64,000 nucleotides of DNA from an uncultured Actinomycetes bacterium. GTDB taxonomy: Bacteria; Actinomycetota; JAICYB01. The stretch spans positions 1,947,846 through 2,011,845 of the forward strand of contig CAWBKS010000001.1 of NCBI GenBank assembly GCA_963789445.1, in the 5' to 3' direction. The translations under genes and the position numbers were made by a program. Shown piece by piece: positions 1 through 64,000 of the stretch; the stretch's first letter is position 1; each line of letters opens with the position of its first letter. Under the pieces are notes generated by a model, which was given only the letters and a program-made list of their open reading frames with translations, had not been told where the DNA came from and made no database searches.

Positions 1-2
1 TG

Positions 3-449
3 AACCTGAAGGGCGTCTTCTTCGGATGCCAAGCCGCTGTTCGAGTGATGACACCCCAGGGGTCGGGATCGATCGTCAACGTGTCGTCTTCGGGAACCGA
101 TGCGCCGGCGAAGCGTTACGGGCTTTACGCACTGACGAAAGCTGCCGTTTCGATGCTTACGAAGACGCTGGCCGTCGAGGTCGGCAAAGCCGGCATCCGC
201 GTAAACGCGATCGCACCGGGCTCGACCATCACGCCGTTCACCGAGCGGCATCTCGTCGGTCCGGACGGAAAAGTCAACGAGGAGTACTACGACAAGTTCG
301 TCGAGGCGATGCGAAAGCAGTCGCCACTCGGGATCGTCGGCGATCCTGTCGATCAGGCGTACCTGATCCAGTACCTGCTGTCCGATGCCGCGCGCTTCGC
401 CACCGGTGCGATCTGGCGTGCAAACGGGGGCCAGACCTTCAGCTGGTGA
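3..449 (+). CDS. SDR family oxidoreductase (5'-truncated by window edge)
   Basis: Frame open from window start; NLKG, SIVNVSS, catalytic YALTK, IRVNAIAPG motifs. Confidence 0.85.
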   Translation, partial: NLKGVFFGCQAAVRVMTPQGSGSIVNVSSSGTDAPAKRYGLYALTKAAVSMLTKTLAVEVGKAGIRVNAIAPGSTITPFTERHLVGPDGKVNEEYYDKFVEAMRKQSPLGIVGDPVDQAYLIQYLLSDAARFATGAIWRANGGQTFSW

Positions 450-450
450 T

Positions 451-1806
451 TTACGCGTCGAGCTCGCGCAACGCGTCCTCGACGCCCCGATGGAACGTAG
501 GGTAGGCATAGATCATCTGGCGCAGAGTTGGGATCGGGATCCGCGCGTGCACTGCAAGCGTGAGCATCGACAGCACCTCGCCTCCGACGGGACCTGCTGA
601 CGTCGCGCCGACGAGGACTCCGCGTTCGCGGTCCGCGATGAGCTTGATGAACCCCACGCCCTTGTGGATCCAGCCGCGCGTCGACTTGGACACATCCGAC
701 ATGCCGACGGCGACATCGATCCCGTCTTCGCGCGCCTCGGCCTCCGTCTTCCCGGTAGCTCCGATCTCAGGGTCGGTGAACGTCACGCGCGGAAGCGCTC
801 TGTAGTCGGCCGGCGCGTGCTCTTGTCCCAGGATGTCGGCGATCGCAATTCCAGCCTGGTACATCGAGACGTGCGTGAACGCGCCCTTCCCGGTGACGTC
901 GCCGATGGCCCACAGGCCTTCGGCGACGCGCATGTGCTCGTCGACTTCGACGTAGTGGGCTTTGGGGTCGCCACCGGCCGCCGCGATGCCGATCTCTTCG
1001 AGATCGGCGCGGCGGCCGGTGGCGACCAACAAACGTTCGGCCGCGATCTCCCTTCCGTCCTCGAGGATCAAACCGATCTTTCCGTCCACCTTGGCCGCGG
1101 ACGCTGCTTTGGACCCACGCACGACGAAGATGGCCTCTTCCTCGAAAGCGCCGGCGATGATCTCGCATGCTTCCGGCTCTTCCTTCTCTAGCAGGCGGCT
1201 CCCTCCCTCGATGATGGCCACACGCGCTCCGAAGCGAGAGAACACCTGGCCCAGCTCGGCCCCCATGGGACCTCCGCCGAGCACAAGCAGTGAGTGCGGA
1301 ACCGTCTCGGTCTCGATCGCTTCGCGATTCGTCCAATAATCGACGCCGTCGAGACCGTCGATGTCCGGGATCAACGGTTTGCTGCCGGTCGCGACGATTA
1401 CGGCGCGCCCGGCTGTGTACTCGGCGCCGTCGACCTCGACCGACTTCGTCCCGGTCAGCTTTCCCTTCCCTCGCAGGAACCGGCCGCCCTTCGATTCGAA
1501 CCGCTCGACGGCGACGTCGTCATTCCAGTCGTCCGTGGCTTCCCTGCGGATACGGGCTGCGACGCGGCCCCAGTCACGCGTGATGGTGGCGTGACCGACC
1601 ATGGACTCGATCCGCCGCGCCTCGGCAACCAGGTTGCCCGCGCGGATCATCATCTTGGACGGGATGCACGCCCAGTACGGACATTCACCGCCAACCAGGT
1701 TGTTCTCGATCCCGATGACATCGAGCCCGGCCTCGGCCAGCTTGCCGGCAGCATGCTCGCCGCCCGGGCCCAGACCGAGCACGATGACGTCCGCAGTCGT
1801 CTTCAT
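451..1806 (-). CDS. Pyridine nucleotide-disulfide oxidoreductase (dihydrolipoamide dehydrogenase/mercuric reductase-like)
   Basis: GLGPGG FAD motif, GGECPYWAC redox disulfide, GGGPMG NAD motif, AIGD, dimerisation domain ending YAYPTF. Confidence 0.85.
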   Translation of the reverse strand: MKTTADVIVLGLGPGGEHAAGKLAEAGLDVIGIENNLVGGECPYWACIPSKMMIRAGNLVAEARRIESMVGHATITRDWGRVAARIRREATDDWNDDVAVERFESKGGRFLRGKGKLTGTKSVEVDGAEYTAGRAVIVATGSKPLIPDIDGLDGVDYWTNREAIETETVPHSLLVLGGGPMGAELGQVFSRFGARVAIIEGGSRLLEKEEPEACEIIAGAFEEEAIFVVRGSKAASAAKVDGKIGLILEDGREIAAERLLVATGRRADLEEIGIAAAGGDPKAHYVEVDEHMRVAEGLWAIGDVTGKGAFTHVSMYQAGIAIADILGQEHAPADYRALPRVTFTDPEIGATGKTEAEAREDGIDVAVGMSDVSKSTRGWIHKGVGFIKLIADRERGVLVGATSAGPVGGEVLSMLTLAVHARIPIPTLRQMIYAYPTFHRGVEDALRELDA

Positions 1807-1869
1807 CGACAACGGGAACGTACCCCATCGCGCGGCGGAGAACGCACCTGATGTAAAAGCGTCCGACGG

Positions 1870-2742
1870 CTAGTCGGGCTCCCGGCCGCCGATCTTCTCT
1901 GTGATCACGCTGCACGCGTAACGAAGCCGTTCCGCGTAGCGAGGAACTTCTCCGGCGCCGATGTCGCCTTGGAACCCAATGAGGAAGAGCGCAAGGGCGA
2001 CGCGGCCCGAAGGATCGAAAACCGGCGCGCCGATGTGGTTGAGCCGGTAGCTCGAAGAGTTATCGAGCTCGATGAGCGCGTATTCGTCGACGCGGATCGT
2101 CCGGACGTTCTCCTCGAGCGTTCGGCGCCGCCGGCGCTGCGAAGCCGACTCCTCGGTCTTGACGGGCTCTCCGCCGAGGCCGAGCGAGTAGCCGCGTGCC
2201 CGCACCGACTCCACGGCATGGCGGTAGCGCGGCGAGGTCGGCTTTGGTCGCCGTCGGGCCGACCATGTCGCAAGCCAGTGATCGATATCGGCTGGTGACG
2301 ACCAGGCGACGAAGACCGTTCCCAGCGGCGGCGCCATCGGCAGTCGCTGGCCGGGCTGCACGTCGATACCGAACGGACGACGCGAGCTGGTCTGCGTGAG
2401 GATCACGATCTGGTCCTCGATGGCGGTCGATGCAACGCAATCCAGACCGAGCTCGTCGGAGAGCCCCTGCATCTGCGGGACGGCCAGCTGCACAGCCGGG
2501 TTCGCTTCAACGGCCGCGCCACCCAGCGCGACGAGAGCCGGGCCCAGGCCGTAGGTCTTCTTCTCTTCTTCGCGCAGGACGAAACCCGACTCTGTGAGGG
2601 CGCCGAGGATCGCGTGCAGCGTTGCCTTGTTCAGATCGGTCGACCGCGCGATCTCAGACAGCGTGTACCGGTCGTCGGGATGAGCCGCGAGGAAGTTCAG
2701 AACGGCGATCGAACGTTCGACGGCGGGGGCGCGGCGGGCCAT
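1870..2742 (-). CDS. IclR family transcriptional regulator
   Basis: N-terminal HTH (AVERSIAVL...LSEIARSTDLNKATLHAIL), C-terminal GAPVFD effector domain. Confidence 0.85.
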   Translation of the reverse strand: MARRAPAVERSIAVLNFLAAHPDDRYTLSEIARSTDLNKATLHAILGALTESGFVLREEEKKTYGLGPALVALGGAAVEANPAVQLAVPQMQGLSDELGLDCVASTAIEDQIVILTQTSSRRPFGIDVQPGQRLPMAPPLGTVFVAWSSPADIDHWLATWSARRRPKPTSPRYRHAVESVRARGYSLGLGGEPVKTEESASQRRRRRTLEENVRTIRVDEYALIELDNSSSYRLNHIGAPVFDPSGRVALALFLIGFQGDIGAGEVPRYAERLRYACSVITEKIGGREPD

Positions 2743-3532
2743 CAGAGGTTCATCGGGTACGGGAACTTGACGCCGACACCGCCGTCCACGACGAGCGTCT
2801 GTCCGGTGACGTAGCCGGCGAGGTCGGATGCGAGGAACAAGATCCCGGAGGCGATGTCCTCGGGAAGCGCCACGCGTCCGAGCGGAGCGTTGCGGCTCTG
2901 TCCCTCGCGGCCTTTCTCACCGAGGTACTGCGAGACGCGCGGCGTCCACACCACACCGGGTGCGACGGCATTGACGCGGATCCCCTTGGGACCGAGCTCG
3001 ACCGCCAGGGACCGGACCCACGACATCAAAGCGGCCTTCGCTGCGCCGTAAGCGGCGTGCCGGGGGCCGACGAGATCCCGCTGACGGACGCGACGAAGAC
3101 CATCGCGCCGCCGTTGGTCATCGCTTTGGCCGCAGCCTGCGAGAAGACGAAGGCGTGGCGCAGCACGATGTCGAACGTCCATTCCCAGTCCTCGTCCGAC
3201 GTTTCGACGGCGTCGAGGTACTTGGCCATGCCGACGATGTCGACGAGCCCGTCGATGCCTCCGAACTCGGAGACACACAGTTCGACGGCCTTCTGAGCGT
3301 CCTCGCGTTTGGTCGCGTCGGCCACGCACGGAACGCCGCCCACCTCGGCCGAGATCTCCTTGGCGAGGTCCTCGCGGTTGTCGATGCAGATGAGCTTCGC
3401 GCCGACGGAGGACAAGGCGTGCGACGCCTGACGTCCGATGCCCTGGCCGGCCCCGACGACGACGAACCGCTTTCCGTCGAGGCGAAGCAGCCCCGGGTAG
3501 TCGGGAACCGGCGTGTCGTCGGTTGAAACCAT
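2742..3532 (-). CDS. SDR family oxidoreductase (one frameshift near 3065)
   Basis: GAGQGIG in ORF 3026..3532; YGAAK, IRVNAVAPG, VTGQTLVVDGG in ORF 2742..3329. Confidence 0.8.
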
Positions 3533-3541
3533 ATGGATGCC

Positions 3542-4727
3542 TCAGTCGACGATCGACGAAAGCGTCGTGTCACTCGGGTCGGTCTTCGCCGTGACGCGCT
3601 GCGAGACCTGGATGCCGTCCTGCTCGAGCGCCGGGATCACGTGGGTGCCGAGTAGCTCGATCGTCCGCATGATCGATGCGTGCGACAGGAACCCGAACTG
3701 CACGTAGCAGATCACCTGGTCGACGCCGAGCTTCTCGTACTCCTTGAACTTCGCGTAGCACTGGTCGGGGTCGCCCACGATGATCATGTGGACGTCGTTG
3801 AAGACCTTCGGGTCCAGCTCGCCGGCGGCGTGCTTGGACAGCATCGGGAAGAGACGGTCCTTCTCCTCCTGCGCGAAGTGCGGGAACTCCCACTCGAGCG
3901 TGAACTCGGCGAGGTGCTGGTACCACCACCACACGGAGTCCCAGATGCCGTTGCGTTCGCAGCGCTCGAAGGTGTCCGCGCAGTGGACGAGCGTGTATGC
4001 GCTCACCTTGTTCGTGTGCACCTTCGTGAGCGGCTTCGCGATTCTTCTGGCCTTCGCGGTAGTCGTTGATGTGCTCGGCCATCTTCGACAGCGGCTGCAT
4101 GATCGCGAAGGAGAGGAGACCCGAGCCCATGCTCGCCGGCCTGGCGCGCGCTGCCCGTCGAGACCGCGGCCTGCCAGCACGGCGGGTGCGGGTCCTGCAC
4201 CGGCTTAGGCGTGACCATGCGCCTGGGAAACTTCAAGCCAGTCGTCGTCGCGCTCGTAGTACTCCGATTCCCACATGTCGACGACGGTGCGGGCCGTCTC
4301 GTACATGTCGTCCTTAGATGTTTCGGTGTTCACGCCGAAAGCCGTCTGCTCCATCGGCGTCGAGCGGCCGATGCCCCACTCGACTCGGCCCCCGGAAAGG
4401 ACGTCGACCGTCGCAACCTTCTCGGCGACGCGGGCGGGATGGATGAATCCGGGCGGACAGAGAGTTACGCCGAAGCCGAGGCGCAGGTTCTCGAGTGATC
4501 TGAGAAAGGGCGCCGAGGACGACCTCCGAGGACGGCGAGTGCGAGCGGCCCTCACGGAAGTGGTGCTCGACCGACCAGATCGTGTTGAAGCCGAACTTGT
4601 CGGCGAGCTTGATCTGCTCGAAAGCCTCGCGGTAGGCCTTCTGCTCGGCCTCCTTCTGGCCGTAGGGGTGAGGCTTGTTGGGCCAGGGCTTGGGGACGTC
4701 GATCTCGTAGAGCAGGTCGAGCTTCAT
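3542..4727 (-). CDS. LLM class flavin-dependent oxidoreductase (several frameshifts)
   Basis: Fragments with WSVEHHF, HPARVAEKVATVDVLSGGRVEWGIGR, IVGDPDQC...VIPAL; GGAGG RBS before ATG at 4727. Confidence 0.8.
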
Positions 4728-4806
4728 GGTGGCCTCCTAGCGGCTTGTTTGCTAGAGCAAATCAGTGGTCCAGATAGGAAACCCTAGACACAAGGCCTCG
4801 GGACTG

Positions 4807-5988
4807 TCAAGCGCGTGCCGGGTGGTGCGTTGGACGCCATGAGATCGCCAAACCGACCAACGCGCTGATCAGCGATCCACCCAGCACGCCCATCTTCGCC
4901 TCGGTGACGAGCCGCTCGTCGGTGAAAGCCAATCCGGTGATGAACAAAGAAACGGTGAAGCCGATGCCGGCCAGTGCCGCTCCCCCCACCAAGTCGCGCG
5001 TTCCGACGTTCCTGGGAAGGCGACCGAAGCCCAAGCGGCGGCTCAGTACGGCCGCGCCGACGATTCCGACCAGCTTTCCGAGCAACAATCCCGCGGCGAT
5101 TCCCCAAAACACCCGTGACCCGGCCGCGTCACGCAACGAGTCGACCGTCAATATCAGTCCGGCGTTGGCCAGCGCGAACACAGGAACTACGAGGTAAGAC
5201 GACGCCGGATGCAACGTGTCTTCCAGGGTGGATAGAACCGAACGTCCGGCGAAAATACCGGCCGGGGTTAAGAGTCCGAGCACGACGCCGGCGATGGTCG
5301 GGTGGATGCCGGACTCGAACATGGCGATCCACAGGGCGATCGCGGGCAGGACGTACGCGAGCGGACTGGCGACCTTGACTGCGCGTAGCGCGACGACGAA
5401 TACGACCGCGCCGGCCGCCGCCGCAACCCAAAGCCATCGCGTACCGCCGGAATAGAAGAACGCGATGACCACGATCGCCCCAACATCGTCGACCACAGCC
5501 AGCGTCAACAAGAAGATCCGCAGGCCTTGCGGGGTTCGGGGGCCGAGCAGAGCGTTCAATCCGAGAACGAAAGCGATGTCCGTAGCCATCGGGATCCCCC
5601 AACCCGCTGAGCCCGATCCCCCAGCGTTCAGGGCGAGGTAGATCGCCGCGGGGACGACCATTCCACCGACCGCCGCAAAAACGGGTGCAGCGGCGACGCG
5701 TGGATCACGCAGCTCTCCGGAGGCGAACTCCCGCTTTATCTCTAACCCCACGACGAAGAAGAAAAGCGTCATCAGTCCATCGTTGGCCCAATGGCGCAGA
5801 TCGTTGGTGAGCGTGCCGATGTTCAGTTCGGTGTGCCAAAAGGACTCGTAGGCCTCAGTTGAAACATTCGCCCATACCAGTGCGGCCACGGTGGCGCCCA
5901 ACAGGACGAGACCGCCGGTGGTCTCCGTTTGAAGGAAGCGGGCAAGGACGGTCCTGGAGCGATCGAACCGTGGACGCTGCCGGGACAT
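4807..5988 (-). CDS. nhaA: Na+/H+ antiporter NhaA
   Basis: WANDGLMTLFFFVVGLEIKRE, GWGIPMATDIAF, LAVVDD, GIGFTVSLFI signatures; AAGAGGAG RBS. Confidence 0.95.
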   Translation of the reverse strand: MSRQRPRFDRSRTVLARFLQTETTGGLVLLGATVAALVWANVSTEAYESFWHTELNIGTLTNDLRHWANDGLMTLFFFVVGLEIKREFASGELRDPRVAAAPVFAAVGGMVVPAAIYLALNAGGSGSAGWGIPMATDIAFVLGLNALLGPRTPQGLRIFLLTLAVVDDVGAIVVIAFFYSGGTRWLWVAAAAGAVVFVVALRAVKVASPLAYVLPAIALWIAMFESGIHPTIAGVVLGLLTPAGIFAGRSVLSTLEDTLHPASSYLVVPVFALANAGLILTVDSLRDAAGSRVFWGIAAGLLLGKLVGIVGAAVLSRRLGFGRLPRNVGTRDLVGGAALAGIGFTVSLFITGLAFTDERLVTEAKMGVLGGSLISALVGLAISWRPTHHPARA

Positions 5989-6014
5989 AACGCTCCTCTT
6001 GGACGACGACAACT

Positions 6015-6064
6015 AAGTCGCCGACCAGGCTTCCCGGCACACCTGGTGCGAACAATACCAGGCA
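6015..6064 (-). ncRNA. Probable Na+-sensing riboswitch (DUF1646/Na+-I-like) in nhaA leader
   Basis: Minus-strand GGTGTGCCGGGAAGCCTGGTCGGCGAC directly 5' of the nhaA RBS; GCCG/CGGC and ACCAGG/CCTGGT pairings; class assignment from recalled consensus. Confidence 0.55.
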
Positions 6065-6065
6065 A

Positions 6066-8441
6066 CTAAGCGCTCGGCCGCGAGGCTCCGTTGCGGCCCA
6101 GGCGATAGGGAACGGAGGTGAGGATCACTCCCGGCTCCCTGAGGAACATCCCCTTCAGCGTCAACGCCGTCTGGTTGTGAAGCAGGTGGTGCCAAAGCTT
6201 GGCAGGAAGGAACTCGGGCAGGACCACGGTCACCACGGTGTTCGATCCCGATCGCAGGGAACGCAGATATTCGAGCAAAGGTTCCCCTATCTCGCGATAC
6301 GGCGTTTCGAGAACTTCCAAAGGCAGTCCCGGGTCCCAGCTCGCCCAGTCGCGCGTGACTATCTCGCTCTCTTTTTCCTCGACCGATACGTGGACCGCTC
6401 GAAGTCCATCGGACCCAAGCGCCCGCGCATACTCGATCGCCCGCAGCGTCGCGTTGTGCACGCCACTTACCAGAACCACGACTTCGTGTCGTGGCCGACG
6501 GCCGGGAACGAGCGTTTCCGCTCCGCCGAGCTCGACCGTTGGGACGTCGGTGACAACGATCCCGGGAGTGAACAGCAGCGCGGCCTTGACAAGGAACGCC
6601 TTGGGGTTCCCGAGCCGGCTTCTGACCAATCCCGGGCGGATGCGTTCGGAGACGACGAAGGTGACAAAGTCATCCGGTCCCAAGCGAGCTCGGATCGCGC
6701 GGGCGAAGGTCCGAAGACCTTTCGCGAGCCCACCTCGCGGGATCGCAACCGTGCTGAAGGACGGCGCTGTCAGAGCGATTCCGATGCGGCGCGCCCATTG
6801 AGCCTCGAGGCCTTTCGGCTCCCCCGACTCTGCGAAGTGAACGCACTCGAACTCGCTGGGATTCAGCAGCTCCGCATATGCGTAAGCCCGTCTCTCGGCC
6901 ACGCTCGGACGGCCCACTAGAAGGATCACGCTGTGCTGCTCCGCAGGCCCGGGACGGCGCTCCGGATCGCGCAGATCGCGGCCGACCTGCCGGTAGTGCC
7001 CGTTGATCCGGTATAGGACGAACACCACGATCGGAATGGTCACGAGGATGATCCATGCACCGTCGACGAACTTCGTCCCTGCGATGACGACGGTCATCAC
7101 TCCACTGACGACCGCGCCCACTCCATTGATGACGAGCCCGCGCCGCCAGCCCTTCTCCTTGAGGCGAGTGTGGCGTCTCGCCATCCCAGCCTGCGAAAAG
7201 GTGAACGAAGTGAACACGCCGACCGCGTACAAGGGAATCAGGCGAGTAACGCTGGCCTGAAAGACGACTACGAGAATTGCAGCGAACGCCGACAGGACGA
7301 TGATCCCGTTCGAAAAGACTAGGCGATCTCCGTAACGAGTCAGTTGTCGAGGTAGGAAGCGGTCTCCGGCCTGGAAGCTGGCGAGTCGAGGAAAGTCCGC
7401 GTAACTCGTGTTCGCAGCGAGCACGAGGATCAGCAACGTTCCGATCTGGAGCATGTTGAACAAGACGTGCCCGACCGCTTGTTCGCCGAACACGCCCCGG
7501 CCGATCTGAGCGATCACTGTGACGGTCTCGTGAGGATCGGGAACGACGCGCATGTGACGCGCGAGCAGAGACAGGCCCAGGAACATCACGCCCAGGATCC
7601 CTCCCATCCACACGAGAGTTGTTCGAGCGTTACGCCACTCCGGTGAGCGGAAGGCCGGTACGCCGTTGGAGATCGCCTCAACACCCGTCACCGCAGCACC
7701 GCCGGACGCGAAAGCGTGGAGGATGATGAACCAGGTAAGCGACTCCGCCTCCGCCGGTACGGCAAACGTCCGGACGGGCTCGAGATCACCGGCGACCATC
7801 CGGTAGAAACCCGCGACGAGCAGGGCGCCCATCATGGCGATGAAGAAGTAGGTGGGAAGAGCGAAGATGCGGCCCGACTCCTTAACACCGCGCAGGTTCC
7901 CCAAGGCGACGATCGCGATGAAGGCGATCGAGATGACCACCTTCCACGGAAGCAGCTCGGGAACGGCTGATGTGAGAGCCGCCGTGCCCGCCGACACGGA
8001 AACCGAGACCGTGAGGATGTAATCGGTGAGCAGTGCCACCCCGGCGATCTGCGCCGGGAAAAGACCGAAGTTGTCCTTGGTGACGAGATAAGCACCGCCG
8101 GCCTGCGGATAGGCCTTTATTGTCTGCCGGTACGAGAAGATCAGAATCGCCAGCACGCACAGCATGGCCACCGTGATGGGAACGACGAGACTGAAAGCAA
8201 CGGCACCGACGGCGGTCGTAACCAGCAGCACGCGCAGGATCTCTTCGGTGGCGTAGGCCGAGGACGAGAGGTTGTCACTCGCGAACACAGCCAGGGCGGT
8301 GATCTTGCCGAGCCGCTCGTGTTTGAGGTGCTCGGTTGGTTTCGGAGTACCGATCGCAACGCGCTTGATGCGTCGCGACAAACCGGGCGAGCCTGGTTGA
8401 GCCGTCGGTTTGGAAGGTTGCGACTCAGACGTGCGAGTCAC
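6066..8441 (-). CDS. APC-family permease, KimA/YdaO-like K+ importer with tandem C-terminal cytoplasmic domains
   Basis: FASDNLSSSAYATEEIL, AYPQAGGAY, TGVEAISNG, LAANTSYADFPRL, HNQTAL motifs; about 12 TM segments. Confidence 0.85.
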   Translation of the reverse strand: MTRTSESQPSKPTAQPGSPGLSRRIKRVAIGTPKPTEHLKHERLGKITALAVFASDNLSSSAYATEEILRVLLVTTAVGAVAFSLVVPITVAMLCVLAILIFSYRQTIKAYPQAGGAYLVTKDNFGLFPAQIAGVALLTDYILTVSVSVSAGTAALTSAVPELLPWKVVISIAFIAIVALGNLRGVKESGRIFALPTYFFIAMMGALLVAGFYRMVAGDLEPVRTFAVPAEAESLTWFIILHAFASGGAAVTGVEAISNGVPAFRSPEWRNARTTLVWMGGILGVMFLGLSLLARHMRVVPDPHETVTVIAQIGRGVFGEQAVGHVLFNMLQIGTLLILVLAANTSYADFPRLASFQAGDRFLPRQLTRYGDRLVFSNGIIVLSAFAAILVVVFQASVTRLIPLYAVGVFTSFTFSQAGMARRHTRLKEKGWRRGLVINGVGAVVSGVMTVVIAGTKFVDGAWIILVTIPIVVFVLYRINGHYRQVGRDLRDPERRPGPAEQHSVILLVGRPSVAERRAYAYAELLNPSEFECVHFAESGEPKGLEAQWARRIGIALTAPSFSTVAIPRGGLAKGLRTFARAIRARLGPDDFVTFVVSERIRPGLVRSRLGNPKAFLVKAALLFTPGIVVTDVPTVELGGAETLVPGRRPRHEVVVLVSGVHNATLRAIEYARALGSDGLRAVHVSVEEKESEIVTRDWASWDPGLPLEVLETPYREIGEPLLEYLRSLRSGSNTVVTVVLPEFLPAKLWHHLLHNQTALTLKGMFLREPGVILTSVPYRLGRNGASRPSA

Positions 8442-8580
8442 TCTGTACCCGAGACTCGCGGCGCTCGTCGTCGATGATCATCGACCGCGCGTAACGCCAG
8501 GACACGTAGGAATCGAGGGCCGGCCGCAGAAGTAATCCCAAACCGACGCCGATCACGAGACCCACTGCGATGTTGATCAC
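8425..8580 (-). CDS. Small single-pass membrane protein (about 51 aa)
   Basis: Hydrophobic INIAVGLVIGVGLGLLL then charged tail; overlaps the permease start by 17 nt; start codon uncertain (8580 or 8628). Confidence 0.45.
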   Translation of the reverse strand: MINIAVGLVIGVGLGLLLRPALDSYVSWRYARSMIIDDERRESRVQSDSHV

Positions 8581-8649
8581 GTTTTCCGCCTGCCATTCAT
8601 CTGTGTTCTTCGTCCGTTCTATGCGCAAAGGGGCCGGTCATCGCTGGTT

Positions 8650-8698
8650 TTGACGACGGTCTAACGCCGGGATGTGCGGTCTTAACGCACCCTTAACG
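8650..8698. promoter_or_regulatory. Putative KdpE (OmpR-type) binding sites
   Basis: TTGACG 8650, CTAACG 8661, TTAACG 8682, TTAACG 8693: two tandem pairs, 11-bp spacing, in the divergent intergenic region. Confidence 0.55.
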
Positions 8699-8732
8699 GC
8701 CGATTCGTGGGAACCGCGCGAGCCGTACGCTT

Positions 8733-9845
8733 GTGCTGATGGAGAGACGTATCGCTGAGGTAACCCCCGGGATGCGGAGTCCGAGCAACACGAAATCGGA
8801 CCGGCATCCATTGGTCCTTCCTGCTCGCCGCGTAGCGCGCGGTTGGGCCGTGGGGTTGGTTGGTATTCCGCTCCTGACGCTGCTTCTCGTCAATCTGCGC
8901 GACCACATCGAACTATCCGGCGTTCTGCTGCTCTTCCTGGTTTTGGTAGTAGCCGTTTCTGTAGTCGGCGGGATCTGGCCCGCCGTTGCAACAGCGCTCG
9001 CTGCGTTCGTCGTTGCCAACTACTACTTCACGCCGCCCCTATACACGTTCACGATCTACGAAACACATAACGTCCTAGCACTCGTCGTCTTCGTGGTCGT
9101 TGCTGCCACCGTCAGCGCGCTGGTCTCGACTGCAGCTCGGCGGGAAACGGAGGCAACCCGCGCGGCTGCAGTTAACGATCTTCGCGCTGCCCTGTTGGCA
9201 GCCGTGTCACACGATCTGCGTACACCGCTGTCGTCCATAAAGGCCTCGGTGACGACATTGCTGCAGACGGACATCGACTGGCCTCCGGCAACCACGACGG
9301 AGTTCTTGCGAACCATCGATACTGAAGCCGACCGACTGAACAAGCTGGTCGGCAACCTGCTCGATATGAGCAGGCTCCAAACGGGCGGGCTAAACCTCGA
9401 CTTGCGGGAAGTAGGTATCGAGGAAGTGGTCGGCGCGGCCCTCTCGGAGATCGGGGACCGCGCGCATGCGGTCGAGGTCGATGTCCCCGAGACGCTATCT
9501 CGTGTGCACGCCGACCCCGCGCTGTTGGAACGAGCGGTCGCGAACGTCGTCGCCAACGCACTCACGCATGGGCGCGACTCTGCCGGCGTCGAGCTCAATG
9601 CTTTAGAGGAGAACGGTCGCGTTGAGCTAAGCGTCGTTGATCACGGCCCGGGCATTCCGCGAGAACGAAGGACGACGGCTTTCTTGCCCTTCCAAAGACT
9701 CGATGATCAGGCGCACACGGCCGGCGTCGGCCTAGGGCTGCCCGTGGCACGCGGATTCATCGAGGCCATGCAGGGCAGGCTCGTTCTGGACGAAACGCCG
9801 GGCGGCGGGCTGACTGTACGGATCAGCTTGGAAGCCGCATCGTGA
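8733..9845 (+). CDS. kdpD: KdpD-like sensor histidine kinase, short form (4-TM DUF4118-like + HisKA + HATPase)
   Basis: ANYYFTPPLYTFTI membrane domain, SHDLRTPL H-box, DHGPGI and GVGLGL G-boxes; lacks N-terminal KdpD, USP and GAF domains; start uncertain. Confidence 0.75.
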   Translation: MLMERRIAEVTPGMRSPSNTKSDRHPLVLPARRVARGWAVGLVGIPLLTLLLVNLRDHIELSGVLLLFLVLVVAVSVVGGIWPAVATALAAFVVANYYFTPPLYTFTIYETHNVLALVVFVVVAATVSALVSTAARRETEATRAAAVNDLRAALLAAVSHDLRTPLSSIKASVTTLLQTDIDWPPATTTEFLRTIDTEADRLNKLVGNLLDMSRLQTGGLNLDLREVGIEEVVGAALSEIGDRAHAVEVDVPETLSRVHADPALLERAVANVVANALTHGRDSAGVELNALEENGRVELSVVDHGPGIPRERRTTAFLPFQRLDDQAHTAGVGLGLPVARGFIEAMQGRLVLDETPGGGLTVRISLEAAS

Positions 9846-10534
9846 CCAGGGTGCTGGTGGTCGACGATGAACCACAGATCGCTCGGGCGCTCGCCGTGAA
9901 CCTGAAAGCCCGCGGTTACGAGGTCGACATTGCGGGATCAGGAGAGAAGGCGCTGGACCTTGCCGCCAAGTTGCACCCGGACGCGATCATCCTCGACCTC
10001 GGGCTCCCGGGGATCGACGGCACCGAGGTCGTGAAAGGACTGCGCGGCTGGAGCTCGGTTCCCATCATCGTTTTGTCCGTCCGCGATGGCGAACGCGACA
10101 AGGTATCCGCGTTGGATGCCGGGGCCGACGACTACGTAACGAAGCCTTTCGGGATGGACGAGCTCCTTGCGCGTCTTCGTGCCGCTGTTCGTCGAGCCAC
10201 CCCGGATTCGGAAGAAGCCCTCGTTGAAACCGAACACTTCAAGGTCGACCTATCGGCCAAGCGAATATCGACACGGAATGGCGACCTCCGTCTCACTCCG
10301 ACGGAATGGCATCTGGTCGAAGTGCTCGTGAGGAACCGCGGCAAGCTCGTTTCCCAGCGACAGCTCCTGCAAGAGGTATGGGGGCCCAAGTACGAGGACG
10401 AGACGAACTACCTGCGCGTCTTCATGGCGCAGATCCGCCGGAAGCTCGAGCCGGATCCAGCGCGGCCCCGCTACTTCATCACCGAGCCGGGCATGGGATA
10501 CCGCTTCATCGGCGACGAAGCGCAGAAGTCTTAG
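9842..10534 (+). CDS. kdpE: KdpE response regulator
   Basis: VLVVDDEPQI, LDLGLP, ADDYVTKPFG, YLRVFMAQIRRKLEPDPARPRYFITEPGMGYRF. Confidence 0.9.
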   Translation: MTRVLVVDDEPQIARALAVNLKARGYEVDIAGSGEKALDLAAKLHPDAIILDLGLPGIDGTEVVKGLRGWSSVPIIVLSVRDGERDKVSALDAGADDYVTKPFGMDELLARLRAAVRRATPDSEEALVETEHFKVDLSAKRISTRNGDLRLTPTEWHLVEVLVRNRGKLVSQRQLLQEVWGPKYEDETNYLRVFMAQIRRKLEPDPARPRYFITEPGMGYRFIGDEAQKS

Positions 10535-10567
10535 GAACTTCTCATCGTTTCGTCACACGGCGCTCAC
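10529..10567 (+). promoter_or_regulatory. Four OmpR-type half-sites (MprA-box-like) upstream of the YceI gene
   Basis: TCTTAG 10529, TCTCAT 10540, CGTCAC 10551, GCTCAC 10562 at 11-bp period. Confidence 0.45.
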
Positions 10568-10609
10568 CCACTGCGGTAAACCTCGATCGGGACGCTAAGG
10601 AGACCCTTC

Positions 10610-11311
10610 ATGAACAGGAATCGATGGTTGCTCGCGCTCGCTCTCGCCCTAGTGGTCGGCGGTGGGATCGGGACGTGGTTGTACGTACGCGGTGATGCCC
10701 CGGAGGAAGTAAGTCTTAGCACGGACCCGCCGACGTCGAAGGGGTCTTTCGGTGGAAACTTCGAAGGCAAGTGGACTGTCGACTCGCAGACCGGCTCCCT
10801 GGAGGAAGGAACGTCGTCGTTCGCCGGCTACAGGGTCCAGGAAGAGTTAGCCGGCTTCGGGACTAACACAGCGGTTGGCCGCACTCAAGACGTCTCCGGC
10901 GAGATGACCATCGAGGGTACGTCCATAACTGACGTGTCCGCCGAGGTCGACATGACTACTCTGCGCAGCGACCGCGACATGCGCGACAACACCCTGCGGA
11001 GTCGAGGCCTTGCAACCGGTACATATCCGACCGCCACGTTCGAGCTGTCTGAGCCGATCGTCATTGGTTCAACCCCTGAGTCGGGCCAAACCATCAATAA
11101 GACTGCCACCGGCGACCTGACGATCCATGGCGTGACGAAGAAGGTAGAGATTCCAATACAAGCGAAGTGGATGGGCTCGGCGATCGAGATCGCCGCCAGC
11201 TATGAGGTGGCCTTGTCCGACTACAACATCGAGAAACCGGTCGTCGGACGGGTACGCAGCATCGCGGACACCGGAAAGCTCGAGTTGCATCTCCTCTTTA
11301 CAAAGGCCTGA
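10610..11311 (+). CDS. YceI family polyisoprenoid-binding protein, membrane-anchored
   Basis: N-terminal TM; FAGYRVQEEL, VDMTTLRSDRDMRD, GDLTIHGVTK; AAGGAG RBS. Confidence 0.85.
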   Translation: MNRNRWLLALALALVVGGGIGTWLYVRGDAPEEVSLSTDPPTSKGSFGGNFEGKWTVDSQTGSLEEGTSSFAGYRVQEELAGFGTNTAVGRTQDVSGEMTIEGTSITDVSAEVDMTTLRSDRDMRDNTLRSRGLATGTYPTATFELSEPIVIGSTPESGQTINKTATGDLTIHGVTKKVEIPIQAKWMGSAIEIAASYEVALSDYNIEKPVVGRVRSIADTGKLELHLLFTKA

Positions 11312-11317
11312 CAAGCG

Positions 11318-11356
11318 TCCTAGGTAACTCTCATCGGACCTTCAGGCCGGACTCAT
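11318..11356 (+). promoter_or_regulatory. Second set of four OmpR-type half-sites (MprA-box-like)
   Basis: TCCTAG 11318, TCTCAT 11329, CTTCAG 11340, ACTCAT 11351 at 11-bp period. Confidence 0.45.
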
Positions 11357-11419
11357 GACCATCGGCTTTCATTCGCTCGCGGGCACACAAGGTGCTCGTA
11401 AAGAGCGAAGGAGGTAGAT

Positions 11420-12034
11420 GTGCAGATCTCCCGCAAGATGCTTATCGGGCTCGTCCTGGGAGCAGCAGTAGTCGGTTCCGTCGGATCGGTCGCCGCGCAG
11501 ACAGACGATCCATCGCCGAGCCCCTCGGCCGAGGTGGAGAGGGCACCCGGCGAAGGGATGGGCTTCGGCCCCCACGGTCCGGGTCACGGCAAAGCCATCC
11601 GTTCGACGGCCGTGCTCGAGCCCGAGGAGGAGGGCGGTGAGTTCCGGACGGTCCAGACATACTCCGGAACCATCGAGTCGATCAACGGAAGCACGCTGAC
11701 CATCGCGCAAGCCGACGGTCAGAAGGCCGGGGTAGGTGTGACGGACGACACCGATATCCGCCGTGACGGTGAGGAGGCCGAGCTCGGTGATCTCAAGGTC
11801 GGCGATCACGTCCGCACTCACCAGATGAAGGAAGGTGACGGCGAGTTCGTTACCGAGCACGTCGGCGCACTCTCGGCCGAGAAGTACGCCGAGATGGAGC
11901 AGCAGCGGCAGGCGTGTGAGGACGACCCTTCGGCCGACAACTGCGGACCGCGGTTCCACCGCTTCGGTGGACCTGGCGCGGTCGCGCCCGGTGACGGGCC
12001 GGTCACTGAGGAGAGTTCGGCCTCAGCTGCGTAA
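11420..12034 (+). CDS. Secreted protein with OB-fold-like (DUF5666-like) domain
   Basis: AAGGAGG RBS, signal peptide ending AAQ, GTIESING...TDDTDIRRDGEEAELGDLKVGDHV. Confidence 0.65.
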   Translation: MQISRKMLIGLVLGAAVVGSVGSVAAQTDDPSPSPSAEVERAPGEGMGFGPHGPGHGKAIRSTAVLEPEEEGGEFRTVQTYSGTIESINGSTLTIAQADGQKAGVGVTDDTDIRRDGEEAELGDLKVGDHVRTHQMKEGDGEFVTEHVGALSAEKYAEMEQQRQACEDDPSADNCGPRFHRFGGPGAVAPGDGPVTEESSASAA

Positions 12035-12057
12035 CTCGCATTTCCCCGCCCCTGCCC

Positions 12058-12101
12058 GAAGACCCGTCCGGCTTGTCACACTCCCGGGCGGGTCTTCATT
12101 T
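12058..12101 (+). terminator. Stem-loop terminator
   Basis: GAAGACCCGTCCGG / CCGGGCGGGTCTTC stem followed by ATTT, 24 nt after the stop codon. Confidence 0.6.
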
Positions 12102-12116
12102 GGGGAAACTATCTTC

Positions 12117-13091
12117 GTGCGTTTCGTGATCTACGGAGCCGGCGGGATCGGAGGCGTCATCGGCGGACGCCTGCACCAGAGCGGACACGAGGTCGTCCTC
12201 ATCGCGCGCGGTGCCCACTACGAAGCGATCCGGAGCAAGGGCCTGAGACTTCAGTCCGCAGATGAGGACATCGTCCTGAAGATCGACGCATTCGACCATC
12301 CGAGCAAGGTCGACTGGAACGACGACGACGTCGCGATACTCGCGATGAAGTCACAGGACACGCCGCCGGCGCTCGACGCGTTGGCGTCCGCCGCTCCGCC
12401 TTCGATCTCCGTAGCTTGCGCGCAGAACGGCGTCGCCAACGAACCCGCCGCGCTCAGGTATTTCGCGAACGTGTACGGAACCTGCGTGATGTGCCCGACC
12501 AACCATCTCGAACCAGGGATCGTTCAGGCGTACTCATCACCCGTGTCGGGGATCCTGGATACCGGTCGCTACCCGGACGGCGTCGATGACATCGCCCGCT
12601 CCATCACCGAAGCGCTATCGAAGTCGACGTTCGTTTCCGAGCCGCGGCCGGACATCATGCGATGGAAGTACGGCAAGCTCCTCATGAATCTGGGCAACGG
12701 GATCGACGCCCTGTGCGGAGCCGGCGCACGCGGTGGCGATCTCTACCGGATGCTTCGCAGCGAGGCCGTCGACGTGCTCAACGCGGCGGGCATCGACTTC
12801 GTCGACCGCGACGAGGATCGCGAACGCCGCGGCGACATCATGACGATGAAACCGATCGGCGAAGCGATGCGCGGCGGCGGCTCGACATGGCAGAGCCTGG
12901 CCCGGGGGCTCACCAGCGTCGAAACCGATTACCTGAACGGAGAGATCACCAAGCTCGGACGCCTTGACGGCATCCCCACGCCCGCGAACGCCCTTATGCA
13001 ACAAGTGATGCGTGAAGCCGTTCGCGACGGCGTGCAGGCCGGCTCTGTTTCGCCAGACGATCTACTTGCACGCGTCGGCAGTGTTGCCTAG
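12117..13091 (+). CDS. Ketopantoate reductase family protein
   Basis: RFVIYGAGGIGG, AQNGV, WKYGKLLMN, STWQSL, ETDYLNGEI, PTPAN. Confidence 0.85.
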   Translation: MRFVIYGAGGIGGVIGGRLHQSGHEVVLIARGAHYEAIRSKGLRLQSADEDIVLKIDAFDHPSKVDWNDDDVAILAMKSQDTPPALDALASAAPPSISVACAQNGVANEPAALRYFANVYGTCVMCPTNHLEPGIVQAYSSPVSGILDTGRYPDGVDDIARSITEALSKSTFVSEPRPDIMRWKYGKLLMNLGNGIDALCGAGARGGDLYRMLRSEAVDVLNAAGIDFVDRDEDRERRGDIMTMKPIGEAMRGGGSTWQSLARGLTSVETDYLNGEITKLGRLDGIPTPANALMQQVMREAVRDGVQAGSVSPDDLLARVGSVA

Positions 13092-13717
13092 GTCGGATCG
13101 CGTCCCGTAACGCCCCAGGCCACCATGTGTGCCGTTGAGCGACGCACGTCGTCGAGCTTGATTCCCCAGAACTCGTAGCCGTAGCGGTGCTCGGCAACGT
13201 GCGCAAGCAACGAAACAACCGTTGCCGCCTGAGCCCGAGGCTCGAACCGTCGAGTCGCCGGCCCGGATGATCGCGTCTCGCAGCTCGTCGGTCACCTGGC
13301 TCAGCAGGTGCGTTCGGATGTTGCGGAACCGAAGGTCGCCCTCCGACGTCGCCAGATCGACGACGCGAAGGATCGCGTGATGCCGTTCCCAGAGATCGAC
13401 GAACGCGTCGACGAGCTTCAGCGCGGCGTCGTTCCCGTCCGTTTTCCAGTCGCCGGTCCGGATCAATCTCGACGATCCTCGGCCCTTCGTCGGTCAGCTC
13501 GCGCGCGAGCTCGACCAGCGCAGCTTCGACGTCGGTGAAGTACTGATAGAAGGTCCCGGTCGACGTCGTCGCGCGTCGTGCGATCTCGACCACCGTGATG
13601 TCGCGATACGAGGACTTGTCCAGCAGATCGGCCGTCGCCTTGAGGAGCTTCGTCCCGCGTCGCGCGCCCGCGCCGTCCCGGCACCCGTCCGTCGACCGCT
13701 CGCAGCTCGGCGCTCAT
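13088..13717 (-). CDS. TetR family transcriptional regulator (frameshifted)
   Basis: HTH VVEIARRATTSTGTFYQYFTDVE; helical C-terminus in ORF 13062..13466. Confidence 0.7.
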
Positions 13718-14340
13718 GAGCCAGGCTTCGATCACTTCGTCGGTCGTCCACGATCGTCGCCAGCAGCGAAAGCGTGTTGTCGATGACCGCGTCCGCGTAC
13801 TCAATCGGGATGCCCGCGACGGCATCCCGCGGCAGCACCACCTGGTAGCCGGCGTTCACCGCGTCCATCACGAGGTTGGTGATACCGATGTTCACCGACG
13901 CACCGATCGCAACGATGGTCCTCACGTCGAGGTTGCGCAGGATCGGATCGAGGTCGGTGTCCCACATCGGGCCGATCCCGTGCATGCGCATGCTGATGAT
14001 GTCGGTGTCCTGCGGGCTCGAACTCGTCGATCACGTCCGTAGCTTCGGTTCCCGGTTGCGAGGACGATACCCGACTTGCGAGCCGCACCGAACAGCCGTG
14101 CGTTCGTGTTGTAGCCGCGCCCGTCCGGACGCCGCGCGGCGATGCAGTGGACCACGTTCACGCCGGCGGCTCGCGCCGCCTTCAGCAGGCGCGCCCCGTT
14201 CGGGATCATTTCGGCCCGGGCGATCTCGGCCAGCTGCGGGAAGACGACGTCGTCGCCGAGCACGCCCTTCTGGCACTCCTGCGTAACGACCGCCGTGTGG
14301 GCGGGATCGATCAGGTCACGCAGGTCGGTCGGCCACTCAT
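13714..14340 (-). CDS. Cysteine hydrolase / isochorismatase family protein (frameshifted)
   Basis: DPAHTAVVTQECQKG, TDLDPILRNLDVRTIV, DAVNAGYQVVLPRDAVAG. Confidence 0.75.
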
Positions 14341-15266
14341 CAGCCCATCGGCAGCACGAAGCCGGCGAGCGGTTCGCGTCCTCTCGAAGGCCGGTCGCCA
14401 TCTCCTTGGCGAGGCCCTCGGCGGTCCAGCGTCCTTCGGTCTCGAAGCGCTGCTCGACGCGCGGTCCCTGCAGGAGCGACACCTGGTTGCCCCAGACGAT
14501 GAAGACCTGCCCGGTTACTTCGCGCGCCGCCGGCGATGCGAGGAACGAGACGAGCGGCGCCACGTTCTCAGGAGCCCACACGTCGAACGCGCCTTCCTTC
14601 ACTTCCTGCCGCGAACATCTCCGGCATGCGACGTCGTCGTCATCAACGTGCGAGCGCGCGGCGCGATCGCGTTCGGCCGTCACGCCGTACTTGACCATCC
14701 CGTTGGCCATCGACGTCGTGAGCGACGATGATCCCGGCCTTCGCCGCTGCGTAGTTCGGCTGTCCGGGCGAACCGAACGAGCGCTGCCTCGGACGTCGTG
14801 TTGATAATGCGTCCGTAGACCTCCTGGCCTTCCTTTGCGCGATTGCGCCAGTACGCGGCGGCGTGACGCATCGTGGTGAAGTGGCCCTTGAGGTGGACGC
14901 GGATCACGGCGTCCCACTCGGCCTCCTCCATGTTGAAGATCATGCGGTCGCGAAGGATCCCGGCGTTGTTGACGAGGATGTTGAGGTCGCCGTACCTCTC
15001 GACAGCGTCGATCGATGAGTGACTTTGCGTAGTCGTAGTCGGACGACATCGCCGAAGTGAGCGTCGGCCTTGCCGCCGGCCGCTTCGATCTCGGAGACGA
15101 CGTCGTTCGACGGGTCTCGTCTCGGGTTCGATCCGTCCAGCGCGACACCCAGGTCCTGGACGACGACCGTCGCTCCCTGCTTGCCGCAAGCTCGATCGCC
15201 TCGGCCCGGCCGAGCCCTCGGCCCGCGCCTGTGACGATCCGCGACCTTTCCGTCGAGAAGTCCCAT
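14340..15266 (-). CDS. SDR family oxidoreductase, 3-oxoacyl-ACP reductase-like (frameshifted)
   Basis: MGLLDGKVA, LVNNAGILRDRMIFNM, VHLKGHF, PENVAPLVSFLASP. Confidence 0.8.
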
Positions 15267-15269
15267 ACC

Positions 15270-16438
<1,169 letters not shown>

Positions 16439-17654
16439 CTAGGACCTCCTCGTGTCTTTGAACGGTACTTCCTTGTCCGGGCGCGGCTCCCGTGGGAGAC
16501 CGAGCACGCGCTCGGCGATCGCGTTGCGCTGCACTTCGTCCGTTCCGCCGCCGATGTGCAGCGACGCCATGCCCAGGAAGCGCTGCTGCGGCGACCTGGA
16601 CGCCGGTCGCCGTCCCGCGCCAGACAGCGTCCCTGCCGCGCCGAGCAACTCGATCGCGCGTCGTCGCCGTGGCCGTGCCCAGCTGCGCCATGAGGATCTT
16701 GATGACCGAACCTTCGGCTTCTGGGATCTGTCCGGACAGGAGCTTCGTCTGCACTCGCGTGTTCAGAACGTCCAGGATCTTCTTGCGCGTGATAGACGTC
16801 GACGAGCCGCTGACGGACCAAAGGATCGGCGTTCTTGCCGCTCTGCCTGCGCGAGTTCGACGACCTGCTCGAACGGCATCGAGAAGCTGCCGATGCCGCC
16901 GCCGATCGACGAGCGCTCGTGCAGCAGGGTCGTCATCGCGACGCGACCAGCCTTCGCCCGGCTCGCCCACGCGATCCGCGTCGGGGACCACCACATCGTT
17001 GAAGAACACCTCGGCGAAGTGCGCGCCGCCGTCGATCTGACGCAGCGGACGCACCTCGACGCCGGGCGCGTGCATGTCCAGAAGAAGGATAGACGAGCCC
17101 CTTCTGCTTGGGTAGGTCCCAGTCGTGGCGCGCGACGAGCAAGCCCGCGGTCCGACTCGAGAGCGCCGGAGCTCCAAACCTTCTGTCCGTTGACGACCCA
17201 GCCGTCGTCCGTGACGTTCGGCCTTCGTCGCGATCGCGCCGAGATCCGAGCCGGCGCCGGGCTCGCTGAAGAGCTGGCACCACGGCCTCGTCGCCTCGCG
17301 CGATCTTCGTCGAGGTATTTGTCCTTCTGCTCCGGTGTTCCGCGCGCGATGATCGTCGGCCCGGCCAGTCCCATCCCGACGAAGTCGAAGATGAACTGAG
17401 CCCGGCCGCGGACTTTGCACTGGTTCCAGATGAGCGACTCGACCATGCCGAGGCCGCGTCCGCCGAACTCGATCGGGCCACGTCGGAACGCCCCAGCCGT
17501 GCTCGTACGAGGTATCGCTGCAACGATCGGCGCTGCTCGCGATCGAGATCCGACGGTCCTCGATGCCTTCGTGCGCCCTCCACTTCGGCAGGTGCTCGTC
17601 GAGGAACGCCGTCGCTTCTTCGCGGAGCGCTTCGTGGGTGGCGTTCTCCACCAT
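16439..17654 (-). CDS. Acyl-CoA dehydrogenase (frameshifted)
   Basis: WCQLFSEPGAGSDL, NGQKVWSS, VRPLRQIDG, FAEVFF, IGGGTDEVQRNAIAERVLGLP. Confidence 0.8.
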
Positions 17655-18828
17655 CAGCCCTTCTCCAAGATCAATGCGCTGGACGGGACACCCGTCCCGG
17701 CAGTGACGAGAACGTGTTCTACCGTGTCCACCTGGTTGGACGACGTCCCGCGGATCTGCCGCACGCCCTCGGCGATCCCGTTCATGCCGTGGATGTAGGC
17801 CTCGCCGAGCTGGCCGCCGTTGGTGTTGGTGGGCAGCTTGCCGCCGATCTCGAGGTGGCCGTCGCGGACGAACTCCTTCGCCTTCACCTCTCGCGCAGAA
17901 GCCGAGGTCCTCGAGCTGGATCAGCACCAACGGAGTGAAGTGGTCGTAGAGGTTGGCGACCTGCATGTCGTCGGGACCGAGACCCGACTGCTCCCACAGC
18001 TGGTCGGCGACGATCTTGACCTCCGGCATGCGTCGTGATCTCGTCGCCGTAATAGGACATGACGGTCTGCTGTCCCGGCGGGAGCTCCCTGTGCGGCGGC
18101 GGCGACTACGGCAGGTTCCTGCTTGAGGTCCTTCGCACGCTCGACCGATGTGACGACGACAGCGACGGCGCCGTCCGACTCTTGGCAGCAATCGAGGAGA
18201 CGAAGCGGCTCGACGATCCAACGGGAGTCCTGATGATCTTCGAGCGTGATCGGCTTTCCGTAGAAGAAGGCGTGCTCGTTGTTCGCCCGTGCTTGCGGTC
18301 AACCACGGCAACACGTCCGAAGTCTTCACTCGTTGCCCCGCTCTCGTGCATGTAACGCCGTGCACGTATGGCAACCCATCCGGCGGGAGTGACCAGTCCG
18401 AACGGGATGTACCCATGAGTACCGGACGATGGATGCCTTGGGCGACGTCCCCCACCCGGACACCCCACCACCACCGAGACGCTGCCACGACCGTCCGTTG
18501 AGCGAGCGGTAGCAAACGACGACGTCGGCGACGCCGGTTGCTACGGCCATCGCCGCCTGCTGCACCGTCGCGCATGCCGCGCCGCCGCCGTACTCGACTC
18601 GGCTGAAGAACCTGAGGTCGCAGCCGATGTTGCCGCGCGATGTCCGTCTCTTCGTTGCCGTCCATCGAGAAGGACGACATCCCGTCGACGTCGTTCGGCT
18701 TCAGACCGGCGTCATCGAGAGCCGACAAGCGTGGCTTCGACGGCCATCCGCAGCTCGGTGCGCTCGGAGTCCTTCGAGAACTCCGTGTGTCCGATGCCGA
18801 CGATGGCGGCCTTGCGCGAAAGCGTCAT
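17654..18828 (-). CDS. ltp2: Ltp2-like steroid side-chain aldolase / lipid-transfer protein (frameshifted)
   Basis: LSRKAAIVGIGHTEFSKDS...ELR, LYDHFTP, NTNGGQLGEAYIHGMNG, VLVTAGTGVP. Confidence 0.75.
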
Positions 18829-19540
18829 GAGGACTCGATCGCGGTCATATCGCGGTTCATGAAGCGGTTGTGCCACCAGGACTCTTCGATGATGGTCCAC
18901 AGAGGTCCGATCACTTGCGTCTCGTGTCCCGGCGGGGGGTAGCCCACGCCCTTGGTGACGATCGGACGCACGAGCTCTTCGGGCGTTAACGCGTCGACTA
19001 TCTCGTTCAGCAGCCCCCGCGATCTTTCCAGACCGCCAGTGCTTCCTCGAACGATGGCTTGGCATCGGGGTCGCAGGACATGCCCGGCGCGGTTGGCGGC
19101 AGGAAGGTTGGCGCCAACGCGATGGGGTCGAATGGGTCGTTCTCGCCAAGCAACGCACGCTTGATCCAAGCGTCGAAAGCGAAGATCAGGTGACGGATGG
19201 TCTCTACGACCGACCACTCATCGTCCACTCGTTGGTTGCGTTGTTCTTCCGTCAGCGCACGCGCGCGCTCCCAGGTCGCCTCTAGCTGGGCGAGGACGAT
19301 GTCGACGCCCACTCTCATGGATGCGGGATCGGCGCCAAAGAGCTTCTTGCGTTCAGGATTTGTGCGGTCAATCTCTCGACGCATCAGTGGCCCGATCTCA
19401 ACGTCGTTTATTACGAGACCATCGACGCGGCCCGAGATCTTCGCGTTGAGGAGGTCTATGTCCCTCATCCGTGCGCCGGCCAAGCTGACGTTGCGGATGT
19501 GGGCGTTCGACCAGTTCTTGTTCTCGATCCGTTCGGTCAT
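18825..19540 (-). CDS. DinB family protein with N-terminal pentapeptide-like repeats (one frameshift)
   Basis: WSNAHIRNVSLAGARMRDIDL, EWSVVETIRHLIFAFDAW, IIEESWWHNRF. Confidence 0.7.
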
Positions 19541-20547
19541 GTAGCGAGCTCGGCTCCCATCCGGGCCAACGTCGGCGTTGCTGCTCCAAAACAAAGCTCG
19601 ATGTCCTTGGCCCACAGCGTGTATCGGAAAAGCGGGTAGTCGATGTCGGAGCCCATGCCACCGTGTAGGTGTTGCGCGGCCGAGACGACGCGTTGCCCAC
19701 CTTCGGCGGCCCAGAACTTCGCGATGGACACTTCTCGCTCCGCATCCAACCCTTGCTCGATCCGCCATGCGGCCTGCCACATCGTCCAGCGCATGGCTTG
19801 GACGTCGATGTAAGCGTCGGCGGCACGCTGCTGTACGGCCTGGAATGTGCCGAGCGGACGATCGAACTGTTTGCGCTCGGTTGTGTAGGCCGCCGTCAGC
19901 TCGAGCGCGCGCTCGGCTACTCCAACACCGACAGCACACAGCGCGACGGTGGCTCGTTCGCGCAAGTGCCCAGGGATCGGTGTTGATCTTCGTTGCCGGA
20001 GTCTCCAAGAACCGAACTGCAAACACCGGGATCTGGGTAGTTGCGATCCGAGCTTCACTTTCGAGATCGGCGCCCTGCGTGAGGAAGACGCCGGGACCGG
20101 ACGGACGTCGAGGCTGTGACGACCACTGCGGAGCCTTGGTCGAGCGGCGGGGACGCCAACCTTCTCGCCGGTCAGCACCCACGATCCGTCCCGTTCCTCA
20201 GCGTTAGTGGCCACCGCGAATGCGTCGTCCGCGCCCGGCTCGTCCAAAGCGAGAGTGACGATTCCATCAGTCGATCCCGCGGCGCCGCTTCCGATCAGAT
20301 GCGACCAGAGTGGAACTGGTGCCACAGCTCGTCCCTGCTCGATGAGCACAATGCATTGCTCGATAAGTCCGGCCTCGGATCCGAGCGACGTAATGCCCGC
20401 TTGGTCCAGCGCAGACCACAGATCGGAGTCGAAGCTCTGGCCTCCGGCCTCCAATTCCTTTAGGCGGTCGTGCGTCGCGTGTTCAGTGAATACGCGACGA
20501 GCCAGCTCTGCGAGGGACTTCTGCGTGTCGTCGAAGTTGAAGTCCAT
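19537..20547 (-). CDS. Acyl-CoA dehydrogenase, ChsE1/FadE28- or FadE27-like subunit (internal compensating frameshifts)
   Basis: MDFNFDDTQ, ERKQFDRPLGTFQAV, QHLHGGMGSDIDYPL. Confidence 0.8.
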   Translation of the reverse strand: MDFNFDDTQKSLAELARRVFTEHATHDRLKELEAGGQSFDSDLWSALDQAGITSLGSEAGLIEQCIVLIEQGRAVAPVPLWSHLIGSGAAGSTDGIVTLALDEPGADDAFAVATNAEERDGSWVLTGEKVGVPAARPRLRSGRHSLDVRPVPASSSRRAPISKVKLGSQLPRSRCLQFGSWRLRQRRSTPIPGHLRERATVALCAVGVGVAERALELTAAYTTERKQFDRPLGTFQAVQQRAADAYIDVQAMRWTMWQAAWRIEQGLDAEREVSIAKFWAAEGGQRVVSAAQHLHGGMGSDIDYPLFRYTLWAKDIELCFGAATPTLARMGAELAT

Positions 20548-20952
20548 CAGCGCACCTTGAACTGCGGGAGAACAAGGTCCCCTTCGAATGATCTCGAACG
20601 TAACCTCGACCGGCATACCGATCTCGAGCGCATCCGCTTCGATCCCGACGATGTTCGAGATGAACCGCACGCCTTCCTCGAGTTCGATCAGACCAACCAC
20701 GTTCGGGTAGTCGAAGCCGGGGACGGGTGGGTAGTGGTGGATCGCGAAGCTGTAAACGGTCCCCCGTCCCGATGCTTCCGTTGCTTTCCACTCAAGAGAC
20801 GCGCACGTCGGACAAGCTGGACCGGGTGGATGTCGCAGTTTGCCGCACTGGTTGCACTGCTGAATCAGCAACTGGCCGTTACGGGCGCCCTCCCAGAAGA
20901 ACGCGGTATCCGCGCTCTGCGCTGGATGAGGACGAGCAGGTGTTTGCGTCAT
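20547..20952 (-). CDS. Zn-ribbon/OB-fold DUF35 protein (ChsH2 C-terminal-like)
   Basis: FFWEGA, CNQC...HPPGPACPTC, GRGTVYSF, ELEEGVRFISN, IGMPV. Confidence 0.8.
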
Positions 20953-22093
20953 CGCGGCATCTTCAGGCCGGCGGTGGCGATGATCATGCGCTGGATCTCG
21001 TTCACGCCGCCGCCGAAGGTCAGGATCACGGCTGATCGATAGGCCTGCTCCAGAACCCCGTTGAGGACGGCACCGGCCGACCCACGGCGGATGCCCCCTT
21101 CTCGCCCGAGAACCTCGAGCATCAATCGGTAGGCTTCGATGTACATCTCGGTTCCATAGACCTTCTGCGCCGACGCGTCGGCCGGATTCAACGCCTCGTC
21201 CTGAAGTCCGGCCGCTACTCGCCAGTTGAAGAGTTTCAACGCCTCGATCAACGCGTCGACACGAGCCAGGTTGAGCTGCACCCACGGCACGCGGATCACG
21301 CCTTCCTCGCGCGCCCAGTCGAGGACGTCTTCCCAGATCTTGCGCACCCAGCCCGTCGTCGCCAGTGCGACGCGTTCGTGGTTGAGCTGGTTGGTTATGA
21401 GCGACCAGCCCTGGTTCTCCTCGCCGACGAGCATGTTGGCCGGGTATGCGGACGTCCTCGTAATAGGTCGCCGTCGTCTGCGAGTCCGGCGAGCGTCGTG
21501 ATCGGCGTGGCTTTGAAGCCCGGTGTCTGCGTGTCCATGAGAAGGATCGAGATGCCCTTGTGCTTCGGCGCGTCGGGATCGGTGCGAGCGGCCAGCCAGA
21601 CCCACTCGCATTCGTCGGCGCCCGACGTGAAGATCTTGCTGCCGTTGACGACATACTCGTCGCCTTCGCGCACCGCGCGTGTGCGTAGCGCAGCAAGGTC
21701 GGTGCCGGCTTCCGGCTCGCTGTAACCGATCGCGAAGTCGAGGTCGCCCGCCAGGATCTTGGGCAGGAAGTAATCCTTCTGTTCGTCCGAGCCGTACTTC
21801 ATCAGCGTTGGGCCGACGGTGTTCAGCGCGATCACCGGCATCGGCACGCGAGCCCGCTCGGCCTCCTCGAAGAAGATCAGCTGCTCGATCGGGCCGCGTC
21901 CTTGCCCGCCGTACTCGACCGGCCAGCCGACGCCCAGCCACCCGTCGTCGCCGAGCCGCTTGCAAACGGCTCGATAGTCGGGAGCTCGCGGCTCGTTCCA
22001 CGCCGTCTTGCCGTGGGTGCGCGGGATCGACTCGAAGTAGGTGCGCAATTCGTCGCGCAGCGCAAGTTGTTCCGGGGTGAGGTCGATGTGCAT
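20949..22093 (-). CDS. Acyl-CoA dehydrogenase, ChsE2/FadE29-like (frameshifted)
   Basis: MHIDLTPEQ, AIGYSEPEAGTDLA, ITNQLNHER, LTFGGGVNEIQR. Confidence 0.8.
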
Positions 22094-22096
22094 GCG

Positions 22097-22119
22097 ATAT
22101 CTGACGGTCCGTCAGATAT
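22097..22119. promoter_or_regulatory. Perfect palindromic operator (CTGAC-N5-GTCAG core)
   Basis: ATATCTGACGG-T-CCGTCAGATAT, 3 nt upstream of the operon start codon. Confidence 0.65.
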
Positions 22120-22139
22120 GGAGTCTACGGCTTGGACGG

Positions 22140-22847
22140 CTAGGCGCTTCCGGCCAGGTCGGCCAGAAGCTCGGCGACCTGTTCGGGATGCGAGTGCTGG
22201 GGGCAATGATCCGACGGCCACTCGACGTAGTCCGTCGCCCTCGACTTGGCCCACTCGAGCTGAGCCTCGGGACGCAATGAATGGTCCTCGGTGCAAACGA
22301 CGTACGTCGACGGGATCGATCGCCAGGCCGCGCCTCTGACCGATCCGTCCATCCCCTTCAGTGACATCGGCTTTCCTGCGTTCTGGAGGAAGAAATCCAC
22401 CGATTCCGGGGGAGCTTGCTGCAGAGAGAACTTCACGTCCGCAACCGGATCGAGGTCGACGAGTCCGTCGTCGCGAAAAGTCAGCAACGCGTTCATCTCG
22501 GGATTCGGTGCTTCGGTTGCAATCTGCATCAACGACTCCTCCGGTGATGGCATGAAGGCGGCGATGTAGACGAGACGCCGGACCGCGGGGTGCTGATCGG
22601 CGGCTTCGGTGATGACCAATCCACCGTAGGAGTTGGCGGCGAGAACGATGGGTCCGTCTATTTCATCGACGACCTTGCGGACGTGAGCCGCATCGTCGTG
22701 GAAGTCCACGGTCGGCGCGGTTGCGTTGCAACTCGGTAGGTCTACGGCAACGCTCGAGACGCCTCGCTCATCGAGCCCAGCGATCACATCGCGCCAAGTC
22801 CAGGAGCCGGCCCACGCGCCGTGCACCAGCACGACCATTGCGGTCAT
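22140..22847 (-). CDS. Alpha/beta fold hydrolase
   Basis: VLVHGAW, ANSYGG nucleophile elbow, YVVCTED, SDHCP. Confidence 0.85.
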   Translation of the reverse strand: MTAMVVLVHGAWAGSWTWRDVIAGLDERGVSSVAVDLPSCNATAPTVDFHDDAAHVRKVVDEIDGPIVLAANSYGGLVITEAADQHPAVRRLVYIAAFMPSPEESLMQIATEAPNPEMNALLTFRDDGLVDLDPVADVKFSLQQAPPESVDFFLQNAGKPMSLKGMDGSVRGAAWRSIPSTYVVCTEDHSLRPEAQLEWAKSRATDYVEWPSDHCPQHSHPEQVAELLADLAGSA

Positions 22848-22884
22848 TTCGCCCTCTCCGTCCTCACACATATATAACAACCAA

Positions 22885-23880
22885 GTGAAGCTCGGCCTCA
22901 TGATCGGCTATTGGACGGCACAACCACCGCCCAACCTCGTCGGCCTCGCTCAGCTCGCGGAGTCCGCCGGATACGACTCCGTTTGGACGGCCGAAGCGTA
23001 CGGCTCGGACGCGATCTCGCCCTTGTGCTGGATCGGCGCACATACGTCGACGATCAAGCTGGGAACGGGGCTCATACAGATCGCCGGACGAACGCCGACC
23101 TCCGTGGCGATGACGGCGGCGACCATCGATCACCTGTCGAACGGACGCTTGATCCTCGGCCTCGGCGTTTCCGGCCCCCAAGTGGCCGAGGGCTGGTACG
23201 GCACGCCGTTCCCCAAACCGTTGGAACGCACCAAGGAGTACGTCGAGATCATCCGGAAGGTCCTTCGCCGCGACGGACCGGTCACCAACGACGGACCTCA
23301 CTATCCCCTCCCCTATCCCGGCGGAACCGGCCTGGGAAAACCGCTGAAGCTGACCGTCCATCCGCTGCGCAACGAGATACCGATCTACCTGGGAGCCGAA
23401 GGGCCGAAGAACGTGAAGCAAACGACAGAGATCGCCGACGGCTGGCTTCCGATCTTCTACTCGCCCCTCCGAAACGATATGTACGAGGGGATCACGTTCA
23501 AGCCCGGTTTCGAGGTTGCGTGCCCGGTGACGATGATGGTCACCGACGACGTCGAAGCCGCGCTCGGGTTCATCAAGATGTCGCTCTCCTTCTACATCGG
23601 CGGGATGGGGGCCAAGGACCGCAACTTCCATCTAGACGTTGTCTCGCGGATGGGATTCGAAGGTGAGGCACGCAAGGTGCAAGAGCTATTCATGGACGGC
23701 AAGCGGGACGAAGCCGTGCAAGCGGTTCCCGACGCGCTGGCAGATGAGATCTCATTGGTCGGTTCTAGGGAACGTATCCGCGATCGCCTGGCGGCCTGGG
23801 AAGAGAGTCCCGTCACGACACTCTTGGTAGGCGCGCGCGACGAGGAAACGGTGAAGCTTCTGCCGGAGCTGGTCGGATAG
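22885..23880 (+). CDS. LLM class F420-dependent oxidoreductase (Rv3520c-like)
   Basis: WTAEAYGSD, LGLGVSGPQVAEGWYG, YLGAEGPKNV, YIGGMGAK. Confidence 0.85.
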   Translation: MKLGLMIGYWTAQPPPNLVGLAQLAESAGYDSVWTAEAYGSDAISPLCWIGAHTSTIKLGTGLIQIAGRTPTSVAMTAATIDHLSNGRLILGLGVSGPQVAEGWYGTPFPKPLERTKEYVEIIRKVLRRDGPVTNDGPHYPLPYPGGTGLGKPLKLTVHPLRNEIPIYLGAEGPKNVKQTTEIADGWLPIFYSPLRNDMYEGITFKPGFEVACPVTMMVTDDVEAALGFIKMSLSFYIGGMGAKDRNFHLDVVSRMGFEGEARKVQELFMDGKRDEAVQAVPDALADEISLVGSRERIRDRLAAWEESPVTTLLVGARDEETVKLLPELVG

Positions 23881-23887
23881 AAGGCGG

Positions 23888-25096
23888 CTAGTTCGCGCGG
23901 GGGCCGAGCTTTACCGGAAGGCTCTTGATCCCCCGGATGAAGTTCGAGCGCAAACGCTCTTCGTTCCCGGCCTTCTCGATCTTGGGATAGCGGCGCAGCA
24001 ACTCGTCGAAGAGCATGCGGATCTCCTGACGCGCAAGGCTCGCTCCCAAGCAGAAGTGTGGTCCGCCGCCGCCGAAAGCCAGGTGCGCATTCGGCGCACG
24101 GTCGGCGATGAACCGGTCGGGGTCCGGGAAGATGTCCGCGTCCCGGTTCGCCGCCACGTACCACATGCACACTTTCTCGCCTTCGGCTATCCGCTGACCG
24201 CGGATCTCCGTGTCCTGTGTCGCCGTGCGCTCGAAGTGCATAACCGACGTCGTCATGCGCAACATCTCCTCGACGGCGGGAACTATGAGCGACGGGTCCT
24301 CCTGCAGACGCTTCCTCTCGTCGGGATGGTCGAAGAGGAGAAGCATGGCGCCGGAGATCAGGTTCCGAGTCGTCTCGTTGCCGGCGATCACCAACAGCAT
24401 GCAGAAGATCAGGAAGTCGAGCTCGTCGAACTTCTCGCCGTCCAGCTCGGCTTGTAGCAGGACACTCACGAGATCGTCGCCCGGATTCTTGGCGCGCTCG
24501 GTGGCGAGAGACTTGAAGTAGTTGAACATGTCCATCTGAGCCTGGGCGGGCCCCGAGTCTTCGTCGCGCGCACCGGCCGGGTTGTAGTCGGGATCGGCGT
24601 TGCCGACCATGATGTCGCCGAGGTCCTTGAGGTGTTTCGCATCCTCGCGCGGCGTCCCGAGCATCTCGATGATCACGCGCAAGGGGAGCTCGGCGGAGAT
24701 CTTGTCGACGAAGTCGATCTCATCTGAGTCGCCGATCTCGTCGAAGACCAGATTCGTCACTTCGCGCGTATGCGGCTCGAGGTCGCGCACCAACCGCGCA
24801 GTGAATCCCTTCTCCACCAATGAACGAAGCTTCTTGTGCCGAGGGTTGTCCATCGACAGCATCGAGCCCTCGGGCTCGAGGCCGATGATCGTCCCCAGGC
24901 CCGAGCTGAAGATCTCGGGATTCTTCGAGACGTGAACGACGTCTTCATACTTCGTCAGCGCCCAGAAGGTGTCTTGCATGCCGGCGTTGTAGTAAACGGG
25001 CGCTTCGCGTTGCAACCGTCTGAAGACGGCGAGCGGATCACCCTTCTGAAAGAGCTCAGGGTCGGTGAGATCTACATCGGTTGCTGTGCGCGCCAT
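23888..25096 (-). CDS. Cytochrome P450 (CYP125/CYP142-like, steroid C27 oxidase neighbourhood)
   Basis: AGNETT I-helix, EEMLR, FGGGGPHFCLG heme motif. Confidence 0.9.
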   Translation of the reverse strand: MARTATDVDLTDPELFQKGDPLAVFRRLQREAPVYYNAGMQDTFWALTKYEDVVHVSKNPEIFSSGLGTIIGLEPEGSMLSMDNPRHKKLRSLVEKGFTARLVRDLEPHTREVTNLVFDEIGDSDEIDFVDKISAELPLRVIIEMLGTPREDAKHLKDLGDIMVGNADPDYNPAGARDEDSGPAQAQMDMFNYFKSLATERAKNPGDDLVSVLLQAELDGEKFDELDFLIFCMLLVIAGNETTRNLISGAMLLLFDHPDERKRLQEDPSLIVPAVEEMLRMTTSVMHFERTATQDTEIRGQRIAEGEKVCMWYVAANRDADIFPDPDRFIADRAPNAHLAFGGGGPHFCLGASLARQEIRMLFDELLRRYPKIEKAGNEERLRSNFIRGIKSLPVKLGPRAN

Positions 25097-25227
25097 AGTT
25101 TTCAATCGGTCGCCGGAGTGGCGGGACCATAGTCTCAGCCGGTAGGTGCGCTGACAAACCACAGAACAAATCCTTGTTCCGCATGTGGAACAGTCATGAC
25201 GTCGGGCACCTGTGCCACGCTGCACCG

Positions 25228-26064
25228 ATGGACGTTGTGTTGCTCGGCACCGGCACCCCGCTTCCGGACCCGGATCGTGCAGGTCCGGCTTCACTCGTCC
25301 GAGCAGCCGGACGCAACTTCCTAGTCGACTGCGGCCGTGGCGTTCTTATGCGATTGGCCGGTGCCGGAATAAGGAACCCGAACTTCTTGGAAGCGGTGTT
25401 CATCACTCACCTGCATTCCGATCACACCTGCGACTTCAACGAGGTATTGACGATGTGGTGGGCCGCCGGTCCCACCGATGTTCCGCTGAAGGTCGTCGGT
25501 CCGGTCGGTACCCGCGACTGGGTCGATCGGACGTTGGCGATGATGGCGGACGACATCAAGTTCCGCATGGACCACCATGCCGACCTAACCTGGCGGCCGC
25601 GCTGCGACGTGACCGAGGTTGAAGACGGAAGGGCTTACGACGTCGACGGCTTGCGAGTAACCGCAGCTCTAGAGGACCACGGCCCGGTCAAGCCGGCACT
25701 CGGGTTCCGTTTCGAGCACGGCGGCGCCGCAGCGGTGCTGGCCGGCGACACCAAGCCGTGCGACGGTTTGGATCGTCTGTGCGACGGCGCCGATGCGTAC
25801 GTTCAAACCGTCCTGCGTCCGGAGTTGGTGAAGGCGCTCGTAGAGTCGATGCATGTGAAGCGGCTCATTGACATCCTCGATTACCACTCGTCCGTCGAAG
25901 ACGCTGCGAACACCGCGAAACGCGCGGGCGTGGGCACGTTAGTCCTGACCCATATGCTGCCGTTCTGCCCGGCGGGAACCGAGCGGGAATGGGAAGATCA
26001 AGCGCGGGCGAACTTCGACGGTGACGTCGTGATTGGCCCCGACCTAACTTCCGTCACTGTGTGA
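25228..26064 (+). CDS. MBL-fold hydrolase, RNase Z/AtsA-like
   Basis: LLGTGTP, LVDCG, THLHSDH, DHGPV, GDT, YHSS, LTH. Confidence 0.8.
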   Translation: MDVVLLGTGTPLPDPDRAGPASLVRAAGRNFLVDCGRGVLMRLAGAGIRNPNFLEAVFITHLHSDHTCDFNEVLTMWWAAGPTDVPLKVVGPVGTRDWVDRTLAMMADDIKFRMDHHADLTWRPRCDVTEVEDGRAYDVDGLRVTAALEDHGPVKPALGFRFEHGGAAAVLAGDTKPCDGLDRLCDGADAYVQTVLRPELVKALVESMHVKRLIDILDYHSSVEDAANTAKRAGVGTLVLTHMLPFCPAGTEREWEDQARANFDGDVVIGPDLTSVTV

Positions 26065-26084
26065 TGCGCTAGGGTTTTCGTCCG

Positions 26085-27250
26085 ATGGATTTCGAGCTTC
26101 CCGACGAGCATCCGGCCCGCACCGCAGTTCGCGATTGGCTCGCGGAGCACCCGACACCGACACCGCGCGAACTCGCCGACGCCGGCTACGTCGTCCCGCA
26201 CTGGCCGAAGCCTTGGGGGCTCGATGCGGACCCGATCGAGCAGCTGCTCATCTCCGACGAGCTGAAGCGCGCCGGCATCAGCCGTCCGATCAACCCGATC
26301 GGCATCGGACACTGCGGACCGATCCTCGTCATTCACGGCACGGACGAGCAGAAGCAGCGCTACATCCCGCCCATGCTTTCGGCGGAGGAGATCTGGTGCC
26401 AGCTCTTCTCCGAACCGGGGGCCGGCTCCGACCTCGCCGGTGTGTCGACGCGCGTCGAGACGAACCTCCGACGGCTGGGTCGTCAACGGACAGAAGGTCT
26501 GGACGTCGCTCGCGCACGACGCGGCCTTCGGGATCCTTCTCGCGCGAACGAACCCGGACGTCCCCAAGCACCAGGGGCTGAGCTACTTCCTCATCGACAT
26601 GAAGACGCCCGGCGTCGAGGTCCGTCCGCTCGTCGAGATGACCGGCGATCACCTCTTCAACGAGGTGTTCTTCACCGACGTGCACATCCCTGCCGACGCG
26701 CTCATCGGTGAGGAAGGCAACGGCTGGGCAATGGCGCGCGACACGCTCGACAACGAGCGCGTGACGCTTTCCCGCGCCGGCCTGCAATGGGGATGGGGAC
26801 CGACGGCAGAAGATCTCGTCGAGGTCGCGCGCGAGCGCGGCGGGGTACCCGATCCCGTTCTGCGCATGCGACTCGTCGACGCATACATCGAGCACGAGAT
26901 CATCCGTATCCACGGGCTGCGCATGGTTGCGGCGGCGGTTTCCGGACGGCCCGGCCCGGAAGCGTCGCTTCGCAAGGCCTTGAGCGACCCGCACGGACAG
27001 AAGACATTCATCCTCTCGAAAGACCTCGCCGGCGCGCAGGGCATGCTGCATGAACAGCGGCCCCCTGGGCACGAACCCGGAGTGGTGGGCGCGCGGATTC
27101 CTCTTCGCGCCGGCACTCACCGTCGGCGGCGGGACCTCCGAAGTGCTCCGCAACGTCATCGCCGAACGGATGCTCGGTCTTCCGCGCGAGCGCGAAGAAG
27201 ACGCCGACAAGCCTTGGGCGGAGACGCGCAAAGCCAAAGCTCGTGCCTGA
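26085..27250 (+). CDS. Acyl-CoA dehydrogenase (frameshifted)
   Basis: WCQLFSEPGAGSDLA, NGQKVWTS, FNEVFF, TVGGGTSEVLRNVIAERMLGLP. Confidence 0.8.
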
Positions 27251-28055
27251 GCCCAGCCGTCCTGTACGAAGTCGACGGGCACGTCGCAACCGTCACCTTC
27301 AACCGTCCGGACGCGCGCAACGCCGTCAATCCCGAAGTCATCGTCCGGCTCGCCGATGCGTGGGACGCGATCGACGGCGACGACAACGTCCGCGTCGCGA
27401 TCCTCACCGGCGCCGGCGGGCACTTCTGCGCGGGGGCCGACCTGGACAAGCTCGTCGGCAAGCTAATGGCCGGCGGTGAGCCCGCCGACGAGTTCGAAGC
27501 CCGGATCCAAGAGGACTACTCGATCATCTACAAGGGCTTCCTGCGCAACCATCGGCTCGCCAAGCCTCTGATCGCAGCGATCGAAGGGTTCTGCCTCGCC
27601 GGCGGCGGCGAGCTGTCTGCAGTCCTGCGACATCCGCGTCGCCGGCGAGAGCGCCGAGCTCGGCATCACCGAGGCCAAGTGGGGGCTCTTCCCGATCGCC
27701 GGATCGACCGTGCGTCTCAAGCGGCAGATCCCGTACACGAAGGCGATGGAGATGCTGCTGACGGCCGGACGCTACCCGGCACGCGAAGCGCTGATCGTTC
27801 GGACTTATCGGACACGTAGTGCCGGACGGCGAGGCGCTAAAGAAGGCCCGGGAGCTCGCGGATCAGGTCGCCGAGAACGGTCCGCTCGCGGTGCGCAAGA
27901 TCAAGCAATCCGTCGTCGAGACGGCGTGGCTCCCAGAGGAGCAAGCCCTCGACCGCGAGCTCGAGCTCGGCATGGAAGTGATGATGTCGAAGGACGCGCG
28001 CGAAGGTCCGCGCGCTTTCAAAGAGAAGCGGAAACCGAACTTCACGGGGACATGA
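27247..28055 (+). CDS. Enoyl-CoA hydratase, EchA19-like (frameshifted)
   Basis: [41 protein letters not shown]; start uncertain. Confidence 0.8.
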
Positions 28056-28071
28056 AGCGGGAGGTAACGAA

Positions 28072-29632
28072 GTGAGCAACGGACCCACTCTCGGGTTCTG
28101 GGCCTATGCGGCCGAGAACAGGGACAAGCTGTGCATCGTCGATCCGGACGGCACCGAGCACACTTTCGGCGAAGTGCTCGACCGCGTTCACCAGTACACG
28201 CACGGTCTGCGGGCGCTCGGCGTCAAGGCCGGTGATGGCATAGCGACGATCCTTCCCAACGAGCACACGCTCATAGAGCTCTACATGGCGGCACTGCAGA
28301 TCGGGCGTGTACTTCACGCCGGTCAACTGGCACCTCGTCGCTCGAGAGATCGAGTACATCCTCAAGGACTCGGACGCCAAGGTCGTAGTGGGAAGCGAGC
28401 GATTCGCCGAAGCCGTGAAGAAGGCGTGTGACGCCGCCGGTGTGCCGGCAGCAGTACGCTTCGCTTCCGGGAAGATCGAAGGGTTCCGCGATATCAGCGA
28501 GCTCGCGGCGGGTCAGCCGACCACGCGTCCGGACGATCTAGTGGCCGGCCAGGCGATGATGTACACGTCCGGGACAACAGGGAATCCGAAGGGCGTGCGG
28601 CGAAAGATGGCCGGAGCCCATCCGGACGAGGCCGGTGCTGCGATGGCGTTCTTCCCTTTGATGTTCGACTTCAGCCCTGGTGAAGGCGTGCACCTGACAG
28701 TCGGGCCGCTCTATCACGCGGCGCAGATCATGTTCGCGACGTCGTCGCTGCATCTCGGTCACACCGACGTCCTGATGGACAAATGGACGCCCGAGGGAAC
28801 GCTCGAGCGCGTCGAGAAGTACAAGGTGACAACGTCGCACCTCGTCCCGACGATGTTCCATCGGTTGCTCGCCCTTCCGGAGGAGGAGCGGAACAAGTAC
28901 GACGTCTCCAGCTGGACAAACGTCGTGCACGCCGCGGCGCCGTGTCCCGTTCCGACGAAACAGGCGATGTTCGACTGGTGGGGGCCGGTTATCTACGAGT
29001 ACTACGCGGCCACAGAAGGCGGCGGCACGACCGTGAAGCCGGACGAGTGGCTGAAGAAACCCGGCACGGTCGGTCAGCCGTGGCCAACAGCCGAGATCAA
29101 GATCCTCGACGACGACGGCAACGAGCAGCCTCCGAACGTTCCGGGCACCGTGTGGATCAAGCCTCCCGGCGCAGCCGCGTTCGAATACCACAAGGACAAG
29201 AAGAAGACCTCCGACAGCTGGAAGGACGGCTTCTTCACCGTCGGCGACATCGGTTACGTCGACGAAGACGGGTGGCTGTTCCTGTCGGACCGGAAGGTCG
29301 ACATGATCATCTCGGGCGGCGTGAACATCTACCCGGCCGAGATCGAGAACGTCTTGCTCCAACACCCGTCGGTCGCCGACGTCGGTGTTATCGGCGTCCC
29401 GAACGACGACTGGGGCGAGGAAGTCAAAGCGCTCATCGAGCTCAACACCGGTTACGAAAGTTCAGATGAGCTGATCGCCGAGCTCGGTGAGTACTGCCGG
29501 GAGAACTTCGCCGGCTACAAGGTTCCGCGGTCGATCGAGTTCCGCGAGCATCTTCCGCGAACAGATACCGGCAAGCTTCTCAAGCGGGAGCTGCGCGAGC
29601 CCTACTGGGCCGGCAAGGAACGCCAGATCTAG
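28072..29632 (+). CDS. Acyl-CoA synthetase (frameshift near 28305)
   Basis: [45 protein letters not shown]. Confidence 0.85.
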
Positions 29633-30888
29633 GACGCTTCGGCCGCGAGCACCTCTTCGGGAACTACGGGTTCGGTGACAGCGCCTCGGTCGCGCCGCCG
29701 ACGGGACATCAGAACGGCACCGACGATCAGGGCCGCGATAAGGCTCGTCACACCTCCGAGGCCGAGCCCGACTCGCGGCGACCAGGTCTCCGACACCCAA
29801 CCCAGGAATGGACCACCTATCGGTGTGCTGCCTAGAAGCACGAGGAAAAACAACGCCATAGAGCGGCCACGCATCTCGGGAGCCGAGCTCAGCTGCACAG
29901 TGCTGTTGGCGACGACGATGAAAAGGAACCCGGCCAAGCCGACGACGAGCAGGGCGAAGTAGGCCGTTTGAAGGCCGGGAGCAAAAGCAGCAACGATCTC
30001 GAGCGCGCCGAAGGCTCCCGCCGCTCCCACGAGCAACTTACGGGTCGGCTTCTTCAGCGTCGCGGCGTACATGGCTCCTACCAAGGACCCGATGGCCATC
30101 ACCGCGGTCAAGTTCCCGAAGGTAGTCGCGTCGCCGTGATAGGTGAACTTGGCGAGCAACGGAAGCACGATCTGGAAGTTCAGCCCGAGGCTGGAGACGA
30201 TGCCGACGAGCACGATCGGGAGCAGCACGTCGGGCTCCGATCTCACGTAACGCAAGCCCGCTCGTATCTGACCTTTCTCCTTACCGACGGGCTTAGTTCT
30301 CCGCAGCTCGGCTTCCCGCATCAACCACAGAGCCACGAGCACTCCGAGGAAGCTGAACGCATTCACGAAGAAGCAGGCGGCGATAGACACCGTCGCGATC
30401 ACGAGCCCGGCCGCCGCCGAACCGACGGTACGGGCGACGTTGAATACCGCGCTGTTCAGGCTTACGGCATTCATCACGTCGTCCTCCGGGACCATCTCGG
30501 AGACGAAGGCCTGACGTGCCGGCACATCGATGACCTGGATGAGGCCGTACAGCAACGCGAATCCGTAGACCATCCACAGCTCGATGTGTCCCGACGCCGT
30601 AAGCGTTGCGAGCGCAAGGGCTTCTATAAGAAAGAGCGACTGAGTGACGAGCAGGATGCGTCGTTTGTTGAGCCTGTCCGCTATCAGTCCACCCCAAACA
30701 CCTAGGAAAAGAGTTGGTCCGAACTGCAGCGCGGTTGCAAAGCCGACGGCTACGCCACTGTTGCTCAGCTTCAGGACGAGCCAGGACTGTCCGATGATCT
30801 GCATCCAGGTGCCGAACAGCGAGATGAGCTGGCCACCGAAGAACAGCCGGTAGTTGCGAGTTCGCAGAGCGCGGAAGGCGTTCTTCAT
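29629..30888 (-). CDS. MFS transporter
   Basis: RNYRLFFGGQLISLFGTWMQ, GLIADRLNKRR motif A, 12 TM. Confidence 0.9.
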   Translation of the reverse strand: MKNAFRALRTRNYRLFFGGQLISLFGTWMQIIGQSWLVLKLSNSGVAVGFATALQFGPTLFLGVWGGLIADRLNKRRILLVTQSLFLIEALALATLTASGHIELWMVYGFALLYGLIQVIDVPARQAFVSEMVPEDDVMNAVSLNSAVFNVARTVGSAAAGLVIATVSIAACFFVNAFSFLGVLVALWLMREAELRRTKPVGKEKGQIRAGLRYVRSEPDVLLPIVLVGIVSSLGLNFQIVLPLLAKFTYHGDATTFGNLTAVMAIGSLVGAMYAATLKKPTRKLLVGAAGAFGALEIVAAFAPGLQTAYFALLVVGLAGFLFIVVANSTVQLSSAPEMRGRSMALFFLVLLGSTPIGGPFLGWVSETWSPRVGLGLGGVTSLIAALIVGAVLMSRRRRDRGAVTEPVVPEEVLAAEAS

Positions 30889-31313
30889 TGATCGCCCATC
30901 CGGTCGAGGATCTCGACGGCCTCCGTTAGAAGTGCGCGCTCCTCCGGCGTGAGTTCCGCAAGCCGGTGGTTGAGCCAGGCCTCCCTGCGTTTCTGGTACT
31001 CCTCGTGCTCCGCCCGGCCCTTGGCCGTGGCCTCAACGCGCACTACGCGCGCGTCTTCAGTGGACGGCACGCGACTGACCAGCCCGCGCTCAACGAGTGA
31101 GCTGACGATCTTGGTCATCGAGGGAGGCCGAACGCGTTCTGCGTCCGCGAGAGCACCCAGGGTCATCGGGCCGTCCCGGTAGAGGGTGGCAAGCGTCGTG
31201 AGCTGGGACGGGGTCGCGTCCTCCCGGCTCCCCTCCTGGCGAAGCCGGCGAGCCAGCCGCGCGACGGATACCCGCAGGCGGGAGGCCAGTTGGCTCTTGG
31301 TCAAGGTCGCCAT
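30885..31313 (-). CDS. MarR family transcriptional regulator
   Basis: RLARRLR, LADAERVRPPSMTKIV, winged helix. Confidence 0.9.
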   Translation of the reverse strand: MATLTKSQLASRLRVSVARLARRLRQEGSREDATPSQLTTLATLYRDGPMTLGALADAERVRPPSMTKIVSSLVERGLVSRVPSTEDARVVRVEATAKGRAEHEEYQKRREAWLNHRLAELTPEERALLTEAVEILDRMGDQ

Positions 31314-31317
31314 ATCG

Positions 31318-31346
31318 TTAGCATAGCAAACATTTAGCTGTGCTAA
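31318..31346. promoter_or_regulatory. Tandem MarR operator palindromes
   Basis: TTAGCATAGCAAA (31318) and TTAGCTGTGCTAA (31334) immediately 5' of marR. Confidence 0.6.
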
Positions 31347-31350
31347 GGAT

Positions 31351-32844
31351 CTACAGCGCCTCCGGCTCGTAAACGAGAGTGGGCTGACGGCGTCCTCGGA
31401 GCGAGAGCTCGTCGCACGCCAGCCAGCCGCCGGCAGCGTCGCCGGCCGAAATGATCGTCGTAGCGCTCACCAGCACGCGTCCCTCACGCCGCTTCGCCTC
31501 GTCCACCAACCTCGAAGCCTCGTTCGCGGCGTCGCCGATGACCGTGTACTCGCTGCGGTCCTCGGTTCCCACGTCCCCGGCAACGACTCGTCCAGACGAA
31601 ACACCGATCGCAGCGTCGAAGCCTGGATAGGTATTGCCGAGAGTCTCGATCTCGGCCCTTAGGGCTGTGGTCGCTCGCAACGCGCGCTCGGCGTGATCGG
31701 GCAACTCCACAGGGGCGCCGAACACGCAAAGCGCCCCGTCACCTTGGAACTGATTCACGAGCCCACCGTGGTCGCCAACGATCCGCACCACCTCTGCAAA
31801 CAACGAGTTGAGCATTGAGACAACGGCCTCGGGCGGCCGTTCGGCGGCAAGCGTTGTGGACCCAATGACGTCGACGAACATGACGCTCACATCGAGCTGC
31901 ACCCCGCCAAAAGTTGCAGCAGCCACCGCGCGCTGGGCTACCTCGTCGCCAACGTGACGGCTGAACAATTGCTGTAGCCGATCCCGTTCACGCAGACCCG
32001 TCACCATCCGGTTGAAACCGGACTGGAGTCGGCCCACCTCACCGGCATCGTCGACATCGACCGAGGTTTCGAAATCACCCTTCTCGACGCGCTGCAAGCC
32101 CCGACGAAGGCTTTCTAGCGGGCGGGCCACCGACCTCGCGCCGACAAGGGTCACGAGAGCACCGACGAGAAGGCCGAACACACAACCGCCGATCACCCAC
32201 GGGCCGACAAATTCGCGGGGAACAGCGCCGACGGTCAGAGCTATCGCAACGAGATAGGAACCCGAACCGACGAACCATGCCGACGTGAGTCGGGGCATGA
32301 CTCCGACGCCCGAAGACTTCGAGGTGCTCTTCCCCAGCACAACTGAGAAGAGGGGCCTCAATGCATCCTCCGCGACTAGATAGGTCAAAGCGCAGGCGAT
32401 ACCGGCCGATAACACAACGGTGACGCCCATTCGGATGTACTGAACGCCCAGGGATCTGAAGAAGATCAGTGCCGCCACGTACGTGGCGAAGAACGCCCAG
32501 GCCCAGGCCCACGCCGACATTACTGCAAGCGCTCGCGGGTGCGAGATGGTGGCCGATTGTTCTTCTAAGGTGGGTTCCCGGCCGGCCGCCAGCCACGAAG
32601 CGATTGGCGCAAACAAACGCCGCGCTCTTATTCGGGTCCAGACGAGCGCCGGCAGATAAACGATGACCGCGGGAAGGAAATCGAGCGATGAAGGCAGATC
32701 GAATCTCGCCCGTCTTGTGAAGTAGTCCGCCCCGAGGACTATGAAGATGTTGATGGGAATGACCCCGACCAGGTTGGCCAGCCAGATACGGATCCAGATC
32801 TTCTTTTCCAGACGCGCGGCGAAATCGCCCCCCATCCCATCCAT
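31351..32844 (-). CDS. Class III adenylate cyclase, 6-TM + HAMP
   Basis: HAMP (EVGRLQSGFNRMV), MFVDVIGST, FQGDG, YTVIGDAANEASRL. Confidence 0.85.
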   Translation of the reverse strand: MDGMGGDFAARLEKKIWIRIWLANLVGVIPINIFIVLGADYFTRRARFDLPSSLDFLPAVIVYLPALVWTRIRARRLFAPIASWLAAGREPTLEEQSATISHPRALAVMSAWAWAWAFFATYVAALIFFRSLGVQYIRMGVTVVLSAGIACALTYLVAEDALRPLFSVVLGKSTSKSSGVGVMPRLTSAWFVGSGSYLVAIALTVGAVPREFVGPWVIGGCVFGLLVGALVTLVGARSVARPLESLRRGLQRVEKGDFETSVDVDDAGEVGRLQSGFNRMVTGLRERDRLQQLFSRHVGDEVAQRAVAAATFGGVQLDVSVMFVDVIGSTTLAAERPPEAVVSMLNSLFAEVVRIVGDHGGLVNQFQGDGALCVFGAPVELPDHAERALRATTALRAEIETLGNTYPGFDAAIGVSSGRVVAGDVGTEDRSEYTVIGDAANEASRLVDEAKRREGRVLVSATTIISAGDAAGGWLACDELSLRGRRQPTLVYEPEAL

Positions 32845-32879
32845 GACGAAATCGTAGCCGCATCGCCTCAGACCTACCG

Positions 32880-32914
32880 GACCTGACACTTCATCAGGTC
32901 TGACATACTGTCCA
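32880..32914. promoter_or_regulatory. Two CTGAC-N5-GTCAG-like operators
   Basis: GACCTGACACTTCATCAGGTC and CTGACATACTGTCCA just upstream of the second steroid operon. Confidence 0.5.
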
Positions 32915-32920
32915 GCGCTC

Positions 32921-34045
32921 ATGCCCGATTTCGCGTTCAACGAGGAGCAGGACGCGCTGCGCGCGACCGTTCGTCGGTTCTGTGACGAACGGTCCGGGTC
33001 ATCCGAGGTCCGGCGGCTCATGGAAACGCCGGAAGGCTTCGACCCCGACGTTTGGAAGCAGCTCGCGAACGAACTCGGACTCACCGGGATCAACATCGCC
33101 GAGGAAGACGGCGGACAGGGCTTCACGTTCGTAGAACTCACGATCGTCCTCGAGGAGATGGGACGAGCGCTTCTCTGCGCGCCCTACTTCTCGAGCATCT
33201 GCCTGGCGGCGAACGCGATCGCGAACGCCGGCACGGACGACGAACGCCATAAGCTCCTCCCGCAGATCGCATCGGGAGATGTAAGGGCAGCGCTTCGCCT
33301 TCACCGAACCGAGCGGGGACTGGAGTGCCGAAGGCATCACCGTTCAAGCCGACGGCAACGTTCTGAGCGGAACCAAGACCTACGTGATCGACGGACACAC
33401 AGCCGACCTCATCGTCGTAACCGCACGGGAGCCGGGAACCTCGGGCGTCGACGGCATCTCTCTCTTCACGGTCACAGCCGAGACAAAAGGGCTCACACGA
33501 ACGCCGCTCGAGACACTGGACCTTACTCGCAAGCAGGCCGAACTCGTCTTCGATGGAGTCGAAGCAACTCCGCTCGGTGCGAAGGGCGAAGGGTGGCCAG
33601 CTTTGCGCAAGACGCTCAACCAGGCCGCCGTTTGTCTCGCAGCCGAGTGCTGTCGGCGGGTCGCGAGAAGACGATGGACATGGCCGTCCAGTACGCAAAG
33701 GACCGTTACCAGTTCGGCCGCCCCATCGGCTCGTTCCAGGCGATCAAGCACAAGTGCGCCGACATGTTGCTGCGCCTCGAGTCGGCGAAGTCGGCGGCGT
33801 ACTACGCAGCGTGGGCGGCCACAGAGGACAACGAGGAGTTGACGGTGGCCTCGAGCCTGGCCAAGGCGTTCTGCACCGAGTCGTACTTCGCGAACTCCCG
33901 CGAGAACATCCAGATCCACGGCGGCATCGGTTTCACCTACGAGCACGACTGCCACCTCTACTACCGCCGGGCGAAGTCGTCCGAGCTCTTCCTCGGAGAC
34001 CCGACGTATCACCGCGAACTGATCGCCGACCGGCTCGGTATCTAA
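32921..34045 (+). CDS. Acyl-CoA dehydrogenase (compensating frameshifts)
   Basis: DFAFNEEQ, LEEMGRAL, RYQFGRPIGSFQAIKH, IQIHGGIGFTYEH. Confidence 0.85.
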   Translation: MPDFAFNEEQDALRATVRRFCDERSGSSEVRRLMETPEGFDPDVWKQLANELGLTGINIAEEDGGQGFTFVELTIVLEEMGRALLCAPYFSSICLAANAIANAGTDDERHKLLPQIASGDVRAALRLHRTERGLECRRHHRSSRRQRSERNQDLRDRRTHSRPHRRNRTGAGNLGRRRHLSLHGHSRDKRAHTNAARDTGPYSQAGRTRLRWSRSNSARCEGRRVASFAQDAQPGRRLSRSRVLSAGREKTMDMAVQYAKDRYQFGRPIGSFQAIKHKCADMLLRLESAKSAAYYAAWAATEDNEELTVASSLAKAFCTESYFANSRENIQIHGGIGFTYEHDCHLYYRRAKSSELFLGDPTYHRELIADRLGI

Positions 34046-34052
34046 GCCCCAC

Positions 34053-34487
34053 ATGCCCGAACCGCTCGTCGCACAGCACGTCCTGGAGTTCGGCTACACG
34101 CGAAGCCTCGGCCCTACGCTCACGAAGTTCTTCACCGGGCTACGCGACAAGAAGATCTTCGGCGCCAAGACGGCCGCCGGGAAGGTGATCGTTCCGCCGA
34201 CGCCTCACGACCCGGAGACCGGCGAAGAGGTCGCCGAACTCGTCGAGGTCGGCACGGCCGGAGTAGTTACGACGTGGGCGTGGGTCGACAACCCACGACC
34301 GAACCATCCCATGGACAAGCCGTTCGCCTGGGCCCTCGTCCAACTCGACGGCGCCGATACGGCAATGCTTCACGCCGTCGACGCGGGCGATGAATCGAAG
34401 ATGTCGACCGGTATGCGCGTAAGCGTGCGATGGGCGGACGAAACCGTTGGCTACATCACCGACATCGAGTGCTTCGAGCCTGAATGA
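34053..34487 (+). CDS. DUF35 OB-fold protein (like the N-half of Rv3521)
   Basis: YTRSLGP, FAWALVQLDGADT, TGMRV, ITDIECF. Confidence 0.8.
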   Translation: MPEPLVAQHVLEFGYTRSLGPTLTKFFTGLRDKKIFGAKTAAGKVIVPPTPHDPETGEEVAELVEVGTAGVVTTWAWVDNPRPNHPMDKPFAWALVQLDGADTAMLHAVDAGDESKMSTGMRVSVRWADETVGYITDIECFEPE

Positions 34488-34975
34488 CAAACCAAGAAGA
34501 CAACACCAGCACCTCATCCGGGGAAGTTACGGGCATCGTCACGCCCTTGCGTTTGGAATACGACTACACGCCGGGAACCGCTGCGTCGCGCTACCTGCGT
34601 AAGGTCGCGGAGGGCGAGCTCGTCGGGCAGCGGTGTCCGAAGTGCAAGAAGGTCTACGTCCCACCGCGTGGTTCTTGTCCGACGTGCGGGGTTCCGACCG
34701 AAGAAGAGATAACGCTCGAGCAGACAGGGAACGATCACCGGCTTCTGCATCGTCAACATCCCCTTCATGGGACAGGCCGTCGAGGTTCCCTACGTAAACG
34801 CCACGATCAAGCTGGACGGCGCCGACATCGGCTTCTACCACCTGATCCAGGAAGTGCCCTACGACGAGATCCACATCGGCATGCGCGTCGAAGCCGGTGT
34901 GGAAGCCGACGCGAGGAGTGGGGTCCAACCACCGAGTCCATCGCATACTTCCGTCCGATAAAGGACGGCGAGTGA
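34484..34975 (+). CDS. Zn-ribbon DUF35 OB-fold protein (like the C-half of Rv3521; frameshifted)
   Basis: CPKCKKVYVPPRGSCPTC, LDGADI, IGMRV. Confidence 0.75.
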   Translation: MTNQEDNTSTSSGEVTGIVTPLRLEYDYTPGTAASRYLRKVAEGELVGQRCPKCKKVYVPPRGSCPTCGVPTEEEITLEQTGNDHRLLHRQHPLHGTGRRGSLRKRHDQAGRRRHRLLPPDPGSALRRDPHRHARRSRCGSRREEWGPTTESIAYFRPIKDGE

Positions 34976-36037
34976 TGCGGGACGTTGCCATCGTCGCTTT
35001 CGCGCAGGCACCGAGCGTCCGCAAGGAGCCGGAGCGCAACGAGGTCGAGATCCTCATGCCCGTCGTGAAGGAGGTGTTCGACGCCGTTGGGCTGACCAAG
35101 GACGACATCGGCTTCACTTGCTCCGGCACATCCGATTTCTTGGCCGGGCAGCCCTTCTCGTTCGTGTCGGCTCTCGACGCGGTGGGCGCTTGGCCCCCGA
35201 TCGTCGAGTCGCACGTCGAGATGGACGGCGCGTGGGCTCTTTACGAAGCGTGGGTCCGGCTGCAGCACGGCGACGTCGACACCGCGCTCGTGTACGCGGT
35301 GGGCAAGTCGTCGATGGGAGATCTGCTGGACGTCCTGTGCCTGCAGCTCGACCCCTACGTTCTGACGCCGCTTTGGCCGGATTCGATAAGCCTCGCCGCG
35401 CTGCAGGCTCGCGCATATCTCGAGAAGACGGGCAAGAGCGAACGCGATCTCGCCGATGTGGCCGCGCGGAGTCGTGCGAACGCCAAGAGCAATCCGTCCG
35501 CACAGGTCTCGGGTGACTTCGACGCTGCCGCGCTACTGGACGAGCCGTACATCGCATCGCCACTTCGCAAGCACGACTGTCCGCCGATCTCCGACGGAGC
35601 AGTCGGCTGTGGTACTCGCCGTCGGAGACTCGCGCGAAAGAGTGTGCGCGGGCGTCCGGCTTGGATCCGCGGTATCGACCACCGCATCGAGGCATCACTC
35701 GCTCGGCGCGCGCGATCTGACGACACTCCGCATCCACGAAACTCGCCGGCGAACGAAGGCCGGCGTCAACGAAAAACCGGTCGACTTGGCCGAGCTTCAC
35801 GCGCCGTTCACTCACCAGGAGCTGATCCTTCGTTCCGCGCTCGGGCTGGGCGACGACGTCACGATCAACCCATCCGGAGGCGCACTGTCGGCGAATCCCG
35901 TGATGGTCGCCGGACTCACCGAATCGGCGAGGCCGCACAACGTGTCATCTCCGGCGACGTCAAAGCGCGCAGTCGCGCATGCAACGTCCGGTCCGTGTCT
36001 TCAGCAGAACCTCGTGTGCGTGCTGGAGGGTGACTGA
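34975..36037 (+). CDS. ltp4: Ltp4-like thiolase-fold aldolase subunit (frameshifted)
   Basis: MRDVAIVAFAQ, GAWPPIVESHVEMDGAWALYEA, AHATSGPCLQQNLVCVL. Confidence 0.75.
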
Positions 36038-37191
36038 TGGCCAATCCCTGCGCCGTCATCGGCATCGGCCAGACGAAGCACGACACGAAGCGTGAGGACT
36101 GCTCGCAGATCGACCTCGTGCGAGAAGCCGCGAACGCGCACTCCGGGACGCCGACCTCACGTGGAAGGACATCGACGCCGTCGTCATCGGCAAAGCTCCC
36201 GACACCTTCGAGGGCGTGATGATGCCCGAGACTCTTCCTCGCCGACGCGCTCGGCGCCGTCGGCAAACCGATGATGCGCGTTCACACGGCGGGCAGCGTC
36301 GGTGGATCCACCGCGCTTGTCGCGGCGAGTCTCATACAAGCCGGCGTGCACGATCGCGTGCTGACCGTCGCCTACGAGAAGCAGTCCGAGTCCGACGCCA
36401 TGTGGGCCTTGTCGATGCGCATACCTTTCTCACCGCCGCTGGTCGCCGGTGCCGGCGGCTACTTCGCCCCGCACATCCGCGAGTACATCAGGCGATCGAA
36501 CGCGCCCGACGACATCGGGATCAAGGTTGCGGTGAAGGATCGCCTCAACGGCGTGAAGAATCCGTACGCACATCTGCACCTACCGGACATCACTTACGAA
36601 GAGGTCCGCGACTCGCTGATGCTGTGGGCCCCCATCCGGTATCTCGAAACGTGCCCATCTTCGGACGGAGCTTGCGCGCTGGTGCTGGCAAGTGAGTCGG
36701 CGGCCAAGGCACCGACGCCTCCGGCGTGGGTACACGGCACGGCCATGCGCTCGGAACCAACGATGTTCGCGGGACGCGACGAGGTGAACCCCGTCGCCGG
36801 ACAGGAATGCGCCCGCGACGTGTACAAGCAAGCCGGCATCACGGACCCGCGCAAGGAGATCGACGCGGCGGAGATCTACGTGCCCTTCAGCTGGTTCGAG
36901 GCGATGTGGATGGAGAACCTACACTTCGCCCCGGAGGGTGAAGGCTGGAAGATGACCGACACCGGCGCAACCGCCATGGACGGCGACATGCCGATCAATC
37001 CATCCGGCGGAGTGATGTGCTCGAACCCCATCGGAGCTTCGGGGATGCTTCGATTCGCGGAGGCGGCCATGCAGGTGCGCGGACAAGGCGGCGAGCATCA
37101 GATCGACGGTGCTCGGATCGCGATGGGCCACGCGTACGGTGGCGGATCGCAGTACTACGCGATGTGGATCGTGGGAGCCGAGAAGCCCTAA
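36037..37191 (+). CDS. ltp3: Ltp3-like thiolase-fold aldolase subunit (frameshifted)
   Basis: RVHTAGSVGGST, EKQSES, CPSSDGA, YVPFSWFE, GHAYGGGSQ. Confidence 0.75.
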
Positions 37192-38009
37192 CCTGCGTGC
37201 ACTACCGAGGTCGCGCCTCGGCGCACGAGCGCAACAACAGCGAAGAACGCCGCACAGGCAAGGACGATCGTTCCACCGGGAGCCAGAGCCCAGACGCGAG
37301 CGGCCGTCAGTCCAACTACGACTGATCCAATCCCGATCACAACCGACCATCGCATCGTGCCCCTGAAAGATTTGGACAGTAGCTGCGCCGATGCGACCGG
37401 AAGCACCATCAGTGCGGCGACCAGCAGCAGACCGACGATGCGCATAGCGGCCACGATCGTGACTGCCGTTAGGGCGGCGAGCATCAAGTTGAGCGCTCCG
37501 GCGGGCACCCCAGCCACGCCTGCCCATTCTTCGTCCATGACCAACCCGAACAAGGCACGACGTGTGAATGCGATCGTCGACAGAACAACTGCACCGAGGA
37601 CGGCGATCGTTGCCAATTCGCCGCGATCGACGAAGAGGACGGATCCAAACAGATAAGAAAAAACACCGGCGTTGAACGAGTCGGCGAGTCCTAAAAGAAC
37701 GACCCCCCCGGCTATCCCCGAATAGAAGAACAGCGCCAGCGCCACGTCCCCCGTCGCCTGAGCCCGAGCGCGCAATCGCTCCATCGCTATCGAAGCGATC
37801 ACGGCGAGCACGAGCGCCGTCCAAACCGGCTCGGTGCGTAGCAACAGGCCGGCCGCCACGCCGGCGAACGCGACGTGGCCGATGCCGTCACCCATGAGCG
37901 ACATGCGCCGCTGCACGAGGAAGGTTCCTATCAACGGCGCCGAAGCTCCAACGATCACACCAGCGGCCAGCGCCAGCTGCATGTATTCGCGGTCGAAGGG
38001 CCACGGCAT
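37188..38009 (-). CDS. znuB: Zn ABC transporter permease
   Basis: RRMSLMGDGIGH, YLFGS, VGLLLVAAL; hydrophobic. Confidence 0.85.
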   Translation of the reverse strand: MPWPFDREYMQLALAAGVIVGASAPLIGTFLVQRRMSLMGDGIGHVAFAGVAAGLLLRTEPVWTALVLAVIASIAMERLRARAQATGDVALALFFYSGIAGGVVLLGLADSFNAGVFSYLFGSVLFVDRGELATIAVLGAVVLSTIAFTRRALFGLVMDEEWAGVAGVPAGALNLMLAALTAVTIVAAMRIVGLLLVAALMVLPVASAQLLSKSFRGTMRWSVVIGIGSVVVGLTAARVWALAPGGTIVLACAAFFAVVALVRRGATSVVHAG

Positions 38010-38011
38010 CG

Positions 38012-38773
38012 CTATCTGAGCTCCTCGAGCCAAGCCGGGAGGTCCTCGGCGTGCACACCCAGGCTCACGCCGGACTCGATCAGCTGTTGCGGGGTTCCGT
38101 CGAAGCGGATGCGATTGCGCAACACGATCACGCGATCCAGATCGGAGGCCACCGACCCAAGCTCATGCGAAACGAGCAGGACCGTCCCATCATGCGCACG
38201 TACGTGATGGACGAGCGCGTCGCGGAAGCGGGTCTGAGCTTCGGTGTCCACTCCGGCGATCGGTTCGTCGAGAACGAGTAGCTCCGGCTCGCTGGCCAAC
38301 GCGCGGGCGATGAACGCCCTCTGCTGCTGCCCGCCGGACAGCTCACTCACACGCCGATCACGCATCGACTCGAGTTCGACGATCTCCAACGCGTGCGTGA
38401 TGGCGCCCCGATCCTTGTTGCCCAAACGCCTCCACCAACGGCCTCTCGCCAGACGACCCGTCGTTACGACTTCTTCGACGGTCGCCGGGAGACTGGCGGC
38501 CAGTTGAGGCCTCTGTGGGACATAGCCGAGTCGCCATCTTTCCTCGAACCGATCCGGACCGTTACCGAATAACGTCGTGCTGCCGGCGGTCGGCCGGAGC
38601 AACCCGAGCAACACCCTTATAAGTGTCGACTTGCCCGAGCCGTTGGGGCCCACCAAGGCGACGAACTCCTTGCGCTCGACCCCCAGAGAGACGTCTTCGA
38701 GCACGAATTCGCCGTTGTAAGCGAACGAAACGCCGTCGGCGCTGAGCACAGATGCCGGCGCGATCACTTGCAC
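38012..38773 (-). CDS. znuC: Zn ABC transporter ATP-binding protein
   Basis: GPNGSGKS, LSGGQQQR, LVLDEP, VSH. Confidence 0.85.
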   Translation of the reverse strand: MQVIAPASVLSADGVSFAYNGEFVLEDVSLGVERKEFVALVGPNGSGKSTLIRVLLGLLRPTAGSTTLFGNGPDRFEERWRLGYVPQRPQLAASLPATVEEVVTTGRLARGRWWRRLGNKDRGAITHALEIVELESMRDRRVSELSGGQQQRAFIARALASEPELLVLDEPIAGVDTEAQTRFRDALVHHVRAHDGTVLLVSHELGSVASDLDRVIVLRNRIRFDGTPQQLIESGVSLGVHAEDLPAWLEELR

Positions 38774-39654
38774 CCCAGACCTGCGCGCAGTGCCTCGAGG
38801 TTCTCGCGCATAACGCTGGCGTAGTCCTCACCGTTCCCGATCTGATCAGGTGTGAGGCCTTCGATCGGATTCAACGTTGCGACTTGGGCTCCCGTTTCAC
38901 GGGCCAGGGTCCGTGCCACCTCTTCGGACACAAGGACTTCCGCAAAGATCGTTGTCACGCCATGCTCCTTGACGAGATCGCTCAGCTCTGACAGATGCTC
39001 GGGATCGGGCTCCGCTTCGGGCGAAATCCCCGCGATCGACTCCTGTTGCAAGCCGTACCGCGTCGCCAAGTAAGCGAACGCGCCGTGGCTTGTGACGAGC
39101 AAATGACGGTCACAAAAGCCGAGTCCTTCCTCGAATTCCTCATCGAGCTCTTCGATCCGGTCGGCGTACTCTCGGGCGCCGTCCCTGTAGCCGTCAGCGT
39201 TGTCGTCGTCGGCCTCGGCCAGAGCAACGGCGATCCGCTCGACAGCGGCGGCCCACCGCGGAGGATCGAGCCAGATGTGGGGATCGACAGCATGCTCCTG
39301 CGCAGCCGCTTCCCGCAGGTCTTCGCCTTCGAGCAAGTCCAGCGCTACGCCCTTGGCCTGGTCCACCGCCTCTTCGAGCGCCGGCTGGAATCCACGACCG
39401 AGGTAAAGGACAACATCGGCGTCGATGATGTCATCCAGCTGATCGGTCGTTAGCTCGATGTCATGCGGCTCGGCTCCCGGCGGCGTCAGATTCTTTACCT
39501 CGACGCGATCGCCACCGATCTGCTTTGCCGCCTCGGCCAGAGGATAGAAAGCGGCAATTACCGAAAGATCCCCCGAAGCGCTCTTGGGCCCGCCTTGGGA
39601 GCAGCCGACAACGACGAGCGCGAGGACGATCCCCCCGAGAAGCAGCCGCCGCAT
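38764..39654 (-). CDS. znuA: Zn ABC transporter substrate-binding lipoprotein
   Basis: Lipobox VVGC, EPHD, DPHIWLDP, HGAFAY. Confidence 0.85.
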   Translation of the reverse strand: MRRLLLGGIVLALVVVGCSQGGPKSASGDLSVIAAFYPLAEAAKQIGGDRVEVKNLTPPGAEPHDIELTTDQLDDIIDADVVLYLGRGFQPALEEAVDQAKGVALDLLEGEDLREAAAQEHAVDPHIWLDPPRWAAAVERIAVALAEADDDNADGYRDGAREYADRIEELDEEFEEGLGFCDRHLLVTSHGAFAYLATRYGLQQESIAGISPEAEPDPEHLSELSDLVKEHGVTTIFAEVLVSEEVARTLARETGAQVATLNPIEGLTPDQIGNGEDYASVMRENLEALRAGLGCK

Positions 39655-39668
39655 CTCCGTCTTTCGTT

Positions 39669-39689
39669 GAATGAGAATGATTATCGATA
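39669..39689. promoter_or_regulatory. Zur box
   Basis: GAATGAGAATGATTATCGATA, AT-rich palindrome between divergent znuA and zur. Confidence 0.7.
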
Positions 39690-39702
39690 TACAATAGCAG
39701 CC

Positions 39703-40131
39703 ATGGCACCCAGATCCGCCAACCGCCAGGAAGTCCGGGAGATGCTGGAACGCGCCGGCCTACGTCCGACTCGCCAGCGCGTCGCGGTTATCGACGCCTT
39801 GAGAGCACGCCCCGAAGCGGTGACGGCGCAGGATCTCCATCACGAGTTGCGGCGGTCGTCCGGTGCACCAGGACTTGCAACGATCTATCGGACTCTCACC
39901 GCCCTAAGCACATCAGGCGATCTGGACACCTTCCCGAAGGAAGGCGAGCAAGCCTTCCGGCTGTGCGGCCCCGACCACCACCACCATCTCGTGTGTCGTT
40001 CGTGCGGGTCTATCGAAGAGGTGGGTGCCGAGGCGGTTGAGTCATGGGTGAAGCGCGTTGCACGGCAGCGACGCTTCAAGGTGCTCGGCCACACGGTTGA
40101 CGTCTACGGACTCTGCGCCGCCTGCGGCTAA
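39703..40131 (+). CDS. zur: Zinc uptake regulator (Fur family)
   Basis: TRQR, GLATIYRTL, HHHHLVCRSCG, GLCAAC; divergent from znuACB. Confidence 0.85.
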   Translation: MAPRSANRQEVREMLERAGLRPTRQRVAVIDALRARPEAVTAQDLHHELRRSSGAPGLATIYRTLTALSTSGDLDTFPKEGEQAFRLCGPDHHHHLVCRSCGSIEEVGAEAVESWVKRVARQRRFKVLGHTVDVYGLCAACG

Positions 40132-42239
40132 CTCAGCGCTTTGAGGGCGTCCTCCAACGTGCTGACACCCACGACATCGAGTCCCGACGACCTCGCGTCA
40201 CGCACCTCGTCCTCGGGGACGAGGAAAAGCTCCGCTCCCGCTCGCTTTGCAGAGATCGCCTTCTCCTCGAGACCTCCCACAGGCCCGACGCGGCCGTCCA
40301 GATCGATGGTGCCGGTAGTGGCCACGTCGCGGCCGTCGGCAACGTTGGCGTCCTTTATCAGGTCGTAGATGGCAAGCGCATAGGCAAGACCGGCGGACGG
40401 GCCTCCGATCTCTCGCTCGCGGAAGGTCACGTCGAAGGGCAGCTCGACGTCGAAGTCACGGGTCTCCAGGAACACGCCCACTCCAGGTGCTCCCTCTACG
40501 ACGCCGGCCCGGCTCTTGAGCGTCACAGTTCGTTCGCGCTTGTCGCGGTCGAACGTGATCTTGAAGCTCGTACCCTGAGGCCGGTTGCGGATAGGGCGGC
40601 CAACATCGTCGGCTAGACGAACGGGTTGTCCGTCCACTTTGGTGATCACATCGCCTTCCTTCAGGACGCGCGCTGCGGGCGCTCCGGGAATGAGTGCGGA
40701 AACGATCGCCCCGGTTCCCTTTATGTCGACCTCCAGTCCGGCCGCTTTCGCGGCGGCCGCGGCGGCGATCCGCTGCGTTTGCTGGAAGAGCGTCCTCTGC
40801 TCTTCGAAATACTGGTCGGCATCGACACCGCGGGGGACGAGGTTCGAGATGGGAGTGATGTCTCTTCCTTGCATGACTGCGAACAAGAATCCGAATCCGG
40901 TCGGTTGCTGAACGGCAACCGATGTCAATAGGAACCCGCCGTCCACAGGGTCGGTCTTCATTCCGCGGATGCTGATGTCTTCGGACACGTCGAAGGACGT
41001 CCCAGGCCGCAGGACGACCACCGGTGGCTGATAGAAAAGTCCGACGGCGATCACAACGGCGGCTATGCCCAGGATCCATAGAAGCGGGCCGCTGCGACGA
41101 CGCGGAGTCGTCACCTCGTCGGTTCCCCGGATTCGCTCGAGATCCATGGCCCGGCCTATGTCCGACGGCGAGATGATCCCGACGAGCCGCCCGTCGTCCA
41201 AAACCGCGGCACGTCCCGGTCCCTTCTGCAAAGCGATGGCGGCCTCGGTCACTTCGCTGTCCGGACGCAATACGACTACCTCATCAGCCGGGAGCATCAC
41301 GTCGCGGACGAAGGTCGTCGGTCTCGCCTCTGCCGGAACGCGGCCCGCCTGACGAAGAGAAACCATTCCCAGTAGCCGCCCATCGCCAACTACCGGATAA
41401 GTGGAATGGCCGCGCATGTGAGCAACGTCGTCGATGAACGAAGTGATGGACAGGTCGGCATCGACCACCTCGGGGTCGGGTGTCATCAGATCTGCGACGT
41501 GGCGCCCACCGAGTGACTGACGGAACTGCGCGTATGCGACCTCGGATTGCGCAGCCTGCATCAGGAACCAGCCGATGAATACGAACCAGATACCGCCGGT
41601 ATTCGCACCCGTAACGAACTGAAGGATCCCAACGACCATCAATCCGATAGCCAGCACTCTGGCCAGTCGCGCAGCGCTCACCGTCGCTGCGCCATAACTT
41701 CCGCCTCGGTGCCAAAGGTAGGAACGAAGCACTCGCCCGCCGTCGAGCGGCAGTGCCGGGATCATGTTGAAGGCAAGCAGGACGAGATTTATTCGGGACA
41801 GGTAGTCGACGACTCCGACGACGGGAACGGCAAGCCCCGCGGCGTCGAACGCGGCTCGAATACCGAGGAACACACCAAAGAGGACGGCCGTAACGGCGGG
41901 GCCGGCGATCGCGATCCGGAACTCGGCCCCCGCCGAAGGAAAGTCGCCTTTGAACTTCGCCACGCCCCCGAAGATCCAGAGCGAGATGCTCTCGATCTCC
42001 ATCCCTTCGCGCTGAGCGCGAAAGGCATGCCCGAGCTCGTGAAGGATGATGCAGCCGAAGAAGAGAACGGCGGTGATGATGCCCATCGCCCAGTACGTGC
42101 TTGAGTCGAGGTCGTGGTAGGTGCGCGGGAAGTAACCGGTCGCGAACGACCACGCGAAGAGCGCGAAGACGAGCAGCCAGGACCAGTTGGCGCCGATCCT
42201 GATCCCCCGGACGCGGAACAGCGTGAAAGAGGATTCCAT
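40128..42239 (-). CDS. Fusion: site-2 protease (M50) + CBS pair + TM + PDZ + Lon-type (S16) protease domain
   Basis: HELGH, AGP, FNMIPALPLDGG; CBS repeats; GAPAARVLKEGDVITKVDG; GGPSAGL and GGLEEK; one continuous ORF. Confidence 0.85.
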   Translation of the reverse strand: MESSFTLFRVRGIRIGANWSWLLVFALFAWSFATGYFPRTYHDLDSSTYWAMGIITAVLFFGCIILHELGHAFRAQREGMEIESISLWIFGGVAKFKGDFPSAGAEFRIAIAGPAVTAVLFGVFLGIRAAFDAAGLAVPVVGVVDYLSRINLVLLAFNMIPALPLDGGRVLRSYLWHRGGSYGAATVSAARLARVLAIGLMVVGILQFVTGANTGGIWFVFIGWFLMQAAQSEVAYAQFRQSLGGRHVADLMTPDPEVVDADLSITSFIDDVAHMRGHSTYPVVGDGRLLGMVSLRQAGRVPAEARPTTFVRDVMLPADEVVVLRPDSEVTEAAIALQKGPGRAAVLDDGRLVGIISPSDIGRAMDLERIRGTDEVTTPRRRSGPLLWILGIAAVVIAVGLFYQPPVVVLRPGTSFDVSEDISIRGMKTDPVDGGFLLTSVAVQQPTGFGFLFAVMQGRDITPISNLVPRGVDADQYFEEQRTLFQQTQRIAAAAAAKAAGLEVDIKGTGAIVSALIPGAPAARVLKEGDVITKVDGQPVRLADDVGRPIRNRPQGTSFKITFDRDKRERTVTLKSRAGVVEGAPGVGVFLETRDFDVELPFDVTFREREIGGPSAGLAYALAIYDLIKDANVADGRDVATTGTIDLDGRVGPVGGLEEKAISAKRAGAELFLVPEDEVRDARSSGLDVVGVSTLEDALKALS

Positions 42240-42276
42240 CAATGTTTCTTATACAAGGCCCGACGGCTGGTGGCGT

Positions 42277-42708
42277 CTAGTCGTCCAGCTCGACGCGCCT
42301 TTCGCGCTTCCGGCGCGAGCGGAGCCGCTTCTCTTGAAGACGGCGCTCCCGCGCCGCCTTGCTCGGCCTGGACGGCCGTCGCTTCGGCGGTGGGGGCTTC
42401 AGAGCATCCGCCATCAGCTTTCGGAATCGCTCTACCACGGCCTCTCGGTTGGCCCCTTGGGTCCGTGACTCCGAGGCAACGATGTGCAGCTTCCCGTCGG
42501 AGTCCAGTCGAGTAGCCAGCCGCTGAAGCGCACGTGATCGCTGGACCGGGCCGAGCGACGGCGAGCCCGCGACGTCGAAGACCAACTCCACCTGCGTCTC
42601 GCGTCGATTGACGTTCTGTCCGCCGGGCCCTCCGGACCTGGAGAACTTGAACGAGATCTCGCGTCCCGGTATGACGCAGGAACGACTGACGCGGACGTCG
42701 TCCGTCAC
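42277..42708 (-). CDS. arfB: Alternative ribosome rescue factor B (peptidyl-tRNA hydrolase)
   Basis: [11 protein letters not shown] and basic C-terminal tail. Confidence 0.9.
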
Positions 42709-42709
42709 G

Positions 42710-44807
42710 CTAAGACGACGCGAGTCGCTGCAGGGCCTCGGCGATGTCGGAGGACTGAGGAAGGATCGCGTCCTCGAGCGTGGGTTCGTATGCCACCCAG
42801 GTGTGCTTGGCTCCCACGCGCATCACCGGGGCATCGAGGTCCCAGAAGCAGTGCTCGGTCACCCAGGCCGAGATCTCGGCCCCCATGCCGAACTCGAGGA
42901 TGTCCTCGTGCACGACGAGCAGCCGTGAAGTCTTGGCCACCGATGCCGCCACCGCTTCCTGATCCCAGGGCCAGAGCGAACGCAGATCGATCACTTCGAC
43001 CGACAAGCCCTGTGACTTCTCGAGCTCCCGCGCGGCCTGCATCGAACGTTGCACGGTCGCGCCGTAAGTGACGAGCGTTATGTCCGTCGCCCGGACTCGC
43101 AACCGCGGCCTTGCCCAGCGGGATCTTGTATTCGGCGGGCGGGAACGGATCGCGGTTGTACATCTGCCGGTACAGGTGCTTGTGCTCGAGGAACAGGACG
43201 GGGTCTTCGCACTCGAACGCGGTGCGAAGAAGCCCCGCGGCGTCTCGCGCGCGTGAAGGCATCACGACGAACAGGCCCGGTGTGTGCGTGAAGATCGACT
43301 CACCCGACTGCGAGTGCCAGATCGAGCCGCCCTGCAAGTAGCCGCCGATCGGTACCCGCAGCACCATCGGCACCTTGAATCCGCCGTTGGAACGCCAGCG
43401 CGTCGTCGCGGCCTCGGTGCGGATCTGCTGCATGGCCGTCCAGATGTAGTCGAAGAACTGGATCTCCGGCGACGGACGCAAGCCTCGGATCCCTTGTCCG
43501 ATCGCTCTGCCGACGATGTTGGCCTCGGCCAGCGGTGTGTTGAAGCAGCGGGCCATCCCGAATTGCCGCGTTAGTCCGTGCGTGATCCCGAACACTCCGC
43601 CCTTGCCCGGGCACGTGCTCGAGCTTCTCGAGCGATGCAGCGTCCGCCACGTCCTCACCGAAGACGCGCACGCGTTCGTCGCGCTCCATCACCTCGTGCA
43701 ACGTCAGACGGATCGCCTCTCCGAACGTGACGACCTCCCCTGTTCCGGCATCGTCCGGTTCGATCACTTCCGGCAGCGGTCCGGTGATGTTCTCGAGCAC
43801 CGTCGCCGGATCGGGACGGCGCGCAGCCAGAGCTTCGTTGGCGGCCTGGACGACGTGAGCCTTGGCATCGTCCCTGATCTGCTTGGCTTCGTCGGGCGAA
43901 AGCATCCCGGCCTGGACGAGCTCGCGCTCCAGCTGGTCGATCGGGTCGTACTCCTGCTCCTCGGCCAGCTCTTCGGCAGGCCTGTACTTGCGCTGATCGT
44001 CGGATAGAGAGTGCGAGTACGGCCTCGTCACGATCGCGTGGATCAGCCCCGGTCCCTCACCGGCGCGCACACGCTCGATCGCCTTCTTTCCCTTCTGCCG
44101 CACCTCGAAGTAGTCGCGTCCGTCCATCTTGTGGATCGCCAGGCCGCGGAAGCCGCGCACGAGCTCGGAAACGGGAGCCGGGTGCTGGTCGTCCGAAGGG
44201 ACGGAGATCGCATAGCCGTTGTCGGCAACGACGAACAGGACGGGCAGGTGCAATGTGCACGCCGTGTTGAGCGCTTCCCAGAACTCGCCTTGCGAGCACG
44301 CCCCTTCCCCGAGCGACACATACGTGAGCTCGTCGCCGTACGCGGTACATCCGGGAAGATCGCGACGGACGATGTACCGCGAGGCTTCGGCACAGCCGAC
44401 CGCCGGTATGCACTTGGCTCCCCGTCGCCGACGACTCGGTGACGACGTTCAGGTCGGGGAAGCTCCAGTGGCACGGCATCTGCCGGCCGCCGACGCCGGG
44501 TCGTCCGCCGAACCGACGGCCTGCAACAGCAACGTCTTCGCGTCGACGCCCATTCCGAGCATGAGCGCACCGTCGCGGTAATAAGGAAAGAACCAGTCGT
44601 AACCGGACGCAGGTATCGCATGAGCCCGAGGTAAAGCGCTTCGTGGCCGGCGCCCGAGATCTGGAAGAACACCTTCGATTGCTGACGCAGGACGATCTCT
44701 CGGTCGTCGATCGCGCGTGAGATGCATGCGAGCCGGAAGTCTTCGATGGCTTCGTCCGCGGAGACCCCGCGGTGCTTGCGAGCGGCCCGAGTCTGAGCCT
44801 TAGCCAT
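42710..44807 (-). CDS. 2-oxoacid dehydrogenase E1 alpha/beta fusion (frameshifted)
   Basis: [19 protein letters not shown]...DNGYAIS, HSLSDD, FNTPLAE, EIQFFDY, FLEHK, EVIDLR. Confidence 0.85.
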
Positions 44808-44861
44808 CGAACTGAGCCTACTGCCGAAAGAGCTACCGCCGAGCGAAGTGAGGCGGCAGCA

Positions 44862-44892
44862 TCTATAGGGTCAGCGGCGCTGACCCTATAGA
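44862..44892 (-). terminator. Perfect 14-bp hairpin, probable terminator
   Basis: TCTATAGGGTCAGC-GGC-GCTGACCCTATAGA immediately after the phosphotransferase stop. Confidence 0.55.
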
Positions 44893-44893
44893 G

Positions 44894-45963
44894 CTACTTG
44901 GGCAGCAGCTCCAGGGCGTCGTTGTCCTCGATGGCCTGCACCGCCCGGTCGGTCATGCCTTGGATCAGCGCGCGATGGCGCTCGTTGGTGATCTCGATCT
45001 GAGCCCGTGGCGACAACCGGATAGATGAAGCACCACGCGACGGTGCGCCGGTAGTCGCGAGTCGAAGTCGTCCTCTGGGTAGTCGATTCCTCGTGCGGCT
45101 ATACCCTCGAGGTACCGATCCCGCAACTCGGTCTCGTGCGCTCGGCGGACTTCGGTATCGAGGCTCTGGCTGATGAAGTAGCCGAGGTCGTATCCGCCGC
45201 GTCCGCGGAAGCAGATCTGCCAATCGACGAGAGTCACTGGAGCCTGATCGTTCTTGCCGAAGAAGACGTTGTCGAGCCGGAAGTCGCCGTGGCAGAAGGT
45301 AACGGGTTCGTCGGCGGCCTCGTCCACGAACCACGGCGACGAGCTCGGGGAACCGATCGCCGAAGTCCCGATAAGCGTCGTCCAGTTGACCGCCTACGAT
45401 CTCGAGCGCGCGGGGCCAGGACTGCTTGAACATCCCGGCCAGCACCTGGGGGAAGGGAGGATCGGAGTAGGAAGGGATCCACGGCATAGCCGAGAAGCGA
45501 TCGCTTGACCACCACGACGCGTGCAGGTCCACCATCGCGTCGATCGCAACGTGGGCATCGGCGAGGACGCAACCCTCCATCTGGTCGCACATGCGCCGGT
45601 CACTTAGGTCTTCGAGGAGCAGTGCGAAGTCTCCCGACTCGGCGTCGTGCTCGGCGAAGTACGCCTTGGGTGTCGCGACGGGCGTGAGCTCTGCCGCCTC
45701 GCTTGTAGAAGCGCACTTCCTTCTAGTAGAAGTTGCAGCGGCTCGACCACGTTCATCCGAGCGCCATCGTCCAGCGTTGGGAACTTCGCGATCACACTGT
45801 CCGGCACGCCGTCTCCGTTCAACTTCAGCCGGTACAGACGGCCGAGCAGTCCAACTCCGATACCGATCTGCTCGATGTCGAAGGAATCGACCGTTCCCCC
45901 GACGTTCTTGGACAGCCACTCAGCGGTCACAGCCTCCGGCCCGCGCGGAAATGCGTCGCCCAT
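44894..45963 (-). CDS. APH/ecdysteroid-kinase-like phosphotransferase (frameshifted)
   Basis: IGIGVG, IAKFP, LLLEDL, HGDFRLDN, VDWQ, DLGYF. Confidence 0.75.
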
Positions 45964-46020
45964 CGTTTCCCCCTCGTTCTTTGGACTGGTCCACCGTATG
46001 CCCGTGCCTATGCTGACGCA

Positions 46021-46617
46021 ATGGCGCTTTTGACCTGGCTCGGCGTTCCCGGCAGCGCGGAGGCTTGGTCGCAACTCGCTTTTGAGGTCGACGGCGATGG
46101 GTTCCAGGTCGGACAGGTTCGATGTCAGACGGCCGGTGATCCCTCGTGGGGGTTCGATGAGCTGCTGGGAGACGCGTCGAAGTTAGGCGTGAAGACGGAA
46201 GCGATCGCCGCAACTCGCGACGGAACGAAGCATCCCAACGGCATCAACATTGTCGACCACATCGTGTACACCGTCCTGGATCTGGACGAAGCAGTCGATG
46301 GGCTGACGCTGACGCTCGGCATGCCGCCGCGCCGTCGTTTTCATCCGCGCGGACCGGAAGGTCCCGAGATGGCCTTCTTCCGCGTGGGCGAGGCCTTCAT
46401 AGAAGTGGTCTCGTCCGGCCGTCCGCCTGAATTGATGGGGATCGCGTTCAGTTCTCCAGACCTCGATGCGACCGTCGAGGCCATCCGCGCAGCCGGGGGC
46501 CCGGTCGGAGATCCGAAGCCGGCCGTGCAAGGAGGACGCATAGCCAGCGTCTGGGGCGGCCACGTCGGTTGGGGCGTTGCGATCATGGAACCCCCGGAGC
46601 GTAAGGAAACGGTCTAG
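46021..46617 (+). CDS. VOC/glyoxalase family protein
   Basis: HPNG, VDHIVYTVLDLD, FFRVGEAFIEVV, KPAVQ. Confidence 0.7.
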   Translation: MALLTWLGVPGSAEAWSQLAFEVDGDGFQVGQVRCQTAGDPSWGFDELLGDASKLGVKTEAIAATRDGTKHPNGINIVDHIVYTVLDLDEAVDGLTLTLGMPPRRRFHPRGPEGPEMAFFRVGEAFIEVVSSGRPPELMGIAFSSPDLDATVEAIRAAGGPVGDPKPAVQGGRIASVWGGHVGWGVAIMEPPERKETV

Positions 46618-47087
46618 CGGCGGCTGCGCTGCATGGGGTTGCGGCCGCGCCACTCGTGGTACTCGGGCACCTTCTCCTTCACGACGTAAAGGAAGATGTA
46701 GCAGCCGGTCTCGCCGAGGAACTTGAACCGCTTGCGCAGGTCCTTGACGAGAGCCTCGTAGGAATCGAACGACCGCAGGTACTTGCGGAAGCCTTTGTGC
46801 TCCGTGTCGAGATCGATCAGCGTTTGCGCGTTATGGACGGTGGCTTCGATCTTCGCCCGGTTGCGTACGATCCGGGTGTCCTTCGCCAACTTGTCGACGT
46901 CGCGCGGAGACAAGCTGGCGACGTGCTCGACATCGAAACCGCGGAATGCTTCGCGGAAGCCGTCCCACTTCGCGTAGATCACGTCCCAGCTGATGCCGGC
47001 TTGAAAGGCCGACTTCGTCATGGCCTCGAGGTAGTCATCGAGCTTCTTCGGCGTCACTTGCGGCGGTGCGCCCTTCTCTCGCGGCAT
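46614..47087 (-). CDS. DNA-3-methyladenine glycosylase I family
   Basis: FQAGISW, FREAF, IVRNRAKIEATVHNA, FKFLG. Confidence 0.8.
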   Translation of the reverse strand: MPREKGAPPQVTPKKLDDYLEAMTKSAFQAGISWDVIYAKWDGFREAFRGFDVEHVASLSPRDVDKLAKDTRIVRNRAKIEATVHNAQTLIDLDTEHKGFRKYLRSFDSYEALVKDLRKRFKFLGETGCYIFLYVVKEKVPEYHEWRGRNPMQRSRR

Positions 47088-47159
47088 CTGGAAACTCCTC
47101 GCTCGCTGGACGATGGTTAGGCTATGCCCTCGTCATCCGGGGACGAAGGGGAGACATCG

Positions 47160-48566
47160 ATGAGCGACGCAGAACTCGCGTTCACGCCGGCTACGGAGCT
47201 GGCCGAGATGATCCGGCTCAAGAAGATCTCGCCGGTCGAGCTGGTCGATCTCTACGCATCCCGCATAGAGCAGTTGAACCCGAAGCTGAATGCCTACCTC
47301 ACACTGACGATCGACCAAGCGCGAGAAGAAGCGAAGCGTGCGGAGGCAGCGGTCAACGGAGACGACCTCCCACCGTTCCACGGCGTGCCGATCTCGATAA
47401 AGGACCTCAACGACACGGCGGGAGTTCGGACCACTCATGGAACGGCTGCGTTCAGCGATCGCATCCCGGACGAGGACGAAGAGGTCGTCGCGCGCATCAA
47501 GAGGGCAGGGTTCATCATGCTCGGCAAAACGAACACACCCGAATTCGGGACGACGCCGTGGACCGAACCGATCGCTTACGGCCCTGCGCGCAACCCCTGG
47601 GACACTGAACGCACTCCGGGCGGATCATCGGGCGGAGCGGCGGCCGCGCTGGCGGCAGGCTTGTGTCCCATCTCGCAGGGTTCCGATGGCGGCGGGTCGA
47701 TCCGCATCCCGTCGTCCGTATGCGGTCTGTTTGGCATCAAGCCTTCTCGTGGACGCGTCTCCGCGGCGCCCGGCCCCCAATCGTTCCTTTCACAGGACGG
47801 ACCGATCGCACGCACGGTCGCAGATGCAGCCGGTCTTCTCGACGCGATCGCCGGATACTCAACCGGTGATGCTTGGTACGCGCCGCCGCCCGAGCGCCCG
47901 TTCGCCGAGGAAGTCGGACGGCCCGTGGAGAACCTGCGCATCGCGTGGTCGACCCGAGCCGAGATGGACACGGTTGTCGCGCCGGGGAACAAGAAGGCCG
48001 TCGAAGAGACGGCCAAGCTGTTGTCGGAACTGGGGCACGACATCGTCGACTCAGACCCACCGACATGGCCGCCGGACCTCATCGACGCGTTCCTGATCAC
48101 GTGGTGCGTCCGAACCGATGCCTACGATCCGATGCCTCCGTTGGAAACGGTCGAACCTTTGAATCGCGCCCTGATCGAAGTGGGACGTGAGTACAACGCG
48201 CCGCAGTTCGAGCGGGCGCAGCGTCTGATCCAAAGAGAAAGCCGCAAGCTCGTTTCGTTCTTCGATGATGTCGATGTGGTCATGACGCCTACGGTTGCGA
48301 TACCACCGCCGAAGGTCGGCGAGTACCACGACCCTGACAACCCGTTGATGGAGTTCCTCGCAGCGGGAAACTTCGTCCCGTTCACACCTGCTTGGAACAC
48401 GACAGGACAGCCCGCCGTTTCGATCCCGCTGCTTTGGGACGAGCACGGTCTGCCCGTCGGTGTGCAGCTCGTTGGGCGCCCGGGGGCCGAGTCGACGCTG
48501 ATCAGATTGTCGGCGCAGCTGGAAGAAGCGCGTCCCTGGATCGACCGGCGTCCGCCGGTTTCCTAA
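47160..48566 (+). CDS. Amidase (amidase signature family)
   Basis: GVPISIKD, GKTNTPEF, GGSSGG, GSDGGGSIRIP. Confidence 0.9.
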   Translation: MSDAELAFTPATELAEMIRLKKISPVELVDLYASRIEQLNPKLNAYLTLTIDQAREEAKRAEAAVNGDDLPPFHGVPISIKDLNDTAGVRTTHGTAAFSDRIPDEDEEVVARIKRAGFIMLGKTNTPEFGTTPWTEPIAYGPARNPWDTERTPGGSSGGAAAALAAGLCPISQGSDGGGSIRIPSSVCGLFGIKPSRGRVSAAPGPQSFLSQDGPIARTVADAAGLLDAIAGYSTGDAWYAPPPERPFAEEVGRPVENLRIAWSTRAEMDTVVAPGNKKAVEETAKLLSELGHDIVDSDPPTWPPDLIDAFLITWCVRTDAYDPMPPLETVEPLNRALIEVGREYNAPQFERAQRLIQRESRKLVSFFDDVDVVMTPTVAIPPPKVGEYHDPDNPLMEFLAAGNFVPFTPAWNTTGQPAVSIPLLWDEHGLPVGVQLVGRPGAESTLIRLSAQLEEARPWIDRRPPVS

Positions 48567-48886
48567 CTTCGACGATGCCCGAGCTGGGAGCGTAGGCGCG
48601 CGAGGCGTTCGTCCCATTGCGCGCCGACCTGGGTCATCCAACCCATCGCGTCGGCGAACGGCCTGGGCGTCAGTTGGAAGACCAAGACTCGGCCGCTACG
48701 CCTCGACGAAACGAGGCCGGCCGAAGCCAGCAAGGCGAGGTGCTTGCTTATCGCCTGCCGCGTTATTGGAAGTCGCTCGGAGAGTTCCGTCGGAGTAGCT
48801 CCGCCCAAAGCCGACAGCTCGGCCACAACCCTGCGCCTCGTCGGGTCCCCGAGCGCATCGAACACCGCGCCCGCGTCGCCTTTCAT
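48563..48886 (-). CDS. ArsR/SmtB family transcriptional regulator
   Basis: VFDALGDPTRR, ITRQAISKHL, WDERL. Confidence 0.85.
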   Translation of the reverse strand: MKGDAGAVFDALGDPTRRRVVAELSALGGATPTELSERLPITRQAISKHLALLASAGLVSSRRSGRVLVFQLTPRPFADAMGWMTQVGAQWDERLARLRSQLGHRRS

Positions 48887-48888
48887 GA

Positions 48889-49251
48889 TCAGACGCCCGC
48901 GCGCGCGAGTGGTCTGAAACCGATCTGCGGAGAGGGCGTGACGGCGGGTTCCACCTGCCGCTCGACGACGCGAACGACCGAACCGTCGGGCACTTCGTCG
49001 ATCTCGATCGAAACGCGGGACGGATCGTCGCCCAGCCACCGGAAGATCAGTCGTCGCGGCGCGTCCGCTTCCTCGACGACGGCTCTGCGCTCCGTCCCGT
49101 CCGGGAAGTGGAAGGTCGCGACCTCGCCCTTCTCCAGATCGCCGTCGACGTCGGCGCCGAACCAGTCCCCGAGCTTGTCCGGTTCGGCGACGGCCGACCA
49201 AACGTCTTCGGCATCGGCGGGCAAGAAGACCTCGCGCTGGACGTCGCTCAC
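48889..49251 (-). CDS. SRPBCC (AHA1/START-like) domain protein
   Basis: DVQREV...EDVWSAV...WFG, PRRLIFRW, SVVRVVE. Confidence 0.75.
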   Translation of the reverse strand: MSDVQREVFLPADAEDVWSAVAEPDKLGDWFGADVDGDLEKGEVATFHFPDGTERRAVVEEADAPRRLIFRWLGDDPSRVSIEIDEVPDGSVVRVVERQVEPAVTPSPQIGFRPLARAGV

Positions 49252-49263
49252 CGGCCAACTATA

Positions 49264-49322
49264 GCGCAACCTAGCAGTTGCGCATCCTCGGATCTCCGCT
49301 AGACTCGCAACCATAGGGTTGC
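49264..49322. promoter_or_regulatory. Two GCAAC-N6-GTTGC operators
   Basis: GCGCAACCTAGCAGTTGCGC (49264) and GCAACCATAGGGTTGC (49307) in the divergent promoter. Confidence 0.65.
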
Positions 49323-49341
49323 ACGTTCCAAGGAGGCTCTT

Positions 49342-50001
49342 ATGGGCGATTTGCTGATCCCGATGGTCGTCGAGCAGGCAGGTAACGTCGAGCGGTCCTT
49401 CGACATCTACTCGCGGCTCCTGCGCGACCGGATCGTTTTCCTCGGCACCCCGTTGGACGACAACGTCGCGAACCTCATCAACGCTCAGCTCTTGATGCTC
49501 GAGCACGAGGACTCGGAGAGGGACATCTCGCTTTACATCAACTCGCCGGGTGGTGCATCGACCGCGCTTTTCGCGGTCTACGACGTCATGCAGTACATCC
49601 GTCCGGACGTTCAGACCATCTGCATGGGCTTCGCCGCGTCGGCCGCCGCCGTCCTTCTCGCCGCCGGGTCGGCGGGTAAGAGATCGGCACTCCCGAACAG
49701 CCGCATCCTCATCCACCAGCCGCACGGCGAGACCGGACACGGACAGGTGAGCGACATCCAGATCCGGGCCAAGGAGATGCTGGAGCAGCGGCAGATGATG
49801 AACGAGATCCTTGCACGGCACACCGGACAAGAAGTCGAGACCATCGCGCGCGACACCGACCGGGACAACATCATGTCGCCGGCCGAGGCCGCGGCCTACG
49901 GACTCATCGACTCGGTCATTGAGCCTCGGAATCTCGATCGTTTGGGCGCATTCGTTCCATCCGTTCCGGCGGAGAAGAACGTCAACGGCGCAAAGCACTG
50001 A
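49342..50001 (+). CDS. clpP: ATP-dependent Clp protease proteolytic subunit (stand-alone paralog)
   Basis: [27 protein letters not shown] (Ser), IHQP (His), DRD (Asp), YGLID. Confidence 0.9.
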
Positions 50002-50026
50002 TGTAGACGGGGGCTATCCTCCCTGG

Positions 50027-50812
50027 ATGGCTTCCAAACAGCCCGTCGGTGCCCACGTCGCACCAGACCAACCACTGAAGATCGCCGAGACCCTGAAGGC
50101 GGACTGCGTCCAGATCTTCTTGTCCGACCCGCAGAGCTTCAAGAAGCCACCGCCGCGTCCGGACGCCGACGAGCTGCGCGATTCCGATATCGCCGTCTAT
50201 ATCCACGCGCCCTACCTGATCAACGTTTGCTCACCGAAGAACAACATCCGGTTCGGCTCCCGAAAGATCCTTCAGGAGACGTGCGATGCAGCAGCCGCCG
50301 TTGGAGCGGCGGCAGTGATCGTGCACGGTGGACACGCCGACGACGATGTGAACGAAGGTTTTGGCAGATGGGTTCGAAGCCTGGAGATGCTGAAGTCCGA
50401 AGTGCCGCTGTTCATCGAAAACACTCCGGGCGGCAAGAACGCCGTCGCCAAACGCTTCGACGACCTAGCACGTTTGTGGGAAGCGATCCACAAAAGGCCG
50501 CCGGACTATCCGATCGGACTGTGCTTCGACACCTGTCACGCTCACGCCGCAGGCGAAGAGCTTTCGGACGCCGTCGAAAGAGTCATCGCGATCACCGGAA
50601 AGATAGACCTCGTCCACGCGAACGATTCGAAGGACGAGGCCGGGCGCGGACGCGATCGTCACACCAACCTCGGCGCGGGAAACATCGATCCCGATGTGAT
50701 GCGCCACATGATCGCTACGGCCAAAGCGCCCGTCGTCTGCGAGACGCCGGGGACGGTCGATGATGTCGCCGACGACATCGCATTCGTTCGTGCTGCGCTT
50801 AAAGGTTCTTAG
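50027..50812 (+). CDS. nfo: Endonuclease IV
   Basis: GAHV, IHAPYLIN, IENT, CFDTCH, HANDS, DRH, CETP. Confidence 0.9.
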   Translation: MASKQPVGAHVAPDQPLKIAETLKADCVQIFLSDPQSFKKPPPRPDADELRDSDIAVYIHAPYLINVCSPKNNIRFGSRKILQETCDAAAAVGAAAVIVHGGHADDDVNEGFGRWVRSLEMLKSEVPLFIENTPGGKNAVAKRFDDLARLWEAIHKRPPDYPIGLCFDTCHAHAAGEELSDAVERVIAITGKIDLVHANDSKDEAGRGRDRHTNLGAGNIDPDVMRHMIATAKAPVVCETPGTVDDVADDIAFVRAALKGS

Positions 50813-50825
50813 ATCTCCGTCGGGA

Positions 50826-51985
50826 TCAACTTGGCGGTCGATGCCAGTCCTGATCGTAGGTTCCCGGACGCGTGAACTCGGTTCCCTCAGGCTCTTGGGG
50901 TGTCCGGTCGACGGGCCGCTTCGTCGGGATCGTCATGCCGGCAACGCGGCCGCCCATCCAAGGACCCGGCGTCGCGACGATGAGCTCGGCCAGCGCCAGC
51001 GCGTTGCTTTCGTAGTTAACCCGCCACCCTCGGAAGTCTTGCCACGACTCCTCAGCCGTTCGCTCCAACGGAAATCCGATCTGTTGCAGGCGCTCGACGC
51101 CCTTGACGTAATCGTCGTAGGTGACGACGAGCGGATCGTCCGGCATGGGATCCGGGTTGTACGGGATGGAGAACGTGTCGGCCAGAGTGCGCAAACAGGT
51201 GAAGCCCATGCGCAGGCACAACCTCGCTTGGTTCGGTGCGGTCGTCGGGCACAGCGCCATGTACATGGCCGCCGAGTCGAGAACGGCCAGTAGCCCGGTG
51301 AGCCAAGAGCGCAGCGGGTCGGGCGACCGGAAGAAAGGAAGTACGAAGTACGCGGAGTGACTCTCCGCGACATCGGCGCACCACTTCTCCCACTCCTCAT
51401 AGAAGGACGGCAGGCTGTCGGTGATTCCGATCCGCTGGTGACGCCAGAGCAGCTCCGGCCCCCAAGCGGGAGCGCCGGCCCGCGCCTCCAGCAGCGTGAC
51501 GAGCGTCTCGCGCCGATTGAACGCGTTGTACAGCACCGGCAAATAACCGATCAGCAAAGCAACAACGCCCAGACCGAACCCCGCGGCGAGGATGTCGACA
51601 ACCGTGGCGCCCGGCGTCGGTGTACTCGCGAACCCGAGCGTGAACATCGATGACGCGGCCTCGCGGAAGGCCGTAGCTATGTCGAGCCCCGTCTCGGCCC
51701 ACTCGATCCAGCCGAAACCGGCCAACAGCATGCCGAGCCAGGAAAAGAGCAGGACGAGGACGTAAGTCGGGCGCGTAGAACGCGAGGAACGCGTCCTTCC
51801 GCTCCCAGTCCTTGATGCGATTCGCGACCCGCCGGAACAGGATCGTGAAGATACGAGCCACCCAGCCGGATATCCGAGACGGAGTGTCGCGCGGGACGAC
51901 GAACGTTCCGAGGACGCTCATTACTGTCGCTAGCGACAAGAGCGATCCCGCCGATGAACGCGATCCAGCGCAGTGGCTCGCTCAG
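50826..51985 (-). CDS. Membrane protein with K+-channel-like pore segment (5' part frameshifted)
   Basis: TM-pore helix-SMFTLGFA-TM, LIGYLPVLYNAFNRRE, ESHSAY, FFRSP; start uncertain. Confidence 0.6.
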
Positions 51986-52689
51986 CGGATCGTCTCGCCC
52001 GGCTTGATCGGGACAACTTCGACAGCGTCGCCCACCAGCTCGCTGAGCTCGTCCGGTGTTCCCGTCAGCACCGGGAACGTCCCGTAGTGCATGGGCACGA
52101 CGACCTTGGCGTCGAGAAGGTCGACGGCGAACGCCGCTTCCTTCGGTGACATCGTGTAGAAGTCACCGATGGGCAGGAAGCAGAGTCTGTGGCTGATACA
52201 GCTCACCGATGATCTCCATGTCGCTGAACACCGTCGTGTCGCCGGCGTAATAGATCCGCAAGTCCGCCGGGGAACTCGATGACGTAACCGGCGGCGACAC
52301 CGCCGTAGAGGATCTGGTCTCCATCGGTGATGCCGCACGAGTGAGCGGCCTGTCGTCATGGTGAAGCGAACGCCTTCCGATTCGGCCGTGCCGCCGAGGT
52401 TCATGCCCGTCACGTTCGGTACGTCCTTCGAGCCGAGCCAGTTGGCGATCTCGAAGATCGCAAACGTCTGCGGCTCGTGCTTCTTGCAGATCTCGACGGC
52501 GTCCCCGATGTGGTCGAAGTGGGCATGCGTGATCAGGACGAGATCGAGCTGATCGAACTCCTTCTGATCGTCCGGACAGCCGGGGTTGTTCATCACCCAT
52601 GGATCGACAAGGACGACCTTTCCCTCGGTCGTGCGGAACTTGTACGTGCCGTGGCCCAGCCATGTCGCTTCGGTTCCCTTCAGATCCAT
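51982..52689 (-). CDS. Metal-dependent hydrolase, UPF0173 MBL fold (frameshifted)
   Basis: TWLGH, THAHFDHIGD, YYAGDT, LPIGDFYTM, PMHYGTF. Confidence 0.85.
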   Translation of the reverse strand: MDLKGTEATWLGHGTYKFRTTEGKVVLVDPWVMNNPGCPDDQKEFDQLDLVLITHAHFDHIGDAVEICKKHEPQTFAIFEIANWLGSKDVPNVTGMNLGGTAESEGVRFTMTTGRSLVRHHRWRPDPLRRCRRRLRHRVPRRTCGSITPATRRCSATWRSSVSCISHRLCFLPIGDFYTMSPKEAAFAVDLLDAKVVVPMHYGTFPVLTGTPDELSELVGDAVEVVPIKPGETIR

Positions 52690-52700
52690 AAACGCCTCCT

Positions 52701-53438
52701 TTATCTGATGCGGTACCCGCCGTCCACGGGAATGGTCACACCCGTCACGAAGTCCGACGCCGACGAGGCCAAGAAAACCACGGCCCCCGCGTGATCCTCC
52801 GGCTGACCCCAGCGCCCCATCGGCGTTCGCAGAAGAACCTCGTCGTTCATATCGGGAAAGTTCTGCACCGGCTCGGTCATCGGCGTCGCGATCCAGCCGG
52901 GCTGTATCGCGTTCACCTGGAAGTTGGGTGCGAGATCGATAGCCAGCGTCTTGGTAAGACCTTCGAGTCCGTGCTTGGAGGCCGAGTATGAGATCAGGTT
53001 CGGGCCGCCGAAGGTCGCGTACTCGCTGACGATGTTGATGATCTTGCCGCGCTCCGCGTGCTGCGCGAAGCGCTGCGACGCGACGAGCGCAGACGTCAGG
53101 TTGACGTCCAGGACACGCCGCCAGCCATCCAGCGGATGGTTTGGCGCAGGGCCCCAGACCGCCATGCCGGCGTTGTTGACCAGGACGTCCAGGGAGCCGA
53201 AGTCTTCGACCACGCGGTCGACGACTTCGGTTACCGCGTCGGCGTCACCGACGTCCAGCCGGTAGGCGCGGTGTCCCTCGCCGAGCACCCCCACCGCCTC
53301 GGCATTTCGCTCCTCGTTGCGCGCGGCGATCGCGATGCGCGCGCCGTGCTCGGCGAGCGCGATCGCGAGCGCCCGCCCGATACCGGAGTTGCCCCCGGTG
53401 ACCAGAGCCACCTTCCCGTCGAGTCCAAAGTCCGGCAC
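52701..53438 (-). CDS. SDR family oxidoreductase (KduD/gluconate 5-dehydrogenase-like)
   Basis: TGGNSGIG, NNAG, YSASK, TPMGRWG. Confidence 0.85.
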   Translation of the reverse strand: MPDFGLDGKVALVTGGNSGIGRALAIALAEHGARIAIAARNEERNAEAVGVLGEGHRAYRLDVGDADAVTEVVDRVVEDFGSLDVLVNNAGMAVWGPAPNHPLDGWRRVLDVNLTSALVASQRFAQHAERGKIINIVSEYATFGGPNLISYSASKHGLEGLTKTLAIDLAPNFQVNAIQPGWIATPMTEPVQNFPDMNDEVLLRTPMGRWGQPEDHAGAVVFLASSASDFVTGVTIPVDGGYRIR

Positions 53439-53512
53439 GACCGAAAGCTTCCCGCGCTATCGGACGCCGGGGCCAGTCGGGACGGGCAGGCCGCGTGCGA
53501 CGATGACCTTCA

Positions 53513-54409
53513 ATGGAGCTCGAGGTCGTCCGCGAGATCGACGAAGCGCAGCTGTCGGCGCTCAAGTCGCTGTTCGACGCCGTCCGCGAGAACGATCACC
53601 ACGAGCCGCTCGGCGAGCACAAGTGGCTCGACCTCGTCCACGGCGGCCGGCGCACCTTCGCCGGCGTCATCGGTCGCGACGGAGATGAGGTGATCGGTTA
53701 CGCGCACCTTTCGCGGCATCACAAGACCGAAGGGGCGCACTGGGGGCTCGAGGTTGTCGTCCACCCGGAGCAGCGAAACGAAGACGTCGAGTCAGCGCTC
53801 GTCGAGCGCGCCCTGGAAGAGGTGGCAGCGGTTGGCGGTGGTCACATCCATTGGTGGGTCTTCCAGCCGGCCAAGGTCCACGACGATGTCGCCGCTCGTC
53901 TCGGCTTCATCAAGGGGCGTGACCTGCTGCACATGAAGGTCCAACTGCATCTCGACCGCACCCCTGAGCTACCGGCCGGCGTTCGCTTGCGCTCCTTCGA
54001 GGTCGGACGCGACGAGGACGCATGGATCGAGGTAAACAACCGCGCCTTCGACCACCATCCCGAGCAAGGCGCCTGGGATCGCGAAACGCTCGACAGGCGC
54101 ATGGCCGAGCCGTGGTTCGACCCTGAAGGGTTCCTGCTTGCGGAAGACGACACGGGGATCGTCGGCTTCTGCTGGACGAAGATAAATCCCGAGTGCGGCG
54201 AGATCTACGTCATCGGTGTGGATCCGTCCCGCCACGGTTCGGGCCTCGGCAAAGCGCTGACTATTGCCGGTCTGCAACACATGGCCCGCAAGGGCGTGAA
54301 GGCCGGGTGTCTGTACGTCGACTCGGCCGAGGAGGCGCCGCTGTCGATGTACCGGAAGCTCGGCTTCGAGAAAGACCACGTCGACCGGGCGTACATAAAG
54401 GACGTCTAG
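53513..54409 (+). CDS. mshD: Mycothiol synthase (tandem GNAT)
   Basis: VNNRAFDHHPEQG, EPWFDPEG, GFCWTK, EIYVIGVDP, LYVD. Confidence 0.9.
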   Translation: MELEVVREIDEAQLSALKSLFDAVRENDHHEPLGEHKWLDLVHGGRRTFAGVIGRDGDEVIGYAHLSRHHKTEGAHWGLEVVVHPEQRNEDVESALVERALEEVAAVGGGHIHWWVFQPAKVHDDVAARLGFIKGRDLLHMKVQLHLDRTPELPAGVRLRSFEVGRDEDAWIEVNNRAFDHHPEQGAWDRETLDRRMAEPWFDPEGFLLAEDDTGIVGFCWTKINPECGEIYVIGVDPSRHGSGLGKALTIAGLQHMARKGVKAGCLYVDSAEEAPLSMYRKLGFEKDHVDRAYIKDV

Positions 54410-54466
54410 AGCTCTCCTCTCTTATCGCGACCAGGTTGCAGAAGCGACCAGGACCCGGTATCAACG

Positions 54467-55355
54467 ATGGATGGACTCTTCCGCACCGGCTTCGGCGCCG
54501 CCCTGCTCTTTTCGTCCTTCGCCTTCGGGTTCAGGCACGGCATCGACTGGGACCACATCGCGGCGATCACCGACATCACGTCCTCGCAGCGCTCCGTTCG
54601 CACGGGTTTGAGGTTCGCGACCCTTTACGCCGCCGGCCATGCTCTGGTCGTGTTCGTGATCGGCGTCGTTGCGATTGCGCTCGGCAAGGAGCTGCCCGAC
54701 TCCGTCGACTCTGCGATGGGGCGGGTCGTCGGCGTGACCTTGATCGTCCTCGGGGTCTACGTCCTTTATGCGCTCATCCGGTACCGGGAGGACTTCCGTC
54801 TGCGCAGCCGGTGGATGCTCCTCTTCAGCGGCGTGCGTCGGGGATATCGATGGTTCCGCGGGCGCGGCGTCCGATCGGCGGCGATGGACATCGAGCACGA
54901 GCACGCTCACGTATCGCACGACGGATTCGAGCACCACGATCACGATCCTACGACGCGTCCGACGGCGGCGCGTCGGTGGCCACGCGCACTCACACCCACA
55001 CCACGCACACGCACAGCGACGCCTTCATGAACTACGGGACGGGAACCTCGCTGGCCGTCGGGATGCTCCACGGCGTGGGGGCCGAGACGCCGACACAGGT
55101 CTTGATCTTCCTGACCGCGGCCGGCGCGGGCGGCGTCCGGGCCGGCGTCGTCGTGCTCGGCGTCTTCCTTCTTCGGGCTCTTCACGGCGAACACCGGGCT
55201 AGCGCTCGCGTCGGCGTCCGGATTCCTCGCCGCGTCGCGACGCTTCAGCGTCTACGCGACGGTTTCGGTCGTTACGGCCGTCGCAAGCTTGGTGCTGGGG
55301 TTCGCCTTCGTTCTCGGTAAGGACACGCTGGCTGCCGGTGTTCTTCGGCGGCTAG
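54467..55355 (+). CDS. NiCoT (HoxN/HupN/NixA) family Ni/Co permease (frameshifted)
   Basis: GFRHGIDWDHIAAI, GH in TM3, His-rich loop, GMLHGVGAET. Confidence 0.75.
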
Positions 55356-55359
55356 GACT

Positions 55360-55782
55360 TCAGCGGCACTTCGCGCAAAGCCCGACGATCGCGAAGTGGC
55401 GCCGGTCCACCTCGAACCCGTGGTCGCGCTCGATCGATCGCAGAAACGGCCGGAGTTTGGCCGACGGGAGCTCGACGACGTCTTCGCACTTCTCGCACAC
55501 CAGGTGCTGGTGCTCCTCATCGGCCAGGTGATAGATGGCCCGCCCGTGGCCGAGATGAACGTGATCGACGATGCCCAGGTCTTCGAGGGTCTCGAGAGTC
55601 CGGTAGACCGTCGAGATGTTCACCGATGGAAATTTCCGCTGCACGCGATCGGCCAGCTCTTCGGCCGTCAGATGGTCGCGCGCATCCAGCAGCGTTTCGA
55701 CGATCACCTGTCTGGCCGCCGTTCGTCTTCGGCCGGCCGAAGACAATGCCTGCAGGATCTCCTCAGTGCGTGTTGCGGCCAT
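55360..55782 (-). CDS. Fur family regulator, Nur-like
   Basis: STVYRTL, VDHVHLGHG, HQHLVCEKC, HFAIVGLCAKC; adjacent to NiCoT. Confidence 0.8.
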   Translation of the reverse strand: MAATRTEEILQALSSAGRRRTAARQVIVETLLDARDHLTAEELADRVQRKFPSVNISTVYRTLETLEDLGIVDHVHLGHGRAIYHLADEEHQHLVCEKCEDVVELPSAKLRPFLRSIERDHGFEVDRRHFAIVGLCAKCR

Positions 55783-55788
55783 GAGCAG

Positions 55789-55821
55789 TTGCAAGAGTAT
55801 TGCAATAAGCCGTTGTTGCAA
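55789..55821. promoter_or_regulatory. Nur-box-like operator
   Basis: TTGCAA-GAGTA-TTGCAA (55789-55805) plus a third TTGCAA at 55816. Confidence 0.6.
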
Positions 55822-55845
55822 CTGCCGTATAGAATCTGGGACAAG

Positions 55846-55985
55846 CAGCGCGGTGGGTGCCCCAGCGGCCCGGATGCCCTGGGGGCGTGAGAACGCAGCG
55901 AAGCCGGTGAAAGTCCGGCGCTGACCCGCAACTGTAAGTGGGACGCTCTTTTGATCCCACGAGCCAGGACGACTCGTCCGCCGCG
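55846..55985 (+). ncRNA. Cobalamin riboswitch
   Basis: GAAGCCGGTGAAAGTCCGGCGCTGACCCGCAACTGTAA core and B12-box GAGCCAGGA. Confidence 0.85.
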
Positions 55986-56025
55986 GTGCTCCGGTCTCCT
56001 TCGAGGAACGAGGAGGTGGAGCTTC

Positions 56026-57267
56026 ATGAGTGGCTCACGTATGGCCACGCACTTCCGGTTGATGCACGTTCTCGTGCTCGCCGGCGCACTTTCGCTCGTG
56101 GCGTTCATCCCGATGAGCGCCGTGGCGTCACCCGCGTCCAGGGCGGCATCGGCCCAGGCTGCGGCGGATTGGATGTCCGATCAGCAACAGGACAACGGCG
56201 CGTTCTTTTCGGAAACGTTCCGTGTCGATCTGCACGCCGAAGCGCTCGCCGCGGTCGTTGCCGGCGGCATCGATGCTTCGACCCTCGATGCGGCTCTCGG
56301 CTATCTCGAGGAGAACGGCGAGGCCGGTGCGACAGAAGGTGCGCGCACCGGACGAATCATCGCCGGCCTGCACGCCGGTGGCGAAGATCCGTCCGACTTC
56401 GGGGGTGTGGATTACGTCGCCATCCTCACGTCGCAGTTCGACACGGCGACGGGCACCTACCGGAAGGACGCAACGACGCTCTATACCGATCTTTTCTCGA
56501 ACCTCATTGCCGCCAACGGCGACATCGCGGCCGACGGACTGCTCCCTACTGAAGCCAAGGACTACATCCTCAGTCAGCAGTGTCCGGATGGAGGCTTCGC
56601 ATTCGGAGGCGTCGGCGACTGCGCATTCAACGACGTAGACGCCACGGCCTTGGCGGTGAACGCCCTCGCGAACTCCGGTCTCAACGGGACGGACATAGGC
56701 GACGCGCTTACCGCAGCGCGTACCCATCTTTTGGGAATCCAGAACGACGACGGCGGCTTCACGTTCTGCTGCGGCGGCCTGACTTCGAGTGATTCAACAG
56801 GCCTCGCACTTACGGCCATCGCGGCTTTGGGCGAGGACGCCGAGGCCCAGCCGTGGCTGCAAGCAGACGGCGACGATCCGGTGAAGGCGCTCGAGAGCCT
56901 TCAGACGTCTGAAGGATCCTTCAGGTTCGCCGAAGAGGATTTCAACGGCGACCCGATCACCGAGGGGAATTCCATCTCGACGGTTAATGCGACGCCGGGC
57001 ATGGCCGGAGAGACGTATCCGATCCCGGCGGACGAACCCAACCCCGATCCCGATCCCGACCCCGACCCGACCGCCACGCCGGGCGATGATGACGACGACG
57101 AAGATGGACCCGCAACGGTCTCGTCCGAGACGGACACGAACGATCCGCGGATCAAGCTTCCCGACACGGGCACCGATCCGGGCACAACAAGTCCGTTCCC
57201 GGCGATCGCCATCGCTGTCGTCGCCGCGGGTGCGAGCGGGATCGCGTTGCGAAAAAGGGTCCGATGA
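56026..57267 (+). CDS. Surface protein with prenyltransferase-like alpha-barrel repeats and LPxTG-like anchor
   Basis: Signal peptide; QxxDGGF repeats (QQDNGAF, QCPDGGF, QNDDGGF, QTSEGSF); LPDTG + TM + RKRVR; GAGGAGG RBS. Confidence 0.75.
   Translation: MSGSRMATHFRLMHVLVLAGALSLVAFIPMSAVASPASRAASAQAAADWMSDQQQDNGAFFSETFRVDLHAEALAAVVAGGIDASTLDAALGYLEENGEAGATEGARTGRIIAGLHAGGEDPSDFGGVDYVAILTSQFDTATGTYRKDATTLYTDLFSNLIAANGDIAADGLLPTEAKDYILSQQCPDGGFAFGGVGDCAFNDVDATALAVNALANSGLNGTDIGDALTAARTHLLGIQNDDGGFTFCCGGLTSSDSTGLALTAIAALGEDAEAQPWLQADGDDPVKALESLQTSEGSFRFAEEDFNGDPITEGNSISTVNATPGMAGETYPIPADEPNPDPDPDPDPTATPGDDDDDEDGPATVSSETDTNDPRIKLPDTGTDPGTTSPFPAIAIAVVAAGASGIALRKRVR
57036..57071 (+). repeat. Hexamer tandem repeat coding a Pro-Asp linker
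   Basis: (CCCGAY)n encoding PNPDPDPDPDP. Confidence 0.6.
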
Positions 57268-58109
57268 AGCTAACGGGCCTCCGTCTGGCCGCCCTGCTCG
57301 TCGTCCTTTCCGGTGCAGTGGCAGCTCTGGTGATTCCGTCCCCACTCGTGGCCGCGGGAAAGAACCGCGCCGGCGTAATCGTCCGTCATTCAGATGGAAC
57401 AGTTCGAGACATGTGCGTCTTCTTCGATGAGGAAGAGATCTCCGGCTACGAGCTCTTGGAGCGCTCGGGCATCACCTTCGAAGCCGAGTCCTACGGGACG
57501 GACCACGCTATCTGCAAGATCGGCTCCGAAGGCTGCAGCCCGTCGCACGGAGAGGACTGCCTCAAGTGCAAGGAGCCGAATGCGTGGAGTTACTACCTCC
57601 GTAACGCAGGCGATTCGACCTGGGGATATTCGTCGGTCGGCGCAGATCGACGCAACGTGCACAACGGCTACCTGGACGGCTGGTCCTGGGGTGAAGGAAG
57701 CCAGGCCCCCAAGCCCCCGGCCGTCCCGTTCTCCGATGTGTGTCCGGCGGCAGCCGCAACAACCACTGCGCCCCATGACGACTCCCCTTCCAGCCGTTCG
57801 ACGAACGCTCCGCGTGCGCCGGGGTCTTCACAAACGCAGCCCGACACCTCGGCGTCCGACGACGGCAAAGACGGCGCACCGAACGAGTCGCCGTCGGCCG
57901 AGGTATCCGTCGACCTGAAGAGCTCGTCCCCAGATCCGGAAGACGACAACTCGCGAGGAGACTCGGACGGGAAAGATCAAGCGCTCGCCGGCGACGACGA
58001 GAGCGGGCCCCGGGATTACCTGACGTTCGTCGCCTTCGCTTTGATCTTCGCCGTCGCCGCAGCGGCGCTCTACTTCATGCGGAGACGAAGAGCCCGGTCA
58101 GATACATGA
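57264..58109 (+). CDS. Membrane-anchored exported protein with DUF4430/transcobalamin-beta-like domain
   Basis: Signal peptide; SGYELL, ICKIG, WSYY, WGYSSVGA, GYLDGWSW; acidic linker; C-terminal TM + RRRR. Confidence 0.65.
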   Translation: MKLTGLRLAALLVVLSGAVAALVIPSPLVAAGKNRAGVIVRHSDGTVRDMCVFFDEEEISGYELLERSGITFEAESYGTDHAICKIGSEGCSPSHGEDCLKCKEPNAWSYYLRNAGDSTWGYSSVGADRRNVHNGYLDGWSWGEGSQAPKPPAVPFSDVCPAAAATTTAPHDDSPSSRSTNAPRAPGSSQTQPDTSASDDGKDGAPNESPSAEVSVDLKSSSPDPEDDNSRGDSDGKDQALAGDDESGPRDYLTFVAFALIFAVAAAALYFMRRRRARSDT

Positions 58110-59268
58110 CGAGAACGCCGGCGGTAAAGCCCAGCGCGTTCAGCGGCGTCGTTATGCCCTTGCCCTGGCGGCCGAGCAGCTTGCCGACCTCCCAGATGAC
58201 TTGCACGATCGCCCCCGCGCCGATCGCGAGGAACAGCACGGCCAGCACCGGCGAATAAGCAAGGCCGCCGAACCACGTGCCGGCGATCGTCGGGGCGCCG
58301 GCGACTAAGCCGAGCAGGAAGAGCTGACGGATGCTCGGCCGCGCGCGTGCCAACGGCGTGACGATGCCGAGGCCTTCGGTCACGTTGTGCAGGGTGAAGC
58401 CCAGGATCAGGAAGGTCGTCAGCCCGATCTCACCGAGTGAGTACGCGGCGCCGATCGCCAGGCCCTCGCCCAGGTTGTGGAGCCCGATACCGATCGCGAT
58501 AAGCGCGGCGACATAGGTCGCGGTCATCTCACTTCGGCGCTGACGGAGCCATCCGTCGACGCCCCACAACGCGGCCAGTGCAGCGATGAAGCCGAGCACG
58601 ATCAATCCCACTCCTTGGAACGCGCCGGCGACGTTGCCCGATAGCTCCAGCGCCTCGTCGATCGCGTCCACGGCGAGGAAGACCAGAAGTCCGGCGGTGA
58701 GCGCGAGCAGGAAGCTGACCCAACGCTCCGGAAGGCGGCGAACGAACGGGAGCCAGCACAATCCGAGGAAGACCGGGATCACACCGACGAAAAGCCCCAC
58801 CAAAGTGAAGGTCAGCAGCGTGCTGCCGTCTACGTCGGGGGTCTCGACGGCAACAGCGATCTCATGGACGAACTTCACGCCGTTCGAGGAGAGGAGGACT
58901 AGCGCATGCGCCTCACCCTCCACCCAGGGATAGGGGATGTGCAGCGTCGCCGTTCCGAGGCGCCCGACCTTCGAGTCCGGCGAAACGGTGAACTGCCAAT
59001 AAGCGTCGTCGACCTGGACCTGCGCGATGGTCACGGGGTCGGGGCCGCCATTGCGCACCCGAACCACGATCTCCTGCGGATCGCTTTTGAGGGTTACCCG
59101 CTCGAAATTGAGTTCCTCTACCGGCGGGAAAGCCTTGCGAACTCCCTCGAGCGGATCGGTCTGAACGAACGCCACGACGAGAGCAAGCAGAGCGACGAGT
59201 GGCAGGAGACCCAGGACGACAACGCGCCCTTTCGTCCCGCGTTCCGGACGCTTCTCGGTGACGCTCAC
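58075..59268 (-). CDS. ZIP family metal transporter with N-terminal extracytoplasmic domain
   Basis: IGLHNLGEG and LHNVTEG motifs. Confidence 0.85.
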   Translation of the reverse strand: MSVTEKRPERGTKGRVVVLGLLPLVALLALVVAFVQTDPLEGVRKAFPPVEELNFERVTLKSDPQEIVVRVRNGGPDPVTIAQVQVDDAYWQFTVSPDSKVGRLGTATLHIPYPWVEGEAHALVLLSSNGVKFVHEIAVAVETPDVDGSTLLTFTLVGLFVGVIPVFLGLCWLPFVRRLPERWVSFLLALTAGLLVFLAVDAIDEALELSGNVAGAFQGVGLIVLGFIAALAALWGVDGWLRQRRSEMTATYVAALIAIGIGLHNLGEGLAIGAAYSLGEIGLTTFLILGFTLHNVTEGLGIVTPLARARPSIRQLFLLGLVAGAPTIAGTWFGGLAYSPVLAVLFLAIGAGAIVQVIWEVGKLLGRQGKGITTPLNALGFTAGVLVMYLTGLFVSA

Positions 59269-60362
59269 GGGCGGCCTTCCACCACGTCGTAGAAACCCAT
59301 CCAGCCGAGCTCGACGAACTCCGATTGATGCGCATGGAACATGTGCATCCCGGGCTCGAAGTTGCGGAAGTTGAACTCGAGGATCCCGCGCTGTGCCTGG
59401 ATCTGCATGATGATGTCGGTGAACACCGTGGGCTCGAGTGACGTCCCCGTGTCGTAGTAGTTGAAGAAGTTGCCGTGCAGATGGAACGAGTTGAGCGGGT
59501 CGAACTCCGTGAGGTTCACCAGGTAGACGCGTACGTCCTCGTCGGTCCCGACTTTGATCGGCGCGTTCTGATAGGCGAATGCGATCGAGTTGACCGCGTA
59601 GACCTCGTTCTCCGCGTCGAAGTCGGTGTCGAAGGCGTTCATCACCATGACCATCTCTTTGATGCCGGCATCTCGTGCGCCGGCGAAGGTCCGCTTCGTG
59701 GCCGCCTCGGACTTATCGCCGTGCTTGGCCGGGTCGGGATCGATGATGAACGCGCCGTACAGACCCTTGTGGATGTGACGCTTCAAGGGAACCGAGTGGC
59801 AGTGGTACAGGTGGCAACCGAAGGGCGCCGCATCGAACTCGTAGATGGTGCGATCGTTCGGTTGAACGTCACCGGCGCCTATGCCGGGCACACCGTCCAT
59901 GCGGGCCGAGTGGAAGCCGTGGAAGTGCATCGTGTGCGGGTGTGAGCTTCCGTTGATGAACTCGATGCGCACATGGTCCCCTTCTTGCGCGCGCAGAGTC
60001 GGTCCGGGAACGCGTCCGTTGTAAGTCCAGGCCGGGAAGAAGAGACCCGGTGCGATCTCGATCTGGCGATCCTGCGCGACCACCGTGTACTCGCGCACCG
60101 TACGGCCGCTCCGGTCCTTCGACACCTCGCCGAAGTCCCAGTCGTACAGGATCTCCGAAGGGTCGAACCCGTTCTTCTTGTGATCGACGGTTCCGACGGT
60201 CCCCATCGCGCCGTGACCGGTGTGCGCAGATCCTTCCGGGTATTGCTGCTCGTGCGAATGCGTCTGGGCACTGACCATCCTCCCGAGCAAACCCCCGGAC
60301 ACAGCCGTGGCCGCGGTGATCCCTCCGGCTCGGCGTAGCAGATCGCGTCGCGAGATCCTCAT
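59265..60362 (-). CDS. Two-domain multicopper oxidase, Tat-exported
   Basis: SRRDLL Tat motif; HTMHFHG, YHCHSVPLKRH, FHLHG, FHAH. Confidence 0.85.
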   Translation of the reverse strand: MRISRRDLLRRAGGITAATAVSGGLLGRMVSAQTHSHEQQYPEGSAHTGHGAMGTVGTVDHKKNGFDPSEILYDWDFGEVSKDRSGRTVREYTVVAQDRQIEIAPGLFFPAWTYNGRVPGPTLRAQEGDHVRIEFINGSSHPHTMHFHGFHSARMDGVPGIGAGDVQPNDRTIYEFDAAPFGCHLYHCHSVPLKRHIHKGLYGAFIIDPDPAKHGDKSEAATKRTFAGARDAGIKEMVMVMNAFDTDFDAENEVYAVNSIAFAYQNAPIKVGTDEDVRVYLVNLTEFDPLNSFHLHGNFFNYYDTGTSLEPTVFTDIIMQIQAQRGILEFNFRNFEPGMHMFHAHQSEFVELGWMGFYDVVEGRP

Positions 60363-61034
60363 GCGGCTCCCTCTCCCTGCGCCGCCGAGACCTGGACGGC
60401 TTCGGCTGCGTCCGATCCGACGACGACTTCGCCGGACTCGATCTGTACGCGGAGGCCGCCGCGGAACGGTATGACCTCGGTGATCGGTCACTGCAGTGCC
60501 GGGACGCAGTCCGAGCTCGTCGAGATGCCGAAGCAACTCGGGGTCCCGGTCACTGACGCGGCGCACGACGCAACGCTCCCCCGGTTGCACTCTTGCGAGC
60601 GTGGGGTAAACGTCTTCGTCCAACTCGAGGTGTGCGGTGGGGATCGGGTGGCCGTGAGGATCTTCGGTTGGGAAGCCGAGTAGCTCGTCTAGGCGCGACT
60701 CGAGGTCCTCCGAGATGACGTGCTCCAGTGCGTCGGCTTCGGCGTGCACCTTGTCCCACGGCATGCCGACGACCTCGGCGAGGTAGAGCTCGATGAGCCG
60801 ATGGTGACGAATCATCTCGACGGCTTCGCGCGTTCCGCGCTTCGTCAGCCGGACTCCGCGATAGGGCCGGTGGCTGACCAACCCCATCTCGTCCAAGCGC
60901 CGGAGCATGCCGGACACCGACGGTGCTTTGACGCCGAGACGATCGGCGAGGGCCGAGGTCGGAACATCGGTGCGGCTTCCACCGAGCTGGTGAATGGCCT
61001 TCAGGTAGTCCTGTACGGCAGTCGTCTCGGCCAT
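60359..61034 (-). CDS. DtxR/MntR family metal-dependent regulator (frameshift near 60485)
   Basis: QDYLKAI, IRHHRLIELYL, EADALEH, DPHGHPIP, FeoA-like tail; ATGA overlap with the oxidase. Confidence 0.85.
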
Positions 61035-61035
61035 A

Positions 61036-61051
61036 TTTAGCCGAGCCTAAC
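61036..61051. promoter_or_regulatory. DtxR/MntR-type operator
   Basis: TTTAGCCGAGCCTAAC abutting the start codon (TTAGG...CTAA family). Confidence 0.55.
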
Positions 61052-61058
61052 TCATTTA

Positions 61059-61667
61059 TTAGTTCGAACGCACCGCTTCAAGGAGGTCTTCGGGCGACAT
61101 CTGACCGGCGATCCCGGGCCGTCCGGCGAGGTAGTCGGCTACTTGGTACGCGGACATGTGATGCGTCTCACGCAACCCTTCAGCTACGTAGCGCAAGTAC
61201 GAGGGAGAGGGTTTTCGATGTTCCGCCACCTCGTCTGTAACCGACATCACGAAGTGGCCCTTGTGTTCGGCCAAACAAACGACGGATGGGTAGAAGCCTT
61301 TCCCCAAGTCGTGCATTTCGCCTATGGACAACTGCGGCAGGGCCACATCACCAACCTGGAAGTGATTCTCCTGTGCGGCGATGTCCTCGAATTGTTGGTG
61401 CGTAACGAGGTAGAGACGACTTAACACCGTCCCCTCTGCAGTCGTGTCCAGAAAGGCCACACCATGTCCCGTCCAATTAACGGACTCCTTTCCGAAGACA
61501 AGTGCACCCTTGAGTTCCCAAGGCTCCACCGATTCGGGATCGGAACGGTCCCGGCAGCCCGAGTAGTCGTGCAGCGCACCTTCAGGCTTTCCGCCTTTGA
61601 TGTAGAAATCGAATCTTTGGCGACTGAGATTTGATCCGTAGGCGGCGTACCAAACCAGGTCGGTCAC
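61059..61667 (-). CDS. Gamma-glutamylcyclotransferase-like protein
   Basis: VWYAAYGSNL, GVAFLD, AAQE, PSPSYL. Confidence 0.6.
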   Translation of the reverse strand: MTDLVWYAAYGSNLSRQRFDFYIKGGKPEGALHDYSGCRDRSDPESVEPWELKGALVFGKESVNWTGHGVAFLDTTAEGTVLSRLYLVTHQQFEDIAAQENHFQVGDVALPQLSIGEMHDLGKGFYPSVVCLAEHKGHFVMSVTDEVAEHRKPSPSYLRYVAEGLRETHHMSAYQVADYLAGRPGIAGQMSPEDLLEAVRSN

Positions 61668-62635
61668 GAGTGGAGGATCGCGAGGTAATCGCCGTCGTTG
61701 ACGACGTAGTCCTTGCCTTCGACTCGAACGCGTCCCTTTTCTCGTGCCGCCTCGTATGAGCCGGCCTCGACCAAGTCGTCGAAGGAGAGTCGTTCGGCGC
61801 GGATGAATCCCTTCTCCAGGTCGGTATGGATGGCGCCGGCCGCTTGCGGCGCCCTCGCGCCGTCCGGGATGGCCCAGGCTCGCGCTTCCTCCGCATTGCC
61901 GGTGAGGAACGTTATGAGATTCATGGCGTCGTAAGCGGCGCGCACGAACCGTTCGTTCGCCGGTGCGGTTATCCCGTATTCGCGCAGGAGCTCTTCGGCA
62001 TCGGCGTCGGGAAGATCGCGCGCCTCGGCCTCCACCGCGCCGAGCAACGAGACGGCGGGACCGGAAACCAGCGACTCGCTCAACAACTCGTGGTCGCCGT
62101 TCAGCACGAACATGAACGGCTTCAGCGTCAGGGGAGTCCAGAGCGCCGCAGCCTGGCGTTGTTCGGTTGTCCACTCCACCTCGGACAGCCAATGCCCGTC
62201 TGACAGCGCCGCCTCGGCTCTCTCGGCCACCTCGAGCTCGAGCGGTGATCCGGCCTTCGCCTTCTTCCCCGCCCGGTCGAGAACCTTCTCCATGGTCGCC
62301 AAGTCGGCCACGGCCAGCTCTGCGCGGAACGATGCGACATCGCGCGAGATGTCGACGTCATCTCCGAAGGCTCGTAGCACGATGGCCAGAGCGTCGGCCG
62401 CCCGGGCGGTGCCGAGCGAGTGAGGATCGAGACCGGCGACGTCCACGATCTCCAGTTGCTCGTACGTCGTCTTCTTCGATCGGTAGATCTCGGCGAGCTT
62501 GTCCACGCGAGCGTCGGGCACGGACACGACGGCGCCCGGCGCATTCGATCCGCGCTGAGGAACATGTCCGGAGACGGCGGTGAACACCGTCGACTTTCCG
62601 GACACCGGCAAACCCACGAGGGCAACGTCGCGCAT
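61664..62635 (-). CDS. ychF: YchF-like ATPase, shortened and divergent
   Basis: GLPVSGKST, VPDAR, DVAGL, LTLKP, APQAAGAIHTDLEKGFIRAE, EGKDYVV. Confidence 0.75.
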   Translation of the reverse strand: MRDVALVGLPVSGKSTVFTAVSGHVPQRGSNAPGAVVSVPDARVDKLAEIYRSKKTTYEQLEIVDVAGLDPHSLGTARAADALAIVLRAFGDDVDISRDVASFRAELAVADLATMEKVLDRAGKKAKAGSPLELEVAERAEAALSDGHWLSEVEWTTEQRQAAALWTPLTLKPFMFVLNGDHELLSESLVSGPAVSLLGAVEAEARDLPDADAEELLREYGITAPANERFVRAAYDAMNLITFLTGNAEEARAWAIPDGARAPQAAGAIHTDLEKGFIRAERLSFDDLVEAGSYEAAREKGRVRVEGKDYVVNDGDYLAILHS

Positions 62636-62652
62636 CCTGCGACTATACGGAC

Positions 62653-63567
62653 GTGAAGAACACCCGAACGCGCCCGTACACACCGGTAGGCCTGCTCGCT
62701 ATGACCGGCGGTGTGACCGTCTGGGGCATGGGCATCATCGTGATCAAGCTAACGGTGTCGCCGTTCCTGATCGTTTCGGTCTACCGGCACGCCTTCTCGA
62801 TCCCAATCCTCTTCGTGGCCTGGTTGTTCGCGTCGGACCGGCGCCTGCCGTGGCGTGTCGCGAGCTTCGGCGGAGTGCTCTTCGCGCTGCATCAGCTCGC
62901 GCACCTGAGCTCCCTGCGATATTCGACGGCGGCCGTCGTCACGATCCTCTTCTCGCTGCAGCCAATCCTGGTCGGCGCCTTCGGCCGGCGAGTCACCGGC
63001 GATGTCGCGTCCAGACGCTTTTTCCTTTGGTCCGTCGTCGCGATCTCCGGTTGTGTCGTCCTCATCTTGGCGTCGTCCGGGCAAGCAGAAGCGACGCCGG
63101 TCGGCACGTTGCTCGCGACTCTGAACCTCATCGCGTGGTCCGCGTACTACCTCGCAACCAAGCGCGCGCGGGAGCAGGTGACCACAATTTCCTGGCTGTT
63201 GGTCATGACGATCGTGTCCGGCTTGATCGTCACGGCGATCGCTCTGATCGCGAGGCAGCCGTTCTTCGATGCCGACTCGGAGGAGTGGATAAAGCTGGTC
63301 GCCATCGCGCTCGGTCCGGCGACGATGGGTCACTTCCTCGTGACTTGGGCTCAGCCGCGCATCCACGTGGCGGCGTCGTCCAGCCTCAACCTCCTCGTGC
63401 CTATCGTGGCTTCGCTCGGAGCGGCGCTATTTCTCGACGAGAAGTTCGGCCCCCTGCACGCACTCGGTGCAGCGATAGCCCTCACCGGAACGGCCGTCGC
63501 CATGCGGCAGCTGCCGGCGCCCGTTGCCGAGGAGGCCACCGAACGTTTCGGCGAGGTGGCGACCTAA
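62653..63567 (+). CDS. DMT/EamA family transporter
   Basis: 10 TM in two EamA repeats. Confidence 0.8.
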   Translation: MKNTRTRPYTPVGLLAMTGGVTVWGMGIIVIKLTVSPFLIVSVYRHAFSIPILFVAWLFASDRRLPWRVASFGGVLFALHQLAHLSSLRYSTAAVVTILFSLQPILVGAFGRRVTGDVASRRFFLWSVVAISGCVVLILASSGQAEATPVGTLLATLNLIAWSAYYLATKRAREQVTTISWLLVMTIVSGLIVTAIALIARQPFFDADSEEWIKLVAIALGPATMGHFLVTWAQPRIHVAASSSLNLLVPIVASLGAALFLDEKFGPLHALGAAIALTGTAVAMRQLPAPVAEEATERFGEVAT

Positions 63568-63612
63568 CGTCTAAGGCGGTTCGTATCGGCCGATGGTAGG
63601 TAAGAGGAAGAC

Positions 63613-64000
63613 ATGAGCCTTCTGGACACCAACGACCACGAGCAGATCGTCTTCTGCCAGGACCGGAGGACGGGTCTGCGCTCGATCATCGCGATCCACT
63701 CGACAACGCTCGGCCCGTCATTGGGCGGGACACGCTTCTATCCCTTTGCCACTGAGGATGACGCGTTGGCCGACGTCCTCAGGCTGTCGCGCGCGATGAC
63801 CTACAAGTCGGCAGCCGCCGGACTCAACCTCGGTGGTGGCAAGGCCGTGGTCATCGGGGACCCGAAGACGGACAAGACCGAGGCCCTGCTGCGCTCCTAC
63901 GCGAAGTACGTCGATTCACTGGGTGGCCGCTACATAACGACCGAGGATGTTGGGACGGCCGTCGCCGACATGAACGTGATCCGCACGGTTACGAAGCACG
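63613..64000 (+). CDS. Glu/Leu/Phe/Val dehydrogenase (3'-truncated by window edge)
   Basis: [47 protein letters not shown]. Confidence 0.9.

Follow-up and report, generated by a model that had tools for sequence, protein, structure and literature searches.

The intramembrane metalloprotease SpoIVFB of Bacillus subtilis is governed across the membrane by the PDZ-bearing proteases SpoIVB and CtpB, which cleave SpoIVFA/BofA and thereby release SpoIVFB. To our knowledge, site-2 proteases (S2Ps) of the SpoIVFB group do not depend on a prior site-1 cleavage of the substrate, and we know of no substrates or triggers for CBS-type S2Ps outside sporulation. YlbL-type PDZ-Lon proteases are likewise barely understood. 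Such control of SpoIVFB across the membrane by SpoIVB/CtpB is treated in PMC9042235 and PMC6242693. SpoIVFB is described as having an MjS2P-like TM topology, with the CBS domain beneath the cytosolic side of TM4-6, and the same account gives the natural substrates of archaeal CBS-type S2Ps as unknown (PMC11486902). The classical site-1/site-2 cascade is that of RseP and DegS (PMC9401612, PMC7593790, PMC6411480). YlbL, whose catalytic dyad is S234/K279, was judged to be extracellular and to act on YneA, a single-pass N-in/C-out membrane protein; its domain organization was called unique in that account, which reports that the purified ectodomain had no protease activity in vitro (PMC6051672).

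The window analysed here, by which we mean the whole 64,000-nt stretch of DNA from an uncultured Actinomycetes bacterium, carries one ORF in which an M50 site-2 metalloprotease core, a CBS pair, an extra TM helix and a PDZ-bearing Lon (S16) protease follow one another in a single chain. An earlier note on this DNA had described an uninterrupted ORF of about 703 aa, and this was borne out: the ORF lies on the minus strand at 40128..42239 and comprises 703 codons followed by a stop codon (40128-40130), whilst the plus-strand reading of the same interval contained stops throughout. The program-made ORF list starts it one codon earlier, at a TTG at 42242; as homologues begin at the same MESSF..., translation probably starts at the ATG at 42237-42239. 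All the motifs and domains named in that note (HELGH, NxxPxxPLDG, the CBS pair, the TM helix, PDZ, GPSAG and GGLEEK) were located, with Pfam matches above the gathering scores. The features are as follows.

40128..42239, minus strand: whole CDS, 703 codons plus stop, with full-length homologues
41511..42239, minus strand: M50 (site-2 protease) membrane core, residues 1-243 (Pfam PF02163), with six TM helices in the AF2 model and a re-entrant beta-hairpin at 81-97
42027..42041, minus strand: HELGH zinc and catalytic motif, residues 67-71 (H67/E68/H71), invariant in 120/120
41739..41768, minus strand: NMIPALPLDG, residues 158-167, with D166 as third zinc ligand; N158, P161, P164 and D166 invariant in 120/120
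41127..41507, minus strand: tandem CBS pair (Bateman module), residues 245-371, predicted cytoplasmic (Pfam PF00571, two stretches)
41091..41126, minus strand: basic linker GTDEVTTPRRRS, residues 372-383, low confidence (pLDDT <50 at 373-381)
41034..41090, minus strand: TM7 GPLLWILGIAAVVIAVGLF, residues 384-402, predicted to run from cytoplasm to outside (AF2 helix and hydropathy peak)
40740..41033, minus strand: N-terminal sub-domain of the PDZ-Lon part, residues 403-500, within the SepM-family profile and outside Pfam Lon_C
40515..40721, minus strand: PDZ domain, residues 507-575 (Pfam PDZ_2, PDZ_6 and PDZ)
40131..40514, minus strand: Lon (S16) proteolytic domain, residues 576-703 (Pfam Lon_C)
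40389-40403, minus strand: GPSAG, residues 613-617, containing S615
40395-40397 (S615) and 40260-40262 (K660), minus strand: Ser-Lys dyad; GGLEEK ends at K660, and both residues are invariant in 120/120
42277..42708, minus strand: upstream RF-1-domain (ArfB-like) gene (Pfam RF-1), on the same strand as the fusion gene

The Pfam scores were 61.4 bits for Peptidase_M50 (PF02163; gathering cutoff 27.2), 57 bits over two stretches for CBS (PF00571; cutoff 24), 34 bits for PDZ_2 (cutoff 27) and 53.2 bits for Lon_C (cutoff 21.1); no AAA+ or ATPase module was matched by Pfam in the fusion protein. The M50 core matched PDB 3b4r (MjS2P) by sequence (E 1.6e-22), and its predicted structure was similar to 3b4r_A in a Foldseek search (E 2.3e-11, target TM-score 0.82), with HELGH placed inside AF2 helix 46-77. 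The modelled CBS pair resembled the CBS tandem of the Archaeoglobus S2P (5g5r, 5g5x) with TM-scores of 0.83-0.86. The PDZ domain matched the solved PDZ domain of B. subtilis YlbL (2kl1, E 1.4e-7), and the Lon domain also matched solved Lon protease domains in a sequence search. Residues 388-682 aligned to positions 5-297 of the 340 in the SepM profile (NCBIfam NF041438), but the scores for the whole protein (125.3 bits) and for the C-terminal part (128.3 bits) fell short of the equivalog cutoff of 200 bits, so that the PDZ-Lon module is a relative of SepM and not an equivalog. On the same profile the stand-alone copy of the source genome scored 134.8 bits and a copy from family f8, where the two proteases are encoded by adjacent genes, 89.3 bits. 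The RseP model (NCBIfam TIGR00054) was reached only in the PDZ region, with 27 bits against a cutoff of 147.55.

The AF2 model of the fusion protein had a mean pLDDT of 84.3 and a pTM of 0.58, the latter leaving the arrangement of the domains relative to one another uncertain; residues 403-500 were modelled as mixed beta/alpha at pLDDT 70-90. TM7 is the top hydropathy peak in the whole protein (2.41), is directly preceded by an RRR cluster consistent with the positive-inside rule, and by sequence comparison is the counterpart of the anchor at the N-terminus of SepM/YlbL-type proteins. Hydropathy alone picked out only some of the M50 helices, and the topology rests on the model together with homology. 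On the basis of the AF2 model, the likeness to MjS2P, the AfS2P CBS tandem and SpoIVFB, the topology of SpoIVFB and the RRR cluster, the CBS pair is predicted to be cytoplasmic and the PDZ-Lon part to lie outside, in agreement with the arrangement proposed earlier. The predicted position of PDZ-Lon also fits that of YlbL, which was judged to be extracellular and whose target YneA is an N-in/C-out protein.

The fusion is not confined to this assembly. Among the matches listed there were 119 other homologues of 659-755 aa, with 49-84 % identity, 99-100 % query coverage and the same domain order, which places this set of domains far beyond chance and upholds the earlier view that the fusion is not an artefact. 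M50, CBS and PDZ were present in all 120 sequences (the fusion protein included) and a precomputed Lon_C match in 116; approximately 20 representatives of 50 %-identity clusters aligned across residues 1-702. Of the 401 Actinomycetota genomes sampled, 15, from families f1, f2, f49 and f63, carried full-length single-frame copies, as did eight of the 10 genomes of the source organism's class, although one 100 %-complete genome of that class had no fusion copy. In most Actinomycetota of the 401 sampled genomes M50-CBS and PDZ-Lon are separate genes, in line with the earlier note. H67/E68/H71, D166, S615 and K660 were invariant in the 120 sequences, as were G354 and D360 of the CBS motif, with S357 at least 90 % conserved. 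The two catalytic centres are thus as intact as had been supposed, and their invariance, together with the presence of both catalytic sets in 24/24 fused loci, indicates that selection keeps both proteases active.

That note had also raised the possibility that the architecture was common and already characterized. It does recur in the databases, where the fused homologues bear no more specific name than ‘site-2 protease family protein’ or ‘CBS domain-containing protein’, but no characterization, nor any description of an M50-CBS-PDZ-Lon fusion, was found in the literature. Fused variants without CBS exist, and in a 542-aa relative (P0247) a cyclic-nucleotide-binding domain precedes PDZ-Lon in place of M50-CBS. 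An ESM Atlas cluster of 620 aa with M50, PDZ and Lon (score 0.84), for which Chloroflexota was the commonest phylum listed, is recorded as a lead only. Some solo M50-CBS genes are surrounded by long open frames of 460-1030 aa, which were considered as further fusions and dropped, there being no PDZ-Lon match at these loci; as HExxH lies far from their N-termini, the frames were read as stop-free upstream extension, which is typical of GC-rich DNA.

The possibility that an assembly error, the loss of a stop codon or a frameshift had joined two adjacent genes in the source assembly was weighed against these data. The source genome is 75 % complete and in three contigs, other families have split adjacent forms, and the E1 dehydrogenase gene next but one to the fusion gene (42713-44810) is in four frame pieces, compared with a single ORF in two relatives, so that frame breaks are present in the assembly near the fusion ORF. 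The earlier statement that there were no visible frameshifts therefore holds for the fusion ORF itself, but it spanned 37-42 kb only and the E1 gene close by is broken. The same unbroken chain, however, occurs in 14 other sampled genomes and in a further 119 database proteins of diverse origin, and the linker and TM7 aligned without gaps with close relatives. In addition, an independent soil-metagenome contig spanned the CBS-TM junction over 220 nt (window 40960-41179) with six mismatches and no gaps. An artefact is effectively refuted, and we regard it as vanishingly improbable. Pieces of the fusion gene were present in five soil-metagenome contig sets from two studies, covering small shares of the gene on short contigs that, with the exception of the one spanning the junction, carry no information on its integrity, expression or habitat; amongst the sequencing runs matching the fusion gene, no RNA data sets carrying it were listed.

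In family f8, at least 33 of 61 genomes encode M50-CBS and PDZ-Lon in two separate genes that directly adjoin on the same strand; in one complete genome the stop of the first and the start of the second overlap as GTGA. One further pair was found in family f50. The paired proteins retain every catalytic residue: HExxH and NxxPxxPxDG were kept in 12/12 paired M50-CBS proteins, and NxxPxxPxDG was also found in 24/24 fused and 90/90 solo M50-CBS loci. In the PDZ-Lon tree, the fused and paired proteins formed sister clades, with support of 100/98 for the joint clade, apart from the ordinary stand-alone PDZ-Lon proteins, including the second copy of the source genome itself. Two stand-alone PDZ-Lon genes, with no M50 gene within 2.5 kb, fell within the fused clade. 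In the M50-CBS tree the fused forms were monophyletic (100/99) and stood beside solo M50-CBS proteins of the Thermoleophilia type; an AU test of a grouping named after the tree had been seen rejected a single clade of fused and paired M50-CBS (p 0.0077). Since the M50-CBS halves do not form one lineage, the coupling arose twice or partners were swapped, and the two forms may differ in how they work. The adjacent pairs and the sister-clade relationship of their PDZ-Lon proteins nevertheless give good support to a functional coupling of the two proteases, and M50-CBS and PDZ-Lon probably work together, to judge from these sequence relationships. The relation by gene neighbourhood and by fusion, which links one specific PDZ-Lon clade to M50-CBS proteases, is new here. 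A complex prediction for the split pair of f8, run on 33-row alignments and without controls, gave scores of 0.00 and 0.01 compared with a mark of 0.32, an outcome that weighs on neither side of the question of binding.

The RF-1-domain gene is separated by 34 nt from the listed start of the fusion ORF, or by 37 nt from the ATG, and is probably co-transcribed with the fusion gene. The two genes are direct neighbours in the window and in five of 15 related loci, and stand about 2.4 kb apart in a sixth; this synteny is limited to the source organism's own family. Fused loci of family f1 share as neighbours a thiolase-like gene, the RF-1-domain gene and the E1 dehydrogenase gene, whereas outside f1 no neighbour was common to the fused loci. 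No sigma factor, anti-sigma factor, small membrane protein or other partner gene was conserved beside the fused or paired genes. Around the f8 pairs there were genes for GATase, an AMP-binding ligase, sortase, CrgA, polyprenyl synthase and sometimes baeRF, none of which is an evident substrate. A functional tie between the zinc protease and nearby zinc-uptake genes (a Fur-family regulator and ZnuABC) was considered and dropped because Fur/znuABC are missing at that position outside genus g1. A scan of 39900-42900 gave no promoter-like sites and three terminator-like sites, compared with 1.6 expected, and was uninformative.

The reading that we prefer, and hold to be evenly balanced between right and wrong, is of a bifunctional membrane-spanning protease whose two catalytic modules act as one unit, a site-1-like cut being followed by an M50 cut. 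The six-helix M50 zinc protease core would have its active site towards the cytoplasmic leaflet and would be followed by the cytoplasmic CBS pair and by TM7, which would put the YlbL/SepM-type PDZ-Lon part, with its Ser615-Lys660 dyad and without an ATPase, outside the membrane. The substrates would be membrane proteins of the bitopic (N-in, C-out) kind: the outer PDZ-Lon would recognize and trim the ectodomain, and the leftover TM stub would be cut by the adjoining M50 core, so that a cytoplasmic fragment would be released or the stub cleared. By analogy with what has been proposed for SpoIVFB-group enzymes, the probable role of the CBS pair is to position the linker between the domains or to sense a nucleotide. 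Here we infer the topology, the physical cooperation of the modules, the order of the cuts and the class of substrate; a site-1-then-site-2 cascade is consistent with the predicted topology. Gating by adenylates or c-di-AMP, as the earlier note suggested, is speculation, the features seen being a canonical CBS fold and the G354/S357/D360 motif. The fuller proposal of a complete pathway of regulated intramembrane proteolysis in one polypeptide, with PDZ-Lon as site-1 protease, M50 as site-2 protease and the CBS pair as gate, occurring also as a coupled operon, is tentative and somewhat short of an even chance. Several observations count against the preferred reading, namely the lack of a conserved candidate substrate gene, the inactive YlbL ectodomain and the independence of the SpoIVFB group from a site-1 cut, along with the split M50-CBS lineages, the lone PDZ-Lon genes in the fused clade, the CBS-less variants, the class genome without a copy and the pTM of 0.58.

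Two other functional readings appear unlikely. The outer PDZ-Lon could carry out envelope processing or degradation, as an ectoprotease that senses the inside, with M50-CBS serving mainly as anchor and cytoplasmic sensor and the substrates of M50 being unrelated. The replacement of M50-CBS by a cyclic-nucleotide-binding domain in P0247, the joining of this PDZ-Lon clade to two different M50-CBS lineages and the fused forms without CBS would suit such a role, as would the description of YlbL as functioning without a known S2P partner (PMC6051672). A mere anchor, however, would be expected to lose both HExxH and NxxPxxPxDG, which are invariant in 120/120 fused and 12/12 paired proteins, and all the partners found were M50 proteases with the exception of P0247. 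Alternatively, and with a similarly low probability, PDZ-Lon could be a built-in activator that spares the M50 substrate and, on an envelope signal, removes an inhibitor or a lid belonging to the enzyme itself, in the manner of SpoIVB/CtpB. The M50 half falls within the CBS-bearing SpoIVFB/MjS2P group, the best-known member of which is controlled in this way, and PDZ domains are often signal sensors, as discussed for DegS (PMC6051672); against this, the loci showed no conserved BofA- or SpoIVFA-like neighbour and the sequence no mark of a cleavable lid.

The conserved fusion and the conserved operon that join both families give a concrete, testable hypothesis of one trans-membrane proteolytic unit, and the single-chain form is a handy object for studying how an extracytoplasmic cut is passed to an intramembrane protease. 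Both domains belong to well-known families, the organisms are uncultured, and neither a substrate nor a phenotype is in view. Were the one-polypeptide pathway to prove true, it would be the first natural site-1/site-2 fusion, would give a shared physiological role to the CBS-type S2Ps, long orphans, and to YlbL-like proteases of actinobacteria, and would represent a module old enough to occur both as a fusion, in four or more actinobacterial families, and as an operon with translational coupling (f8 and f50).

Amongst known systems, the f8/f50 operon pairs, likewise uncharacterized, share both modules, their order and their catalytic residues with the fusion protein, and their PDZ-Lon proteins form the sister clade, but they consist of two polypeptides and their M50-CBS proteins come from a different branch. 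YlbL of B. subtilis, SepM of Streptococcus mutans and Rv3194c of Mycobacterium tuberculosis share with the fusion protein a TM helix, PDZ and Lon, in that order, with a Ser-Lys dyad and no ATPase, but are stand-alone proteins of approximately 340-370 aa. In Escherichia coli, RseP also has M50 and extracytoplasmic PDZ in the same chain and acts after a PDZ-bearing serine protease, DegS; it differs from the fusion protein in that its PDZ domains are non-catalytic filters, DegS is a separate S1 protease and a CBS pair is absent. The archaeal CBS-type S2Ps, of which MjS2P (3b4r) and the CBS tandem of the Archaeoglobus fulgidus S2P (5g5r, 5g5x) were the best matches by sequence and fold for residues 44-208 and 250-388, similarly have a six-TM core followed by a CBS tandem, but end at the CBS pair without TM7 or a second protease. 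SpoIVFB, too, is an intramembrane metalloprotease of the M50 family whose C-terminal CBS domain is cytoplasmic, and its M50 core matched the fusion protein both by sequence (8vjl, E 4.7e-5) and by fold, although it has a single CBS domain where the fusion protein has a tandem pair. SpoIVB and CtpB are separate serine proteases (S55 and S41) that cut inhibitor proteins and not the substrate, whereas in the fusion protein an S16 Lon-type domain is covalently joined to the intramembrane protease via TM7.

The gene lies where the earlier note had put it, but on the minus strand; no ORF was obtained on translation of the plus strand of this interval.

40128–42239, minus strand: fusion gene, translating to 703 residues and a stop

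The ORF table placed its start one codon further out, at TTG; the ATG is the likely start because homologues share the same MESSF... N-terminus. With coordinates checked, the motifs HELGH, NMIPALPLDG, GPSAG and GGLEEK and the TM helix were all located at the positions claimed, and Peptidase_M50 (61.4 bits), CBS (two stretches, 57 bits), PDZ_2 (34 bits) and Lon_C (53.2 bits) all exceeded their Pfam gathering scores. Residues 388–682 matched nearly the full length of the SepM-family S16 profile (NCBIfam) at 125 bits, below its equivalog cutoff of 200 bits. H67, E68, H71, N158, P161, P164, D166, S615 and K660 were invariant across 120 aligned fused proteins, and all 24 fused loci examined had the catalytic motifs. 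The CBS pair showed the CBS fold and a conserved G354/S357/D360 motif, and nothing more bearing on a ligand was seen in it.

The single uninterrupted chain claimed in the earlier note is real and conserved, and no artefact, as borne out by full-length homologues, recurrence among sampled genomes and a contig bridging the junction. Of the 566 matches to a word-index search among 5.8 billion proteins, 120, including the query, were listed; the 119 listed homologues were 659–755 aa long, with 49–84 % identity and 99–100 % query coverage. Their precomputed domain hits included M50, CBS and PDZ in all 120 listed proteins and Lon_C in 116. When 1.84 billion representatives of 50 %-identity clusters were searched exhaustively, about 20 of them aligned with residues 1–702 as one stretch. 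The homologue records carried the source names ‘MAG: Actinomycetota bacterium’, ‘uncultured Actinomycetes’, ‘Acidimicrobiaceae’, ‘Acidimicrobiia’ and ‘Marmoricola sp.’ MAG, and the product names ‘site-2 protease family protein’ or ‘CBS domain-containing protein’. A stop-free full-length match was found in 15 of the 401 sampled genomes of the phylum (eight in f1, the window's family, four in f2, one in f49 and two in f63), and two additional copies were interrupted by contig ends. Four of these genomes are unpublished (G225 and G147, full-length; G335 and G082, partial); without them 13 full-length genomes remain and the conclusions are unchanged. The window's class was represented by 10 genomes, all of f1, eight of which possessed the gene. 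The CBS–TM junction was spanned by a 220-nt soil-metagenome contig with six mismatches and no gap. One genome had the fusion gene twice (L032, G379:C53; L034, G379:C77), the products sharing 48 and 41 % identity with the window protein (P0001).

The argument that no frameshifts are visible nearby is weaker than it looks, since a neighbouring gene is broken.

42713–44810, minus strand: E1 dehydrogenase gene (alpha–beta fused), in four frame pieces (-3, -2, -3, -1)

The breaks lie near 44604, 43606 and 43090, and the relatives in L020 and L022 are single ORFs of 699 and 744 aa; the gene is either a pseudogene or affected by indel errors of this three-contig, 75 %-complete assembly. In f1, RF-1-domain and E1 dehydrogenase genes were found upstream of the fusion gene on the same strand and a thiolase-like gene downstream, and no neighbour beside the fusion gene was common to the nine fused loci outside f1. 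Between the thiolase-like and fusion genes of the window, a Fur-family regulator (+) and a znuA/ABC ATPase/ABC-3 permease operon (−) occupy 37188–40131; this insertion was confined to the genus, the two genes being directly joined in other f1 members. The true start of the regulator is probably later than its ORF start because the Pfam match covers only residues 98–215 of 222.

The two halves were also found as adjacent genes, initially in one genome of family f8. Among 61 f8 genomes then searched, an M50-CBS gene was directly followed by a PDZ-Lon gene on the same strand in at least 33, a hand count among the 150 matches listed and a lower bound, with 52 others beyond these; several genomes had two such pairs among the matches listed. 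The stop of the M50-CBS gene overlapped the GTG start of the PDZ-Lon gene, as GTGA, in one complete genome (G052), and one additional pair was found in family f50. All catalytic residues were kept in the paired proteins, and no PDZ-Lon gene was detected near solo M50-CBS genes at 72 loci (67 + 5) within flanks of up to 3 kb. Genes for crgA, a sortase, a class-I glutamine amidotransferase, an AMP-binding ligase and a polyprenyl synthase surrounded the f8 pairs (L164–L173), a neighbourhood resembling the conserved actinobacterial region for cell division and envelope functions. A baeRF-family gene stood beside the M50-CBS gene in three of 10 f8 loci (L169:7208–8497, L170:3770–4963 and L173:3641–4078), and the gene immediately preceding the fusion gene, in the window (42277–42708, −) as in five of 15 related loci, encodes an RF-1-domain (ArfB-like) protein; this recurrence of release-factor-like genes beside these proteases may be chance.

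The PDZ-Lon tree (careful search, 48 rows by 326 columns) separated paired and fused forms (40 rows) from ordinary stand-alone genes (eight rows), one of the latter being the second PDZ-Lon copy of the window's genome, at 100/98. Paired forms grouped at 93/93 and fused forms at 100/99, the fused group also holding two stand-alone genes with no M50 gene within 2.5 kb. For M50-CBS (78 rows, every third Thermoleophilia-type solo kept), the careful tree recovered the fused forms as monophyletic (100/99), and the quick tree placed them as sister to Thermoleophilia-type solos (SH-aLRT 98), with paired forms and one solo row (L140) in a separate clade (SH-aLRT 99). A single clade of fused and paired M50-CBS forms, a grouping picked after the tree was seen, was rejected by the AU test (p 0.0077). 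Together, the trees and this test indicate that one PDZ-Lon lineage dedicated to M50-CBS partners is joined to two M50-CBS lineages. This combination of fusion and gene neighbourhood is a classical signal of functional coupling. A whole-protein query revealed no second M50-CBS gene in the window's genome (G000), which contained two partial relatives.

G000:C3:96951–97904: stand-alone PDZ-Lon (L002), 369 aa, 38 % identical to residues 390–702
G000:C1:632668–633465: shorter M50 match (L003) with its end at query residue 291, in a 299-aa open frame

An AF2 model of the fusion protein (mean pLDDT 84.3, pTM 0.58) was organized as follows.

Residues 19–40, 46–77, 103–134, 138–158, 182–210 and 215–243: M50 core helices
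Residues 81–97: beta-hairpin in the M50 core
Residues ~245–371: CBS pair
Residues 373–381: disordered stretch
Residues 384–402: seventh helix
Remainder: mixed domain with PDZ at 507–575, then Lon fold to the C-terminus

By Foldseek, the M50 core matched MjS2P (3b4r, TM-score 0.82) and the CBS pair the Archaeoglobus S2P CBS tandem (5g5r and 5g5x, TM-score 0.83–0.86), with SpoIVFB also among the matches of the model; a PDB sequence search agreed and additionally matched the PDZ of YlbL. According to a cryo-EM study, SpoIVFB and MjS2P have one TM topology in common, and the SpoIVFB CBS domain lies beneath the cytosolic side of TM4–6 (PMC11486902); YlbL, which acts on the N-in/C-out protein YneA, is judged extracellular (PMC6051672). 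With six helices ahead of the CBS tandem and a cluster RRR immediately preceding the seventh helix, the PDZ-Lon module of the fusion protein is predicted to be extracellular as well.

That the M50 and PDZ-Lon modules cooperate in some way is considered highly probable; that they act one after the other on a shared substrate is put at even chances. On the best reading, the protein would be a trans-membrane two-site protease unit, in which single-pass membrane proteins would have their ectodomain trimmed by the outer PDZ-Lon and the TM segment left over cut by the M50 core, resulting in signalling or clearance. One main rival is that M50-CBS mainly anchors and tunes an ectoprotease, PDZ-Lon, and two kinds of variant speak for it. 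In P0247 (542 aa), a relative of the PDZ-Lon half, a cyclic-nucleotide-binding domain (PF00027) precedes PDZ and Lon_C, replacing M50-CBS, and in P0143 (604 aa), P0133 (636 aa) and L102:3001–4947 M50 and PDZ-Lon are fused with no detectable CBS pair. The L102 protein fell inside the fused clade in both the PDZ-Lon and the M50-CBS trees, which suggests that it lost its CBS pair secondarily. A 620-aa M50/PDZ/Lon cluster is also listed in the ESM Atlas, with Chloroflexota as the commonest phylum given there. In the other main rival to the two-site reading, the Lon module would take away an inhibitor, by analogy with the SpoIVB/CtpB–SpoIVFB system.

Neither an M50-CBS-PDZ-Lon fusion nor the operon was found described in a corpus of ~8.1 million PMC papers under CC licences plus 0.36 million bioRxiv preprints, subscription journals being outside this scope, and in a survey of microbial PDZ proteins RseP and PDZ-Lon appear as two distinct families (PMC6411480). 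By the NCBIfam models, neither half is an equivalog of a named protein. S2P families were reportedly studied by Kinch et al. in 2006. The M50-CBS half is clearly a member of the CBS-bearing group of M50 and the PDZ-Lon half a YlbL/SepM-like S16 member, and the protein represents a conserved, uncharacterised fusion of these known kinds of protease, of relevance to research on intramembrane proteolysis.
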